A stretch of DNA of 64,000 bases, from assembly GCA_041397765.1 (NCBI GenBank), contig JAWKWA010000008.1, forward strand, positions 94,726 to 158,725, in the 5' to 3' direction. The notes under the pieces were generated by a model. It made no database searches. It was given only the letters and a program-made list of their open reading frames with translations, and was not told the DNA's origin. The translations under genes and the position numbers were made by a program. This stretch comes from Hyphomicrobiaceae bacterium. Lineage in GTDB: Bacteria > Pseudomonadota > Alphaproteobacteria > Rhizobiales > Hyphomicrobiaceae. Positions 1-64,000 of the stretch are shown one piece after another (position 1 is the stretch's first letter; each line of letters starts with the position of its first letter).

Positions 1-116
1 GCGTCATTCCCCAGGAGGACATCGCCGAGCTGGCGCGCGCCGGCGTCGATCGCGTGTTCCTGTCGGGAACGCCCGTCTCCGACATCGTCGCCTATGTCCG
101 GGGCATCGAGCCATGA
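1..116 (+). CDS. 3' end (partial, runs off window) of a cobalamin-binding domain protein of the methylmalonyl-CoA mutase family
   Basis: Frame ending at TGA 114-116 reads ...VIPQEDIAELARAGVDRVFLSGTPVSDIVAYVRGIEP*, a typical C-terminus of the MCM B12-binding domain. Its stop overlaps the next ATG (ATGA). Confidence 0.5.
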   Translation, partial: VIPQEDIAELARAGVDRVFLSGTPVSDIVAYVRGIEP

Positions 117-1678
117 GCCAGGATGCGACGAGGACCCTCGCGCGCGGCTACGCCGATTCGCCGATGCGGGCGGCCGCCCGCCGCTTCGCCGACCGTCTGG
201 CGCTCGCCGATGCCGGCCGGACCTGGACCTTCGCCGCCTTCGACATTCTCGTCGACCGGCTGGCCGGTGGCCTCGCCGCCCGCCTGGCCGAGGGCGAGCG
301 GGTGGCCCTCTACATGCGCAACTCGCCGGAATACCTGCTTCTCTCGACCGCCATCGAGCGGGCCGGCCTCGTCCGTGTGCCCCTCAATGTCCGCTACACC
401 GCGCTCGAGGTCCGCAACCTGATCGCCGACTGCGGCGCCGCCGCCGTCTGCCATGATTTGCGCACCCTGCCGGCCCTTGGCGAGGCGCTGGCCGGGATTG
501 CCTCCGCCCCCTGGCATTTCAGCGTCGACAGCGAGGACGCGTGCGGCGGTCCCACCTATGGCGAGCTCGCCGCCGCCGCGCCCATCGACGTCGACCGCTC
601 ATCTGCCGATCTCTCCGCCCTCTCCTCCATCAACTACACCTCCGGCACCTCCGGCCGGCCCAAGGGCGTCATGCTGACCCGCGCCAACTGGCGTGCCGTC
701 ACCCGCAACATGATGCTCGACCGGCGCATCTCGGGCGACGACCGGCTCGGCCATATCGGACCGCTGACGCATGCCTCCGGCACCTATTTCCAGCCCTTCT
801 TCCTGCGCGGCGCCGCTTCCGTCGTCGTGACCGAGGGCACGGTCGAGGCACTCCTCGGCGCCATCGACCGCTTCGGCATCACCGGCTTCACCTGCGTGCC
901 CTCGCTGCTCACCCGCGTCGTCAATCATCCCGCCATCGACAGCCACGATCTCTCGAGCCTCGCCTGGATCGGCTACGGCGCCGAGCCCATTCCGCGCAAC
1001 ACGCTGGAGCGATCGCTGGCCCGCTTCGGCCCGGTGCTGACGCAGAACTACGGGCTGACCGAGGCGATGATGACCTGCGCCTTCCTGCCGCCCGCCGATC
1101 ATTTCACCGGCGATGGCGAGTTGCGCACCGGCTCGATCGGCCGCGCCTACTCCTTCGTCGACATCGTGCTGCGCGACGGCGAGGGACGGCCGGTTCCCGT
1201 CGGCGAGATCGGCGAAATCACCATCCGCGCCGAGCATGTCATGGCCGGCTACTGGCGCATGCCCGAGGAAACGGCAAAGGTGCTGCGCGAAGGCTGGCTG
1301 TGGTCGGGCGATCTGGCGCGCATGGATGCCGAGGGCTTCATCACGCTCGCCGGCCGCTCCAAGGACATGATCATCTCCGGCGGATTCAACATCTACCCCC
1401 AGGAGGTCGAAGCCTGCCTGACCGGCTGTCCGGGTGTGCGCGAGGCGGCCGTCGTCGGCATCCCCGACGAGGCCTTCGGCGAGCTGTGCGTCGCCTTCCT
1501 TGTCGCCGACGGCGCCGATGCCCCCGATCCGGAGGTCCTGGTCGCCTGGGCGAAGCCGCGCCTCGGCATCAAGACGCCGCGGCACTGGCGTTTCGTCGCC
1601 GATCTGCCGAAGAACTCCAACGGCAAGCTCGACAAGCCGGCGATCCGCCGCATGAGCGCGGAGATCGACTGGCGATGA
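113..1678 (+). CDS. AMP-dependent acyl-CoA synthetase/ligase
   Basis: 521 aa ORF with the AMP-binding signature YTSGTSGRPKGV and C-terminal ...GEIGEITIRAEHVMAGYW...NSNGKLDKP. ATG at 113. Confidence 0.9.
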   Translation: MSQDATRTLARGYADSPMRAAARRFADRLALADAGRTWTFAAFDILVDRLAGGLAARLAEGERVALYMRNSPEYLLLSTAIERAGLVRVPLNVRYTALEVRNLIADCGAAAVCHDLRTLPALGEALAGIASAPWHFSVDSEDACGGPTYGELAAAAPIDVDRSSADLSALSSINYTSGTSGRPKGVMLTRANWRAVTRNMMLDRRISGDDRLGHIGPLTHASGTYFQPFFLRGAASVVVTEGTVEALLGAIDRFGITGFTCVPSLLTRVVNHPAIDSHDLSSLAWIGYGAEPIPRNTLERSLARFGPVLTQNYGLTEAMMTCAFLPPADHFTGDGELRTGSIGRAYSFVDIVLRDGEGRPVPVGEIGEITIRAEHVMAGYWRMPEETAKVLREGWLWSGDLARMDAEGFITLAGRSKDMIISGGFNIYPQEVEACLTGCPGVREAAVVGIPDEAFGELCVAFLVADGADAPDPEVLVAWAKPRLGIKTPRHWRFVADLPKNSNGKLDKPAIRRMSAEIDWR

Positions 1679-2889
1679 GCGGCACGTCGCAGACGAGGGC
1701 ACGATCGGCCGATCCGCGCGACTGCGTGGTCGTCGCCTTTGCGCGCACGCCGTTCGGGCGCTTCGGCGGTGCGCTCTCGGCGCTCGATGTCGCGGCGCTC
1801 GGCCGCCTCGCCATCGACGAGGCCGTGGCGCGCGCCCGCATCGACGCCGAGGCCGTCGAGGCGCTCTATGCCGGCGTCGCGATGATCGGCGGCGCCATGC
1901 TGACGCCGGCTCGCCGCATGGTTCTCGCCTCCTCGCTGCCCGAACGGACGCCCTCCCTCGCCGTCGATCGCGCCTGCTGCTCGGGGTTGACGGCACTCGC
2001 CCTCGCCCGTCGGCAGATCCTCGCCGGCGAGGCCGATCTCGTCATCGCCGGCGGTGTGGAGGCCTTGAGCGCGACGCCGCGCCTCCTGCCGCGCGAGATG
2101 CGGATGCGCCCCGGCCCGGTCGCGGCCGACGATCCGCTGACCCTCCGCGCACCGTTCCTCGACAAGGCCATCGCCGCCTATACGGGCGAGGAGGCGCTAC
2201 GCAATGGCGTCACCCGCCGGATGCAGGACGAGTGGGCGCTCGAAAGCCATGGTCGCTACTTCGAAGGCGAGGCCGCCGGCCATTTCGCCGCCGAGCGCTT
2301 TGCCGTCGACATGCCGCAGGCTCGGCTCGCCACCGACGAGCAGCCCCGCCGCGACACCTCGCTCGAAAAGCTCGCCGCACTTGCGACCATCTATGGCGGA
2401 CCGACCGTCACCGCCGGCAATGCACCGGGCCTCAGCGACGGTGCCGCCTTTCTCGTGCTCGCATCGCGGGCATTCGCCACCGCTCACGGGCTTGCCATTC
2501 GCGCCACTCTCCGCGCTCATGCCGAGGTGGCGGGCGGCCCGACCTCGGGCACATCGACGCCGGCAGAGGCCATCCGTGCCGTCATCGCGCGCGCTGGTCT
2601 CGGCATCGCCGACATGCGCCTTGTCGAGATCAACGAGGCCTTCGCCGCGACGCCCCTCGTCAGCACCCTGCGGCTCGCCGACGGCGATCCGGGCGAGGCC
2701 CGCTCGCTGCGCGCGCGCACCAACCTCCACGGCGGCGCCGTCGCCATCGGCCATCCGCTCGGCGCCAGCGGTGCGCGCCTCGTCATGACCCTCGCGGCAT
2801 CGCTGGAGCGCCTCGGCGGCGGCGCGGGCGTGGCGGCCATTTGCGGCGGCTTCGGCCAGGGCGACGCCATGATCGTCGAGGTGGCATGA
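1675..2889 (+). CDS. acetyl-CoA C-acyltransferase (thiolase family)
   Basis: ATG 1675 overlaps the upstream stop (ATGA). Protein MSGTSQTRA...VVAFARTPFGRFGG...DRACCSG...NLHGGAVAIGHPLGASGARL has thiolase active-site motifs. The start is taken inside the longer track ORF 541..2889. Confidence 0.85.
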   Translation: MSGTSQTRARSADPRDCVVVAFARTPFGRFGGALSALDVAALGRLAIDEAVARARIDAEAVEALYAGVAMIGGAMLTPARRMVLASSLPERTPSLAVDRACCSGLTALALARRQILAGEADLVIAGGVEALSATPRLLPREMRMRPGPVAADDPLTLRAPFLDKAIAAYTGEEALRNGVTRRMQDEWALESHGRYFEGEAAGHFAAERFAVDMPQARLATDEQPRRDTSLEKLAALATIYGGPTVTAGNAPGLSDGAAFLVLASRAFATAHGLAIRATLRAHAEVAGGPTSGTSTPAEAIRAVIARAGLGIADMRLVEINEAFAATPLVSTLRLADGDPGEARSLRARTNLHGGAVAIGHPLGASGARLVMTLAASLERLGGGAGVAAICGGFGQGDAMIVEVA

Positions 2890-4634
2890 TGGCAGCAGGG
2901 AAGACGACGCCGCCAGGCGATGGGCGCGATGCCCGCCAGGATGGGCCCGCCGGCGCCCGTCCCGCCGATGGCGATCCGATCACCGAGGCGCATCGCGCTT
3001 GGCGCGACGGTGCCTACCGCGCCGCTCTCGGCGAGGTCGGAGAGCGCCGTGACTTCGTCACCGACATTGGCATCGCGGTCGAGCCGCTCTACACCCCGCA
3101 CAGCCTCGCCGACCGCCGGTTCGACTATCTGAAGGATGTCGGCTTTCCCGGCGCCTTTCCCTTCACGCGCGGCGACGATCCGGCGATGTATCGCCGCGCC
3201 CCCTTCATCGTCTCGGCCTATACCGGCTTCGGCGAGGCGCCCGCCTGCAATCGCCGACTGAAACGTCTCGTCGAGCTCGGCGTCGAGCAGCTTCTCCTCG
3301 CCTTCGACCTGCCGACCCAGTGCGGCTATGACAGCGACGACGTGATGGCGGCCGGCGAGGTCGGGCGCGTCGGCGTCGCCATCGACACACTCGCCGACAT
3401 GGAGGATCTTTTCGAGGATCTGCCGCTCGACACGGTGAAGCGCGTCGGCTGCCTCGGCAATGCCATCGGCCCGATCGTCACCGCCATGTTCGTCGCCCTC
3501 GCCGAGAAGCAGGGACTGGCGCCCGCCGACTTCGTGCTCAATCTGCAGAACGATCCCTTGAAGGAATATCTGGCGCGCGGCACGCAGATCCTGCCGGTCG
3601 CTCCCTCCCTCAAGCTCGCCGCCGATCCGGTCTCCTGGTGCGTCACCCATGCCCCGCATTGGTCGCCGCTCACCGTCTGCTACAATCATCTGAATGCCGG
3701 CGGTGCCGGCTCCAGCATGGGCGCGGCGATCGCCCTCGCCAATGCCCGCGCCTATCTCGACGATCTGCTCGCCCGCGGTCATTCGATCGACGAGGTGGCC
3801 CCGCTCCTGCACATGTTCGCCGACGAGCGGCACGATTTCTTCGTGTCGGTCGCCAATATGCGGGCGCTTCGCAAGGTCTGGGCGCATCTGATGCGCGATG
3901 CCTATGGTGCCACCACCGACCGCGCCATGGCCCTCGCCACCACCGTCTACGGTCATGGCCAGGAAGCGCTCGCCGAGCCTATAAACAATCTGGTGCGCAT
4001 CGCCTTCGGCACGCTCGCCTATGTCATGGGCGGCGCCTCATATGTTTACATCGCCTCCTATGACGAGGCCGTCGGCATCCCGTCCGAGGAGACGGTGCGC
4101 GCCGCCGTGCGCACGCAACAGATCATCGCCCACGAGCATGGCTTCACCGATACGATCGACCCGCTCGGCGGCTCCTGGCTCGTCGAGAGCCTGACGATCG
4201 ACATCGAGCGGCAGTTGCGGGACGGCCTCTCGGCCATCGAAGCGATGGGAGGCGCTCTTGCCATCATCGACAACGGCTATGGCCGCAAGCTCATGTCGGA
4301 AGGGGCGGGGCGTCGCCAGAAGCGCATCGATACGGGCGCGCGTCCCTGGGTGACGGTCAATCTTCATCGTCAGGAGCCGAACGTGCCGAACACCGCCTTC
4401 CGCATCGACCCCGCGACCGGCGACCGGCAGATCGCACGCCTCGCTGCCGTCAAGGCGCGCCGCGACGGCGCGCGCGTCGCCGCCGCGCTTGCCGAGATCG
4501 ATCGGGCCTGTGCCGAAGGCCGCAACGTCATGGAGCCGACACTCGAGGCGGTGCGCGCCTATGCGAGCATCGGCGAGATCGTCGATGTCTGGCGCCGCCG
4601 CTACGGCGAGTTCCAGCCTTCGACCGCATTCTGA
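2886..4634 (+). CDS. acyl-CoA mutase catalytic (large) subunit, MCM family, without a fused B12 domain
   Basis: ATG 2886 overlaps the thiolase stop. Protein ...FPGAFPFTRGDDPAMYRRAPFIVSAYTGFG...LAFDLPTQCGYDSDDVMAAGEVGRVGVAIDTLADMEDLF... is homologous to the MutB/IcmA/HcmA TIM-barrel domain. At about 582 aa there is no C-terminal cobalamin domain. Confidence 0.8.
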   Translation: MMAAGKTTPPGDGRDARQDGPAGARPADGDPITEAHRAWRDGAYRAALGEVGERRDFVTDIGIAVEPLYTPHSLADRRFDYLKDVGFPGAFPFTRGDDPAMYRRAPFIVSAYTGFGEAPACNRRLKRLVELGVEQLLLAFDLPTQCGYDSDDVMAAGEVGRVGVAIDTLADMEDLFEDLPLDTVKRVGCLGNAIGPIVTAMFVALAEKQGLAPADFVLNLQNDPLKEYLARGTQILPVAPSLKLAADPVSWCVTHAPHWSPLTVCYNHLNAGGAGSSMGAAIALANARAYLDDLLARGHSIDEVAPLLHMFADERHDFFVSVANMRALRKVWAHLMRDAYGATTDRAMALATTVYGHGQEALAEPINNLVRIAFGTLAYVMGGASYVYIASYDEAVGIPSEETVRAAVRTQQIIAHEHGFTDTIDPLGGSWLVESLTIDIERQLRDGLSAIEAMGGALAIIDNGYGRKLMSEGAGRRQKRIDTGARPWVTVNLHRQEPNVPNTAFRIDPATGDRQIARLAAVKARRDGARVAAALAEIDRACAEGRNVMEPTLEAVRAYASIGEIVDVWRRRYGEFQPSTAF

Positions 4635-4651
4635 GCAGGGAGCATCGGGCA

Positions 4652-6412
4652 ATGAGCACCAAGAGCGCCGGGCCGGATGACGCCGGGGCGAAGCGGCCGG
4701 GAACCGTCGATCCCTTCACCATGGTGGTGCTGCGTCGCCGCATGGAGGCGATCATCCGCGAGATGGTCAATGCGCTCCTGAAGTCCGGCCGCTCCGGCGT
4801 GCTCAACACGGCGATGGACTTTTCCTGCTCCCTGACCGATGCGCGTTTCCAGTCGGTGAGCGTTGCACTCGGGCTGCCGGTGCATGTCGGCGCCATCGAC
4901 CTCATTCCGCGCAAGGTCGCCGAGAAGCATGGTTCGACCCTCGCCCCCGGCGATTGCTTCGCCAACAACAGCGGCTACCACGGCAACACGCATTGCGCCG
5001 ATTTCACGCTATGCGTGCCGGTGTTCTACGAGGGTCGCGTCGTTTTCTATACCATCGCCCGCGCGCATCTGGGCGACATGGGCTTTCCGATACCCTCCAC
5101 CTACAACCCGGCCGCCCGCGACGTCTATGAGGAAGGCCTGATGCTGCCCTGCATCCGCGTCCAGCGGGATGGCCGCGACATCGAGGACGTGATCGACATC
5201 CTGAAGGCGAACATCCGTGCGCCCGAGCAGTTCTATGGCGACTATCTCGCCTGTCTCGCCGCGGTGCGCACCGGCGAGAAGCGCCTGAAGGAGTTGTGCG
5301 CCCGCTTCGGCACCGATCTCGTCGAGCGCTTCATCGACGAGTATCAGGACTACGCCGAGCTGATGGCCAAGGATGCCATTTCGCGTCTCCCCAAGGGCCG
5401 CGTGACGCGATCGGTGCGCTACGATTCGGAGCTTGCGCAATATCCCGACGGCATTCCCGTGACGGCGACGCTCGATGTCGATCCTGACGCCGGCCGCGTC
5501 GTCATCGACCTGACGGAGAACATCGACAATCTGCCGCTTGGCATCAACATGACCGAGAGCACCGTGCTCGCCTGCTGCCGCATGGGCACGCTCAACGTGC
5601 TTGGTCCCGACGTGCCGCGCTCGGCCGGTGCATTCCGCCGCATCGAGGTGAGGATGCGCGACGGCTCGGCGATCGGCCGGCCGGTCTTTCCCGCCGCAAC
5701 CTCGGCCGCCACCACCAATCTCTGCCATCTGCTCGCCTCGCACATCCAGGCCCTCTATGCCGATCTCGTCGATGGTCTCGGCTCCGCCTACGGCTCCGTC
5801 GGCCTGCCGGGCTCCTGCCCCGTCGTCAGCGGCCGCGACCCGCGACGCGGCAATCGCCCCTTCGTCAACCAGATCATCATGGGCTACTGGGGCGGCCCGG
5901 CCGTCGCCGGTCACGACGGCTGGCTGACCTACGGCAGCGCCGCCTCGCAGGGCATTCTCTGGCAGTCGAGCGTCGAGATCGTCGAGCAGCAGCAGCCGAT
6001 CCTGATCGAGGAGCTGTCGATCCGGGAGGATTCGGGTGGCGCCGGCGCCAGCCAGGGCGGCCCGGGCTCGCGTGTCGTCTTCCGCCCGCGCTTCGGCCCC
6101 GTGCGTTTCGCGATCAACGCCGCCGCGCACGACAATCCGCCCGAAGGCATGCGCGGCGGTCTGCCGGGAGCGCCGACGCGCATCAGCCGCATCGCCGCCG
6201 ACGGCACCCGCACCGATCTCGGCATCACCATCGACGTCACGCTCGGTCCGGGCGAGCGGCTGCTGTCGGAAGCCTGCGGCGGCGGCGGCTATGGCACACC
6301 GGCGGAGCGCCCCGCCGATCGCATCGCCGCCGACATCGCCGATGGCGTCCTGACGCCCGCACATGCCGCCAAGGTCTATCCCCGGCAGGCCCGTGAGGGG
6401 AGCGGTCGCTGA
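4652..6412 (+). CDS. hydantoinase B/oxoprolinase family protein (HyuB-like, ATP-dependent amidohydrolase beta subunit)
   Basis: 586 aa. The N-terminus DPFTMVVLRRRMEAIIREMVNALLKSGRSGVLNTAMDFSCSL..GYHGNTHCADF is characteristic of Hydantoinase_B. RBS gggag upstream. Confidence 0.85.
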   Translation: MSTKSAGPDDAGAKRPGTVDPFTMVVLRRRMEAIIREMVNALLKSGRSGVLNTAMDFSCSLTDARFQSVSVALGLPVHVGAIDLIPRKVAEKHGSTLAPGDCFANNSGYHGNTHCADFTLCVPVFYEGRVVFYTIARAHLGDMGFPIPSTYNPAARDVYEEGLMLPCIRVQRDGRDIEDVIDILKANIRAPEQFYGDYLACLAAVRTGEKRLKELCARFGTDLVERFIDEYQDYAELMAKDAISRLPKGRVTRSVRYDSELAQYPDGIPVTATLDVDPDAGRVVIDLTENIDNLPLGINMTESTVLACCRMGTLNVLGPDVPRSAGAFRRIEVRMRDGSAIGRPVFPAATSAATTNLCHLLASHIQALYADLVDGLGSAYGSVGLPGSCPVVSGRDPRRGNRPFVNQIIMGYWGGPAVAGHDGWLTYGSAASQGILWQSSVEIVEQQQPILIEELSIREDSGGAGASQGGPGSRVVFRPRFGPVRFAINAAAHDNPPEGMRGGLPGAPTRISRIAADGTRTDLGITIDVTLGPGERLLSEACGGGGYGTPAERPADRIAADIADGVLTPAHAAKVYPRQAREGSGR

Positions 6413-8508
6413 TGCACGAGCGAGCGGACATTGCCATCGACGTCGGCGGCACCTTCACCGATCTGGTGCTGCGTCTCGCCTCCGGCGAGATCCGCGCCTA
6501 CAAGTCGCCGACGACCACCGGCCGCATCATCGACGGGGTCTTCGACGGCCTCGCCCAGATCGCCGAGGACCTTGGCATCCCGCGCGACCGGCTGATCGCA
6601 GGGCTTGGCCGTTTCGCCTTCGGCACCACCGCCGCGACCAATGCCATTCTCGAGGGCAAGGCGGCGGCGACCGGCCTCATCGTCACCAGGGGATTCCGCG
6701 AGACCCTCCTGGTGCGCGAGGGCGGCAAGGCCGACACCTACAACATGTATCTCGACTATCCCGCGCCCTACATTCCCCGCGCGCTGACCCTCGAGGTCGA
6801 CGAGCGCGTCAACGCCGAGGGCGGCATCGAGCGGCCGCTCGAAGAGCAGAGCGTCGTCGCCGCCATCGACGCCCTGCGCGCCGCCGGCGTCGAGGCCGTC
6901 GCCGTCTCGCTCCTGTGGTCGATCGCCAATCCGCTCCACGAGGAGCGCGTCGGCGCGATCTTTGCCCGGCACTGGCCGGAGATTCCCGTCAGCCTCGGCC
7001 ATCGCGTCAATCCTTGCGTGCGCGAGTATCGCCGCACCTCGGCCGTCGCGCTCGATGCCTCGCTGAAGCCGATCGTCGCGCGCAGCGTCGCCGATCTCGA
7101 GGAGCGGCTGGCAGCGAGCGGCTTTTGTGGCACGTTGACCTATGTCACCTCGTCCGGCGGCCAGACCTCTGCCGAAGACATCATGGCGCGCCCCGTTCAT
7201 CTCTGCTTTTCGGGTCCCGCCGCCGCACCAGAGGCGAGCCGCAGGTTTGCCGCGCTCGAGAACATCGACGGTGGCAACATCATCACCGTCGACATGGGCG
7301 GCACCAGCTTCGATGTCAGCATCGTCACCGACTGGCAGATTCCGCTCCACCGCGAGGGCAGCATCGCCGGTCACATCTTCGGCGTGCCCTCGGTCGAGAT
7401 CCACACCATCGGCGCCGGCGGTGGCTCGCTCGCGCGTGTCGACCGCGGCGGCTTCATCCACACCGGCCCCGAGAGTGCAGGCTCCCTCCCCGGTCCCGCC
7501 TGCTATGGCCGTGGCGGCACGCGCGCGACGGTGACGGACGCCAATCTGGTGCTCGGCATGCTCGATCCCGAGCGCTTCGCCGCCGGCCGCATGACGCTCG
7601 ACGCGGCCGCGGCGCGTGACGCGGTCGAGCGGGATGTCGCCCGTCCGCTCGGTCTGGTGCTTGGCGAGGCCGCCAGCCTCGTCGCGGTGAGTTGCGAGCA
7701 GAACATGGTCGGCGCCATCGCCGATCTGACGGTCAAGCGTGGCATCGACCCGCGCGACTATCTGATGGTCGCTGGTGGCGCCGCCGCCGCGCTCCACGCC
7801 GTCGCCATCGCCCGCGAGCTCGGGATCCGCCGCATCCTCGTGCCGCGCTTCGCCGGCGTCATGAGCGCCTTCGGCATCCTGACGGGCGATGTCGCCTTCA
7901 CCTTCGGACGCGCGTTGTTCGCCTCCTCGGCGACTTTCGACCATGCGGCCGTCAATGGCGTGCTCGAGGCCCTCGAGGCCGAGGGTAACGACTATCTCGA
8001 CCGCATGGGCTTTGCCGATCCGGCCTTGCGCAGTCTCGTCTTCTCGGCGGAAGCGCGCTATGCGGGCCAGGTCTGGCAGCTCACCGTGCCTCTGCCCTCG
8101 CCTCGCATCCCCGACGCCACCGCGCTTGCCGCACTCGTCGAGGCATTCCACCGTCAGCACGAGCTGCAATACGCGGTAAGGAGCGCGCTCGACGCCGTCG
8201 AGTTCACCGAATGGAGCCTGAAGGCCGTCGGCCGCCTGCCCGACGTGTCGCTCGCCGAGCGGAACATGGAGCGCGGCGCCGTCACGCCGTCGCGCCGGCG
8301 CATGGCCCGCTTTCCGTCATCGCCCGAGCCGATCGACACGCCGGTCTACGAGATCGCGGACCTGCCGGTCGGCGTCACGATCGCCGGGCCGGCGCTCGTC
8401 GAGGATCGCCTGACCACCATCGTCGTCCCGCCCGGATCGCGCGCGTCGGTGACCCGCTACGGAAACATCCTGATCGACATCGCCAGCCCCGAGGGAGGCG
8501 TCACATGA
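6412..8508 (+). CDS. hydantoinase A/oxoprolinase family protein (HyuA-like alpha subunit)
   Basis: 698 aa. N-terminal IAIDVGGTFTDLV sugar-kinase-like fold and ...TVDMGGTSFDVS... The ATG overlaps the HyuB stop by 1 nt. Confidence 0.85.
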   Translation: MHERADIAIDVGGTFTDLVLRLASGEIRAYKSPTTTGRIIDGVFDGLAQIAEDLGIPRDRLIAGLGRFAFGTTAATNAILEGKAAATGLIVTRGFRETLLVREGGKADTYNMYLDYPAPYIPRALTLEVDERVNAEGGIERPLEEQSVVAAIDALRAAGVEAVAVSLLWSIANPLHEERVGAIFARHWPEIPVSLGHRVNPCVREYRRTSAVALDASLKPIVARSVADLEERLAASGFCGTLTYVTSSGGQTSAEDIMARPVHLCFSGPAAAPEASRRFAALENIDGGNIITVDMGGTSFDVSIVTDWQIPLHREGSIAGHIFGVPSVEIHTIGAGGGSLARVDRGGFIHTGPESAGSLPGPACYGRGGTRATVTDANLVLGMLDPERFAAGRMTLDAAAARDAVERDVARPLGLVLGEAASLVAVSCEQNMVGAIADLTVKRGIDPRDYLMVAGGAAAALHAVAIARELGIRRILVPRFAGVMSAFGILTGDVAFTFGRALFASSATFDHAAVNGVLEALEAEGNDYLDRMGFADPALRSLVFSAEARYAGQVWQLTVPLPSPRIPDATALAALVEAFHRQHELQYAVRSALDAVEFTEWSLKAVGRLPDVSLAERNMERGAVTPSRRRMARFPSSPEPIDTPVYEIADLPVGVTIAGPALVEDRLTTIVVPPGSRASVTRYGNILIDIASPEGGVT

Positions 8509-9434
8509 GCTTGAGCGAGCCGCTCGTCTATCTGAACGGCGAGTTCGTCCCCGAGAGTGCCGCCAAGGTCAGCGTCTATGACCGCTGCTTCCTCTACGGC
8601 GACGGGGTGTTCGAGGGCATCGCCGTCTGGGAGCGCGCGCCGTTCCGCCTCGGGTCGCATCTCGACCGTCTGTCGCGCGGCCTGCGCTATCTGATGATCG
8701 ACGAGCCGCTCGACCATGACGGCTGGCGCGAGGTGATCCGCGAGCTGATCCGCCTGAACGACATGCAGGACGGCTATCTCCGCCTCCAGCTCAGCCGCGG
8801 CGAGGGCATGAGCTCGATCAAGTGGGAGAAGCGGCTGCTGCGCAAGGCGTCGCCCAATGTGACGATCATCCCGGTCGCCGGCTTTGCGCGCTACTACGCC
8901 GGCCTGCTCGACGAGAAGAACGAGCGCGGCCTGAAGGCGATCACCGTTCCGCGTCCGCGCATCGCCTCGCACGCCGTGCCGACCGGCATGAAGCACTGCA
9001 ACTACCTGGGCAGCGTGCTCGGTGCGATCGACGTGACCGGACGCGGCGCCGACATCGGCATTTCCGTCGATGCCGACGGCTTCGTCGCCGAGGGCATCGC
9101 CTACAACGTGTTCATCGTCGTCAACGGCCGCATCCTGACGCCACCGACGACGCGCGACATCCTGCCCGGCATCACCCGCGACGTCATCGTCGAGCTCGCC
9201 GAGGCGAACGGCATACCCGTCGCCGAGCGTGATTTCGACGCCTATACCATGGCCTCCGCCGACGAGGCGTTCATTTCATCGACGCTCGAGCTTGCCGTGC
9301 CCGTCGTCTCTCTCGATGGCCGTACCATCGGCGAAGGCCGTCCAGGACCCGTCGCGCGGCGCATGGGCGCGCTCCTGAAGGACGCCATGACGCGCGAGGC
9401 GGCCGACTTCCATGCAACCCGCCAGGCGGGCTGA
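8505..9434 (+). CDS. PLP fold-type IV aminotransferase (branched-chain / D-amino-acid / (R)-amine transaminase class)
   Basis: ATG 8505 overlaps the HyuA stop. Protein MSLSEPLVYLNGEFVPESAAKVSVYDRCFLYGDGVFEGI...NYL...GITRDVI... is typical of class IV aminotransferases. Confidence 0.8.
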   Translation: MSLSEPLVYLNGEFVPESAAKVSVYDRCFLYGDGVFEGIAVWERAPFRLGSHLDRLSRGLRYLMIDEPLDHDGWREVIRELIRLNDMQDGYLRLQLSRGEGMSSIKWEKRLLRKASPNVTIIPVAGFARYYAGLLDEKNERGLKAITVPRPRIASHAVPTGMKHCNYLGSVLGAIDVTGRGADIGISVDADGFVAEGIAYNVFIVVNGRILTPPTTRDILPGITRDVIVELAEANGIPVAERDFDAYTMASADEAFISSTLELAVPVVSLDGRTIGEGRPGPVARRMGALLKDAMTREAADFHATRQAG

Positions 9435-9452
9435 GCGGCCAGCCGCGACACG

Positions 9453-10235
9453 ATGAGGAGGACTTCCATGGAGAACTTTTCCGACCTGACCGGCAAGACC
9501 ATCCTCGTCACGGGCGGCTCGCGTGGTATCGGCGAGGGCATCGTCCGCGGCCTCGTCAGGCAGGGCGCCCATGTCGTGCTCAACTATTCGACGAGCGGCA
9601 AGAGCGCCGAGGCGATCGCCGACGAGCTCGGCCGCGATCGTTGTCTTCCCGTCCATGCCGATCTGGCGAAGCTCGAGGATGTCGAGCGCTTGTGGAAGGA
9701 CGCCGTCGCCTGGCGCGGCCGCATCGACGTTCTCGTCAACAACGCCGCCGTCAGGAAGCCGATTGCCATCGACGCGCCGGCCGAGGCCTGGGACGAGCAT
9801 TGGATGACCGCCTTCCGCATCAATCTGCTGGCGACCGCGCATCTGTGTCGCCTCGCCATCGGCCATTATCGCCAGACGGGTGGCGGCTCGATCATCGGCA
9901 TCACGGCACGCATCGCGGTGCGCGGCGATCGCACCAACTTCTTCCACGATGGTGCCATGAAGGGCGGCATGAACTCGCTGCTCCGCGGCATCGCGCGTTT
10001 CCATGCCAAGGAGAACATCGACACCTATCTCGTTTGCGTCGGCGTGGTCGAGACCGAGCAGGCGCGCGACATGGTCGACATCTACGGCCGGGACGAGATG
10101 CTGCGCGAGATCCCGGCCGGCCGCTTCGGCACGCCCGCCGAGGTCGCCGATACGGTGGTGCTGTGCGCCGGCGGACGCATGAAATACGCGACCGGCTGCA
10201 CCATCGATCTCGTCGGCGCGTCCTTTCTGCATTGA
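9453..10235 (+). CDS. short-chain dehydrogenase/reductase (SDR)
   Basis: Rossmann motif TGGSRGIGEGI with NNAA, and a YxxxK region. RBS gaggagga 8 nt upstream. Confidence 0.85.
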   Translation: MRRTSMENFSDLTGKTILVTGGSRGIGEGIVRGLVRQGAHVVLNYSTSGKSAEAIADELGRDRCLPVHADLAKLEDVERLWKDAVAWRGRIDVLVNNAAVRKPIAIDAPAEAWDEHWMTAFRINLLATAHLCRLAIGHYRQTGGGSIIGITARIAVRGDRTNFFHDGAMKGGMNSLLRGIARFHAKENIDTYLVCVGVVETEQARDMVDIYGRDEMLREIPAGRFGTPAEVADTVVLCAGGRMKYATGCTIDLVGASFLH

Positions 10236-10267
10236 GCTGGCCGCGATTCTTGAGGGAGAACGGGAAC

Positions 10268-12526
10268 GTGACCAGTATCGGCAGATCGATCAAGCGCTTC
10301 GAGGACGAGCGACTGCTGCGCGGCGAGGGCCGGTTCGTCGAGTCGCTGATCCCCGGCGGCGCGCTCGAGGCGATGTTTCTCCGCTCGCCCTTCGCTCATG
10401 CCCGCATCGCACGGATCGACTGCACCGCCGCGCGCGCCATGCCCGGCGTGGTCGGGGTGCTGACGGGCCGCGATCTCGTCGACGCCGGTGCCGGGCCGCT
10501 GAAATGCCGCCGCACCATCCCGAGCATCGACGGCACCCCGTTCCACGAGCCGGTCCGCCATGCGCTCGCCCTCGAGACTGTGCGCTTCGTCGGCGAGGCG
10601 GTGGCCCTTGTCATCGCCGAAAGTCGCGCGGCGGCACTCGATGCCCTCGACATGATCGAGGTGGACTACGACCCGCTGCCGCTCGTGGTCGATCCGCTGA
10701 AATCGACCGAGATCGCCTTCACATGGGCGCAAGGCGACCGTGACGCCACCGACGCCGTCTTCCGCACGGCGCCGCTCGTCACCAGCTTTTCCGGCACCAG
10801 CTCGCGCATGGCCGCCGTGCCGATCGAGCCGCGCTCGGCCATCGCCGAATACGATCCGGTGGCGGCACGCTATCGCCTGGTGACGCAGAGCCAGGGTGTG
10901 CACCTGTTGCGCGCCGCCTACGCGTCCTCGCTCGGCATCGCTCCCGAGGCACTGCATCTGCAGACATTCGATGTCGGCGGCAGCTTCGGCATGAAGCTGA
11001 TCCCGCATCCAGAGCCGATCGCGCTGCTGACGGCTGCAAGGCTCGTCGGCCGCACCCTGGCCTGGGTCTCGACGCGCTCGGAGGCCTTCCTTTCGGACAA
11101 CTACGCGCGCGACCAGACCGCGACCGCCGAGCTGGCGATGGATCGCGACGGCACCTTCCTTGCACTCAGGATCTCCAGCACCGGCAACATGGGAGCCTAT
11201 GCCTCCTCATCGGCCCCGGGCGTGATGGCGATCCACTTCGCCCGCACCGTCGGTCATGTCTACCGCATCCCCGTCCATCACGTTCATGTCACCTCGGTCT
11301 ACACCAATATGACGCCGACGGATGTCTTCCGTGGCGCCGGAAAGCCGGAATCGACGGTGCTGGTCGAGCGTCTCATCGACCGTGCCGCGTGCAGGCACGG
11401 CTTCGATCGCCTCGATCTCAGACGCCGCAATCTCGTGACGCCCGCCGACATGCCGCGCCGCACGCTGTCGGGCCACATGATCGACGGCGGCGACTTCCCG
11501 CGGACGCTCGATCATGCGCTGGTGAGGGCAGATTGGCGCGGCTTCGAGGCGAGGCGCGCCGAGACGCTGTCACGCGGCCGGCTGCGCGGCATCGGCGTCG
11601 GTCTCTACATGCACGTCACCAGCCACCCCGTCGTCGAGGAATGTCGCGTCCGCCTCCTCGGCGATGGCACATTCGAGGCGACGATGGGTGCGCAAGGGAT
11701 CGGCCAGGGGCACGAGACCACATTTTCCCAGCTACTCGGCGACACGCTGAAGGTCGAGCCGGACGCCATCCGCATCGTCCAGGGCGACAGCGCCGTGCTT
11801 CCCCCCGTCGGCGCCGCGACCGGTGGCTCGGGCTCGATCCAGGTTACGGGCCTCACACTTCTGAAGGCGGCACGCCTTCTCATCGATCGGCTGCGACCCG
11901 AGGCCGCCGAGATGCTCGAGGCCTCGCCCGCCGATCTCGAGCATGCGACCGGCGGTTTCCGCATCAAGGGCACCGATCGCGCCGTCGGCTTCGCAGCCAT
12001 CGCCGGCCGCATGGACGACGACGCGCGCGAGGACTGCGCGGGCGATGCGCATTTCGAGGGCGATGCCGCCACCTGCCCGAACGGTGCCTACATCGCCGAG
12101 GTCGAGGTCGATCCGGCGACCGGCGAGGTCGAGATCCTGCGCTTCTCCGGCGCCGACGATGTCGGCCGGCGGCTCAACCCGATGATCGTCGATGGCCAGC
12201 TCCATGGCGGCATCGCCCAGGGTATCGGCCAGGCCATGCTCGAGCGCGTCGTCTACGACGAGGAGAGCGGACAGCTCCTCTCCGGCAGCCTCATGGACTA
12301 CGCGCTGCCGCTCGCCAGCGACTTGCCGAGCTTCGAGCTGGTCGCAGCCGATTGCCCCTCCTCGCAGAACGAGCTCGGCATGAAGGGCGCCGGCGAGTGC
12401 GGCACGATCGGCGCGCCCGGCGCGCTTCTCAACGCCATAGCCGACGCGATCGGCACCGACGAGTTCGACATGCCGGCGACGACCGAGCGGGTCTGGCGCG
12501 CGATACGCCTGAAACGGGGAGACTGA
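10268..12526 (+). CDS. molybdopterin-dependent hydroxylase large subunit (xanthine dehydrogenase/CoxL family, form II-like) without adjacent Fe-S or FAD subunits
   Basis: GTG start 10268 within track ORF 9641..12526. N-terminus SIGRSIKRFEDERLLRGEGRFVESL is a classic XDH/CoxL large-subunit start. VFRGAGKPE motif present. About 752 aa. Confidence 0.8.
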   Translation: MTSIGRSIKRFEDERLLRGEGRFVESLIPGGALEAMFLRSPFAHARIARIDCTAARAMPGVVGVLTGRDLVDAGAGPLKCRRTIPSIDGTPFHEPVRHALALETVRFVGEAVALVIAESRAAALDALDMIEVDYDPLPLVVDPLKSTEIAFTWAQGDRDATDAVFRTAPLVTSFSGTSSRMAAVPIEPRSAIAEYDPVAARYRLVTQSQGVHLLRAAYASSLGIAPEALHLQTFDVGGSFGMKLIPHPEPIALLTAARLVGRTLAWVSTRSEAFLSDNYARDQTATAELAMDRDGTFLALRISSTGNMGAYASSSAPGVMAIHFARTVGHVYRIPVHHVHVTSVYTNMTPTDVFRGAGKPESTVLVERLIDRAACRHGFDRLDLRRRNLVTPADMPRRTLSGHMIDGGDFPRTLDHALVRADWRGFEARRAETLSRGRLRGIGVGLYMHVTSHPVVEECRVRLLGDGTFEATMGAQGIGQGHETTFSQLLGDTLKVEPDAIRIVQGDSAVLPPVGAATGGSGSIQVTGLTLLKAARLLIDRLRPEAAEMLEASPADLEHATGGFRIKGTDRAVGFAAIAGRMDDDAREDCAGDAHFEGDAATCPNGAYIAEVEVDPATGEVEILRFSGADDVGRRLNPMIVDGQLHGGIAQGIGQAMLERVVYDEESGQLLSGSLMDYALPLASDLPSFELVAADCPSSQNELGMKGAGECGTIGAPGALLNAIADAIGTDEFDMPATTERVWRAIRLKRGD

Positions 12527-12528
12527 GC

Positions 12529-14892
12529 ATGGCCGACGAGCTTCCGCGCAACGCCGATGTGGTCGTGATCGGTGGTGGCATTGCCGGGTTGATGGCGCTC
12601 TACAATCTGGCGCGGCTCGGTGTCACCGACACGGTACTGGTCGAGCGACGCCAGCTCGCCTGCGGCACGACATGGCATTCCGTCGGCAGCGTCGGCCAGG
12701 TGCGCGGCTCGCGCCTCTTGACCGTGCTGTCCGGTGCGACAGCCGCGCTCTTGCCCGAGATCGAGCGCGAGACCGGCATGTCGACCGGCTACAAGCGCTA
12801 CGGCTCGATCGGCCTCGCATTGACCGAGGAGCGGCTGGAGGAGTTCCGCCGCACCGTTTCGTCGGCCTCGGCATGGGGGCACGAGGCGGCGATCCTCTCG
12901 CCCGGCGAGATCAAGGAGCGCTATCCCGCCGTCGAAGTCGACGACGTCAAGGGCGGTCTCTTTCTTCCAGGCGACGGCCGCACCAATCCGATCGATACGG
13001 TCCAGGCGCTCGCCAGGGCCTGCCGCCAGCGCGGCGCGCGCATCTTCGAGGAGACGCGCGTCGACGACATCGTGGTGGAGGATGGGCTCGTTCGGGGTGT
13101 TCGCACCTCGCGGGGCGACATCCTGGCCGAAAAGGTGCTGCTCTGTGCCGGCATGTGGAGCCGCGACATCGCCGAGCGCATCGGCGTCACCATTCCGCTG
13201 CTCGCCGCCGAGCATTTCTACGCCGTCACCGAGCCGATCGAGGGGCTCGCGCGCGACACGCCCATGGTACGTGTTCCCGACGAGCGCACCTACTACAAGG
13301 AGGATGCCGGCAAGCTGCTGTTCGGTTGCCTCGAGGAGGTCGCCAAGCCCTGGGGCATGGCCGGCATTCCCGAGAGCTTCTGCTTCGATAGCCTGCCGCC
13401 CGACCTCGATCATTTCGCACCGATCCTCGAGACTGCCATGGAACGCATGCCGCTCCTGAAGGAGGTTGGCATCAAGCTGTTCTTCAACGGTCCCGAGAGC
13501 TTCACGCCGGACGGCAACTTCCACATCGGCGAGACCGCCGAGGTGCGCAATCTCTTCGTCTCGTGCGGTTTCAATACCATCGGCGTCATGGCCTCGGGCG
13601 GCATCGGCCGCATGGCCGCCGAGCTGATCGTCGACGGCCGCGCCAGCGTCGATATGACCGGCACCGATGTTCGGCGCGCCGCGCGCTTCGAGACGAACGT
13701 CTCCTACCTCACCGAGCGGATCACCGAGGGCCTCGGCAAGCTCTACGGCCTGCAATGTCCCGACCAGACCTATACCTCCGCGCGCGGCGTCCGGCGCAGC
13801 CCGCTGCACGCCGATCACATTGCCGCCGGTGCGGTGATGGAGCATGTCGCCGGTTTCGAGCGGCCGGCCCTGTTCGCCCCGGCCGGGGCCGCCGCCCTCC
13901 ACGTGCCGACCTATTTCCGCCCGGCCTCGCACGACTGGGTGGCGGCTGAACAGCCCGCCGCACGCGAGAGGCCGCCGCCGTCTTCGACCAGTCGGCCCTC
14001 GCGAAGCTGACGCTGGCCGGCCGCGATGCCGCCGCTGCCCTGGCTGAAATCGTGACCCGCATGCCGGAGCACGGCGCGCCGTCCGTTCGCAGCCTGATCC
14101 TCGATGGCGCCGGTTGTCGAGGCGATCGTCCAGGTCGTCCGCATTCCTGGCCGAATACCCTTCGTCATCGGCGCCCCCGGTGACGAGCGCCGGCTCCTCG
14201 CGCTTCTGTCGCGCCGTCTGCCGGAGGGGCTGCACGCCGTCGTTCTCGACGCCACCGCCGGTTATTGCCTCCTCGACATCTTCGGTCCCGACCGCTCCGA
14301 TGCCTTGCGGCGCGCCGGTCGCCGGCCCCGTGCGGGTGATGCGGACATGGCACCGCAGCTCGACCTTGGCCTCGGCCTGACGCGCGCCGTCGAGGGCGGC
14401 GAGCATGGCCTCGACGTCACGCGCCTGATCGTCGCCTCCGACATGGCCGCGCACATCTACGAGGCCGTGACGGCGGCCGCGGTCCGCCCGATCGGCAGCC
14501 ATGCCTTCCATGCGCTCCGTCTCGAGGCAGGCCGTCCCGCCTGGGGCTCGGAGATCGACCAGACGACCATGCCGGCCGACGCCGGGCTCTCCGAGGCCGC
14601 CGGCCTCAACCGCGCCGCCGATGCGGTGCCCGCGCTCTGCCGCATCGTGCTCGAGCGCGCCGACGAGCGCCTGATCGGTCGCGAGCCGATCCGCCGCGAC
14701 GGCGAGGTCATTGGCTCGGTGGTCTCCGGCGCCTTCGGCCATGGGATCGGCCGGCCCGTCGGCTTCGCCTTCGTCGCATCGGCCGCCGACCGGCCGCGTC
14801 CCGGCGCCGAGGACATCGCCGTCGATGTCGAGATCGCTGGCCGGCCGGGCCGTGCACGCCTCATGGCCCTGCCCGGCGAGGAGATGGCCTGA
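12529..14892 (+). pseudogene. dimethylglycine/sarcosine dehydrogenase-like FAD oxidoreductase fused to a GcvT folate-binding domain, interrupted by two compensating frame shifts (about 13967 and about 14100)
   Basis: Frame 1 from 12529 gives DVVVIGGGIAGL...HDWVAAEQPAARE. Frame 0 (13950-14100) gives AAAVFDQSALAKLTLAGRDAAAALAEIVTRMP...LILDGAG. Frame 1 again (14104-14892) gives VVEAIVQVVRIPGR...LRLEAGRP...GREPIRRDGEVIGSVVSG. All three pieces align colinearly to DMGDH (FAD domain then GcvT domain). The frame-1 reading hits TGA at 14008. Confidence 0.6.
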
Positions 14893-15070
14893 AGGCTGAA
14901 GGGAGGACTCCTCTCGCGCAAGACCTCGTCGTCCGATGTCGCGCCGGTGATGGACGCGACCACCCGTCGCTTTCGGACGGGCGCGAAGGCCCGAGGACGC
15001 GATATCGAGGTGCTGACGGCGCCAGTGCCGACGCCGCCACGCCCCCCGCCCGCGGTGACAGGGACCGACC

Positions 15071-15553
15071 ATGACCGAGCAGCCGCAGCGACCTTCGAGA
15101 TTTGCAGGGATCTCCAACCGGCGCCGTGCCGTCTATGCCTTTCTCGCATCCATCCTGATCGGCCCGCCCATTGGCGGCATCTCTGTGATGCTCGGGCTCG
15201 CCCTGGCGTCCCTCGTCTCCGGCGATGCCAATTCCGGCGAGAGCGCCCTCGGCTTTCTCGCCGCGATCCCTGTCGTCGCCATCTTCTCCTACATCGCCGG
15301 CGGCCTTCAAGCGTTGGTCTGCGGCCTCATTCTCGCCATCCCGGTCGCCCGCACGGGCCATGTCGGGCTTGGCTTGACCGCCGGCGTCGCCGGCTTCGTC
15401 GGCATGTTGCGTGGCGGCGCCGTCTTGTTCGCCGGCGAGACCATCGTCCCGGCCGGGTTGCTCTTCGTCGCGCCCGCTCTGGTATCGGCCATCGGCTGCC
15501 GCGCTTTCCTGCTCTGGCTCGGCATCCTGCGGCGCCAGCCCCGGCGGGAGTGA
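15071..15553 (+). CDS. hypothetical small integral membrane protein (4 predicted TM helices)
   Basis: 160 aa ORF with hydrophobic stretches (ILIGPPIGGISVMLGLALASLV..., AAIPVVAIFSYIAGGLQALVCGLILAI...). Weak RBS aggga. No recognisable family. Confidence 0.4.
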   Translation: MTEQPQRPSRFAGISNRRRAVYAFLASILIGPPIGGISVMLGLALASLVSGDANSGESALGFLAAIPVVAIFSYIAGGLQALVCGLILAIPVARTGHVGLGLTAGVAGFVGMLRGGAVLFAGETIVPAGLLFVAPALVSAIGCRAFLLWLGILRRQPRRE

Positions 15554-15634
15554 CGGCAGCCGGGCGGGTGGCAGCGACCGGCCAAATCAGCTAGACAGGG
15601 CGGGAACAAATCCGAAACGCTGCCGGGGCCGCGC

Positions 15635-16681
15635 ATGACCGACCGCCTCTTGTCCGCCAAGCGCAAGGAGGACGACGCCGTCGAGGCGTCGATCCGGCCC
15701 CAGTCGCTGTCGGACTTCACCGGCCAGCAGCAGGCCCGCGCCAATCTCCGCGTCTTTATCGAGGCCGCCAAGGGCCGCGGCGACGCGCTCGACCATGTGC
15801 TGTTCGCCGGCCCCCCGGGCCTCGGCAAGACGACGCTCGCCCAGATCATGGCACGCGAGCTGGGCGTCGGCTTCCGCATGACGTCGGGGCCCGTCATCGC
15901 CAAGGCCGGTGATCTCGCGGCCCTTCTCACCAATCTCGAGGAGCGCGACGTCCTCTTCATCGACGAGATCCACCGCCTCAACCCGGCGGTCGAGGAGATC
16001 CTCTATCCCGCCATGGAGGACTTCCAGCTCGACCTCATCATCGGCGAGGGGCCGGCCGCCCGCTCGGTCCGCATCGATCTGGCGAAGTTCACCCTCGTCG
16101 GCGCCACCACCCGCGCAGGTCTTTTGACGACGCCGTTGCGCGACCGCTTCGGCATCCCGATCCGGCTCAATTTCTACACCGTCGAGGAGCTCGAGCTGAT
16201 CGTCGCGCGCGGCGCCCGCGTGCTCGGCTGCGCCATGAGCCCCGACGGTGCCCGCGAGATCGCCCGCCGCTCGCGTGGCACGCCGCGCATCGCCGGCCGT
16301 CTGCTGCGCCGGGTCCGCGACTTCGCCGCCGTCGGCGGTGCCGCCGTGATCGACGCCCGCGTCGCCGACGAGGCGCTGCGCCAGCTCGAGGTCGACGGCG
16401 AGGGGCTCGACTCCCTCGACCACCGCTATCTGCGCTGCATCGCCGTCAACTACGAGGGCGGCCCGGTCGGCATCGAGACCATCGCCGCGGCCCTTTCGGA
16501 GCCGCGCGACGCGCTGGAGGAGATCGTCGAGCCCTATCTGCTGCAGCAGGGCTTCATCGGCCGCACCCCGCGCGGCCGCGTCGTCACCATGAAGGCCTAC
16601 CGCCATCTCGGCCTCGCCAGTCCCGCCCGCCGCCCCGATCAGGCCGGCCTCTTCGACGGCGGCGACGGCGGGGAGGGATGA
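15635..16681 (+). CDS. ruvB: Holliday junction branch migration helicase RuvB
   Basis: 348 aa. Walker [12 protein letters not shown] and DEIHRL are typical RuvB. Confidence 0.95.
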
Positions 16682-16703
16682 GGCGGCCGGCGCCGCCCAT
16701 CGT

Positions 16704-17010
16704 TCAAGGGGCGAGCCAGATCTCGACCTCTGTGCCGTTGGCCCTCAGGCGTCCCGTCTTCATGAAGCCGTGGCGCAGATAGAACTGCTCGGGACCATGC
16801 GCGCCGGGATTGCCGTCATGCCCGCGAAGGCGGGCACCCGGACCCAGCCGATCATGCGCGGCGACAAGGGCCTTCTGGATTCCCGCCTCCGCGGGAACGA
16901 CGGAGTGGCGGAGGTGAGCGGCAGAAGCTTCACTCGCCATCACCCGGCATCGTCCCGGGGTCAACCGCTCGGCGTCCCCTCGCGATCGTCCCAACCCGGC
17001 ATCGGACCGG
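16704..17010. repeat. cluster of REP-type hairpins between convergent ruvB and lepA, overlying a probable GNAT gene remnant
   Basis: Hairpins atgcccgc-gaag-gcgggcac (about 16817-16840) and ttcccgc-ctcc-gcgggaa (about 16880-16898), plus direct repeats acccggcatcg x2. The minus-strand ORF 16704..16994 ends ...FYLRHGFMKTGRLRANGTEVEIWLAP (GNAT-like C-terminus), but its upstream part is repeat-derived (VVPAEAGIQ...LRGHDGN). Confidence 0.5.
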
Positions 17011-17040
17011 ACGACAGCCGCAGCATTTCCCGGCCACCCC

Positions 17041-18855
17041 TCAGTTCTCGTCCATCTTCAGCGCCGCGATGAACGCCTCCTGCGGGATCTCGACCTTGCC
17101 GAACTCGCGCATCTTCTTCTTGCCGGCCTTCTGCTTGTCGAGCAGCTTGCGCTTGCGGGTGATGTCGCCGCCATAGCACTTGGCGAGCACGTCCTTGCGG
17201 AGCGCCCGGATGGTCTCGCGCGCGATCACCTTGGCGCCGATCGCTGCCTGCACCGGGATCTGGAAGAGGTGCGGCGGGATCAACTCCTTCAACTTCTCGC
17301 ACATCGAGCGGCCGCGCGCCTCGGCGCGGGAGCGGTGCACGATGATCGACAGCGCATCGACCGGCTCGGCATTGACGAGGATCGACATCTTGACGAGGTC
17401 GCCCTCCTCGTAGCCGATCACCTGATAGTCGAACGAGGCATAGCCCCGGCTCACCGACTTGAGGCGATCGTAGAAGTCGAACACCACCTCGTTGAGCGGC
17501 AGCTCGTAGACCACCATCGCCCGGCTGCCGGCATAGGTGAGGTCCTTCTGCCGGCCGCGCCGGTCCTGGCAGAGCTTGAGGACCGAGCCGAGATACTCGT
17601 CCGGAACGAGGATCGTCGCCTTGATCCACGGCTCCTCGATATGGTCGATCCTGACGACGTCGGGCATGTCGGCCGGATTGTGCATCTCGACCATGGAGCC
17701 GTCGTTCATGTGCAGGTGATAGATGACCGACGGCGCCGTGGTGATGAGATCGAGGTCGAACTCGCGCTCCAGTCGCTCGGTGATGATCTCCAGGTGCAGC
17801 AGCCCGAGAAAGCCGCAGCGGAAGCCGAAGCCGAGCGCCGCCGAGGTCTCCATCTCGTAGGAGAAGCTCGCATCGTTGAGGCGCAGCTTGCCGACCGCCT
17901 CGCGCAGATCCTCGAAATCGGCGGCATCGACCGGGAAGAGCCCGCAGAACACCACCGGCTGCACCGGCTTGAAGCCCGCGAGCGGCGCATCGCAGGGTGC
18001 CCGGTCCTCCGTCACCGTGTCGCCGACCCGCGCATCGGCGACCTGCTTGATGCCGGCGGTGAGGAACCCGACCTCGCCGGGCCTCAGCTCGCCGAGCATC
18101 TGCTGCTTGGGCCGGAAAACGCCGACCCGCTCGACCGGATGGGCAGCTCCCGTCGACCAGAACTTGATCTTCTGGCCCTTCTTCAGGATGCCGTCGACGA
18201 TCCGGACGAGCACGATGACGCCGAGATAGGCATCGTACCAGCTGTCGATCAGCAGCGCCTTCAAGGGCTTTGCCGGATCGCCCTTGGGCGGCGGCAGGCG
18301 CGTCACGATGGCCTCGAGCACGTCGGCGACATTGAGCCCGGTCTTTGCCGAGATCTCGACCGCGTCGGAGGCATCGAGCCCGATCACGTCCTCGATCTGC
18401 CGCTTGACCCGCTCCGGCTCGGCCGCCGGCAGGTCGATCTTGTTCAAGACCGGCACGATCTCGAGATTGTGCTCGAGCGCGGTATAGACATTGGCGAGCG
18501 TCTGCGCCTCGACGCCCTGGCTGGCGTCGACCACCAGGATCGCCCCCTCGCAAGCCGCCAGCGACCGCGAGACCTCGTAGGCGAAATCGACATGGCCGGG
18601 CGTGTCCATCAGGTTGAGCTGATAGACGAGGCCGTCCCGGGCCTTGTAGTCGAGGCGCACGGTCTGCGCCTTGATGGTGATGCCGCGCTCGCGCTCGATC
18701 TCCATGGAATCGAGGATCTGCTCCTTCATCTCCCGGTCGCTGACGTTGCCGCAGAGCTGGATCAGCCTGTCGGCGAGCGTCGATTTCCCGTGGTCGATGT
18801 GAGCGATGATGGAGAAATTGCGGATGCGCTCGATGGGCGTTGTCGCGTCGGTCAT
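17041..18855 (-). CDS. lepA: translation elongation factor 4 (LepA)
   Basis: [31 protein letters not shown]... GTPase motifs. Start taken at MTDATT (cat at 18853-18855) within track ORF 17041..18873. Confidence 0.95.
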
Positions 18856-18956
18856 GGCGCGGACTTCTAGCATTGCCCCATGCGCCGAGAAAGAGGCGTC
18901 GGAGACAAGGACGCGCCAATCGGCAGGCGTGCGCCCGCGGGCGGTCGGGCTGGGGC

Positions 18957-19700
18957 GACGAAGTCAGGAGGCGGTGGGTCGTCGCCGTCTCGGCGCAAGC
19001 GCGCTGAGCCGCGACAGCCGCCCGTGCCGTTCTGACGCTCGAACCCATCCACACCGTCATTCCCGCGAAGGCGGGAATCCAGGGCATCTTTCCGTCTTGC
19101 GTGAGGCGCGGTGTCTGGGTGCCCGCCTTCGCGGGCAGGACGGGGAATGGTTGAGGCCGGCGAGCGCCAGGCGGCTGCGCGGCCGGTGGCTGACGGGGCG
19201 AGGACGGCGTCGGCTGCGGCGACGAAGTCGGGAGGCGGTGGGTCGTCGCCGTCTCGGCGCAATCGCGCTGAGCCGCGACAGCCGCCCGTGCCGTTCTGAC
19301 GCTCGAACCCTTCCACACCGTCATTCCCGCGAAGGCGGGAATCCAGGGCATCTTTCCGTCTTGCGTGAGGCGCGGTGTCTGGGTGCCCGCCTTCGCGGGC
19401 AGGACGGGGAATGGTTGAGGCCGGCGAGCGCCAGGCGGCTGCGCGGCCGGTGGCTGACGGGGCGAGGACGGCGTCGGTTGCGGCGACGAAGTCAGGAGGC
19501 GGTGGGTCGTCGCCGTCTCGGCGCAAGCGCGCTGAGCCGCGACAGCCGCCCGTGCCGTTCTGACGCTCGAACCCATCCACACCGTCATTCCCGCGAAGGC
19601 GGGAATCCAGGACATCTTTCCGTCTTGCGTGAGGCGCTGATCCGGGATGGTTGAGGCCGGCGAGCGCCAGGCGGCTGCGCGGCCGGTGGCAGGAGGACGA
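18957..19700. repeat. 264-bp tandem repeat, about 2.8 copies, each unit carrying two REP hairpins
   Basis: Unit starts at 18957, 19221 and 19485 (period exactly 264 nt). It begins gacgaagtcaggaggcggtgggtcgtcgccgtctcggcgca and contains cattcccgcgaaggcgggaatccag and tgcccgccttcgcgggca. A partial degenerate 4th copy follows to about 19700. Its translation gives the repeated peptide in track ORFs 18806..19654 and 18867..19733. Confidence 0.85.
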
Positions 19701-19799
19701 AGATGGTTGAAGGCGGCGGCGAGCTGACGCCACAGGCAGGCTGCGCGGTGCTGAGGACGGATGCGACAGGGCGAGGACGGCGTCGGCCGGGCCGGTCGT

Positions 19800-20516
19800 T
19801 CAGATGCGTACGAGCGCGACCGGCAGCGTGATCTCGTCGAGGGCCTTGAGATGGGGCGCGACTCTCGGATCGCTGCGCGGTACGCGGCCGGTCAGCCCGC
19901 CGAGCGCTGGATGGGCGTCCTGCCTGACCATCATCACCGGCGCCACGGCCGGATAGAGCTCGCGCCCGCGCGGATTGGCGAAGGTGAGCACGGCGCCACG
20001 GATCATCGTCTCGCCGGGCGGCGCGTGATAGGCGGTGATCATCCGCGCCGAACCGTTGTCGAGAGTGATGAAATGCAGGAAATGCGTGCCGGTCGGCACG
20101 CAGATCACGCCTCTCTGCTCATAGCCCGGATTGCCGTCCTCGAAGACGAGAGCCCGCGCCTCCCCGACCAGCGGATCGTAAGCGGATAGGCCGAGAGCGT
20201 GGCGGCATCCGTGAAGGACGGCCGGAGGCAGGTATAGGCCCCCTCGTAATAGGCGTAGATCTGCCGGTGATAGCCGCCGTAGCGGATGTCGGCGACCTCG
20301 ACGCTCGGGGCGGCCGGTTGGCTGACGGGCTCGCCGCCGAGCCCCAGCACCTCCTCGACGCGCGCGAGGGTCTTTGCCGTGAAGCTGCCCTTCAGGAGGC
20401 GGAACACGGTCGATCTCGCCGAGCAGGGCCTTGTCGGCCAGCATGCGCTGGGTCCATCCGCGCCGGTTCAGCTCGCGCTCGATACGTCGCACGACGTCGA
20501 CCGGTTGCGCGTCCAT
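19800..20516 (-). pseudogene. XRE-type HTH plus cupin domain transcriptional regulator, reading frame switches twice (about 20425 and about 20190)
   Basis: N-terminal piece from ATG at 20516 (MDAQPVDVVRRIERELNRRGWTQRMLADKALLGEIDRV) continues with FRLLKGSFTAKTLARVEEVLGLG... in the frame of track ORF 20105..20407. Diverse cupin-like sequence ...DPLVGEARALVFEDGNPGYEQRGVICVPTGTHFLHFITLDNGSARMITAYHAPPGE... then resumes in the first frame to the stop at 19800. The intervening frame-A text is Arg/Gly/Pro junk. Confidence 0.35.
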
Positions 20517-20788
20517 GGCTCCGCTTCTTCTGGTTCGGATCGGCTGTTCGTTGGGATCGGCCCGCCCGCCCGCTCTCGCCCCCGGGACCGTCGGGACCCG
20601 TCGATTTTCTCCAGTTTCCGCCAGACCCGTCAATCCCCCACGGATTCTGGCCGAACTTGGCCGGCTCCTGACCATGGCCAAAACCCCTGCAATTCCCAGA
20701 TGATGGATGTCGGCAGGCGATGAGCGAGACGTACAGCGCCGGCCGGCGAGGACGAGCCGAGACGATCTCGCCAGAGGGAGACACGTGA

Positions 20789-21139
20789 ATGACCCGCACC
20801 ATGACGACCACAGCCTTCGCCGCCCTTGCCCTGCTCGCCGCCGGTCTCGCCGGCACCCCCGAGGCTGCCGCCGCCAGCCCGAGCTTCTCCTGCAAGGGCC
20901 GCCTCACCGCCACCGAGCGGGCGATCTGCGACAGCCCGGTGCTGTCCAGCCTCGATCGGCAGATGGCGCGCGAATACGCCCACCGCATGGGCTCGTTCCG
21001 AACCTCAGAGGGCCGCTCGAGCCTCAAGGCCGCGCAGCGCGGCTGGCTCGCCACGCGCAATTCCTGCGGCGCCAGCAAGGGCTGCCTCAGGGCCGAGTAC
21101 GAGGATTGGATCTCCCAGCTCGTCGAATGGGACCTGTGA
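20789..21139 (+). CDS. secreted LprI-like (DUF1311 family) protein
   Basis: 116 aa. Signal peptide MTRTMTTTAFAALALLAAGLAGTPEAAAA. Motif pattern C..L...E..ICDSPVLSSLDRQM..Y...............RGWLATRNSC.....C....Y..WI as in lysozyme-inhibitor LprI N-domain proteins. Confidence 0.55.
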   Translation: MTRTMTTTAFAALALLAAGLAGTPEAAAASPSFSCKGRLTATERAICDSPVLSSLDRQMAREYAHRMGSFRTSEGRSSLKAAQRGWLATRNSCGASKGCLRAEYEDWISQLVEWDL

Positions 21140-21463
21140 GGTCGTCGAAGGCGGCCCCTTGCGGCCGCGATGGAATTGCCCGGTGACGCCCGCTCGGCGC
21201 CACCGGGCCCTGGATCGGCGGTGACTTGCGACGACGGGGACGTGGACCGCAGACACGGCCCCGCCGCCGAGGACACCGCCGAACGTGAAGCGCACGGGTG
21301 CCTCGCACACCCGTGCGCTTTCTCTTTTGAGTGGCGGGCGTCTCCTGGGCAAGGAATCGGAGCATGCCCGGCACGGTCGAACCGATTCCAACGCGGTCGG
21401 ACATGCTCTAAGAACCTCCGGGAGATTTCCGCGCGAGCTCTGCCGCGCCAGCCCCGGTGGCCA

Positions 21464-23139
21464 ATGACCCCTCTCGCAACCCCGCTCGACCGGATCGCCT
21501 CCGACTACGACGTCGTCGTCGTCGGCTCGGGCTATGGCGGCGGCGTCACGGCTTCGCGCCTCGCCCGTGCCGGCAAGCGCGTCCTCGTTCTCGAGCGCGG
21601 GCGGGAATACCCGACCGGCAGCTTTCCCTCGAGGCTGACCGAGCTGCGCGCCGAGCTGATGGTGACCGGCGGCCGCTTCGGGGCGGGCTCGCGGCCGGGC
21701 CTCTACGACTTCCGCTTCGGCGAGCACATCCACGTGCTGACGGGCTGCGGCCTCGGCGGCGGCTCGCTCGTCAATGCCGGCGTCGCGCTCCGCCCGGACG
21801 CCCGCGTCTTCGCCGATCCTTCTGCCTTTCCCGCCGAGATCGCCGGCGACGGCCTCATCGAGGAGGGGTTTGCCCGCGCCGCCGCCTGGATCCGCCCGGC
21901 CCGCGATCCCGAGGCCGGCACCACGACCAAGCTCGCCGCCTTCGCCAAGGCCGGCGAGGCGACCATCGGCCGGCCCGATCCCGCTCCCGTTGCCGTCAGC
22001 TTCGCCGATACCGTCAATCCGGCCGGCATCGGCCAGCCGGCCTGCACCCGCTGCGGCGACTGCTGCGGCGGCTGCAATGTCGGCGCCAAGAACACCGTCG
22101 CTCTCAGCTACCTGCCCGACGCGGTCGCCCACGGCGCCGTCATCGCGACGGAGGCCCGTGTCACCCGCCTCGAGCGCATCGGCAGCCGCTGGCACGTGCA
22201 TGTCGAGCCATTCCCCGCCGATCCGAAGGCCGCCGGCAGTTCCTCGGGCCCCATGGCCGTCGCCGCCGACATCGTCGTGCTCGCAGCGGGCACGCTCGGC
22301 TCCACCGAGATCCTGCTCCGGTCGCGCGCCGCTGGCCTTCCCCTGTCGGCCCGCCTCGGCGAAGGCTTCTCGGCGAACGGTGACATCATCGCCTTCGGCT
22401 ACAACGGCCGCGAGCGGGTCAATGCCGTCGGCATCGGCCATCCCCCGAGGGACGGTCTCGATCCGGTCGGCGCCAGCGTCACCGGCCAGATCGAGGTCGC
22501 CGATCCGGCCGATCTCGATCTCGGCATGTGCGTCCAGGAAGGCGTGCTGCCCTCCGCGCTCGGGCCGCTTCTGCCGGTTTCTTCGTGCCGGGCGGCCGTC
22601 TGCTCGGCGCCGCCCATGCCCTCATCAAGGGCGTCTATGACGGCCCGCTCGCCCGCACGCATACCTTCTTCGTCGTCAGCCACGACCGCGCGCGCGGCCG
22701 CATCGTGCTGAAGGGCGACAGGGCCGCCGTCGAATGGCCGGACGTCAATGACGAGCCGGTCTTCGCCCGGGTCGACGCCGCGCTCGAGCGGCTCTGCCGG
22801 GCGACCGGGGCGGCCTATGTGAAGAGCCCCTTGTCGGAAACCCTGATGGGCCGCCGCCCGGCGACTGCCCATCCATTGGGCGGCGCCCGCATGGCCACCG
22901 CTGCCCAGGCCGGCGTCGTCGATCACAAGGGCCGCGTCTTCGCCGGCGAGACCGGCGCGGTGGTTCATCCCGGCCTCTATGTCAGTGACGGATCGGTGCT
23001 GCCGCGTTCGCTCGGCGTCAATCCGCTCTTCACCATCACCGCCCTCACCGAGCGCGCCATGATCCACCTTGCCGAGGACTACCAGCTCCGCTTCGACACG
23101 GGACCACGTCCGCGCCGAACGGAGGCCGCCCATGGCTGA
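21464..23139 (+). pseudogene. GMC-family FAD oxidoreductase (cholesterol oxidase / choline dehydrogenase-like) with a -1 frame shift near 22575
   Basis: N-terminal part (frame of track ORF 21170..22711 from ATG 21464): DYDVVVVGSGYGGGVTASRLARAGKRVLVLERG... C-terminal part (track ORF 22528..23139): ...HPLGGARMATAAQAGVVDHKGRVFAGETGAVVHPGLYVSDGSVLPRSLGVNPLFTITALTERA. The junction lies at ctgccggtttcttc (ttt run). Confidence 0.65.
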
Positions 23140-23441
23140 GCGCAAGGCATCGGCCATGCCTGGCGAGGCCATCGAGACCTTGCACACCGTGCGCGACTGG
23201 TTCCGCTACGCCGTCACGCGCCTGGGCGAGGCCGGCGTCGCCTTCGGCCACGGCACCACCAACGCGGTCGACGAGGCGGCCTATCTGATCCTCGCGACCC
23301 TGAAGCTGCCGATCGACCGTCTCGATCCGTTCCTCGACGCCCGTCTCCTCGAAGCCGAGCGCCGCGCCCTCGCCGAGGTCATCGCCGCCCGCATCGCCAC
23401 CCGCAAGCCCGCCGCCTATCTGACCGGCGAGGCCTATATCG
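23132..23441 (+). pseudogene. prmB: 5' remnant (about 103 codons) of ribosomal protein L3 glutamine methyltransferase PrmB, truncated
   Basis: MAERKAS...AIETLHTVRDWFRYAVTRLGEAGVAFGHGTTNAVDEAAYLILATLKLPIDRLDPFLDARLLEAERRALAEVIAARIATRKPAAYLTGEAYI matches the PrmB N-domain. Downstream, none of the three frames continues the methyltransferase fold; the ORF runs into low-complexity junk to 23596. Confidence 0.55.
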
Positions 23442-23698
23442 GACCACACGCTCAGCCTCCCACCAGGAGTCAGTCCCGGAGAAGGCGCCGGCTCCGCCGG
23501 TCCTCGCGCATGGCCCCGCTGGCGCGCCCGGGGGGAGTGGGCCATGCGCGAGGCCTCGGCTCCGGGAGTCAGCGCCACCCATGTCCCCTGGCCTGATCGC
23601 CACACCCCCTCGCCCCGATTGCGCGCCGGCCCGATCGACTGCCCAAGCCGGCGCCAGGTCCTGTTGCGCTCTGGGGCGCCCTCTCCCCACCATGGCCC

Positions 23699-24109
23699 AT
23701 GATCGTGACCCATACTGAGAACGCCGATGGCCAGCGCCGCGTCTATCTCGGCGGAAAGGCGAGCCTCGAATGCTGGATCGAGCCCAAGGCCGACGGCCGC
23801 ACTTGGACCTTCCACCTGGAAGAAGCCGTCACCGGCAACCGGCTCACCGAGGACGATCGTCGCATCTGGGTGATCCATACCCTGCTGGCGCTCGCCGAGG
23901 CCCTCGCGGTCTCCCCTCGGGATCTGAGCGCCGTGCCCTTCGAAGCCATCGCGGCGCTTCACGTCGCCGATCCCTTCGCCAGCCGCCGGGTCGCCACGCC
24001 ACGCCGGACACCGGTCGAGAACAGCTTCCGTGCAACGCGGCCGGATGTGCGCCGGCCGAGGGAAGACTTCCGGCACCGCGACGACGCGCGGCCACGCTCT
24101 CGCATGTGA
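23699..24109 (+). CDS. hypothetical protein (orphan)
   Basis: 136 aa. The N-terminal 90 aa have balanced composition (MIVTHTENADGQRRVYLGGKASLECWIEPKADGRTWTFHLEEAVTGNRLTEDDRRIWVIHTLLALAEALA...). The C-terminus is Arg-rich. No family recognised. Confidence 0.35.
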   Translation: MIVTHTENADGQRRVYLGGKASLECWIEPKADGRTWTFHLEEAVTGNRLTEDDRRIWVIHTLLALAEALAVSPRDLSAVPFEAIAALHVADPFASRRVATPRRTPVENSFRATRPDVRRPREDFRHRDDARPRSRM

Positions 24110-24146
24110 TACCGCCTCGCGAAACCTCTGACCTTCGCGAGGCGGT

Positions 24147-24247
24147 ATGCGCGCGCGGGGTTGGTGGGGCGGCCGCGCGCAAACAAAGGACAAACCGGCG
24201 CGCATCCAACGCGATCACGAGTCGAAACTCATGCGCGCCGGTATGAG
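24147..24247. repeat. about 100-nt structured repeat element, copy 1 (two conserved stem-loops); second copy at 51392..51498
   Basis: gcgcgcgg-N14-ccgcgcgc, then aaacaaagga, then accggcgcgcat-N31-atgcgcgccggt (12-bp perfect inverted repeat). About 90% identical to 51392..51498. Both copies lie between convergent genes. Confidence 0.6.
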
Positions 24248-24322
24248 CCGCACCGTCCGGCTCCGCGCGGCGCCCGGCGATGCTGCGGAACCGATTCCAG
24301 CCAGGTCGGACAGCCTGCTGGC

Positions 24323-24616
24323 TCAGCCCAGATCGCCCGCGACGATGATCAGGTCGCGGCCCGCCGATTTGATCGCGAACACCTTCGCCTCCGCATAGGC
24401 CGGATCGTCGTAGCAGGCCTTGGCCGCCTCGAGCGAGGGGAACTCCACGATGGTGACCCGGACGCCGGTGCGCGTCTCCTTCAGCACCGGCGAGATATTG
24501 GCCGGATTGACCTTTGCCTGATACTTCTCCGCGATCGGCTTCCACAGCCGGACATATTCGTTGCGTGCCGCCTCGTCGCCGATCGCATCTGCGACGATCA
24601 CCCAATAGCCCTTCAT
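24323..24616 (-). CDS. DUF1330 domain protein
   Basis: 97 aa. MKGYWVIVADAIGDEAARNEYVRLWKPIAEKY...VEFPSLEAAKACYDDPAYAEA is typical DUF1330. Confidence 0.8.
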   Translation of the reverse strand: MKGYWVIVADAIGDEAARNEYVRLWKPIAEKYQAKVNPANISPVLKETRTGVRVTIVEFPSLEAAKACYDDPAYAEAKVFAIKSAGRDLIIVAGDLG

Positions 24617-24668
24617 CGCCTTCCCCCGGCTGCTGTGCTCCGCCCGCCCCGCGACGGGCGTGCGATCC

Positions 24669-25814
24669 CTATTCGCCCCGCCCCTCGAAGAAGCTCGCCA
24701 CCTTGGCGAAGAACCCGGTCGATTCCGGGCTCGTGTCCTTGCCCGAGGCCTTCTCGAACTCCTCGAGCAGCTCGCGCTGGCGCCGGGTGAGGTTCTTCGG
24801 CGTCTCGACCTCGACCTGGATATACATGTCGCCCGTCGACTTCGAGCGCAGAACCGGCATGCCCTTGTTCTTCAGCCGGAATTGCTTGCCGGTCTCGGTG
24901 CCCTCGGGGATCTTCACCCGCGTCCGCCCGCCGTCGAGCGTCGGCACCTCGACCGATCCGCCGAGTGCCGCCGACACCATCGAGATCGGTACGCGGCAGA
25001 AGATATCGGCGCCGTCGCGCTGGAAGAACTCGTGCGGCCTGATCGACAGGAAGATGTAGAGATCGCCCGGGTGTCCGCCCCGCAGGCCCGCCTCGCCTTC
25101 GCCGGCGAGACGAATGCGCGTGCCGTCCTCGACGCCGGCCGGGATGTTCACCGACAGCGTCCGCTCCTTGGTGACGCGGCCGGTTCCCGAACAGACCCCG
25201 CAGGGATTGGTGATCACCTCGCCGCGGCCCTGGCACGTCGGACAGGTCCGCTCGATGGTGAAGAAGCCCTGGCTCGCCCGGACCTTGCCCTGGCCGTGGC
25301 AGGTCGAGCAGGTGCTCGGCTGGGTGCCGGCCTTGGCTCCCGTGCCGCTGCAGGCCTCGCATTGCACGCTGGTCGGCACGCGGATTTGCGCCGTCTTGCC
25401 CTCAAAGGCCTCGCCGAGGGTGATCTCCATATTGTAGCGCAGATCGTCGCCGCGCTCGCGCGCGCTCCGCCGGCCGCCCCCACCCCCGCCGCGCCGCCCG
25501 CCCATGGCGCCGAACAGGTCGTCGAAGATGTCGGACATCGACATCCCGAAATCGGGACCGAAGCCGCCGCCGCCACCGCCCATTCCGCCCTCGAAGGCGG
25601 CGTGACCGAACTGGTCGTAGGCCGCGCGCTTCTGGGCGTCGGACAGCGTCTGATAGGCCTCGTTCAGCTCCTTGAAGCGCGAATCGGCTTCGCTGTCGCC
25701 GGGATTGCGGTCCGGATGGTACTGCTTGGCGAGCTTGCGGAAGGCGTTCTTGATGTCCTGGTCGCTCGCCCCGCGCGAAAGCCCCAGCACCTCGTAATAG
25801 TCACGCTTGGCCAT
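24669..25814 (-). CDS. dnaJ: molecular chaperone DnaJ
   Basis: [37 protein letters not shown] (J domain), a G/F-rich region, and four CxxCxGxG zinc-finger repeats. Start at cat 25812-25814. Confidence 0.95.
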
Positions 25815-26114
25815 GGGCCGTGCCTCACTCCCGTATCGGCATTCCAGGCTCCGACCGTCGCCCGGCTCCGCCCGGTTCCCGGGCAGCGCCTCACGCCTTG
25901 GGTTCGCCTGCACCCTCGCCGGTTACTCAACTGCGCTCGAGCTCCCGCCACAGGGTCGCGAGGCGGACAGGAGGCAGGCGGGAAACCGGTCGGGGCCCGA
26001 AAGCGTACGGATTCTACGCCTCGAAATGCGAGATGCCTCCCCGCGGCCCTTCAATCGGTAAGATCGTCGGGGTTTTTAGGGAGGCATCCCGTTCACGTCC
26101 AGAAATCAGTTGGA

Positions 26115-28022
<1,908 letters not shown>

Positions 28023-28222
28023 GATGTCGAAATTCCTTTCATTGCGGCGAACTGCCCGGGCCCAATCGGCACCCGGTCATCTGGCGCCCACCTGCCGACG
28101 CCGGAACAGTCCCCATCAAGAGCCATGAATCAGGTATTCCTAGGCCTATATAAGAGTGCCCCCTGGGCACTGCAATGGGCATGGGGTGCTGGACGGGCGG
28201 TCGAACGGGGCATCCACGAGAG

Positions 28223-28861
28223 ATGGGAAAGCTCGAGATGAACGGATCGGCGCCCGACGGCTCATATGGGAACGGCGCGCCCTGGCGGAAGGCCCTGCGG
28301 CGGTTTGCCGGCCGCGGCGCGCCCTCTCCCGCCCGGCCGCAACGGCAGGATGCGGGGCCGGGGCGCGCGCTCCGCGGCTTGGTCGGCGGGCTGCTCCTGA
28401 TGGCGCTCGCAACTCCGGCCGAGGCGCTCGACGCGACGCCGCTGAAGGCCGGTTTCGTCGAGGAGGTCGCCATCGGCGAGCCCCCGGTCTGGCTTTCCGC
28501 CAAGCTCGATACCGGCGCCGAGACGAGCGCGATCCATGCCCCCGTCTATGCCATCATCGCCCATGACGGCGTCGAATATGCCCGCTTCCGCCTGCTGACC
28601 GACGATTGGCGGCTTCTGAATGTCGAGCGCCCGGTGCTGCGCCGCGCCACCATCCTGAAGGCTGGCGCCGCGCCCGAGGAGCGGCCGGTGGTCGCCTTGC
28701 CGGTCTGTATCGGCGGCGTTCGCGCCGAGGCCGAGTTCACCCTTGCCGACCGCACCGGTCTGAAGCACAAGGTTCTGATCGGGCGCAGCTTTCTGGCCGG
28801 CCGCGTGATCGTCGACGCCGGCCGCACCGGGCTCGTCAAAGGTGGCTGCGGGACACCGTGA
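28223..28861 (+). CDS. retropepsin-like aspartic protease domain protein (RimK-associated / putative ATP-dependent zinc protease family, COG4067-like)
   Basis: Signal/TM LRGLVGGLLLMALATPAEA, then ...VWLSAKLDTGAETSAIHA... (D-T-G-A catalytic motif), ...KHKVLIGRSFLAGRVIVDAGRT. Start is uncertain (ATG 28223 or 28238). Confidence 0.55.
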   Translation: MGKLEMNGSAPDGSYGNGAPWRKALRRFAGRGAPSPARPQRQDAGPGRALRGLVGGLLLMALATPAEALDATPLKAGFVEEVAIGEPPVWLSAKLDTGAETSAIHAPVYAIIAHDGVEYARFRLLTDDWRLLNVERPVLRRATILKAGAAPEERPVVALPVCIGGVRAEAEFTLADRTGLKHKVLIGRSFLAGRVIVDAGRTGLVKGGCGTP

Positions 28862-28933
28862 CGGCCCCGGCCGGCCCTGCGGCGATGCCGCGCCCGGGTT
28901 CCATGGGGTTGCGGGTAGCGAGGAGCCGCGCGT

Positions 28934-29533
28934 GTGCTTGACGGGTTCCGCCATCTCCCCGGCCATCTGGACCGTCCGGCTCAGAATGCCCTCGCCACCG
29001 CCATCCGTGAGGTGATTGCCAAGGCCCCGCTCTACCGGCCTGCCATGCCGCGCACCGGCAAGCCGCTGTCGGTCGAGATGACCAATTGCGGACCGCTCGG
29101 CTGGGTCACCGACAAGGCCGGCGGTTATCGCTATCAGCCGCATCACCCCCTCACGGGCCGGCCCTGGCCGCCGATCCCCGAGCAGCTTCTCGCCCTCTGG
29201 CGGGAGCTGTCCGGCCATGGCGGCCCGCCGGAGGCCTGCCTTGTCAATTTCTATGCCGGCGGCGCCCGGCTCGGCCTCCACCAGGACCGCGACGAGAGGG
29301 ATTTCGCCGCACCCGTCCTGTCCGTCTCGCTCGGCGACGATGCCGTCTTCGCGGTCGGGGGTCTGAAGCGTAGCGATCCGAAGGAGCGCATCACGCTGCG
29401 CTCGGGCGATGTCGTGATTCTCGGCGGGGCCAGCCGCCTCGCCTTCCACGGCATCGAGAAGGTGCTGCCAGGCACCTCGGACCTCTGGCCCGGCGGCGGC
29501 CGCATCAACCTGACGCTCCGCGTCGTCGGGTAG
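28934..29533 (+). CDS. alkB: alpha-ketoglutarate/Fe(II)-dependent dioxygenase AlkB (alkylated DNA repair)
   Basis: GTG start with aggag RBS. ...LVNFYAGGARLGLHQDRDE...PVLSVSLGDDAVF...LRSGDVVILGGASRLAFHGI... has the HxD...H 2OG-oxygenase motifs of AlkB. Confidence 0.85.
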   Translation: MLDGFRHLPGHLDRPAQNALATAIREVIAKAPLYRPAMPRTGKPLSVEMTNCGPLGWVTDKAGGYRYQPHHPLTGRPWPPIPEQLLALWRELSGHGGPPEACLVNFYAGGARLGLHQDRDERDFAAPVLSVSLGDDAVFAVGGLKRSDPKERITLRSGDVVILGGASRLAFHGIEKVLPGTSDLWPGGGRINLTLRVVG

Positions 29534-29864
29534 AGCGCAACGCCATTCGAGACCGGCAGTGCGAGACCGGCCATTCGCGGACGGCAATTCGAGAAAAGTA
29601 ATTATGCCGGGCCGGGCGGCCTGCCACGCCGTGTCCTTGATTGGGTGGTTCACGGGGGATTGCCGAAGCGGGCAGCCCGAGGATCATGATTTGCCAAACG
29701 TGAACGCTTTGACCGTAACGTGCCGTCCGTTGATCGGCCGACCTCATCGGCGGCCGGACCCGGCTCGAACCCTGGTATCGCGTATCGTGACCTGCCGTTC
29801 TCTCGCTTCCCAGTCGGTCGCTCGTCCGGCCGCCTGCCGCCGCGCATCGACCGATGCTGCCTTC

Positions 29865-30974
29865 ATGCTCGCCGTCATCGCCCTGCTTGCGGCCCTCTTC
29901 TGGCTCGCACCGGCCGGGCCCGCCCGTGCCGGCGGCCTCGACGCCGTGCCGATCGTCTCGCGCAACATGGAGGTGTCGCGGGCGCGCGCCACCGAATCGC
30001 CGCTGAAAGAGGCGGACCAGGCGATCTCCGATGGCTGGCCGCTCTACCGCACCGACACCGGCCAGCAGATCTACAACCGCATGATGGCGACGCTCGACGC
30101 CACCGACGGCCCGACGCCATCGGCCGGCGATTTCGCCGGCTGCGCCGAGCTGAACTGCAATCTGGTGCTGCCCGAGCTTTCCTCGCTCGGCTGGCTGCCG
30201 GCCGGGCGTCTCTGGCTGTCGCCCGACGAATATGTGCTGTTCGTCGTCAGCCCGCGCGGCAAGGGCCTCGACGACTATCGCCGACGGCCGAAAAGCGGCA
30301 TGCGGATTTTCGTCTATCACGAGTTCCAGAACAGCACGACCAACACCGACCCCTACGACACCATCTCCTCCCATTCGGGCACCGTCTTCGTCTCCTTCTA
30401 TATGAGCAAGCCGGCCGTCGACGCCGCCGGGCGCAGCTTCGTCGTCGTCACCCAGATCGCCCCCCACGATGTCGTCAGCCGCCACGCCTCGAACTGGGGC
30501 AGCGCCGGCCCCGGCATCGAGGTCGCCAAGAACACCGGCGAGAAGCTCGCGCCGCTGCAGGCGCGGGCCGGCATCGTCGTGGCGACCATCGTCAAGGCCG
30601 CCGAGCCGCAGCTGCGCGTCGTCAACCACCGCAATGTCGAGGGCCTGCCGATGCTGAAGGCCTACGAGGCGCGGCTCGCCTGGCTGGCCGCCCATCCGGG
30701 CGCCGCCCGTGTCGCGCTGCCTTTCGTCGCCGCCAGCGACGCCCGCATCGCCGCCGCCTCGGCCCCGCTCGCCGAACTCATCCGCCTGCCGGGCACGACG
30801 CGGGTCGCGTCCGCCGCGACGAGCCTGACCATCCCCGCAGCCATGGTGCCGGTACCCGTGCCGGTCACCTCGATCGCGCTCCGCGCCGGCGTGCCGGTGC
30901 CCGTCGAGGCCAAGCGCCCCTTGAGTCTCACCGGCATGATCAGGCGCATGATGAAGGAGACCGCCGAGGAGTGA
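29865..30974 (+). CDS. secreted hypothetical protein, possibly an amidase_2 / PGRP-like peptidoglycan amidase domain
   Basis: Signal peptide MLAVIALLAALFWLAPAGPARA. Central RIFVYHEF...SSHSGTVFVSF...VVVTQIAPHDVVSRHAS.NWGSAGPGIEV loosely resembles amidase_2 (AmpD/AmiD) blocks. C-terminal Ala/Pro/Val-rich tail. Confidence 0.45.
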   Translation: MLAVIALLAALFWLAPAGPARAGGLDAVPIVSRNMEVSRARATESPLKEADQAISDGWPLYRTDTGQQIYNRMMATLDATDGPTPSAGDFAGCAELNCNLVLPELSSLGWLPAGRLWLSPDEYVLFVVSPRGKGLDDYRRRPKSGMRIFVYHEFQNSTTNTDPYDTISSHSGTVFVSFYMSKPAVDAAGRSFVVVTQIAPHDVVSRHASNWGSAGPGIEVAKNTGEKLAPLQARAGIVVATIVKAAEPQLRVVNHRNVEGLPMLKAYEARLAWLAAHPGAARVALPFVAASDARIAAASAPLAELIRLPGTTRVASAATSLTIPAAMVPVPVPVTSIALRAGVPVPVEAKRPLSLTGMIRRMMKETAEE

Positions 30975-31102
30975 GTTTGTCGGGCAAGGCGCGGCGGTCG
31001 CCCGCCGAGCATTTGTCCCCCGCCACACGGACCTTAATTTCCCGTTAACGACGCCCGCCGAAGCTTCTCCGGACAATCGCGATTCGACCCCGGAGGCCGG
31101 TC

Positions 31103-32899
31103 ATGCTCGGCGCAGTTCTCGGCATCATTCTGCTCGTCGTTGGTGCACTCACCGCGCTTCGCGGGCCAAAGTCTATTCCGACCGGTGCCGGCAATGCCGG
31201 GAGGCTCGGACCTGTCGTCGGCATGCTCGGCGGGCGCTTCGGTGGCGCCATTCTGGCCCTCGTCGGCCTATTCATGATCGCCCAGACTTCCTATGTTTTC
31301 ATCGACGCCAACCGTGTCGGCCATCTGAAGCGCATCTATGCCTTCTCCGAGCTGCCCGAGGGCCGCATCATCGCGCTGCCCGGCGAGAAGGGACCGCAAG
31401 CCCGGATTCTCGGTCCCGGCTTCCACTTCATCCCGCTCGTGCGCGTGCTCTACGACGTCGAGCAGTTCCCGGTCGTCGTCGTGCCGGAGGGCTACTATGC
31501 CGAGGTCACCGCGCTCGACGGCAAGCCGATGCCCGAGGGCATGTTCATGGCCCCCGCCGTCGCCGACACCGATGTCGGTGAGATGCTCGATGCCGAGCGC
31601 TTCCTGACCAGCGGCAAGTATTTTCGCGGCCCCCAGGAGACCGTGCTGAAGCCCGGCAGCTACCGGCTCAACCAGTACCTCTTCCGCATCAACATCAGCG
31701 ACGAGACCAGAGCCACCATCATTCCCGCCGGTCACGTCGGCGTGGTGAAGTCGAACGTCGCCCAGCCGGGCGCCCATTGCGTCGAGCAGGAGGTCAAGGC
31801 CGCCGATGCCGAGGCGCTCGCCGGCGCGCTATCGGTGCCGCTCGTGCCGCGTGGCTGCATCGGTATCTGGCGCGAGCCGATCCTGCCGGGCGCCCAGTAT
31901 CTCAATCGCCGCGCCTATGAGGTGACGCTCGTCGACACCCGCGTCCAGACCTGGGAGTTCAAGGGCGGCTTCATCAAGCGCTACATCGATGTGTCCGTCG
32001 ACCAGCAGGGCACCCTGAAGCAGACCGAGCGCTCCGAGGCCCATCCCGAGGTTGCCGACGCGGCCGACCGGGCGGTGTTCCTGAAGGTGGAAGGCTGGGA
32101 CATTCCCCAGGAGCTGCGCGTGCTCGTGCAGGTGAGCCCGGCCAACGCCCCGATCGTCGTCGGTGCGGTCGGCGGCCTCGACGAGGTGAGGAGCCGCATC
32201 CTCGTGCCCGTGATCCGATCGATCGTAAGGAATGTCGCCGGCTCGGAGATCGAGGTGCCGGATCCGACGACGCCCGGCAAGCGCATCCGCCGCGCCACCC
32301 ACGCCCTCGATCTCATCGAGAATCGCGATGCTCTCGAGCAGACCATCGAGGTGCAGGTGAAGCGCGAGGGCCTCAAGGCCGGTGTCGACATCCAGCAGAT
32401 CCGTCTCGGCGAGCCGGCCATTCCTCCCGAGATCCTCATCTCGCGCCAGCGCGAGCAGCTCGCCGCCCTCCTCGCCAAGGCCTATGAGCAGGAGACCGCC
32501 TCCCAGGCCAAGCGCATCGAGACCGAGCAGGCCCGCGCCACCGCCAACGAGCAGCCGCGCCTCGTCGAGAGCCAGATCGCCGTTCAGGTCGCCCGCCAGC
32601 GTGAGGCGGAGCGCGCCGCCCTCGGCCGCGCCGAGCGCCAGTTCCTCGAGGAGCTCGCCCGCGGCCAGAGCGCCCAGGCCGCCGTCCTCGGCCAGGATCG
32701 TGTGGCGCTGCTGCAGGCTCTCGAGAAGACCCTCGCAGCCCTCGAGCGCAAGCCCGAGCTCGTCGGTCTCGTGCAGCGCCTCGTGCCCAATATCGTTGTC
32801 AACGGCGGTGGCGGCGATGCGAGCTTCGCCGGTGCTGCCGCCATCCTCGGCAGCGCCTTGCAGGGCGGCGAGCGGCCCAAGGTCTTCAACCCGCAATAG
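31103..32899 (+). CDS. SPFH/band-7 (flotillin-like) membrane protein
   Basis: 598 aa. N-terminal TM helix, SPFH core, long C-terminal coiled-coil region rich in EA/ER repeats (..QREQLAALLAKAYEQETASQAKRIETEQARA..) typical of bacterial flotillins. Confidence 0.8.
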   Translation: MLGAVLGIILLVVGALTALRGPKSIPTGAGNAGRLGPVVGMLGGRFGGAILALVGLFMIAQTSYVFIDANRVGHLKRIYAFSELPEGRIIALPGEKGPQARILGPGFHFIPLVRVLYDVEQFPVVVVPEGYYAEVTALDGKPMPEGMFMAPAVADTDVGEMLDAERFLTSGKYFRGPQETVLKPGSYRLNQYLFRINISDETRATIIPAGHVGVVKSNVAQPGAHCVEQEVKAADAEALAGALSVPLVPRGCIGIWREPILPGAQYLNRRAYEVTLVDTRVQTWEFKGGFIKRYIDVSVDQQGTLKQTERSEAHPEVADAADRAVFLKVEGWDIPQELRVLVQVSPANAPIVVGAVGGLDEVRSRILVPVIRSIVRNVAGSEIEVPDPTTPGKRIRRATHALDLIENRDALEQTIEVQVKREGLKAGVDIQQIRLGEPAIPPEILISRQREQLAALLAKAYEQETASQAKRIETEQARATANEQPRLVESQIAVQVARQREAERAALGRAERQFLEELARGQSAQAAVLGQDRVALLQALEKTLAALERKPELVGLVQRLVPNIVVNGGGGDASFAGAAAILGSALQGGERPKVFNPQ

Positions 32900-32983
32900 C
32901 GAGCTTCGGACGGCGTGACCCGATCCGCGGCAGACTGCCGGAACTGACGGCGGCGGCCCGGCCCGGGCCCGCCGCCGAGCGCT

Positions 32984-35900
32984 CTACTCCGCCGCTTTGG
33001 CGTGCGTCGGCTCGGCCGGCAACTCGCCGGGCGAGACCGTCGCCTCGTCCTCCTCGCTGCGGCGGTTGCGCGCGAGATAGGTATAGGCGGTCGGCACTAC
33101 GAACAGCGTGAACAGCGTGCCGAACGACATGCCGCCGACGATCACCCAGCCGATCTGCTGGCGGCTTTCGGCGCCCGCGCCATGCGCGAAGGCGAGCGGC
33201 AGCGCGCCGAACACCATGGCGCCCGTCGTCATGACGATCGGACGCAGCCGCCGCACCGACGCCTCGATCACCGCCTTGTACGCATCGGCGCCCGTCTCGC
33301 GCATCTGGTTGGCGAACTCGACGATCAGGATGCCGTGCTTGGTGATGAGACCGATCAGTGTCACGAGCCCGATCTGGCTGTAGACGTTGAGCGTGCCCCC
33401 CGCCAGATACAGCGTGAACAGCGCGCCGGTGATCGACAGCGGCACCGAGAGCATGATGATCGTCGGATTGATCCAGCTCTCGAACTGCGCGGCGAGCACG
33501 AGGAAGATGAAGACGAGCGACAGCGCGCCGACCAGATAGAGGCTGCGCCCGGCGCCCTGGAACTCGCGGCTCTCGCCGGCGAGGTCGGTCTGCACCGTTC
33601 CCGGCAGCACACGCTCGGCCGCCGCGCGGATGTCGGCGAGCGATTCGCCGAGCGAGAAGCCGGGCGCCGGGATCGCCGAGATGATCGCAGCCCGCTGCTG
33701 GTTGAAGCGATTGAGCTCCTTGGGCGCCACGCGCTCGGCGATCGTCACGAGATTGGAGAGCTGGATCATCTCGCCCGAGGCGTTGCGCACGAAGATCGAG
33801 GCGAGATCGCGCGGTCGCGCCCGATCGGCATCGGCGAGCTGCACGATCACGTCGTACTGGTCGCCGTTCATCTCGAATCGCGTCACCTGCCGGCCGCCGA
33901 GCATGGTCTCGAGTGTGCGCCCGACATCGGAGACCTTGAGCCCGTTGTCGGCCAGCTTCTCGCGGTCGAGTGCGACATAGATCTGCGGCTTGTTGAGTCG
34001 GAGGTCGGAATCCACATTCGTCACCGAGGGCACCTTGCGCAACTCGGCGATGAGTGCGTTCACATAGCCATCGAGCGTTTCGTAGCTCTCCGAGGTCTGG
34101 ATTACGAACTGCACCGGCTTGGATCGCGAGCTCTGCCCGAGCGAGGGCGGATTGGAGGCGAAGGCGCGGATGCCGGGTATCTTCATCAGCCCGCCCTGAA
34201 GCTGCCCGGCGATCGCCTGCTGCGAGCGCGTCCGCTCCTCCCAGGCCTTCAGCCTGACGAATGAGAGCGCGCTCGTCGCATCGGGAAAGCCGACAATGAT
34301 CAGATTTGTCTCGACCTCGGGCACTTGCGCATATACGGCGGCGAACTCGCGCGCATAGCCCGCCGTGAAGGCCACGGTCGAGCCCTCGGGCGCCGAGCCG
34401 AACACCATGATCGAGCCGCGATCCTCGACCGGCGACAGCTCCGATTTGAGGTGGCTGAGCGAGTAGACGATGCCGCTCGCCGCCGCGAGCGCGAGCACGA
34501 TGACGAGTGGCCGCGCCCGGAATGCAAGGCCGAGCAGCCGGCGATAGCCGCCCGCCACCCAATCGAAGCCCCGCTCGAGCGCCAGATAGATGCCGCCGTG
34601 CCGCTCGTGCTCCTTGAGGATCTGCGAGCACATCATCGGCGTCAGCGTGAGGGCGATGAAGCCCGAGATGACGACGGCACCCGCCAGTGTCAGGGCGAAC
34701 TCGACGAACAGCTTGCCAGTCCGGCCCGAGCTGAACACCATCGGCGCATAGACCGCGACCAGCGTCAGCGTCATCGCCACCACCGCGAAGGCGATCTCGT
34801 TGATGCCCCGGATGGCGGCGGCCTTGGGCTTCATGCCCTGCTCGATATGGTGGTGGATGTTCTCCAGCACGACGATAGCGTCGTCGACCACGAGGCCGAC
34901 CGCGAGCACCAGCGCCAAGAGCGTCAGCGTGTTGATCGAGAAGCCGAACAGATACATGAGCGTGAAGGCGCCGATCAGCGAGGCCGGTATGGTGACGATC
35001 GGGATGATGGTCGCGCGGAACGATCGCAGGAAGAACAGGATCACCACGACGACCAGCGCCACCGCCTCGCCGATCGCCGTGAACACCGCGCGGATCGAGC
35101 GCTCGATGAAGATCGAGGAATCGTAGGCGACGATCAGGTTCATGCCGGCGGGCAGTTTCGCCACGATGTCGGGCAGCCGCTCGCGCACGCCCGCCGACAC
35201 GTCGAGCGGATTGGCGGTCGCCTGCTTGACGAGCCCGAGCGTGACCGACTGCTGGCCGCTCAGCCATGCGACGCGCCGGCTGTCGGCGGCGCCGAGCTCG
35301 ACGGTGGCGATGTCGCCGATCCGCACGAGGAAACCGTCGGCGTTCTTGACGATGATCGAGCGGAACTGCTCGGGCGTCGACAGCCCGGTATCGGAGAGCA
35401 CCGTGAACTCGCGGTCCTGCCCCTCGATGCGGCCGGCCGGGATTTCGACATTCTGCTCGCGCAGCGCCGTCTCCACGTCCTGCGTCGTCAGATTGTAGGC
35501 CGCGAGCCGCGCCCGGTCGATCCAGATGCGCATCGCATAGCGCCGCTCGCCGAGGATGCGCACTTCCGCGACGCCCGGCGAGTTGCGCAGCCGCTCCGAC
35601 ACGAACCGGTCGGCGAAATCACTGATCTCGAGCGCGCTGTGACGGTCGCTGGTCAGCGCCAGATAGAGCACCGGCTGGGCGTCCGCCTCGACCTTGGAGA
35701 TGACCGGCTCGTCGACCGCTTCCGGCAGCCGGCCGCGTACCCGCCCGACCCGGTCGCGCACGTCCGAGGCGGCGACGTCCGGATCGGCATCCGCACGGAA
35801 GGTGACGGAGATCTGGCTGCGCTCCTGCCGGCTCGAAGAGGTGATGACCTCGATGCCCTCGATGCCCGCGATCGAGTTCTCGAGCACCTGCGTCACCTGC

Positions 35901-36079
35901 GTCTCGATGATCTCGGCCGAGGCGCCCGGATAGTCGGTCCTGACCGAGACCTGCGGCTCGTCGATATTGGGGTACTCGCGCACCGTCAGGCGCGTGTAGC
36001 TGACGAGCCCGATGAGCAGCACGATCAGGCTGAGCACCGTCGCAAAGACCGGCCGGCGGATGAAGACGTCGAAGACCAT
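32984..36079 (-). CDS. RND family efflux transporter permease (AcrB/MexB-like)
   Basis: 1031 aa. MVFDVFIRRPVFATVLSLIVLLIGLVSYTRLTVREYPNIDEPQVSV... is a canonical HAE1 RND N-terminus. 12-TM architecture. Confidence 0.95.
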   Translation of the reverse strand: MVFDVFIRRPVFATVLSLIVLLIGLVSYTRLTVREYPNIDEPQVSVRTDYPGASAEIIETQVTQVLENSIAGIEGIEVITSSSRQERSQISVTFRADADPDVAASDVRDRVGRVRGRLPEAVDEPVISKVEADAQPVLYLALTSDRHSALEISDFADRFVSERLRNSPGVAEVRILGERRYAMRIWIDRARLAAYNLTTQDVETALREQNVEIPAGRIEGQDREFTVLSDTGLSTPEQFRSIIVKNADGFLVRIGDIATVELGAADSRRVAWLSGQQSVTLGLVKQATANPLDVSAGVRERLPDIVAKLPAGMNLIVAYDSSIFIERSIRAVFTAIGEAVALVVVVILFFLRSFRATIIPIVTIPASLIGAFTLMYLFGFSINTLTLLALVLAVGLVVDDAIVVLENIHHHIEQGMKPKAAAIRGINEIAFAVVAMTLTLVAVYAPMVFSSGRTGKLFVEFALTLAGAVVISGFIALTLTPMMCSQILKEHERHGGIYLALERGFDWVAGGYRRLLGLAFRARPLVIVLALAAASGIVYSLSHLKSELSPVEDRGSIMVFGSAPEGSTVAFTAGYAREFAAVYAQVPEVETNLIIVGFPDATSALSFVRLKAWEERTRSQQAIAGQLQGGLMKIPGIRAFASNPPSLGQSSRSKPVQFVIQTSESYETLDGYVNALIAELRKVPSVTNVDSDLRLNKPQIYVALDREKLADNGLKVSDVGRTLETMLGGRQVTRFEMNGDQYDVIVQLADADRARPRDLASIFVRNASGEMIQLSNLVTIAERVAPKELNRFNQQRAAIISAIPAPGFSLGESLADIRAAAERVLPGTVQTDLAGESREFQGAGRSLYLVGALSLVFIFLVLAAQFESWINPTIIMLSVPLSITGALFTLYLAGGTLNVYSQIGLVTLIGLITKHGILIVEFANQMRETGADAYKAVIEASVRRLRPIVMTTGAMVFGALPLAFAHGAGAESRQQIGWVIVGGMSFGTLFTLFVVPTAYTYLARNRRSEEDEATVSPGELPAEPTHAKAAE

Positions 36080-36083
36080 GGGC

Positions 36084-37178
36084 TCACGCCGCCTTTCCGG
36101 GCATCTCGGTGACCTCGTCGCCGTCCTTCAGCCGCATCTGGCCGGCGGTGATGACGCGCTGGCCGGCGGTGAGGCCCTCTTTGATCTCTACCCGGCCGTC
36201 CTGACGCTGGCCGGCGACCACCTCTGTCTTGCGCACCGTCCGTCCCTCGAGCACGAAGACGTAGCTCTTGTCGCCCTCCGGGATGATGGCCGCCTCCGGA
36301 ATCAGCACGGCCGCCTCGACGACCGAGAGCACCAGCTTCACGCGGGCGAACAGGCCCGGCTTCAGCGTGCCGTCGGGATTTGGCAGCGACGCCTTCATCC
36401 TCACCGCCCGTCCGTTGACGTCGACGACCGGGTCGATGGCCGTCACCTCGCCCTTGAAGGCGCGGCCCGGGAAGGCGTCGACCGTGACGTCGATGGCGAG
36501 GCCCGGCTTCAGCACCGAGAGGAATACCTCGGGGACCCGGAACTCGACCTTGACGGGGTCGATGCTGGTGATCGTCACGATCGCCTGTCCGGGAGTCAGA
36601 TAGTCGCCGATGCCGACAGTGCTGAGCCCGAGCACGCCGTCGATCGGCGCGCGGATGGTCGCCTTGGCGAGCTGGGCACGGGCGAGCGCCAGCCGGGCTG
36701 TCGCGGTGGCAAGTCCGCCTTCCGCCTCGTCGCGGTTCGCCTGGCTGCCGAGGCGCTTGTCGGCGAGCGACTTGGCGCGCGCGAAATTGACCTCGGCGAG
36801 GTCGAGATCCGCCTTGGCCTGGGCGAGCGTCGCCTCGAGCGTCGAGGCATCGAGCTGGACCACCACGGCGCCGGTCTTGATCGGCCGGCCCTCGGTGAAG
36901 CGCGCCTCCACCACCTTGCCGGCGATCTCCGAGGCGATGACCACCTGCTGGTCGGCCTGCAGCGTGCCGAGCGCCTCGATGCTGGAGACCACCGGCCCCG
37001 TTTCGGCCGTGCTCGCCTCGACCGGCAGCAGCGGTGCCTTTGCCGCCGCTGGCGTGCCAGACGAGGGGCTGGCCGCCGTCTGCATCGGATAGACCTGCTT
37101 CCACAACTCGTAGTGCCATACGGCATAGCCGCCGGCCCCGACGAGGATGGCGAGGAGCGCAAGGAAGAACGACCTCAA
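36084..37178 (-). CDS. RND efflux membrane fusion protein (periplasmic adaptor, HlyD family)
   Basis: Biotinyl-lipoyl, beta-barrel and MP domains (…VVIASEIAGKVVEARF…RAPIDGVLGLSTVGIGDYLTPGQ…). Probable TTG start preceded by aggggag, giving N-terminal TM helix LRSFFLALLAILVGAGGYAV. Adjacent to the RND permease. Confidence 0.85.
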   Translation of the reverse strand: MRSFFLALLAILVGAGGYAVWHYELWKQVYPMQTAASPSSGTPAAAKAPLLPVEASTAETGPVVSSIEALGTLQADQQVVIASEIAGKVVEARFTEGRPIKTGAVVVQLDASTLEATLAQAKADLDLAEVNFARAKSLADKRLGSQANRDEAEGGLATATARLALARAQLAKATIRAPIDGVLGLSTVGIGDYLTPGQAIVTITSIDPVKVEFRVPEVFLSVLKPGLAIDVTVDAFPGRAFKGEVTAIDPVVDVNGRAVRMKASLPNPDGTLKPGLFARVKLVLSVVEAAVLIPEAAIIPEGDKSYVFVLEGRTVRKTEVVAGQRQDGRVEIKEGLTAGQRVITAGQMRLKDGDEVTEMPGKAA

Positions 37179-37590
37179 TTGGGCAACTCCCCTATCCGGT
37201 GTGGCGTCGGCCGGTGCTCTCTGGCTCCGAGCGGACGGATGTCTCAGCAAGGCAGTCGAGCGACGGGCCGGCCGCGCCGGGATCGCGAGGGCGGAACGCC
37301 GATCGGGCGAGGCGCCGGCTCTTCGATAGGCGATCTGTCGGGGAAGCCGGTCTGGCCGCTGCGCAGGGCGTACTGCGCGATCGCCGGCCGTCCGGGCTGA
37401 ATGCCCCGTCTGATGCGCCCCGCCAGGGTACGCATGTCCCGCGCTGGCGGATGATGCCCACTCGCAGGCGGCGAGGCCAGTAATATCGGCGCGAGCGCAT
37501 GCCGGCAGTGCGAACGTCGTGAACGGCGACGCCGGCTCCCGCGCCGCAGCCGAACGGCCCTCACCCCGCTGCCGACCGCCGCCGGAGCCT

Positions 37591-38586
37591 TCAGATGTCG
37601 AGCCCCTTCTCGCGGGCGAGCCGGTCGAGCGGCACGAGCGGTCGCGGCCCGATATGGGAGATCGCCTCCGCCGCCGCGATGCTCGCCAGCCGTCCAGCGG
37701 TCTCCAGCGAGCGCCCGGTGGCATGGCCGTAGAGGAAGCCGGCGGCATAGAGATCACCCGCCCCGGTCGTGTCCACGACCCGCGCCACCGGATCGGCCGC
37801 GATCTCGACGGTCGTGCCGCCCGAGATGATGATCGAGCCCCGGGCGCTGCGCGTCACCGCGGCAAGCGCCGCGTCCTTCCTGACCCGCGCGCAGGCCTCG
37901 TCGAACGAGGTCTCGTATAGCGCGGTGATCTCGTCGGAGTTGGCGAACAGGATGTCCACATGGTTGCGGATGAGGTCGAGGAATTCCGCGCGATGCCGCT
38001 CGACGCAGAACCCGTCCGACAGCGACAGCGCGACCTTGCGGCCGGCCTTTCGCGCCGTCGCCGCCGCGAGGCTGAAAGCGCGTTTCGCCGCCGGCCGGTC
38101 GAACAGATAGCCCTCCAGATAGGTGATCGTCGCCCCGCCGATCACGCCCGTATCGACCTCCGCCTCCGCCAGCTCCGGGCTGACCCCGAGATAGGTGTTC
38201 ATGGTCCGCTCCCCGTCCGGGGTCACGAATACGAGGCAGCGCGCCGTCGGCGTGCCGGACGAGGAGGCCACCGTGTCGTAGGCGACCCCGATCGAGCGGA
38301 TGTCGTGGCGGAAGATGCGGCCGAATTCGTCGTCCGCCGTCTTGCCGATGAAGGCGGCCCGTCCGCCGAAGGAGGCGACGCCGGCGATGGTGTTGGCCGC
38401 CGAACCGCCCGAGGTCTCGACCGCCGGGCCCATCTCCGCATAGAGGCTCTTCACCTCGTCGACCTCGATGAGCCGCATATGGCCCTTCGACAGGCCGAGC
38501 CGGGCAACGAGGCCGTCCTCGCAGCGCGCGATGATGTCGACGATCGCATTGCCGATGCCGACGACGTCAAGGGATGCTTCTGTCAT
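37591..38586 (-). CDS. PfkB-family carbohydrate/nucleoside kinase (adenosine kinase-like)
   Basis: 331 aa. GIGNAIVDII... and a C-terminal DTTGAGDLYAAGFLYG anion-hole motif. Confidence 0.8.
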   Translation of the reverse strand: MTEASLDVVGIGNAIVDIIARCEDGLVARLGLSKGHMRLIEVDEVKSLYAEMGPAVETSGGSAANTIAGVASFGGRAAFIGKTADDEFGRIFRHDIRSIGVAYDTVASSSGTPTARCLVFVTPDGERTMNTYLGVSPELAEAEVDTGVIGGATITYLEGYLFDRPAAKRAFSLAAATARKAGRKVALSLSDGFCVERHRAEFLDLIRNHVDILFANSDEITALYETSFDEACARVRKDAALAAVTRSARGSIIISGGTTVEIAADPVARVVDTTGAGDLYAAGFLYGHATGRSLETAGRLASIAAAEAISHIGPRPLVPLDRLAREKGLDI

Positions 38587-38665
38587 CGGTCAAGGCTCCC
38601 GTTCGCGGTGTGTGTCTTGGGGGTGAAGCGGCGCGCCCGCCGAGGGGTTGGCTCCGGCGGCGCGG

Positions 38666-39499
38666 TCAGTCGAGGCACTTGTCCTCGAATTGGCACAGAT
38701 CGGCAACGACACAGGTGCCGCAGCGCGGCTTGCGGGCGAGGCAGGTATAGCGCCCGTGCAGGATCAGCCAGTGATGGGCATTTCGCCGGAACTCCGCCGG
38801 CACGCATTGAAGCAGCACCTGCTCGACCTCGTCGGGCGTGCGCCCCGGGGCGAGCCCGGTACGGTTCCCGACCCGGAAGATATGGGTGTCGACGGCGATG
38901 GTCGGTTCGCCGAAAGCGACGTTCAGCACCACATTTGCGGTCTTCCGGCCGACGCCGGGCAGCCGCTCGAGCGCCGCCCGGTCCGCCGGCACCGCGCCGC
39001 CGTGCTCCTCGACGAGGATCCTCGACAGAGCGAGCACGTTCTTTGCCTTGCCGCGGAAGAGGCCGATGGTCTTGATGTGCTCTCGGATCTGATCCTCGCC
39101 GAGCGCGACCATCTTCGCCGGCGTGTCGGCCGCGGCGAACAGGCCCCGCGTCGCCTTGTTGACGCCCGCATCCGTCGCCTGCGCCGACAGCACCACGGCG
39201 ACGAGCAGCGTGAAGGGGTTGGAATGCTCCAGCTCGCTGCGCGGATCGGGGCGCTGCGCCCTCAGCCGCGTGAAGAGCTCCTCTATCGCCGCCGCATCGA
39301 GCCGGGTGCCCGTGCGGCCAGGGGCGCCGGCCCGCTTCGCTTTGGGCTTTGCCGTCCCCGCCGTCTTCGCCTTCGCGGCCGCACCGGACGCCTTTGCCTT
39401 GACGGCCGCGCCGGACCCCTTCGCTTCCACGGCTGCACCGGCCCGGCCCCGTGGGGAAGCGCCACCACCCCGCCCGACCGTCTTTACGCCCCGTGCCAT
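38666..39499 (-). CDS. nth: endonuclease III (Nth) with an about 70-aa Lys/Ala-rich N-terminal extension
   Basis: ...HSNPFTLLVAVVLSAQATDAGVNKAT...LPGVGRKTANVVL...CLARKPRCGTCVVADLC (HhH-GPD plus 4Fe-4S Cys ligands). N-terminus is AKAKASGAAAKAKTAGTAKPKAKRAG. The only in-frame ATG is at 39499. Confidence 0.85.
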   Translation of the reverse strand: MARGVKTVGRGGGASPRGRAGAAVEAKGSGAAVKAKASGAAAKAKTAGTAKPKAKRAGAPGRTGTRLDAAAIEELFTRLRAQRPDPRSELEHSNPFTLLVAVVLSAQATDAGVNKATRGLFAAADTPAKMVALGEDQIREHIKTIGLFRGKAKNVLALSRILVEEHGGAVPADRAALERLPGVGRKTANVVLNVAFGEPTIAVDTHIFRVGNRTGLAPGRTPDEVEQVLLQCVPAEFRRNAHHWLILHGRYTCLARKPRCGTCVVADLCQFEDKCLD

Positions 39500-39577
39500 G
39501 CCCCGCGCCTCCCATCCGTCCGCCCTCGCCGAATATCGGACCTTTCAGCCAGCCCCTCGATGAACTAGCCTCGGGCG

Positions 39578-40084
39578 ATGACCTCAGACCGCCCCGCCGA
39601 TGAAGGCCAGATACCGGGCCGGGACGCCCTCTTCCGGGCCGTCCTCACGCCCAACAGCTCGCTCGGCCGCGAAGGCTTCCGCATCCTGATGGGGATCGTG
39701 ATCGCCATCAACCTGTTCGTCGGTCTGACGGCCTGGTCCATGGGCGCCTGGCCGATCTTCGGATTTTGCGGCCTCGATGTCGCCCTCTTCTATTGGGCTT
39801 TCAAGGCCAACTACCGGGCCGCGCGGCGCTACGAGACGGTCGAGATCTCGCACGACCTTCTCGAGGTGACGCGGGTCGATCCGGCCGGCAATCGGCTGGT
39901 CTGGCAGTGCAACCCCTATTGGGCCCGCGTCGAGCTCGTCGAATATCCGAGCGGGGCCGACCTGAAGCTCGTCTCGGGCGGCCGCTCGATCGAGATCGCC
40001 CGCGTGCTCGGCGAGGAGGAGAAGCGCGATTTCGCCTCGGCCCTGAAGGCGGCGCTCCACCAGAGCCGCCATCGGCCGGCCTGA
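39578..40084 (+). CDS. DUF2244-like integral membrane protein
   Basis: 168 aa with two TM helices (ILMGIVIAINLFVGLTAW, IFGFCGLDVALFYWAF) followed by ...ETVEISHDLLEVTRVDPAGNRLVWQCNPYWARVEL, the pattern seen in DUF2244 proteins. Confidence 0.55.
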   Translation: MTSDRPADEGQIPGRDALFRAVLTPNSSLGREGFRILMGIVIAINLFVGLTAWSMGAWPIFGFCGLDVALFYWAFKANYRAARRYETVEISHDLLEVTRVDPAGNRLVWQCNPYWARVELVEYPSGADLKLVSGGRSIEIARVLGEEEKRDFASALKAALHQSRHRPA

Positions 40085-40172
40085 CCGGGCCGGCAGGTTT
40101 CGGGTCGCCGCGAGCCTCGTTCCAGGCGCATGGTCCCGGCCATGGATTGATGGCCTCAATGGGAAGAGAGCG

Positions 40173-41099
40173 ATGCTGATGACCTCGACGACGAGAGCGC
40201 AGGAAAATCCGGACCTTGCCGCCGGCATGGGACCGCCGCCCGCGGTCGACGACTATCTGCAGATCCGCGAGGCGATCGGCTGGCTGACCGCGCATTGGCA
40301 GTCCCAGCCCGATCTTGCCGCGCTCGCCGCCCATCTCGGCCTCGGCGCCACCCAGACCCAGAAGCTTTTCACGCGCTGGTGCGGCCTCTCGCCCAAGGAA
40401 TTCGTGCAGGCCATCACCATCGACCACGCCCGCGACCTGCTCGACGGCGATGCGAGCCTGCTCGACGCCGCGCTCGAGGTCGGGCTCTCCGGCCCCTCGC
40501 GCCTCCACGACCTCTTCGTCGATCACGAGGCCATGTCGCCGGGCGAGTATAAGCGCCGCGGCGAGGGGCTGACCATCTCCTGGGGCTTTCACGATTCGCC
40601 CTTCGGCCGCGCACTGGTGATGGCGACCGCGCGCGGCATCTGCGGCATCGCCTTCGCCGACGGCCCCGGCGACGAGCCGGCCGCGCTCGCCGACATGCAG
40701 GCGCGCTGGCCGGCCGCCCGCTATGTCGAGGCCCCCGCCGTCACCGCGTCCGAAGCCGCCAGGCTGTTCCGTCCGCTCGACTGGCAGGAGGAGGACCCGA
40801 TCCGCGTGGTGATGATCGGCTCCGACTTCGAGGTGCGGGTCTGGGAGGAGTTGCTGCGCATTCCGATGGGCGCGACCGCCAGCTATGGCGCCGTCGCCGA
40901 GGCCATCGGCCGGCCGCAGGCGGCGCGCGCGGTCGGTGCGGCCGTCGGGCGCAATCCGCTCTCTTTCGTCGTCCCCTGCCACCGTGTCGTCGGTAGCACC
41001 GGCCGGCTCACCGGCTATCATTGGGGCATCACCCGCAAGCAGGCGATCATCGGCTGGGAGAAGGGCTGCCTCAGGCGGCTGGCGGAGAAAGCCGTTTGA
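40173..41099 (+). CDS. AraC-type HTH fused to a methylated-DNA-protein-cysteine methyltransferase domain (Ada-like, no N-terminal Zn-Cys4 domain)
   Basis: N-terminus ...LAALAAHLGLGATQTQKLFTRWCGLSPKEFVQAITIDHARDLL (AraC HTH). C-terminus ...IPMGATASYGAVAEAIGRPQAARAVGAAVGRNPLSFVVPCHRVVGSTGRLTGY (MGMT PCHRV active site). Confidence 0.8.
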   Translation: MLMTSTTRAQENPDLAAGMGPPPAVDDYLQIREAIGWLTAHWQSQPDLAALAAHLGLGATQTQKLFTRWCGLSPKEFVQAITIDHARDLLDGDASLLDAALEVGLSGPSRLHDLFVDHEAMSPGEYKRRGEGLTISWGFHDSPFGRALVMATARGICGIAFADGPGDEPAALADMQARWPAARYVEAPAVTASEAARLFRPLDWQEEDPIRVVMIGSDFEVRVWEELLRIPMGATASYGAVAEAIGRPQAARAVGAAVGRNPLSFVVPCHRVVGSTGRLTGYHWGITRKQAIIGWEKGCLRRLAEKAV

Positions 41100-41613
41100 A
41101 CAGGATCGTCGTCGCCGTGAGCCCGCCATGGCTCATCAGCGCGAAATCGGGGATCCGGCCCGCTACCTGATAGCCGAGGCCGCGATAGAGCGTCTCGGCC
41201 GGCCCGTCGGTCTCGGTGTCGAGCGTGACGAGCGTGCGGCCGAGCCCACGCGCCTCCTGCTCGATTCGGGCCATCAGCGCCGCGGCGATGCCCCGGCGCC
41301 GGGCGCGGCGGTGGACCAGCAGCTTTGCCACCTCGGCCCGGTGCGGCTGGTTCGGCTGCCAGCAGGGATGGAGTTGCACCGTTCCGACGATCCCCCCGGC
41401 ATCGCGCGCCGCGAGCACGATCTTGCGATGGGTGGCGACCTCGCCTTCGAGCGACAGCCAGAAGCGGATGGCATCGAGCGGGGCGAGCGGCGCCATGAAG
41501 CTGACCCCGCCGCCGCTGTCGACGCAATCGATCAGCACCTCGGCGAGTTCGGGGATCGCCGCTGCATAGCTCGCTCCGTCGAGCCGGTCGATGACGACGC
41601 CGTCCCCGCTCAA
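41071..41613 (-). CDS. GNAT family N-acetyltransferase
   Basis: About 180 aa. ...[75 protein letters not shown]. Probable TTG start overlapping the gpmA stop. Confidence 0.65.
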
Positions 41614-42230
41614 ATGGCGACCTCCCGCTTGTCCGCGACCGAGCCGTCGGCGGCGAGCCGGTAGACGATCGGCACGCCCGTCGCCAGCTCCCGCGCGATG
41701 ATCTCCTCGCCCGTCAGCCCCTCGAGCGACATGATGAGCGCGCGCAGCGAGTTGCCGTGTGCGGCGACCAGCACGCGCCGGCCTTCGAGCACCAACGGCC
41801 GGATCTCGGCCTCGTAATAGGGCAGGACGCGGGCAGCGGTGTCCTTGAGGCTCTCCCCGCCTGGCGGCGGCACGTCGAACGAGCGGCGCCAGACATGCAC
41901 CTGCTCCTCGCCCCAGCGCGTACGCGCGTCGTCCTTGTTGAGCCCCGACAACTCCCCGTAGTCCCGCTCGTTGAGCGCCTGGTCGCGGCGGGTCTCGAGG
42001 CCCTGCTGGCCGATCTCCTCGAGGATCAGGCGGAGCGTGTGCTGCGCCCGTGTCAGCCCCGAGGTGAAGGCGATGTCGAAGCCGAGCCCCATGCCCTTCA
42101 GCGCCCGGCCGGCGGCGCGCGCCTCGGCGATGCCCTTTTCGGTCAGGTCCGGATCGCGCCAGCCGGTGAAGAGGTTCTTGAGGTTCCACTCGCTTTGGCC
42201 GTGGCGGACGAGCACGAGAAGGCGATCCAT
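41610..42230 (-). CDS. gpmA: 2,3-bisphosphoglycerate-dependent phosphoglycerate mutase
   Basis: [33 protein letters not shown]... (RHG catalytic His), 206 aa. Start cat 42228-42230. Confidence 0.9.
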
Positions 42231-42250
42231 GTTCACTCCGTTCGAGAGTT

Positions 42251-42544
42251 TCAGTCGTCGAGAAAGCCGGCCACCACCCAGCCGACCCCCTCGAGAGCGG
42301 CAAAAGCGAGCACGGCGGCAATGAGAAGGAAAAGCGCGACGGCGCCGGGCTCGCTGTCGAGCGCGCCCTGGCCGAGCCCGATTACGAAGGCGACCGTCGA
42401 GCCCAGAAGCAGGAAGCCCGCGACCAGGATGCCGAGCCGGCGAAAGCCGCGCCGGATCCGGGCCGACCACCCGATATGCCGTCCCGTCGCGGTCGTCGCC
42501 GGGGCGCGCTGGTTTGGATCTGCGTCGGTCGGGCTCGTCTGCAT
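42251..42544 (-). CDS. hypothetical small membrane protein
   Basis: Two hydrophobic helices ([49 protein letters not shown]). The start is uncertain. Confidence 0.35.
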
Positions 42545-42559
42545 GGCCCGCTCCCCCAC

Positions 42560-43366
42560 TCACAGACCGAGCACGTCGGCCATGCTGTAATGGCCGGGCG
42601 CGCGATCCCGCGCCCACAGCGCGGCCTTGACCGCCCCCTTGGCGAACAGCGAGCGGTCGCCGGCCTTGTGGGTGAGCTCGATGCGCTCGCCATCGCCGGC
42701 GAAGATGACCGAATGCTCGCCGATCACGCTGCCGCCGCGCAGCGTCGCAAATCCGATGTCGCCGCGCTGCCGCGCCCCGGTGATGCCGTCGCGCGCCCGC
42801 ACCGATCGTGTCTCGAGATCGATGCCGCGGCCCTCGGCGGCGGCGCGCCCGAGCATCAGCGCCGTGCCGGACGGCGCGTCGACCTTCATGCGGTGATGCA
42901 TCTCGACGACCTCGATGTCGAAATCCTCATCGAGCGCCGCCGCGACCTTCCGCGCGAGCGCGACGAGCAGGTTGACGCCGAGGCTCATATTGCCGGCGCG
43001 CACCACCCGCGCATGGCGCGAGGCGGCGTCGATCGCCCCGATGTCGCTCGGCGAGAGCCCGGTCGTGCCGATGACATGGACGATGCGCGCCTGCGCGGCG
43101 AGCGCCGCAAAGCCGATGGTTGCCGCCGGTGCCGTGAAATCGAGAATGCCCTCGACATCCTTGATGACGGACAGCGGATCGTCCGTGACGGGAACGCCGG
43201 CCTCGGCCACGCCCGCGACGAGGCCGGCATCGCGGCCGAGCAACGCCGAGCCTTCCCGCTCGGTCGCCCCCGCGAGCACCGCGCCCGGCACCTCCGTGAT
43301 CGCCCGGATGAGCGCCTGCCCCATGCGGCCGCCCGCGCCCATGACGGCAAGTCTCATATCGGCCAT
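42560..43366 (-). CDS. dapB: 4-hydroxy-tetrahydrodipicolinate reductase
   Basis: [20 protein letters not shown]...[16 protein letters not shown]... 268 aa. Start cat 43364-43366. Confidence 0.9.
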
Positions 43367-43476
43367 GGCTCGACGCCCCTCGTTTCGACCATCTTGCGCT
43401 CTATAACAGCCGGACGGACATATGAAAACGGCCCGCCGCTCGCCGGACGGGCGTGCCGATTGGCTGGAGGTGGGTG

Positions 43477-44109
43477 ATGATCGAGAGGACGCGAGCCCGG
43501 GGCCGGGCTGGGATCGGCATTCTGATCGGCTTGGCGGGGCTGATCGCCGCTGGCGGCGCGGCGGCACTCGCGGCGACCGGCGAGGTGAAGAGCATCTACA
43601 CCACCATCGACCTGAAGAGCTGCAAGACGCTGCAGAAATTCGAGGACGGCGCCAGCTGGTACTGCCCCGGCACCATCGACGGCTACGACGTGCTGCTCTC
43701 GGAGGGCGACCTGCGCTTCATGGTGAGCTACGGCAAGCCGGTCGATGGCAAGGTCCCGCACGCCCAGACCCTCAAATCCTTCAACACGATATTCAAGGGC
43801 AATTCCGACCGCGCCGCTCTCGAATGGCGCGCCGAGCGGCGGGGCGCGGTCTGGATCCCCTACGCGACCATCCTGCGCTACTACACCTCGAGCGACGCCA
43901 GCGGACAGATGGTCCACGGCCAGGTGCTGGTCGTCTCCAAGGTCGGCGTCGCTACGGGCGCCGATTCCTGCCACGTCGCCTATGTCGACTCGCGCGCCAA
44001 CAAGGATGCGAATGCCCTCGCCCGCAAGGCTGCCGACGAACTCGCCAGGACATTCGACTGCCTGAAGGAGCCGGTGATCTACGGCAAGTCCGGCCGGAGC
44101 CCGATGTAG
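43477..44109 (+). CDS. secreted hypothetical protein
   Basis: Signal peptide [25 protein letters not shown]. Balanced composition with 4 Cys. No family recognised. Start either 43453 or 43477. Confidence 0.45.
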
Positions 44110-44148
44110 CGCCCTGGATGCGCCGTCCGCGTCGGCGCCCCCCTCAGG

Positions 44149-44197
44149 ACTCACAACTCACAACTCACAACTCACGACTCACGACTCACGACTCACA
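44149..44197. repeat. heptanucleotide microsatellite (actcaca/actcacg) x7
   Basis: actcaca x3, actcacg x3, actcaca x1, contiguous and perfect. It sits in the 100-nt gap between the convergent genes 43477..44109 and 44211..44714. Confidence 0.9.
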
Positions 44198-44210
44198 TCT
44201 CTCCATCCGC

Positions 44211-44714
44211 CTAGCTCCAACCGAACGCCATCTTGGCGACCGTTGTGTCGCCGAACTGCTCGAGCGCTTCGCCGACCGGCCGGCCGCCGCGCCGCCGGTA
44301 GAACTCGCAGGCACCGCGATTGTCGCAGAGCGCCCAGACCAGCAGCCCCTCGAGGCCGCGCTCGTCGAGCACCTGCCGGCAGCTCTCGAACAGATGCACG
44401 CCGAGCCCGAGCCCCTGATAGACGGGATCGAGATAGAGCTCGTAGATCTCGCCCTTGAACGTCTGGCGCGCGCGCGACCGGCCGCAGGTCGCATAGCCGG
44501 CGATCACGCCGCCGGCCTCCAGCAGGAGCGGCGGGTCCCCGCTCCGTGCCGCCCTCGCCCACCAGTCTGCACCGCGCCGGCGGATATAGCCCTCGAGCTG
44601 AAGCCGCGGAATGATTCCCGTATAGGCGAGCGTCCACGATCGCGCGAAGATCTCGGCGATGCGCTCGGCATCGACATCGGCGGCCGGCCGCACCCGGGCG
44701 AATTGGGTCTCCAT
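44211..44714 (-). CDS. GNAT family N-acetyltransferase
   Basis: 167 aa. ...IAGYATCGRSRARQTFKGEIYELYLDPVYQGLGLGVHLFESCRQVLDERGLEGLLVWALCDNRGACEFYRRRGG. Confidence 0.8.
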   Translation of the reverse strand: METQFARVRPAADVDAERIAEIFARSWTLAYTGIIPRLQLEGYIRRRGADWWARAARSGDPPLLLEAGGVIAGYATCGRSRARQTFKGEIYELYLDPVYQGLGLGVHLFESCRQVLDERGLEGLLVWALCDNRGACEFYRRRGGRPVGEALEQFGDTTVAKMAFGWS

Positions 44715-44850
44715 CCCGCTAATATAGGTAGGCCGGCGAGGCGCCGCACCATGCCTCGCGCGGGGGGAGGGGCCGGTCCCCCGAGGCGGTTGTGGAGCCG
44801 CACCGGCGGGAGGTGCGCTTCTCCACAGGCTGCCCGGTCCCTCTCCGGCG

Positions 44851-46203
44851 CTATCTGAGATCGAGCTCCTTGATCTCGCCCGGTGCCACCTCGACGCCGA
44901 CCGGCGCGAAACCCTCATCGTTCGGATCGAAGATCTCGTAGCTGCCTTCGGGCAGGCTGAGGTCCTCCCCGTCGACCGGATCGAGCCCGCGCTCCCCCGT
45001 CGTCAGCGAGCGGATCGCGAAGAACCGCACCGGCGGGCTCGCCATCCGCACCCGGACGATGGCGCCGGTCACCACGGTCTTCCGGCCGGCCTCGAACGTC
45101 GCGGTGCCGAACGAGAAGCCGCTCGAGCTCTTCAGCTCGTAGGTGCCGGGCACCAGCGCCACCTTCTGGCCGGCCTGCTGGAAGATCGCCGCGACGTCCT
45201 CGCCGGTTTCCGGATCGATGAGGTCCATGTTGGCCGCCGCCGGATTGCGGAACTCGAGGAAGGCCGGCACCAGTTTCGTCGTCTCGCCGGCCCTGATCTC
45301 GACCCCGGTCCACGCGCCGTTGGTCAGCATCACGGTATAGATGCCCGCCGGCAGCTCCAGCCGGTTGCCGCCGACCGTGCCGACGATACCGGCATGTTGG
45401 CCGCTCTCGCTGTCGACGACCTCGACGCCGGCCTCGGCGATCCCCGGAATGGTCAGGATGCCGGGACCATGCGCCGGCTCGGGGGCGGCTTCCTGGATCG
45501 GCGCCGCCGCCGCTGCGACCAGCTTGTCGGCGAGATCGCGCATCGATCGTGCGTCGTAATAGTTGCCGCGCGCGACATTGGCGATGCACTGCAATTGCAG
45601 CCGCGTGCCGCTGTCGACACCGAAGCCGACGGTATGGACGACGAGTCCGGCATGGGCCGCCGCGAGCGCCTTGGCGACCGCGCACGGATCGGCCCGGCAT
45701 GTCTCCTTGCCGTCGCTGACGAGGATGATCGTATTGGCACTCTCGGGATGGGCCGCCAGATCCTCTGCCGCCTTCTGCAGCGACAGGCTGATCGGCGTAT
45801 AGCCCCGCGCCGCGAGCCCCGACACGGTGGCGTCGATCTCGTCCGCCCGCTCCGCCGCCGGTCCGAACGGCAGCACCAGCTCGGTGTCGCCGCAATTCTT
45901 CTCCTCCGGGTCCGACTGATGGCCATAGACCCTGAGCGCGAGCGAAATGGTGGGGGGAAGCCGGCCGACCATGCCGATCAGCGCATCGCGCGCCGCATCG
46001 AACCGCGTGGTGCCGTCGGGCAGCTCGGAGTTCATGCTGCCCGAGGCGTCGAGCACGAGCTCGATCCGGTCGGCGGTCGGCTGCTGACCCTGCCCGGCCG
46101 TCCCCGCCGCTCGGGCCGGGACCGAGGCTGCCAGGTTCGCGCAAGCGAGCCAGAGGCAGGCGACAAGGGCCGCAGCCCCATTCTTCGATGCGGCTCGACC
46201 CAT
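44851..46203 (-). CDS. secreted von Willebrand factor type A (VWA) domain protein
   Basis: Signal peptide, then ...IELVLDASGSMNSELPDGTTRFDAARDAL... (MIDAS DxSxS), ...IILVSDGKETC..., followed by beta-rich C-terminal repeats. Confidence 0.8.
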   Translation of the reverse strand: MGRAASKNGAAALVACLWLACANLAASVPARAAGTAGQGQQPTADRIELVLDASGSMNSELPDGTTRFDAARDALIGMVGRLPPTISLALRVYGHQSDPEEKNCGDTELVLPFGPAAERADEIDATVSGLAARGYTPISLSLQKAAEDLAAHPESANTIILVSDGKETCRADPCAVAKALAAAHAGLVVHTVGFGVDSGTRLQLQCIANVARGNYYDARSMRDLADKLVAAAAAPIQEAAPEPAHGPGILTIPGIAEAGVEVVDSESGQHAGIVGTVGGNRLELPAGIYTVMLTNGAWTGVEIRAGETTKLVPAFLEFRNPAAANMDLIDPETGEDVAAIFQQAGQKVALVPGTYELKSSSGFSFGTATFEAGRKTVVTGAIVRVRMASPPVRFFAIRSLTTGERGLDPVDGEDLSLPEGSYEIFDPNDEGFAPVGVEVAPGEIKELDLR

Positions 46204-46396
46204 GGAATTTGGTGCTCCGGGAAACGGCCGCTCGTAACGTACGGCGGGCCTCGGCTGGCTTTCGGCAAGGAGCATGACGGCTGATCGGCAAGGGGTGCAC
46301 GGACCCTCTGCACGATATGAATCTAGGATCGAATCCCGCCTCCGACAATGGCCCTCTGGTAACGTCAGGAAACGCCGGCCACGCTGCCCGGCCGTC

Positions 46397-47320
46397 TCAG
46401 CCGATCTCGCCCCCGACCGCCGCCTCGTAGGCCGCTCGCTGCAGCCGCGCCGCCGTCACCGCGTTCTGCATCAGGATCGACACCGTCACCGGGCCGACGC
46501 CGCCCGGCACCGGCGTGATCCAGCCCGCCACCTCCGCGCAACTCTCGAAGTCCGCGTCGCCGACCACCCGCGTCGAGCCGTCCGGTGCCGTCACCTGGTT
46601 GATGCCGATGTCGATGACGGCGGCACCCGGCTTCAGCATGTCGCCGGTGACGAGGCCGGGCTTGCCGACCGCGACGAACACGGCGTCCGCCTGGCGCGAA
46701 TGGATGGCGAGACTGCGCGTCATATGATGGCAAACCGTGACGGTTGCCCCCTCGCTCATCAGCAGGAAGGCGATCGGCTTGCCGACGATCTCCGAATGCC
46801 CGATGACGACCACCTCGAGGCCCTGCAGCTTCAGCCGCGTCTCTTTCAGGATGCGCACCGCCGCGACGGCCGTGCATGGACCCATGACGAGGTCGTTGTA
46901 GACGATGTTTCCGATCGAGGCGGGATGCATGCCCTCGACGTCCTTCAAGGGCGCCACTGCCCGCTGCAGCCGCTTGATCGGGATCTCGGCCGGTACCGGC
47001 CGCTGGATGATGATGCCCGAAGTGCGCGGATCGGCATTGAGGCCGTGGATGACGCCGGTCAGCTCCTCCGTGCCGATCGTGCTCGGATAGGTCCGCTCCT
47101 CGAACGCGATGCCGAGGCTCTCCGCCGTCCGCTTCTGGTTGCGGACATAGAGATGGGTGGCCGCGCCGTCCCCGACCGAGATCGAGACGAGCTTTGGCGC
47201 CCAGCCGCTCTCGGCGAGTGCCTTCGCCTCGGCGGCGATGGCCGGTGCCATGGACCGGGCGATGGTGCGGCCGTCCAATAGCTTGTGCCGGTGGGCGACG
47301 AGTTCCTCGGCGGTCATCAT
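46397..47320 (-). CDS. folD: bifunctional methylenetetrahydrofolate dehydrogenase/methenyl-THF cyclohydrolase
   Basis: ...LVSISVGDGAATHLYVRNQKRTAESLGIAF...VVVIGHSEIVGKPIAFLL...PVPGGVGPVTVSILM. Start MMTAEEL at 47320. Confidence 0.95.
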   Translation of the reverse strand: MMTAEELVAHRHKLLDGRTIARSMAPAIAAEAKALAESGWAPKLVSISVGDGAATHLYVRNQKRTAESLGIAFEERTYPSTIGTEELTGVIHGLNADPRTSGIIIQRPVPAEIPIKRLQRAVAPLKDVEGMHPASIGNIVYNDLVMGPCTAVAAVRILKETRLKLQGLEVVVIGHSEIVGKPIAFLLMSEGATVTVCHHMTRSLAIHSRQADAVFVAVGKPGLVTGDMLKPGAAVIDIGINQVTAPDGSTRVVGDADFESCAEVAGWITPVPGGVGPVTVSILMQNAVTAARLQRAAYEAAVGGEIG

Positions 47321-47633
47321 GGTCTCCTTGGCGAAGGCTTCACATGGCCGGGCCCCGTCATCACGAGGCCTGGGCATCGCGCGTAGGGGGCGATTGTCGG
47401 TCGGGCTGGCCCGGGCACGAATCGCGACGCCCGGCGCCGGCTCTTAAAGCATGGCCCGCATGTCGGGATCGTCTCAATCGCGACCGCCAATGCTCCAGCT
47501 CTGCCTTGTCATCGGCGCCGGGGGCCGATGCAGAATCCAAGTGGGATCAGAGGCTTCAAGCTCCCCGAAGGGATCCTGCCCGGGTTCCTGCGGGCCATCG
47601 CCGGCGACCGCCAGGGATGTCGCATCGCACAAA

Positions 47634-47670
47634 TTGCTTCGGCAACGCAACAATTCATGTTGCATTGCAC
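47634..47670 (+). promoter_or_regulatory. overlapping dyad symmetries in a lower-GC tract upstream of the phasin gene (candidate PhaR-type operator / promoter)
   Basis: TTGC-ttcg-GCAA, GCAAC-aattcat-GTTGC and TGCATTGCA within 47635-47670, followed by tactatatgtc (-10-like), about 140 nt upstream of the phasin ATG. Confidence 0.3.
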
Positions 47671-47805
47671 AACGAGCTGTACTATATGTCTCTTCACGAA
47701 ACGAACACGGCGGCCCGGCGATGCACCGGGCAGAAGCCGATCACCCCCGCAAGGTTGCGCAGCCGGCCCGTCGGGCCTCCCTCACCGGTACCAAGGAGAG
47801 CGATC

Positions 47806-48261
47806 ATGAACGACAAGTTCACCAAGCAGGCCGAGCAGTTCTTCCAGGCCGCCCAGGACGTCAAGATGCCCGAGTCCATGCAGGCGTTCGCCGAGGATGG
47901 CCTCGCCAAGTCGAAGGCCGCCTACGAGATGATGACCTCGGCCGCCAAGGATGCCGGCCGTGGCATGGAGGAAGTCGCGACCGTCGCCCAGAAGGGCGCC
48001 AAGGCGCTCGGCGAGAAGGCTCTCGACACCTTCAGCCGCAACACCGAGGCCGCCTTCGCCGCCGCCCAGCAGATGGCCCGCTCCAAGTCGCTGCCCGAGG
48101 CCGCCAAGGTCCAGGCCGAGTTCATGCAGACCCAGATGGCCAAGGCCGGCGAGCAGACCCGGGAGTTCTACGAGCTCTCCTCCAAGATCGCCCGCGAGAC
48201 CTTCGAGACCATGAGCGCTGTCGCGCGCAAGAACCTCGAGCAGATGAAGAAGGTCGGCTGA
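47806..48261 (+). CDS. phasin family protein (PHA granule-associated)
   Basis: 151 aa. MNDKFTKQAEQFFQAAQDVKMPESMQAFAEDGLAKSKAAYE..., alpha-helical, Ala/Gln/Lys-rich as in alphaproteobacterial phasins. Strong RBS aaggagag. Confidence 0.85.
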   Translation: MNDKFTKQAEQFFQAAQDVKMPESMQAFAEDGLAKSKAAYEMMTSAAKDAGRGMEEVATVAQKGAKALGEKALDTFSRNTEAAFAAAQQMARSKSLPEAAKVQAEFMQTQMAKAGEQTREFYELSSKIARETFETMSAVARKNLEQMKKVG

Positions 48262-48302
48262 TCGCGGCCGCTCCCTCCACCTGCACCAGAGCCAGAGAAA
48301 TG

Positions 48303-48337
48303 ACGGCCCGGGGCGACGCTCCGGGCCGTTTTCGTTC
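48303..48337 (+). terminator. intrinsic terminator downstream of the phasin gene
   Basis: Stem ggcccgg / ccgggcc around a 9-nt loop (ggcgacgct), then gttttcgtt. Confidence 0.7.
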
Positions 48338-48466
48338 GTCCCGGCCGGCTGATGCGATGCATGCCGACCACGCACATGCGCATTCTGCGCGGGAAATCCA
48401 CCTCCTGCGGTTCCAAAATCCGCGAAATCGACCATGCGATACTGGCCGGTTGACCCTGAGAGATCT

Positions 48467-48988
48467 ATGGGAATGGCGATGCGCGCTTTGGCGATGAGCA
48501 TGCGACGTGGGCCTCTGGCCGGGCTCGGTGCGGCCGTGCTGGCCGGACTGGCGCTTCTTTCGGCGACGGCCTCTGCCGACGACGGTCCCTTCTCCGGCTA
48601 TGCCGGGCGCTGGGTCGGCAACGGCTCGATCAAGATGGCGAGCGGGGCGAGCGAGCCTATCAAGTGCCGCGTCACCTATTTCATCAGCAATGGCGGCGCC
48701 ACGCTCCAGCAGAACATCCGCTGCGCCAGCGACAGCTACGCCTTCGAGGTCAAGAGCAACGTGCAGGCGGCCGGTGGCTCGCTGAGCGGCACCTGGGAGG
48801 AGACGACCCGCAGCGTCGTCGGCGACCTCTCCGGCTCGCTGAAGGGCCGCAACATCCGCTTGAGCGTCTCGGCGCCCAACTTCTCGGCCTCCATGTCGGT
48901 CGAGATGTCAGGCTCGGGCCAGTCGGTGGTGATCTCCCCTAAGGGCATCGACGTGACCCGCGTGTCGATCGGGCTGCGGCGCGGCTGA
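48467..48988 (+). CDS. secreted hypothetical protein
   Basis: Signal peptide LAGLGAAVLAGLALLSATASA. Ser/Gly-rich beta-type sequence with 2 Cys. No family recognised. Confidence 0.45.
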   Translation: MGMAMRALAMSMRRGPLAGLGAAVLAGLALLSATASADDGPFSGYAGRWVGNGSIKMASGASEPIKCRVTYFISNGGATLQQNIRCASDSYAFEVKSNVQAAGGSLSGTWEETTRSVVGDLSGSLKGRNIRLSVSAPNFSASMSVEMSGSGQSVVISPKGIDVTRVSIGLRRG

Positions 48989-49051
48989 CGGCCAGTCGGG
49001 ACGGCCGCGGTCTCGCGCCGGGTCCGCGGCCGGAAGGGTTGGGTCCTTCCT

Positions 49052-50074
49052 TCAACCCTCGAGCGTGAGGTCCGCCGTTGCCGGCCCGTCCGCCTCGTAG
49101 CCCCGCGCGATCATCCGGCCGCTCGCCGCCTCCGCGACCATGGCGAGACTTGTCGTCGGATTGAGCACCGGCGGCGCGAGCCAGTCGAGATCGAGACCGA
49201 TGCCGCCTTTGAGCCCTCGCATCATGGCGACGCGCTCGTCATTGCCGAGGCCGCGCACGCGCCCCTGCCAATCCGGCGCGCTCCAGCTATTGGCGGCGAA
49301 CGCCGCGCCGTCGTAGAGGCGCGCCATCTCCTCGCGGCGCTCGATGATCGCGCCCTCGCCTGCCTTCAGCCCCGAGAGCGTGAAGATCGCCGGCGCCGCG
49401 ACCGGCGTCTCTTCGAGCATACGCCGCGCGCTCGCATAGTCTGCGGCCGTCTCCATCACCCGCCGCAAAAGATGCGCCGGCGGCAGATGCTCCGATCGCC
49501 ACACCTGCCAACGCGCGATCGCCCAGTCGAGCGGCATCGCCCCGACCGGCATCGCCATCGGCGCCTGGTTGAGCGCCGCCGCGAACCGGCCGGGCGCCAT
49601 CGCCTGCAGCACGCCGGCGAAGCCCGGCCAGCTCATCGTCACATAGTCGCCCGCCCGATTGCCTGAGACGCGGACGGCATGGATATGGCGTCCGAGCCCT
49701 GCCGTATGCCAGTCGAGCACGCGGACGAGCCGCGCGCTCCGCGCCCGCGGACAGGGTTTCACCCCGCTCGTGCAGCCCCATTCGTAGTGTACGTTGAAGA
49801 AATAGGCGCCGGGCCGGCCAAGCAGCCGCGCCACCTCGTCGATTTCGGCGAGATAGGGATTGCGCGTGCGCCGCAGCCAGGCCCGCGAGATCCGGTCGGC
49901 GAGGCGGATGGCGGCAGGAGGTGTCGGCCCCGAGGCGTCCGCCAGCAGCGCCTCGGCAGCCCCCATTCCGACACGAAGCGATGCCGAAGCGAGATCGGCG
50001 CCGGTCTCGATCACGGGAATGTCCGGCAACGGCCGGCCGGTCGTTTCTGCGGGCATGGCGGTCCGTGCTGTCAT
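49052..50074 (-). CDS. hypothetical protein, possibly an Ntn-hydrolase (choloylglycine hydrolase / acid-ceramidase-like linear amide hydrolase)
   Basis: 340 aa, balanced composition. ...YFFNVHYEWGCTSGV... resembles the autoprocessing/nucleophile G|CTS motif of Cys-Ntn hydrolases. Confidence 0.4.
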   Translation of the reverse strand: MTARTAMPAETTGRPLPDIPVIETGADLASASLRVGMGAAEALLADASGPTPPAAIRLADRISRAWLRRTRNPYLAEIDEVARLLGRPGAYFFNVHYEWGCTSGVKPCPRARSARLVRVLDWHTAGLGRHIHAVRVSGNRAGDYVTMSWPGFAGVLQAMAPGRFAAALNQAPMAMPVGAMPLDWAIARWQVWRSEHLPPAHLLRRVMETAADYASARRMLEETPVAAPAIFTLSGLKAGEGAIIERREEMARLYDGAAFAANSWSAPDWQGRVRGLGNDERVAMMRGLKGGIGLDLDWLAPPVLNPTTSLAMVAEAASGRMIARGYEADGPATADLTLEG

Positions 50075-50310
50075 GCGACCTCGCTTCCCGATCGACGACC
50101 GGGCTTTCCCCTACCCGATATCGTGAGCCGCCCCGCCAACCTCAAGCGGTCGATCCCGGCGGCACCCCTCTTTGACCTGCCTCACCATCGCTGCGCCAAC
50201 CAGTCCGGCTTGCGAAGGGGCTACACTTGGCTCGGCAATTGGTGTTTGTTGCGTCGCAAAGCGATGTGCCGTGCCGGTCCCGGTTTCGGCACGAGAGAGG
50301 GACGCTCCGC

Positions 50311-51303
50311 ATGCTTTCCAGCCTGACCTTCAGCGCCTTTTCCGGCAAGAAGCGCTTCGCCGACCTGTCCGAGAAGGAGATCCTGGCCCTCGCCATCACC
50401 TCCGAGGAAGAGGACAGCCAGATCTATCAGGCCTATGCCGCAAAGCTGCGCGCTGACTTTCCCGCCAGTGCCGCGGTGTTCGACGGCATGGCCGCCGAGG
50501 AGAACGAGCACCGCCGCTGGCTGATCGACCTCTACAAGAAGCGCTTCGGCGACTTCGTCATTCCGCTGCGCCGCGAGCATGTCGCCGATTACTTCACCCG
50601 CCGCCCGGTCTGGCTGGTCGAGAATCTCGGCGTCGAGCGCATCCGCGAGGAAGCCGCCGACATGGAGCGGCAGGCGCAGAAATTCTATTCCGCCGCCGCC
50701 GCCCGCGCCACCGACGCCGACACGCGCAAGCTGCTCGGCGACCTCGCCATCGCCGAGGCCGGCCACGAATTGTCCGCCGAGGGCCTCGCCGAGGAGCATC
50801 TGGGCAAGGAGGAGCGCGCCGAGGAGGACGAGCGGGCCCGCCGTCAGTTCATTCTGACCTGGGTGCAGCCCGGTCTCGCCGGCCTGATGGATGGCTCCGT
50901 CTCGACGCTCGCCCCGATCTTCGCCACCGCCTTCGCTACCCAGAACACCTGGACGACCCTGCTCGTCGGCCTGTCGGCCGCGGTCGGCGCCGGCATCTCC
51001 ATGGGCTTCACCGAGGCGGTCCACGACGACGGCAAGATCTCTGGTCGCGGCGCTCCCTGGAAGCGCGGCATCGCCTCGGGGGTGATGACGGCGATCGGCG
51101 GTCTCGGCCACGCCCTGCCCTACATGATCCCGCACTTCTGGACGGCGACGATCGTCGCGCTGGTGATCGTGTTCTTCGAGCTGTGGGCGATCGTGTGGAT
51201 CCAGAACCGCTATATGGAGACGCCGTTCCTGCGCGCCACGTTCCAGGTCGTGCTCGGCGGTGCCCTGGTGCTCGCGGCCGGCATTCTGATCGGCGGGGCC
51301 TAG
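50311..51303 (+). CDS. mbfA: membrane-bound ferritin-like / vacuolar-iron-transporter family protein (erythrin-VIT1 fusion, MbfA-like)
   Basis: N-terminal rubrerythrin/ferritin-like domain (EILALAITSEEEDSQIYQAYA...MAAEENEHRRWL...ERQAQKFYSAAAA...IAEAGHE) fused to a C-terminal VIT1/CCC1 membrane domain (LAGLMDGSVSTLAPIFATAFA...). Confidence 0.85.
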   Translation: MLSSLTFSAFSGKKRFADLSEKEILALAITSEEEDSQIYQAYAAKLRADFPASAAVFDGMAAEENEHRRWLIDLYKKRFGDFVIPLRREHVADYFTRRPVWLVENLGVERIREEAADMERQAQKFYSAAAARATDADTRKLLGDLAIAEAGHELSAEGLAEEHLGKEERAEEDERARRQFILTWVQPGLAGLMDGSVSTLAPIFATAFATQNTWTTLLVGLSAAVGAGISMGFTEAVHDDGKISGRGAPWKRGIASGVMTAIGGLGHALPYMIPHFWTATIVALVIVFFELWAIVWIQNRYMETPFLRATFQVVLGGALVLAAGILIGGA

Positions 51304-51391
51304 AGCCTGATCGGTCGAGATGCGCGCGTCCGCGCGCGCATCGAGAGCGTGAATCAGACTCTACAGAAAAGACAGCCTGACCGGTCGAGAT

Positions 51392-51498
51392 GTGCGCGTC
51401 CGCGCGCGGGGTTGGCGGGACGGCCGCGCGCAAACAAAGGAGATACCGGCGCGCATCCAACTGGATCACGAGTCGAAACCCATGCGCGCCGGTATGAC
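51392..51498. repeat. about 100-nt structured repeat element, copy 2, with a partial tandem duplication of its 5' part just upstream (51305-51345)
   Basis: gcgcgcgg-N14-ccgcgcgc ... accggcgcgcat-N31-atgcgcgccggt conserved with 24147..24247. The segment cctgaYcggtcgagatgYgcgcgtccgcgcgcg occurs at 51305 and again at 51375. Confidence 0.6.
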
Positions 51499-51528
51499 TT
51501 CGTTGCCTCCGCCTGACGACCGCTGCCG

Positions 51529-52659
51529 TCACGTCGCGCCGCCGAGCCAGACGATGTGATTGTCGAAGTGGAGGTCGGCGTGCGCCTCGGGCGGCGATAT
51601 GGTTGCGGCGTCGCCGTCGGGCATGGTCCGCCGCGTCACACCTGCCCCGCTCGTCAGCAGGATCTCGCGCGCCCGCCCCGTTCCCGTCAGCCCGCAGACA
51701 TCGGCGAGCTCGCTCGTGCCGAGGAACCGGCCGCTGGCGATGTCCCAATGCGCGACGAGACCGCCCTTGGGCGAGGAGGCACTGGCGAGCGTGCCCGAGC
51801 TGTCGACGGCGACGCTGCCGACATAGCCGCGCATGCGACGGGTGACCATGGCCGGGCAATCGAGCATGCGCGGCGCCGCGCCGACGCGGGTGATGCCGAC
51901 CAGCGGCGGATGCTCCGTCATCGCGCCGTGCCACTGGCAGCCGAACACCACGCTGTCCTCCGCCGCGACCGCCAGATGCCGTATCGACAGCAGCCGCCAG
52001 TCGGGCTTCAGCTCCTGCCTGTCGATCAGCGCGCCGCTCGCAAGGTCGATCGCCGTCAGGCTCGAGCGCATCTGCGACACGGCGATGTCGGTGCGACCAT
52101 TGGGATCCGTCTCGATGCCGCCATTGGCGACGATGAGGGTTCGCCCGTCCGACAGGAGCGCGATGTCGTGCGGCCCGGTGCCACCGGTCGGCATGCTCCC
52201 GATCGGCCGGTAGCCGCCGGTCGCATCGCGGATGCCGATGACGCCGGCGCCACCGGCGATGTCGTTCTCGCTCGACAGCATGAGCCGTCCGTCCGCCGTA
52301 TAGACGCCATGACCGAAGAAGTGGCGGTTCTCCTCGGCGCCGAGCTCGAGCGGGCCCGCGCGCCCGTCGAGATCGAAGCGGACCGCGAAGCGGCCCGGCC
52401 GGCGCGCGAACACCACCGCTTCCCGGCTGCCAGGGCGCACGGCGATGTCGTGGCAGCGCGCCGGCATCGCAATGGTGCGGGCGATGCCGAGATCGCCGCC
52501 GATCAGCCCGACCCCATAGCCACTGGCCTCGCCCGCGAAGGCCGAGGCGAACCGTGCCGGCTCGCTCGCCGCGGCGAGCGACGGCGCCGTGCGGACCGTC
52601 ATCAGGGCTGCCGCCGCGCCGATCAGCAGCTCGCGACGATCAATCGCCATCGCCGGCAT
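51529..52659 (-). CDS. DUF1513 domain protein (Tat-secreted beta-propeller-like)
   Basis: MPAMAIDRRELLIGAAAALM (Tat RR motif). 376 aa. Typical 4th member of the imelysin / DUF1111 cluster. Confidence 0.8.
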   Translation of the reverse strand: MPAMAIDRRELLIGAAAALMTVRTAPSLAAASEPARFASAFAGEASGYGVGLIGGDLGIARTIAMPARCHDIAVRPGSREAVVFARRPGRFAVRFDLDGRAGPLELGAEENRHFFGHGVYTADGRLMLSSENDIAGGAGVIGIRDATGGYRPIGSMPTGGTGPHDIALLSDGRTLIVANGGIETDPNGRTDIAVSQMRSSLTAIDLASGALIDRQELKPDWRLLSIRHLAVAAEDSVVFGCQWHGAMTEHPPLVGITRVGAAPRMLDCPAMVTRRMRGYVGSVAVDSSGTLASASSPKGGLVAHWDIASGRFLGTSELADVCGLTGTGRAREILLTSGAGVTRRTMPDGDAATISPPEAHADLHFDNHIVWLGGAT

Positions 52660-53746
52660 TGAACCCCACCGTGACGCCCGCCGCCTGCGTGATCAGCTCG
52701 GCGGCGAGTTGCTGGGCATTGCGAAGAGGAAAGCCCGCCGCGATGATGGCGCGCCGGCCTTCGCCCTTTCGCGCGGCGTCGAGATCGGTGCCGGCTCGCC
52801 GGACGGCTGCGGCTGCCGTCTCGATCTCCTCGCCGATCAGCCTCGCGATGCCATGATCGGCCGTCGTAACGCGCTTTTCGATGCCGCCGTCGCCATAGAG
52901 CGCGCCAAGCCCTTCGAGGCCTGCGACTATGTAAGGCAGCGTCAGACCCGCCGTCTCCAGGATGCCGGGTGTCGGCGCCTTGTCCACTGCCCTGAGGCCG
53001 ATGGGACCGGCAAGGCGCGAATCGCGGATCTGCTCGATGCCGTTGACGAAGGTCTGGGCGATACCGAGTGTCACCTCGTTCGCGTCGAGATAGGCCGGGT
53101 TGTCGGCCGAGGGCGTCCGCATCAGCCTCGCAAAGCCGCTCTCGTCGCGCCAGTCGCGATCGAGATCCCCGGCGATCCGGCGGATGTTGGCGGCGATGGC
53201 GGCGGCGAACCCGCAGCGGAATTGCGTCTCCTCCGCCGGCAGGCCGGCCGGTGCGGCAAAGAGCAGGATCTCGAGCGCGGGAAGGCCCTGCAACGCCACA
53301 CTCTTTCCATGGAGGCTGGCGGCATCGAGCACGCTCGGGGCTCTGGCGGCGAGTTCCTTCTCGACCTGCCGGCGCACGAGGCCCTTGGGGTCGGGATAGA
53401 GCAGCAGACGCTCGGGCCGCGCCGCCTCGTGGCTCGGCCCGAAGCGCACGATGTCGAGCGGGGCATAGGCGAGCGCTGCCGAGGAGAAAGCTGCGCGGGT
53501 TGTCGCGCCCAAACCGGCATCATCCGGCCGCGCGCATTGCGCCCTCGCGGCCTCGTCGAGCCCCATGGCGGCGGCGGCGAAGCGCGCCGTCGCCGGCCGC
53601 AGGAAACCCTCGAGGAAATCCTCGACAAGGCCGGCGTGATCGAATGGTGGCGCCGCTTCGGCGAAGGCGCGCAATGTCGTCGCGCTTCCGCCCGGCAAGA
53701 TGAGCGCGCCGGCGCCGAGCAACCGGAGGAGCCGTCTTCTGTTCAT
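52640..53746 (-). CDS. imelysin-like (peptidase_M75 family) protein
   Basis: Tat signal MNRRRLLRLLGAGALIL. Start taken at the second ATG (53746); a 21-bp duplication provides an alternative ATG at 53767. Imelysin-type four-helix-bundle sequence. Confidence 0.75.
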   Translation of the reverse strand: MNRRRLLRLLGAGALILPGGSATTLRAFAEAAPPFDHAGLVEDFLEGFLRPATARFAAAAMGLDEAARAQCARPDDAGLGATTRAAFSSAALAYAPLDIVRFGPSHEAARPERLLLYPDPKGLVRRQVEKELAARAPSVLDAASLHGKSVALQGLPALEILLFAAPAGLPAEETQFRCGFAAAIAANIRRIAGDLDRDWRDESGFARLMRTPSADNPAYLDANEVTLGIAQTFVNGIEQIRDSRLAGPIGLRAVDKAPTPGILETAGLTLPYIVAGLEGLGALYGDGGIEKRVTTADHGIARLIGEEIETAAAAVRRAGTDLDAARKGEGRRAIIAAGFPLRNAQQLAAELITQAAGVTVGFNAGDGD

Positions 53747-53763
53747 AGCGAGCTCACGAATGT

Positions 53764-55278
53764 TCATAGCGAGCTCACGAATTTGATGAGGGCCTCGCGC
53801 TCCGCCGCCGAAAGTGCGGCAAAGCCGTTGCGTGCCGCCTCCGCTTCTCCGCCGTGCCACAGGATGGCCTCGGTGAGGTTGCGCGCCCGGCCGTCGTGCA
53901 GGAACAGCGTGTGGCCGCTCACCGTCTGAGTGAGCCCGATGCCCCACAGCGGCGGCGTCCGCCATTCCCGCCCGTCCGCCAAGCCCTCGGGCCGGTTGTC
54001 GGCGAGCCCGTCACCCATGTCGTGCAGGAGCAGGTCCGTGTAGGGCCAGATCTTCTGATGCGACAGATGCGGCTCGCCCTCCGCCTCGCCCGTCACGAAA
54101 GAGGGATGGTGGCAGGCGGCGCAGCCGATCTCGTGAAAGAGCGTGCGCCCGGCGAGCACGGCGGGATCCTCGGCGTCGCGCCGCGGTGGCACCGCCAGAT
54201 TGCGCGAGTAGAAGGCGACGAGCGCAAGAAGGTCGTCGCCGATCTCGATCTCCGGCTTGCCCTTGATCGAGCCGTTCGGCGCCGAGAGGCAGAGCGGCTG
54301 GTTGTCCGTGCAGTCGCCGGCCGCGTGCGGCACCATGCTGCTGCCGATGCCGATATCGCCGGCGAAGGCGTCGGCGGCCTGCTGCGCGACCGTCGGATTG
54401 CCGGCCTTCCAGCCGAAGCGTCCGGGCTTCGCCGTGAGATCGGCGATCGACCAGACGAGATTGACGCGGCCCGAAATGCCGTCGCCATCGGCATCGTCGG
54501 GATCGGCATTGGCGAGGAGATCGGCGTCCGGGATCGCCTCGAGAAGACCAAGGCCGATCATCTGCGGCGCGACGCGTGGAGACAGCATCACGCCTTCATG
54601 CAGCGGACCATAGCCCGGATCGCCGACCGAATAGGTCGGTCGCCTGAGGCTGACGATGGTTCCATCCGCCAGTGCCGCCGGCACTTCCTCGTAGGCGATC
54701 AGCATCCGGCCCTCGACCGCGTGCCCCTGCACGGCAAAGCTCTGGAGCTGCCCGCCATAGACGGGGTCGGGCACCACATTGATGCGATGCTCGGCGAGGA
54801 GTGCCCTCTGTTTGTCGGTCTCGGGCGCGATCGACAGGCGCAGGAACATCGAGACCGCTTCCTCCGGACCGCTCGGCGGGTGACCGCGTCCGTCCTTCAG
54901 ATGGCAGCCCTGGCACGAGCGCGCATTGTAGAGGGGTCCGAGCCCGTCCGATGCCTTCGTCGAGGACGGCGACGACACCCAGAATTTGCGGAAGATGGCA
55001 TTCCCGACCTTGAAATCGAGCTCGCGCTCGAAAGGCAGATTGCCGGAGGAATCGGAGAAGGCATTGGCCGTATCCGTGCTCGCCCGCGACGTCGCGGCCC
55101 CGCCCGGCAGGGCCTCCGCGGGATCGAGCGGGGGGATGGCATCGGCCGACATCGCCGCGGCTGATGCCACAACCGGAACGCCGAAACCCGAATGGAGCGC
55201 GCCGGCCACCGCCGCGAGAGAGAGGACCGTGGCGACGACGGTCACGCCCGTCCGCCTGCGACGCGACATTGCAGCCAT
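53764..55278 (-). CDS. DUF1111 di-haem cytochrome c peroxidase-like 'thiol oxidoreductase'
   Basis: Two CxxCH haem motifs (CQGCH, CAACH) and a signal sequence. Approximate start MAAMSRRRRTGVTVVATVL. Confidence 0.85.
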   Translation of the reverse strand: MAAMSRRRRTGVTVVATVLSLAAVAGALHSGFGVPVVASAAAMSADAIPPLDPAEALPGGAATSRASTDTANAFSDSSGNLPFERELDFKVGNAIFRKFWVSSPSSTKASDGLGPLYNARSCQGCHLKDGRGHPPSGPEEAVSMFLRLSIAPETDKQRALLAEHRINVVPDPVYGGQLQSFAVQGHAVEGRMLIAYEEVPAALADGTIVSLRRPTYSVGDPGYGPLHEGVMLSPRVAPQMIGLGLLEAIPDADLLANADPDDADGDGISGRVNLVWSIADLTAKPGRFGWKAGNPTVAQQAADAFAGDIGIGSSMVPHAAGDCTDNQPLCLSAPNGSIKGKPEIEIGDDLLALVAFYSRNLAVPPRRDAEDPAVLAGRTLFHEIGCAACHHPSFVTGEAEGEPHLSHQKIWPYTDLLLHDMGDGLADNRPEGLADGREWRTPPLWGIGLTQTVSGHTLFLHDGRARNLTEAILWHGGEAEAARNGFAALSAAEREALIKFVSSL

Positions 55279-55313
55279 CCTCCGATCCTCCCTGCCCGCC
55301 ATGGCCTCGCCGG

Positions 55314-56594
55314 CTATTGCAGCACGGCCGCCGGATTGTCGAGGCTGTCGGAGCCCTCGAAGTCGATCGAGCTGAGCTCGAGCGCAGTCACGGCCCGCTC
55401 GATCTCCTTCGTCTGCCGCAACAGCGCCGTCACCGCCTGATCGACCGCCGCATTGCCCTCGGCATTGCCCTCGCCGATCATCTGGTCATAGGCCTCGAGC
55501 GATTTCGCACGATCGACGAGCGCCGTCATTCGCTCCATCGTCGCATCGAGCGCGGCGTTGACGCGGCCGTCGATCTCGGGAGCCTTCGCCTTCACGATGT
55601 CCGACGGGCTCGGTCCCTTCACCACGCTGCCATCGATGCGCGTATAGCTGCCGCGATAGATGTTGAGGATGCCGAGCGCGTCGTAATAGTGCGAATTGTG
55701 CGTGTTGTCGGAGAAGCAGTCGTGCTCCTCCTCGGGGTCGTGCACCAGCAGCCCGAGTTTCATGCGTTCGCCGGCGAGCTCGCCATAGGAGAGGCTGCCG
55801 AGCCCGGTGAAGATGGTCGCAAGTCCGGCATTGCCCTCGCCGACCGCCCTGCGCGCCGCTCCGCCGTCCGCCCAGTCCGCCGCCATGGTGCCGAGATCCT
55901 CGACGAGGAGGTCGGTCGCGACCTTCAGGTAGGCCGCCCGCCGGTCGCAGTGACCGTTGGTGCAGTTCGCCGTGTCGAAGTCGGTCGCCGGTCGCGCGCC
56001 AGCCCCCGGCCCCGTGCCGTTCAGGTCCTGCCCCCACAGCAGGAACTCGACGGCATGATAGCCGGTCGCGACATTGGCCTCGATGCCGCCGCCCTCCTGC
56101 AGCTTGTCGGCGAGCAGCTCCCGGGTGATGGTCGAGGCGTCGATCGTTTCCGCGCCGATGCGGATCGAGCGGTTGGCGACGACATTGGCGACATAGAGCG
56201 GGTTCTCGGCCGACTCGCTGCCATACTCGCCGGCGACATAGTCGATGAGGCCCTCATCGAGCGGCCAGGAATTGACGCGTCCCTCCCAGTCGTCAACGAC
56301 GCGATTGCCGAAGCGGAAAGCCTCGGTCTGCATATAGGGCACCCGCGCCGCCTTCCACGCCTCGCGGGCCGCCGCGAGATTGGTTTCGCTCGGCTCGGCG
56401 ATCAGCCGGTCGACGGCTGCCTGAAGCGTCTTTGCGGTGGCGAGGCTGTCGCCATAGGCTGCGGCCGCGATGTCGGCATAGGTCGCGAGCACGGCGCCGA
56501 CCTCCGGTTCCGCGGCGCGCGCGAGGTCGGCCGGACCGGCGAGGAGGCTGGCAGAGAGGAGAAGTGTCGGCAGGTGCCGCAATGTCGTCGGCAT
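55314..56594 (-). CDS. imelysin family protein (iron-regulated protein A-like)
   Basis: Signal peptide MPTTLRHLPTLLLSASLLAGPADLARA. ...LLWGQDLNG..., HxxE-like imelysin motifs. Start at cat 56592-56594 with RBS aaaggga. Confidence 0.85.
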   Translation of the reverse strand: MPTTLRHLPTLLLSASLLAGPADLARAAEPEVGAVLATYADIAAAAYGDSLATAKTLQAAVDRLIAEPSETNLAAAREAWKAARVPYMQTEAFRFGNRVVDDWEGRVNSWPLDEGLIDYVAGEYGSESAENPLYVANVVANRSIRIGAETIDASTITRELLADKLQEGGGIEANVATGYHAVEFLLWGQDLNGTGPGAGARPATDFDTANCTNGHCDRRAAYLKVATDLLVEDLGTMAADWADGGAARRAVGEGNAGLATIFTGLGSLSYGELAGERMKLGLLVHDPEEEHDCFSDNTHNSHYYDALGILNIYRGSYTRIDGSVVKGPSPSDIVKAKAPEIDGRVNAALDATMERMTALVDRAKSLEAYDQMIGEGNAEGNAAVDQAVTALLRQTKEIERAVTALELSSIDFEGSDSLDNPAAVLQ

Positions 56595-56685
56595 GAGGCA
56601 ATTCCCTTTCTTCATCATCTGTCGAGTGTCTTGGTGTCGGGAGCGCCAGCACACGGCCCGACCGCGCCGGCAGGCGTCGATCAGT

Positions 56686-57246
56686 TCAGGCGGCGATCGG
56701 TGCATGCACGGCGACCTTCTTCGGCAGCACCACGCCGAGCCGGTCGAGGCCGGCCGCGAACATGCTCGCCATGTCGATCACGGTGTCGGGCGCCGTCTCG
56801 ACGCCGAGGAGAACCGCCGCGCAGCGACGGGCGATGTCGCCGCGCTGATATTGCAGCGACCCGATCATCGCGATGGCGAGGCATTCGTCGCGGCAGTAGA
56901 GCCGGCAATTGGGCGGGAACACCTCGATCTGCCGCGCCCGGCAGTGCCAGAGCGTACGGCACCAGAAGCCGAGATCGCCGATCGCCTGGCGCGCGCCAGT
57001 AGCGCCGAGCTCGGCGCTGTAGCTCTCGAAGGCGATCTCCCAGGAGGCGATATCTCCGGTATGGTATCCTGCGAGCCAGCAGCGGAACCCCTCGCCGACC
57101 AGCCGGCCTTTGCCGTCGATCTCGTGGAAGGCGGCCATGCGGCAGCAGTCCGGCCGTCCGCAGCTTGCCGGGCAGCGTGCCGCCTTCGGGCCGGCCTCGG
57201 CTTTGCCCGCCGCCGGTCCCGCGGAAGTCGGGAGCCGTCGCCGCAT
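56686..57246 (-). CDS. YkgJ/UPF0153-family putative Fe-S / zinc-chelating domain protein
   Basis: CPASCGRPDCC (CxxxCxxxxCC) near the N-terminus when the ORF is started at ATG 57246. ...FRCWLAGYHTGD...FWCRTLWHCRARQIEVFPPNCRLYCRDEC. Confidence 0.5.
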   Translation of the reverse strand: MRRRLPTSAGPAAGKAEAGPKAARCPASCGRPDCCRMAAFHEIDGKGRLVGEGFRCWLAGYHTGDIASWEIAFESYSAELGATGARQAIGDLGFWCRTLWHCRARQIEVFPPNCRLYCRDECLAIAMIGSLQYQRGDIARRCAAVLLGVETAPDTVIDMASMFAAGLDRLGVVLPKKVAVHAPIAA

Positions 57247-57459
57247 GTTCCGACTGGTTGTCTGGGGAGGATGGCTACGTCGCCCGTCATCCGGCGACGA
57301 CTTCGCAACGCCCGGCGGGCGCGCTCCGGTCGAGGTCATTGTCCTTGTCTCCGCTAGCCGGGGTTCAAAGCCCCGATATCGGTTCATGTCGCCGGCGCAC
57401 CGGCTGAGACGATTGATCCGCGAGACGTGACGACCGGTCAAGCGACGTATCTTGGAGTT

Positions 57460-57483
57460 ATTCCAGAAGCGTCATTTTGGAAT
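57460..57483. promoter_or_regulatory. palindrome ATTCCA-N12-TGGAAT in a low-GC divergent intergenic region (candidate LysR-type site)
   Basis: attccagaagcgtcattttggaat lies about 325 nt upstream of the LysR-family gene at 57807 and about 215 nt upstream of the divergent YkgJ-like gene. Surrounding 57440-57560 is AT-enriched. Confidence 0.3.
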
Positions 57484-57806
57484 GATTCAATATTGTCAAT
57501 GAAAGTAACTACGAGGAATAAATTCGAGCCGTCACGTCCTATCGGTCGTCAGGTTGCCGGCTAATACTGGAAAAGAAAGAAGAGCCGCCGCCCTTCCGGC
57601 CATTGCGACGGACCGCCGCAGTTCCCACATATCCGTGATCGGGGCCGTGCTGCACCAGGAGGGGGCTGCGGCTCTGGGGCGGGAAAGTCGGGACCCGCCG
57701 AGCTTGGACCTTTCCTCGAGGGGGAGGGCCGCGTCAGCTCGCTCGTCGCCGGATTGGGTTCAGTTGTCGCGGCGATCGGCGCAAGCCAAGGGAATGCTGC
57801 CATCAC

Positions 57807-58727
57807 ATGCCCAGCCTCAAGCAGTTCAAGTACTTCGTCGCCCTCTATCACGCCCGCAATTTCAGTCGTGCCGCCGAGCAATTCGGCGTCAAGCAGCCGA
57901 ACGTCAGCAATCAGATCGCCAGACTCGAGAATGAGCTCGGCATACGGCTTTTCGAGCGTGGTGTGGAGACACTGCCGACCCCCGCCGCCGAACGGATCCT
58001 GCCGAGCGCCGTCGCCGCGATCGACGCTGCCGACAGGTTCGTCGCCATCGCCAGGGCGTGCGGCCGCGGGTTCGGTGGTCGCATCCGCCTCGGCACGCCG
58101 AGCACCGTCGGCCCCTGCCTGCTCGCCCATCTGACCGACGAGCTCCGGCAGGCGCATCCGGATCTCGATATCGTCCTGCGCGAGGAGGTTCCCTATGCGC
58201 TGCCTGACCGGCTGAGCGCGGGCGAGTTCGACCTCATCATCCTGCCGTCGCCGGTCGAGCGTGACGGCATCCGCGTCGCCTCGCTCTACCGCGAGCCGAT
58301 CCGCTTCGTCTCGCGGCGGGATCATCCGCTTGCACGGGGTTCCACCGTCGCACCGTCTAAGCTCGCCGGTCAGCAGGTGCTCGTGCTCGATGCCCGCTTC
58401 CATCTCCGCCAGATCGTCGAGGTCTACTGCCGCACGTGCGGGGCGCGGCCGATGACCTGTTGCGAGGCGGCGAGCCTCGACGCCCTCAGTCTCATGGCGC
58501 GGGCGGGCCTTGGCGTGACCTTCTTGCCGGAGCTCTATCTGCGCAAGACGCTCGCCGCCGATGACACGCTCAAAGTGGTGAACCTCGAAGGCGCGCCGCT
58601 CGAGCGGACGGTCGGCATCGCCTGGCGCAGCACGAGCCCGCACGATGAGGGCTTCGCCGCGCTCGCCGCCACGATCCGAGGGGCGCTCGCCCTGCCGGGG
58701 ACCGGCGTCGTGCCGCTGCACGGTTGA
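57807..58727 (+). CDS. LysR family transcriptional regulator
   Basis: MPSLKQFKYFVALYHARNFSRAAEQFGVKQPNVSNQIARLENELGIRLFER (LysR HTH) plus a substrate-binding domain. 306 aa. Confidence 0.9.
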   Translation: MPSLKQFKYFVALYHARNFSRAAEQFGVKQPNVSNQIARLENELGIRLFERGVETLPTPAAERILPSAVAAIDAADRFVAIARACGRGFGGRIRLGTPSTVGPCLLAHLTDELRQAHPDLDIVLREEVPYALPDRLSAGEFDLIILPSPVERDGIRVASLYREPIRFVSRRDHPLARGSTVAPSKLAGQQVLVLDARFHLRQIVEVYCRTCGARPMTCCEAASLDALSLMARAGLGVTFLPELYLRKTLAADDTLKVVNLEGAPLERTVGIAWRSTSPHDEGFAALAATIRGALALPGTGVVPLHG

Positions 58728-58749
58728 GGTGAGCGGAGCGGGAATGCAG

Positions 58750-58790
58750 CCGGGCGGCGTGCACTGGCGACGCCGCCCGGTTTCCATTTT
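58750..58790 (+). terminator. intrinsic terminator downstream of the LysR gene
   Basis: ccgggcggcgt-gcactggcg-acgccgcccgg perfect 11-bp stem, followed by tttccatttt. Confidence 0.7.
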
Positions 58791-59047
58791 GGGCTTCTCC
58801 ATGTGGAGAGTCAGGAGGCTAGGAGCCTGTCGGGAACCAGAGTCGTCACCGGGCGCGCCAACGCACGGATAATGCGCACATTTTTGCAACACAAATCTCC
58901 CAATCCGATATTTCCGCCCCGTTTTGCTCGAAAAACCGGCCAATTCGCCGAAAAGGGAAGAATTGTCGAGATATTTTCGGTGGATAGGGAGATTCCAAAT
59001 CAGCAATATTTGTCTCGTCGAATCATTTCCCCTCTTGGAGAAGCCCA

Positions 59048-59644
59048 ATGACAGCAACCAAGCCCACCCGTGGCCGCCCGAAAGGCTCCGGCATCAACGA
59101 CCGCGCCATCCTGCTCAGCATCGCCGGCCTCATCGTCGACAATCCGACGCTGAAGCGCACCACGGCCATCAAGCAGGCCGGCATCACCAATCCCTCGACC
59201 ATCCGCCGCCTGCGCGACAAGTTCGCCGCCGAAGGCGACACGCTGATTGCCGAGGTCGAGGCCTCGCGGGCCGCCGTCGCCACCGCCACCGAGCAGGCGG
59301 TCGCCGCGCCGGCCAAGTCGCGCCGCAAGTCGAAGGCTCCGGTAACGACCGTCGAGACGCCGGCCGCCGAGGCCGCTGCGATCGAGGAGCCGATCATTCA
59401 GATCTCTGCGACTGCCGCCGCCGCGCCGGCGGCGACTGCCGCGCCTGCGCCGGCTGCCGAGGATCCCAATATCGAGGCGATCGTCATGCAGGTGCTCGGC
59501 CAGGTGCTCGGCGCCGATATGCGCGCGCTTCAGTCCTCGCCGATCCTCGCGCTCCTGAAGGAGCAGATGAAGCTCATCGACACCGTGCTGCCGATCATTC
59601 GTCAGCAGATCGCGCAAGTGCAGCGCGTCACTCGCGCCGCCTGA
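59048..59644 (+). CDS. hypothetical protein with a basic N-terminal putative DNA-binding segment
   Basis: 198 aa. MTATKPTRGRPKGSGINDRAILLSIAGLIVDNPTLKRTTAIKQAGITNPSTIRRLRDKF (AT-hook-like GRPKGS plus helix-turn-helix-like). Ala/Pro-rich linker. Conserved-looking C-terminus. Preceded by a 190-nt low-GC region. Confidence 0.45.
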   Translation: MTATKPTRGRPKGSGINDRAILLSIAGLIVDNPTLKRTTAIKQAGITNPSTIRRLRDKFAAEGDTLIAEVEASRAAVATATEQAVAAPAKSRRKSKAPVTTVETPAAEAAAIEEPIIQISATAAAAPAATAAPAPAAEDPNIEAIVMQVLGQVLGADMRALQSSPILALLKEQMKLIDTVLPIIRQQIAQVQRVTRAA

Positions 59645-59881
59645 CCTCACGGCCGATCCTGCCGCAGCGATTCATCGACAACGACAAAGGGGACGGCCAC
59701 CACCGTCCCCTTTGTCATGTTCGCCAACCGCTCATGCGCCCGCACGCGGCAATCGCAATACGACACCGCGTCATCCGGACGGGCGAGCCGCGCTCGCCCG
59801 TCCTTGCGCCGCGGTCTCGCGCCCTGGCACGACCGCCTGATGCATGAGCTCCGAAGAGCTCATGCAAGGAGACGACGGCGC

Positions 59882-60730
59882 TCAGGCGATCAGCTTCTGC
59901 ACATAGCCCGGCAGTGCGAAGGCGGCAGCGTGGACCTCGGGCGAGTAATAGCGTGTGCCGATGCCCGTACCCGAGAAGCGCGCCGACAATGTCGCGACGT
60001 CGAGCTTCCTGAGACCGGTGTCGTCGCTGGCAAAGCCCATCGCCATCGGCCCGCCCACATAGGTCGGGATGGTGGCGAGATAAGCGCTGCCGTCGGCGAA
60101 GATCTCGCGGAAGTATGTGACCGACTGCGTCAGCTCCGCGCCCTGCATGAACGGCACGCCGTTCTGCGTGACGAGCACGCCGCCGGGCCTCAGCGCCCGA
60201 TGGCAATCGGCGTAGAAGCCCTTGGTGAAGAGCACCGCACCCGGCCCGATCGGATCGGTCGAATCGACGATGATCGCGTCGAACCGCTCGCTCGTCTCGG
60301 CGACGAACTTCAGCCCGTCGGCGATCACCACCTCGGTGCGCCGATCCTCGAAGGCGCCGGCCGACACCTCGGGAAAATGCCGAAGCGCCATGTCGACGAC
60401 CGTGCGATCGATCTCGCACAGCGTCGCTCTCTCGATCGAGCCGTGCTTCAGCACCTCGCGCAGGATGCCGCCGTCGCCGCCGCCGATGACGAGCACGCGC
60501 CGCGCCTCGCCGAGTGCGACGAGCGGCACATGCGTCATCATCTCGTGATAGATGAACTCGTCGGCGAGCGTGACCTGCACGACACCGTCGAGCGTCATCA
60601 CCCGCCCGAGCGTCTCGTTCTCGAAGATGACGAGGTGCTGATGATCGGTCCTGTCCTCGAAGAGGACGCGATCGACCCTCAGCCGCTGACGCCAGCTCGG
60701 ATAGAGGGTTTCGTCGATCCAACGCTCCAT
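59882..60730 (-). CDS. speE: spermidine synthase
   Basis: MERWIDETLYPSWRQRLRVDRVLFEDRTDHQHLVIFEN...VLVIGGGDGGILREV...DAIIVDSTDPIGPG. 282 aa. Confidence 0.9.
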   Translation of the reverse strand: MERWIDETLYPSWRQRLRVDRVLFEDRTDHQHLVIFENETLGRVMTLDGVVQVTLADEFIYHEMMTHVPLVALGEARRVLVIGGGDGGILREVLKHGSIERATLCEIDRTVVDMALRHFPEVSAGAFEDRRTEVVIADGLKFVAETSERFDAIIVDSTDPIGPGAVLFTKGFYADCHRALRPGGVLVTQNGVPFMQGAELTQSVTYFREIFADGSAYLATIPTYVGGPMAMGFASDDTGLRKLDVATLSARFSGTGIGTRYYSPEVHAAAFALPGYVQKLIA

Positions 60731-61218
60731 TCGCCATCCTCCAGCTTGTCGCCGCGCAGGTGCTCCTTCACCTCGATCCGCTCGGGACCGAAGGCATCCT
60801 GGAGCACGCCGATCGCCAGGTGCGGATTTGCCTTGCCGCACATGAAGACATCGAGAGCCGCATAGCCGGCTTCCGGCCAGCTATGGATCGAGATGTGGCT
60901 CTCTGCGAGCACGGCGACGCCGGAGACGCCGCCGTTGGGCGTGAAGTGGTGCAGATGGATATGCAGAAGCGTGGCGCCTGCCACATCGACACAGCGCTTC
61001 AGCGCCTCCTCGATATGGCCGATCTCGTCGAGCCTGCGCGCTCCGAACAGATCGATGATGAGATGCGTTCCGGCAAAGCGGACGCCATCCCGCTCGATGA
61101 AGTGATCCAGCCGGTCATCGTTGGCCGCGATGCCGGGGGTCCAGACAGATTCTTCCGTTCGGGTGGTGCTTGCTTCCAAGTCCATCCCCGATTGGAAGAG
61201 GGCGTCATGGTGTACCAT
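60679..61218 (-). CDS. speD: S-adenosylmethionine decarboxylase proenzyme (small bacterial SpeH-type)
   Basis: ...GTHLIIDLFGA...LHIHLHHFTPNGGVSGVAVLAESHISIHSWPE (processing Ser) AGYAALDVFMCG. Its 3' end overlaps speE by about 52 nt. Confidence 0.8.
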   Translation of the reverse strand: MVHHDALFQSGMDLEASTTRTEESVWTPGIAANDDRLDHFIERDGVRFAGTHLIIDLFGARRLDEIGHIEEALKRCVDVAGATLLHIHLHHFTPNGGVSGVAVLAESHISIHSWPEAGYAALDVFMCGKANPHLAIGVLQDAFGPERIEVKEHLRGDKLEDGEWSVGSTKPSIRAGVSG

Positions 61219-61393
61219 GGTGCTCTCCCCAACCTAGAGACAGATGATCGCGCCTCGCGATCAACGACGCGCGCTTATGATGGCATTTGGTGACGGCATC
61301 AAGAAAATTCACGGGCCGTCGCAAAAAATTCTGTCGCAGCCGCCATGAACGTGAGCCGAAGGTCTGCCGGCGTTTCCAGCCGGTCTTGCCGGC

Positions 61394-63607
61394 CTAATTG
61401 CCGCTGCCGCCGAGCATCTGCTGCAGCATGTCGCCGACGGCCTTCTTCTTGGCGGGGTCCTTGCCGGTCAGCGCGCCGAGCGCCTCGGCCACCGCGCCCT
61501 TCTTCTTCGATGCGCCCTTGCCGATCTCCTGCAGTACGCCGAGCGCCGCCTTCGGATCCTTGATGACGCCGGCAAGGTCGGGTGCAAAGCGCGGTTCGTC
61601 CCAGCTTCCGGTGATCCTGACCGGAATGACGATGCCCTTCTCGCCGCCCGTGGTGCCCTGGCCTTCGAGGCTCGCGACCAGCTTCGGCTCGATCGTGTAG
61701 TCGAGCGTGCGTGCCGGCATGTCGGCAGTGCCCGATCCCGCCACCCTCAGCAACGGGCTGACGAGCTTCAGGTCGGTGTTGGTGACGGTGCCGGCCGTGA
61801 TGGTGAATGTCCCCGACAGCTCGCTGAAATCGGTGCGCTCGTCGGCTCCGCTCTGCCAGCCGCTGAGCTGTCCCCGCCCGATCCCTCGCACGATCTTTGC
61901 GACATTGATGCCGACCACCGCGCCGTCATTGAAGGCGAACCGCCCCTGGCCGGTCAGCGTGCGCACGATGTCGCGCTGGTTGCGGCCCTGGCCGGTGAAG
62001 CCGAAGGAGAGATCGGCACGCCCGTCGATCCGCTCGAAATCTGCCGCGTCGCTGAGCAGCGGCAGCGCCTTCACTCCCGCAACCGTGAAATTGCTGTCGA
62101 GACGCAGCGTCGGCCGCCGCGAGTCGACGATGACGGTGCCGACGCCCTTGCCGCCGTAAAGGGCGATCTCCGGGAACCGCGCCTTCAGCATGCCGCCCTT
62201 CAGCGACACCTTGAGGACCGAGCGATCGAGCACGAGCTCCTGGTAGAGCAGCCGGCCGACGGTCAGCGAAGCCTCGGCATCGACGAGCCCGAGACCAGTG
62301 AGATCGATCGGATCGGTCGACCAGCCGTCGGCGGCTCGGCCAGCCTTGGCCCGTCGACGTTTCTTGGATTTCCTGGCGGTGTCCCCGGCATCGGCGTCGT
62401 CCGCTGTCGGCGTCCCGCCGCTCACCTCGGCCGCCTCCATCAGCTCGGCCGGAGCATCATCGCCCGCCGCCGAGCCACCTCCGCCGCCGAGATATTTGTT
62501 GGCGTCGAGCACGTCGAGCGCGAGGTCGGCCGTGATCCGCGGCGCCTTCCCGCCGAGCCCGACGGCGACTTCGCCGGTCATGGTTGCGCCATCGAGCGTG
62601 ATGCGGGCCTTCTTGACGGCGATGGTGTCCTTGACGAAGGAGAGTGCCGATCGGAGCGAGAGCGCGCCGAAGCCCTCGGCCTTCGGCAATGCGGCCCCGC
62701 CGAGCCGCGCGAGCCGGCGCACCGACGGCGTGTCGAGCTCGAGCATACCGGCGACGGCCGGCTCCGGCGTCACGGTGACCTCGCCCGAGAACCGGCTCTG
62801 CAGCGGCTCGCCGTCGAGCCGGAAGTCGACCTTGCTGCGACCGCCCTCGGCGAGCTCACGCGGCGCCTCGATATTGATTTCGAACGGCAGCGACTCGCCC
62901 CGCCACTCGACGAGACCCTTCGCGGTCAACGCCTCGTCGAGGCTCGGCAACGACAGTCTCATCTCGATGCCGGAGATCTCCTCCCGTGCCCCGTTGCGTT
63001 CGTCCTCGTAGACGAGCCGGCCGTCGACGATGGCGATGTCGCCGAGTCTCAGGCCCGCGAGCGCCGACAGATCGACCGGCCTGTCCGCATCCGCCGCCAC
63101 CTCGTCCTTGGCGCCTTCGCCGGTCCCGCCCCCGCTGCCGACGCTCGTGCGCAGCTCGGGCGTCGGCTCCGTCGCGACCGCCTCCGCCTCGCCACCGGCG
63201 TCGGCGGGCATGGCGAAATCCCAGGTCCGCCGGCCCTTCTTGTCGACCGCGAGGCGGAACACCGGCTTCACCAGCACGAAGCGGTCGACGCTGATCTCCC
63301 GCCGCAGGAGCGGCAGCAACGGCACATTGACGTCGAGCGAGCCCATTTCGATGAACGCATCGCTGCGCATGCCCTTGGGCGGCGAGAGCGTGACGTCCTT
63401 CAGCGCGATGCCGAGCCGGGGATAGAAGGTCAGCGAGGCGCCGCCCGCGACCACCAGATCGCGCCCGGTCGCCTCGCGCACCTGACGGACGAGCTGCTCG
63501 CGCACGAAATCGGTGGGAATCGCCATGTAGACGAAGGATGCCGCCGCCAGCACGAGGCAGGCGAGACCGAGAGCGGCATAGCCGAGCAGGCGAGCGAGTG
63601 GTCTCAC
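61394..63607 (-). CDS. AsmA family protein (outer-membrane assembly / lipid-transport-like)
   Basis: GTG start with ggaagga RBS. N-terminal TM LARLLGYAALGLACLVLAAASFVYMAI, then a long beta-rich AsmA-like sequence. C-terminus ...KKKAVGDMLQQMLGGSGN. Confidence 0.8.
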   Translation of the reverse strand: MRPLARLLGYAALGLACLVLAAASFVYMAIPTDFVREQLVRQVREATGRDLVVAGGASLTFYPRLGIALKDVTLSPPKGMRSDAFIEMGSLDVNVPLLPLLRREISVDRFVLVKPVFRLAVDKKGRRTWDFAMPADAGGEAEAVATEPTPELRTSVGSGGGTGEGAKDEVAADADRPVDLSALAGLRLGDIAIVDGRLVYEDERNGAREEISGIEMRLSLPSLDEALTAKGLVEWRGESLPFEINIEAPRELAEGGRSKVDFRLDGEPLQSRFSGEVTVTPEPAVAGMLELDTPSVRRLARLGGAALPKAEGFGALSLRSALSFVKDTIAVKKARITLDGATMTGEVAVGLGGKAPRITADLALDVLDANKYLGGGGGSAAGDDAPAELMEAAEVSGGTPTADDADAGDTARKSKKRRRAKAGRAADGWSTDPIDLTGLGLVDAEASLTVGRLLYQELVLDRSVLKVSLKGGMLKARFPEIALYGGKGVGTVIVDSRRPTLRLDSNFTVAGVKALPLLSDAADFERIDGRADLSFGFTGQGRNQRDIVRTLTGQGRFAFNDGAVVGINVAKIVRGIGRGQLSGWQSGADERTDFSELSGTFTITAGTVTNTDLKLVSPLLRVAGSGTADMPARTLDYTIEPKLVASLEGQGTTGGEKGIVIPVRITGSWDEPRFAPDLAGVIKDPKAALGVLQEIGKGASKKKGAVAEALGALTGKDPAKKKAVGDMLQQMLGGSGN

Positions 63608-64000
63608 GAGGCAAATCCTTCCCCGCCCGGCGCCCGGCCGATCCTGGACAAGACCCTCGAGCGATCCTGTCGAGGCCTCGCCCTTGCCGCCCGCGTCCCT
63701 GCGGCGGCGTTTCGGCGAGCGGGCGCACCCTGGCGGCAATACCCGAATCGATGACTGAAGTGTCGCGGCCCGGACCAGCGATGTCACGCACCGACCGCGA
63801 GATTTCACAGCTTCGGTGGCCAAAGATCGGATTTCAGACAGGTTTTTTTATGTCGGACGGGTGCGGAGCGTTCCAAGGTGGCCGATCCACTGCCCCCTGC
63901 TCCGCCGCTCCATGCCGGGCAGCCCTGTTTCCGGCACCCCAGGTCCGGGCACCGTCGTGCATTCGCCCCAGGCGTGATGTCGCTCAGAGCATGAAATCGG

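What the first reader, a model, noticed from the sequence alone, without database searches (positions are those of the whole stretch)
24147..24247. About 100-nt two-hairpin repeat family (copy 1) located in convergent intergenic regions: candidate structured RNA / REP-class element
The segment 24147..24247 and 51392..51498 are about 90% identical. They conserve two stems exactly: the 8-bp stem gcgcgcgg/ccgcgcgc around a 14-nt G-rich loop, and the 12-bp perfect inverted repeat accggcgcgcat/atgcgcgccggt around a 31-nt loop (ccaacgcgatcacgagtcgaaactc). The aaacaaagga linker is also conserved.

Substitutions in copy 2 fall in loops or the linker, not in stems. That is the pattern expected for a structure under selection: an sRNA, a bidirectional terminator/insulator, or a MITE-like REP. 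Both copies sit between convergent gene ends.
Basis: seen in the sequence. Interest (0 to 1): 0.6.

Follow-up and report, generated by a model that had tools for sequence, protein, structure and literature searches.

The report
Two-copy hairpin repeat behind operons
A 97-base, two-hairpin DNA segment occurs twice in this uncultured soil-type bacterium, each time just behind the last gene of an operon, and is most likely an ordinary lineage-specific intergenic repeat that doubles as a transcription stop or RNA-end hairpin, not a new regulatory RNA.

Summary
24150-24246 and 51401-51497 are 97 nt long and 93% identical, with 7 substitutions. All 40 stem bases of an 8-bp and a 12-bp hairpin are identical (P about 0.02 by chance). 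One correction: the loop of the large hairpin is 25 nt, not 31.

These are the only two copies in the window. I found no relative in Rfam, GTDB representative genomes, JGI metagenomes, viral contigs, plasmids, phages, two protein libraries or 58 kb from the nearest relatives. The source is an NCBI Hyphomicrobiaceae MAG whose remaining sequence I could not reach, so the genome-wide copy number is unknown.

Stem covariation is zero, because no stem position varies. No promoter was found. The unit has no terminal inverted repeats and no consistent target duplication.

On the minus strand, the large hairpin is followed directly by UUUGUCCUUUGUUUG (copy 2: UAUCUCCUUUGUUUG). It lies 78 and 34 nt after the last genes of two minus-strand operons, dnaK-dnaJ-DUF1330 and imelysin-DHOR-imelysin-DUF1513.

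Best reading: a low-copy dispersed intergenic repeat of the REP/RIME class in the loose sense, probably serving as a one-directional terminator or 3'-end hairpin. Confidence is moderate, and interest is low.

The parts
24150..24246 (.). Copy 1 of the 97-nt repeat unit
   Evidence: 93% identical to 51401-51497.
24151..24180 (.). Copy 1, hairpin 1: 8-bp stem GCGCGCGG/CCGCGCGC. The 14-nt loop is G-rich on the plus strand and C-rich on the minus strand.
   Evidence: Inverted repeat I14. Fold of the minus strand.
24181..24193 (-). Copy 1 linker. It reads AAACAAAGGACAA on the plus strand. On the minus strand it is the U-rich tail UUGUCCUUUGUUU that directly follows hairpin 2.
   Evidence: Sequence. 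Relaxed terminator scan.
24194..24242 (-). Copy 1, hairpin 2: 12-bp perfect stem ACCGGCGCGCAT/ATGCGCGCCGGT with a 25-nt loop. The minus-strand RNA fold is -30.7 kcal/mol and includes an inner helix UUCGAC/GUUGGA.
51401..51497 (.). Copy 2 of the 97-nt repeat unit
51402..51431 (.). Copy 2, hairpin 1 (same 8-bp stem; two substitutions in the loop)
   Evidence: Inverted repeat I17. Substitutions listed.
51432..51442 (-). Copy 2 linker. On the minus strand the tail after hairpin 2 reads CUCCUUUGUUUG.
51443..51495 (-). Copy 2, hairpin 2: 14-bp perfect stem ATACCGGCGCGCAT/ATGCGCGCCGGTAT with a 25-nt loop. Minus-strand RNA fold -31.3 kcal/mol, z -3.9.
   Evidence: (I4).
24323..24616 (-). DUF1330 gene, the last gene of the minus-strand run dnaK (26115-28022), dnaJ (24669-25811), DUF1330. 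Its stop codon lies 78 nt upstream (in the minus sense) of hairpin 2 of copy 1.
   Evidence: Pfam. Third-position GC.
51529..52659 (-). DUF1513 gene, the last gene of the minus-strand cluster imelysin (55314-56705), DHOR (53764-55302), imelysin-like (52640-53965), DUF1513. Its stop codon lies 34 nt upstream (in the minus sense) of hairpin 2 of copy 2.
   Evidence: Pfam.
24109..24148 (+). A separate 15-bp perfect hairpin (ATACCGCCTCGCGAA/TTCGCGAGGCGGTAT) that starts at the last base of the stop codon (24107-24109) of the plus-strand ORF 23699-24109. It is not part of the repeat and abuts its left end.
   Evidence: Inverted repeat I2.
51312..51349 (+). A separate hairpin just after the rubrerythrin-VIT stop codon (51303). 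Its 5' half belongs to a 35-nt direct repeat (51304-51338 and 51374-51408) whose second copy runs into the left end of copy 2.
   Evidence: D1 and I3..

Best explanation
The element is a short dispersed intergenic DNA repeat: two GC-rich hairpins joined by an A/T-rich linker. It was copied as a discrete 97-101-bp block into two unrelated spacers between convergent genes in the chromosome of an uncultured Hyphomicrobiaceae bacterium. It is not a free-standing sRNA gene.

Its most likely molecular effect is on the minus-strand transcripts. There, the large hairpin (12-14 bp, about -30 kcal/mol) is followed directly by a U-rich tract. It is the first strong structure after the last gene of two minus-strand operons. 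It would therefore act as a one-directional intrinsic terminator and/or a 3'-end hairpin that protects the RNA from exonucleases.

**Shown:** the repeat, its sharp limits, the intact stems, the position and orientation relative to the genes, and the hairpin plus T-tract on the minus strand only.

**Inferred:** that the element is transcribed, that it terminates or stabilises transcripts, and how it was copied. The copying mechanism is unknown, and no transposase was seen.

Hairpin 1 has no assigned role.
For: - **Discrete repeat:** 97 nt at 93% identity, with no similarity in either flank.
- **Safe sites:** both insertions are in convergent spacers, where nothing is disrupted.
- **Same orientation toward the minus-strand operons:** hairpin 2 lies 78 and 34 nt after the DUF1330 and DUF1513 stop codons.
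- **Terminator-like on one strand:** a scan allowing loops of up to 30 nt picks hairpin 2 plus tail in both copies, on the minus strand only.
- **Stable fold:** the minus-strand folds are -30.7 and -31.3 kcal/mol, z -3.3 and -3.9.
- **Strand hint:** the inner helix UUCGAC/GUUGGA contains two G-U pairs, which would be C-A mismatches on the plus strand.
- **Own hairpins on the other side:** each plus-strand neighbour has a separate hairpin next to its stop codon.
- **Stem sparing:** no substitution in 40 stem nt, P = 0.02.
- **Fixed in the population:** the element is present at the same locus in three strain-level metagenome contigs.
- **Precedent:** genomes of the same order (rhizobia) carry dozens of intergenic repeats with conserved sequence and secondary structure and unknown function. 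These repeats confound sRNA predictions (PMC2573895).
Against: - Only two copies are known, so 'family' is unproven.
- A 25-nt loop is atypical for an intrinsic terminator, and the standard scan (loop 3-8 nt) reports nothing.
- If termination happens at the U-tract, hairpin 1 lies outside the transcript and its conservation is unexplained.
- There is no covariation and there are no transcript data.
- Orientation and convergent location would coincide by chance fairly often with n = 2.
- No mobilising enzyme was found among about 60 ORFs scanned.
Confidence: 0.45

Rival explanations
1. The element is a functionless young duplicate. A patch of about 100 bp was copied once between two spacers, for example by ectopic repair or gene conversion seeded on GCGCGC-rich palindromes. 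It has simply not had time to decay.
For: - Only two copies were found anywhere.
- At 93% identity no selection is needed to explain the similarity.
- Covariation is zero.
- The local sequence is full of ATGCGCGC/GCGCGCAT motifs that could seed template switching.
- There is a further 35-nt direct repeat at the left end of copy 2.
- There are signs of rearrangement beside copy 1: a truncated prmB and a gene order that differs in every relative fetched.
Against: - All 7 substitutions avoid the 40 stem bases (P = 0.02).
- The orientation toward the minus-strand operon ends is identical in both copies, with a hairpin plus U-tract.
- The element is retained in three other strains of the population.
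Confidence: 0.25
2. The element is a structured regulatory RNA. It would be either a pair of paralogous small RNAs or a 3'-UTR-derived sRNA cut from the minus-strand operon transcripts, with the hairpins under selection at the RNA level.
For: - The stems are spared by substitutions.
- Folds are more stable than shuffled sequences on both strands (z -2.4 to -3.9).
- On the minus strand the hairpin plus U-tail is the usual 3' end of an Hfq-type sRNA.
- A sub-threshold match to Caulobacter sRNA CC1840 shows the same two-hairpin layout (17.4 bits).
Against: - No Rfam family reaches its threshold. CC1840 scores 17 against a threshold of 50, at E 1.5 in a 116-nt search, and is absent for copy 2.
- No promoter-like site was found.
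- On the minus strand the conserved block begins only 2-3 nt before the hairpin, leaving no room for a shared promoter.
- On the plus strand there is no terminator.
- There is no homologue in any other genome or metagenome searched, and no covariation.
Confidence: 0.12
3. The element is a non-autonomous mobile element (MITE or REPIN-like), moved by a transposase encoded elsewhere in the genome, with many further copies outside the window.
For: - The unit has sharp limits, and both insertions are in 'safe' convergent spacers.
- Hairpin 2 is an inverted doublet with a spacer, which loosely matches the REPIN layout (PMC3337134).
- The genome does hold a genuine REP-like family elsewhere (16813, 19054-19608).
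Against: - The ends of the unit are not inverted repeats.
- There is no consistent target-site duplication: GGTATG flanks copy 1 only.
- The arms of hairpin 2 are not themselves hairpin-forming REPs.
- No Y1/HUH or other transposase was found among about 60 window ORFs.
- Contig breaks in the strain-level assemblies fall at the edge of the 21-nt run shared by the two known copies, so they need no further copies to explain them.
Confidence: 0.1
4. The two copies are direct repeats (attL/attR) bounding a 27-kb integrated element.
For: Two same-orientation repeats lie 27,251 bp apart.
Against: - The interior holds dnaK, dnaJ, nth, ada, dapB, folD and an AcrB efflux pump, with no integrase.
- GC content is flat at 64-71% across the window.
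Confidence: 0.01

Closest known systems
REP / BIME / REPIN elements (Enterobacteria, Pseudomonas)
   Same: Both are short GC-rich extragenic palindromes found in spacers at gene 3' ends, often between convergent genes. Both form hairpins in RNA or single-stranded DNA. REPs are known to be co-opted for transcription attenuation and mRNA 3'-end protection (PMC3337134; the rest is from general knowledge).
   Different: REP-type elements occur in tens to hundreds of copies and are associated with a RAYT transposase, and each REP is itself an imperfect palindrome. Here only two copies are seen, no RAYT was found in the window, the arms are not self-folding, and a second, unrelated hairpin is part of the unit.
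RIMEs, Sm-repeats and AB/C palindromes of rhizobia (Rhizobium-specific intergenic mosaic elements)
   Same: They occur in the same bacterial order (Hyphomicrobiales). They are intergenic repeats with conserved primary sequence and secondary structure, of unknown function, and are routinely mistaken for sRNA genes (PMC2573895 and PMC2245857). From memory of Osteras et al. 1995, which I could not read here: units of about 100 bp built from two large palindromes.
   Different: I detected no sequence similarity. blastn against 72,556 plasmids, a collection that should include rhizobial megaplasmids, gave only two short chance-level hits in other genera. RIMEs occur in about 20 or more copies. Their consensus was not available for a direct comparison.
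Rho-independent (intrinsic) terminators
   Same: A GC-rich stem is followed at once by a U-rich tract on the transcribed strand, a few tens of nt after a stop codon. The tail UUUGUC matches the tail of a canonical terminator in this window at 59685-59717.
   Different: The apical loop is 25 nt rather than 3-8 nt. The unit also carries a second hairpin after the U-tract. The same 97 nt serve two unrelated operons, which ordinary terminators do not.
Rfam RF01521, Caulobacter sRNA CC1840
   Same: The order of parts on the minus strand is the same: a hairpin with a loop of about 24 nt, a linker containing GUCCU, then a GC-rich hairpin.
   Different: The score is 17.4 bits against a gathering threshold of 50, at E 1.5 in a 116-nt search. 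Copy 2 gives no hit. The element is not a member.

Membership tests
REP / REPIN (RAYT-mobilised) | Tens to hundreds of copies per genome | tested here: inconclusive
   There are two copies in 64 kb. The rest of the 207,592-bp contig and the rest of the MAG could not be fetched.
REP / REPIN (RAYT-mobilised) | Two inverted REPs, each an imperfect palindrome, separated by a spacer and forming one long hairpin | tested here: not met
   Hairpin 2 is an inverted pair of 12-14-nt arms with a 25-nt spacer. However, the arms are not self-folding palindromes, and the unit contains a second, unrelated hairpin.
REP / REPIN (RAYT-mobilised) | A cognate RAYT (Y1/HUH transposase) gene flanked by the repeats | tested here: not met
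   No Y1_Tnp or other transposase domain was found in about 60 window ORFs. A gene elsewhere in the genome cannot be excluded.
MITE | Terminal inverted repeats at the two ends of the unit | tested here: not met
   The ends read CGCGCGCGGGG... and ...CCGGTATGA and are not complementary.
MITE | Target-site duplication flanking every copy | tested here: not met
   GGTATG occurs at both ends of copy 1 (D1), but copy 2 has no counterpart.
Intrinsic terminator | A GC-rich hairpin followed directly by a U-rich tract on the transcribed strand | tested here: met
   On the minus strand, both copies have a stem of 12 or 14 bp and the tails TTGTCCTTTGTTTG and CTCCTTTGTTTG. The 25-nt loop fails the standard scan.
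Intrinsic terminator | Lies downstream of the stop codon of a co-oriented gene or operon | tested here: met
   The hairpin lies 78 nt after DUF1330 and 34 nt after DUF1513.
Intrinsic terminator | Transcript 3' ends map to the U-tract | not testable with these tools
   No transcriptome data exist for this MAG.
Trans-acting sRNA gene | Its own promoter and its own terminator inside the conserved unit | tested here: not met
   No promoter-like site was found. The plus strand has no hairpin plus U-tract at the end of the unit. On the minus strand the unit starts 2-3 nt before the hairpin.
Trans-acting sRNA gene | Conservation across species with compensatory changes in the stems | tested here: not met
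   No homologue was found outside the source population. There are 0 compensatory changes, and 21 of 22 pairs are invariant.
Any Rfam 15 family | Score at or above the family's gathering threshold | tested here: not met
   There were 0 hits at gathering thresholds. The best sub-threshold hit on the unit is CC1840, at 17.4 bits against 50.
RIME (rhizobial intergenic mosaic element) | Sequence similarity to the RIME1/RIME2 consensus | not tested
   The consensus was not available because the original paper is not held. Indirectly, there was no hit to any rhizobial plasmid.

The most novel reading that the evidence does not exclude
The 97-nt unit could be a portable 3'-end module: a small element that spreads specifically to the ends of operons and brings a ready-made terminator or stabiliser hairpin. 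It might target existing GCGCGC-rich terminator palindromes. The 35-nt duplication of the rubrerythrin-VIT terminator half at the left end of copy 2 would then be an insertion scar. Alternatively, it could be a new lineage-specific 3'-UTR-derived sRNA family.
Probability: 0.1. Interest if true: 0.5.

Novelty: new member of a known kind. Interest (0 to 1): 0.18.

Why it matters
If the best reading is right, this is one more example of a small palindromic intergenic repeat reused as an operon-end signal in a poorly sampled alphaproteobacterial lineage. That helps annotation, because such repeats should not be called sRNA genes. It also helps MAG assembly, because contigs of the same population break at this element. 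It does not open a new question. It would matter more only if a genome-wide count showed an actively spreading element that delivers terminators.

Tried and rejected
**Searches that found nothing**
- Loop-anchored pattern ACNNGATCACGAGTCGAAAC against GTDB representative genomes and JGI metagenomes gave 6 and 8 hits. All match only the pattern itself, so they are chance.
- Three other patterns against viral contigs: none.
- blastn against plasmids and phages: only two short chance-level hits.
- A concatenated six-frame translation of both copies against 5.8 billion proteins, meant to catch spurious ORFs called over other copies: nothing at E <= 1.
- A profile of the open plus-frame translation against 1.84 billion representative proteins: one low-complexity chance hit.
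- Covariance model R1 over the whole window with filters off found only the two copies and their palindromic self-matches. It found nothing in 58 kb from the nearest relatives or in any other locus.

**Comparisons that could not be made**
- Orthologous-locus comparison failed. Gene order after dnaJ differs in every relative fetched (DnaJ 79-83% identical). The closest DUF1513 homologue is only 57% identical.
- The source contig is not in the gene-position index.

**Readings rejected**
- Protein coding: the 7 substitutions cause 6 amino-acid changes in the open frame.
- Hammerhead ribozyme: 13 bits, with the catalytic core absent.
- att sites of a genomic island.
- Contig ends of L001-L003 as evidence for extra copies: the breaks sit at the edge of the 21-nt run already shared by the two known copies.

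Full report
**The observation**

The two segments exist as described. A gap-free comparison gives 97 nt (24150-24246 against 51401-51497) at 93% identity. BLAST gives E 1e-30, and nhmmer gives 103 bits for each copy. Similarity stops abruptly on both sides.

Each copy holds two hairpins:
- An 8-bp stem GCGCGCGG/CCGCGCGC around a 14-nt loop.
- A 12-bp perfect stem ACCGGCGCGCAT/ATGCGCGCCGGT around a 25-nt loop. In copy 2 this stem is 14 bp. The loop is 25 nt, not 31.

The seven substitutions lie in loop 1 (24165, 24169), the linker (24191, 24193) and loop 2 (24211, 24212, 24229). None lies in the 40 stem bases. The hypergeometric probability is 0.021, or 0.037 if the adjacent pair counts as one event.

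Short patterns, BLAST, nhmmer and a covariance model run with filters off all find exactly two copies in the 64 kb. The other model hits are the palindromic stems matching themselves on the opposite strand.

**Where it lies**

The window is ordinary chromosome, 68.6% GC and flat in composition. It carries housekeeping and metabolic genes: ruvB, lepA, dnaK, dnaJ, nth, ada, dapB, folD, an AcrB pump and methylmalonyl-CoA mutase. No transposase or integrase was found among about 60 ORFs scanned.

Third-position GC and Pfam show that both copies sit between convergent genes:
- Copy 1 lies between a + ORF ending at 24109 and the - DUF1330 gene (24616..24323). DUF1330 follows dnaJ and dnaK on the minus strand.
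- Copy 2 lies between + rubrerythrin-VIT (ending at 51303) and - DUF1513 (52659..51529). DUF1513 is the last gene of an imelysin / di-haem oxidoreductase / imelysin / DUF1513 cluster.

Each plus-strand neighbour has its own hairpin next to its stop codon, at 24109-24148 and 51312-51349. Neither belongs to the repeat.

**Where it comes from, and the search for relatives**

DnaJ and DUF1513 are 100% identical to proteins MEZ5774778.1 and MEZ5774802.1. These belong to an NCBI 'Hyphomicrobiaceae bacterium' MAG, on a contig of 207,592 bp. That contig could not be fetched.

Three short ENA metagenome contigs carry the same locus at about 99.5% identity and contain the right-hand part of copy 1. One of them has a single loop SNP at 24211, which matches the state of copy 2. 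All three contigs end inside the element. However, two of them end exactly at the edge of the 21-nt run (24170-24190) shared by the two known copies. The breaks are therefore explained without invoking further copies.

Every search outside the window was empty:
- Rfam at gathering thresholds gave nothing. The sub-threshold hits on the unit itself are weak, with CC1840 at 17.4 bits against a threshold of 50 as the best.
- A loop-anchored pattern in GTDB representative genomes and JGI metagenomes returned only chance hits.
- Viral contigs and plasmids and phages gave nothing.
- A six-frame translation searched against 5.8 billion proteins gave nothing.
- A profile of the open frame against 1.84 billion representative proteins gave one low-complexity hit.
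- The covariance model found nothing in 58 kb around dnaJ in the five nearest relatives (DnaJ 79-83% identical).

Gene order after dnaJ differs in every relative fetched. The nearest DUF1513 homologue is only 57% identical. No orthologous spacer was therefore available for comparison.

**What the anatomy says**

No stem position varies, so there is no covariation: 21 of 22 pairs are invariant and there are no compensatory changes. The stem-sparing pattern (P about 0.02) is the only hint of constraint. It does not distinguish an RNA structure from a DNA palindrome, and with only seven changes it does not firmly exclude a young duplicate either.

A free-standing sRNA gene is poorly supported for four reasons:
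- No promoter-like site exists in either spacer.
- On the plus strand no hairpin is followed by a U-run.
- On the minus strand the conserved block begins only 2-3 nt before the large hairpin, which leaves no room for a shared promoter.
- The open plus-strand frame is not coding: 7 substitutions cause 6 amino-acid changes.

The element is not a MITE. The ends of the unit are not inverted repeats, and only copy 1 has a short flanking direct repeat, GGTATG. It is not an att pair, because the 27 kb between the copies is core genome.

One feature is strand-specific and common to both copies. On the minus strand the large hairpin is followed at once by UUUGUCCUUUGUUUG in copy 1 and UAUCUCCUUUGUUUG in copy 2.
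- The minus-strand folds are -30.7 and -31.3 kcal/mol, z -3.3 and -3.9.
- A terminator scan that allows large loops picks both copies, on the minus strand only.
- The same UUUGUC tail follows a canonical terminator elsewhere in the window, at 59685-59717.
- A predicted inner helix UUCGAC/GUUGGA shortens the loop. It has two G-U pairs that would be mismatches on the plus strand.
- This hairpin is the first strong structure 78 and 34 nt after the stops of DUF1330 and DUF1513.

**Explanation**

I therefore read the element as a low-copy, lineage-specific dispersed intergenic repeat whose large hairpin serves, or is tolerated, as a one-directional terminator or 3'-end protective hairpin for the two minus-strand operons (confidence 0.45).

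The steps from 'hairpin plus U-tract' to 'terminates' are inferred. The 25-nt loop is atypical, and the standard scan misses it. Hairpin 1, which lies beyond the U-tract, has no assigned role. The copying mechanism is unknown.

The rivals, with confidences, are:
- A functionless young duplicate (0.25).
- A regulatory RNA (0.12).
- A transposase-driven MITE or REPIN with more copies elsewhere (0.10).
- att repeats of an island (0.01).

**Comparison with known kinds**

In behaviour the element resembles REP/BIME/REPIN elements, which are extragenic palindromes in safe spacers, sometimes co-opted for attenuation (PMC3337134). It also resembles the RIMEs, Sm-repeats and AB/C palindromes of rhizobia. 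Those belong to the same order, have conserved sequence and structure, have unknown function, and are regularly mistaken for sRNAs (PMC2573895 and PMC2245857).

Membership in the REPIN family is not shown. Copy number is untestable here, no RAYT lies in the window, and the arms are not self-folding REPs. Similarity to the RIME consensus could not be tested because the original paper is not held. No rhizobial plasmid matched.

**Verdict**

This is a real but ordinary feature: a new member of a known kind. Interest is low (0.18). The most novel reading not excluded is a portable operon-end module or a new 3'-UTR sRNA family (probability about 0.1). The decisive test is a copy count in the complete MAG and 3'-end mapping of the two operons.

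Noticed in passing
window 18948-19739 (also 16813-16839): There are three tandem units of 264 nt (100%, 98% and 73% identity). Each holds an inverted pair of REP-like palindromes, CCGTCATTCCCGCGAAGGCGGGAATCC and GGGTGCCCGCCTTCGCGGGCAGGACGG, upstream of lepA. A solo variant lies in the ruvB/lepA spacer. This is a separate, REPIN-like repeat family, unrelated in sequence to the finding.
   Followed up: partly
window ~23132-23470 (+): This is the N-terminal part of a PrmB/PrmC-type methyltransferase (weak PrmC_N hit). It loses its frame after about 110 residues, and no NPPY motif exists in any frame. It is followed by an ORF of 136 aa with no known family (23699-24109). It looks like a truncated gene or a rearrangement scar just left of copy 1.
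   Followed up: partly
window 51304-51338 and 51374-51408: A 35-nt direct repeat (94% identical, 70 nt apart). The first copy is the 5' half of the hairpin right after the rubrerythrin-VIT stop codon. The second copy runs into the left end of element copy 2. It could be an insertion or repair scar. Unexplained.
   Followed up: partly
L002 position 569 = window 24211: In one strain-level metagenome contig, the copy-1 locus carries T at 24211. This is the base found in copy 2, and the site is one of the seven where the two copies differ. It could be shared polymorphism or gene conversion between the copies.
   Followed up: no
L019, L020-L022, L023, L024 (dnaJ loci of relatives): The gene order downstream of dnaK-dnaJ is different in every relative fetched: pyrF, acetyltransferase, an FMN reductase plus ParDE, or an MFS transporter. 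This side of the heat-shock operon appears to be a rearrangement hot spot in the lineage.
   Followed up: no
window 16795-16810: CATGCGCGCCGGGAT matches the 3' arm of hairpin 2 at 15 of 16 positions. It lies inside what looks like the 3' end of a minus-strand acetyltransferase-like ORF, next to the REP-like palindrome. BLAST E is about 1, so it is probably chance.
   Followed up: partly
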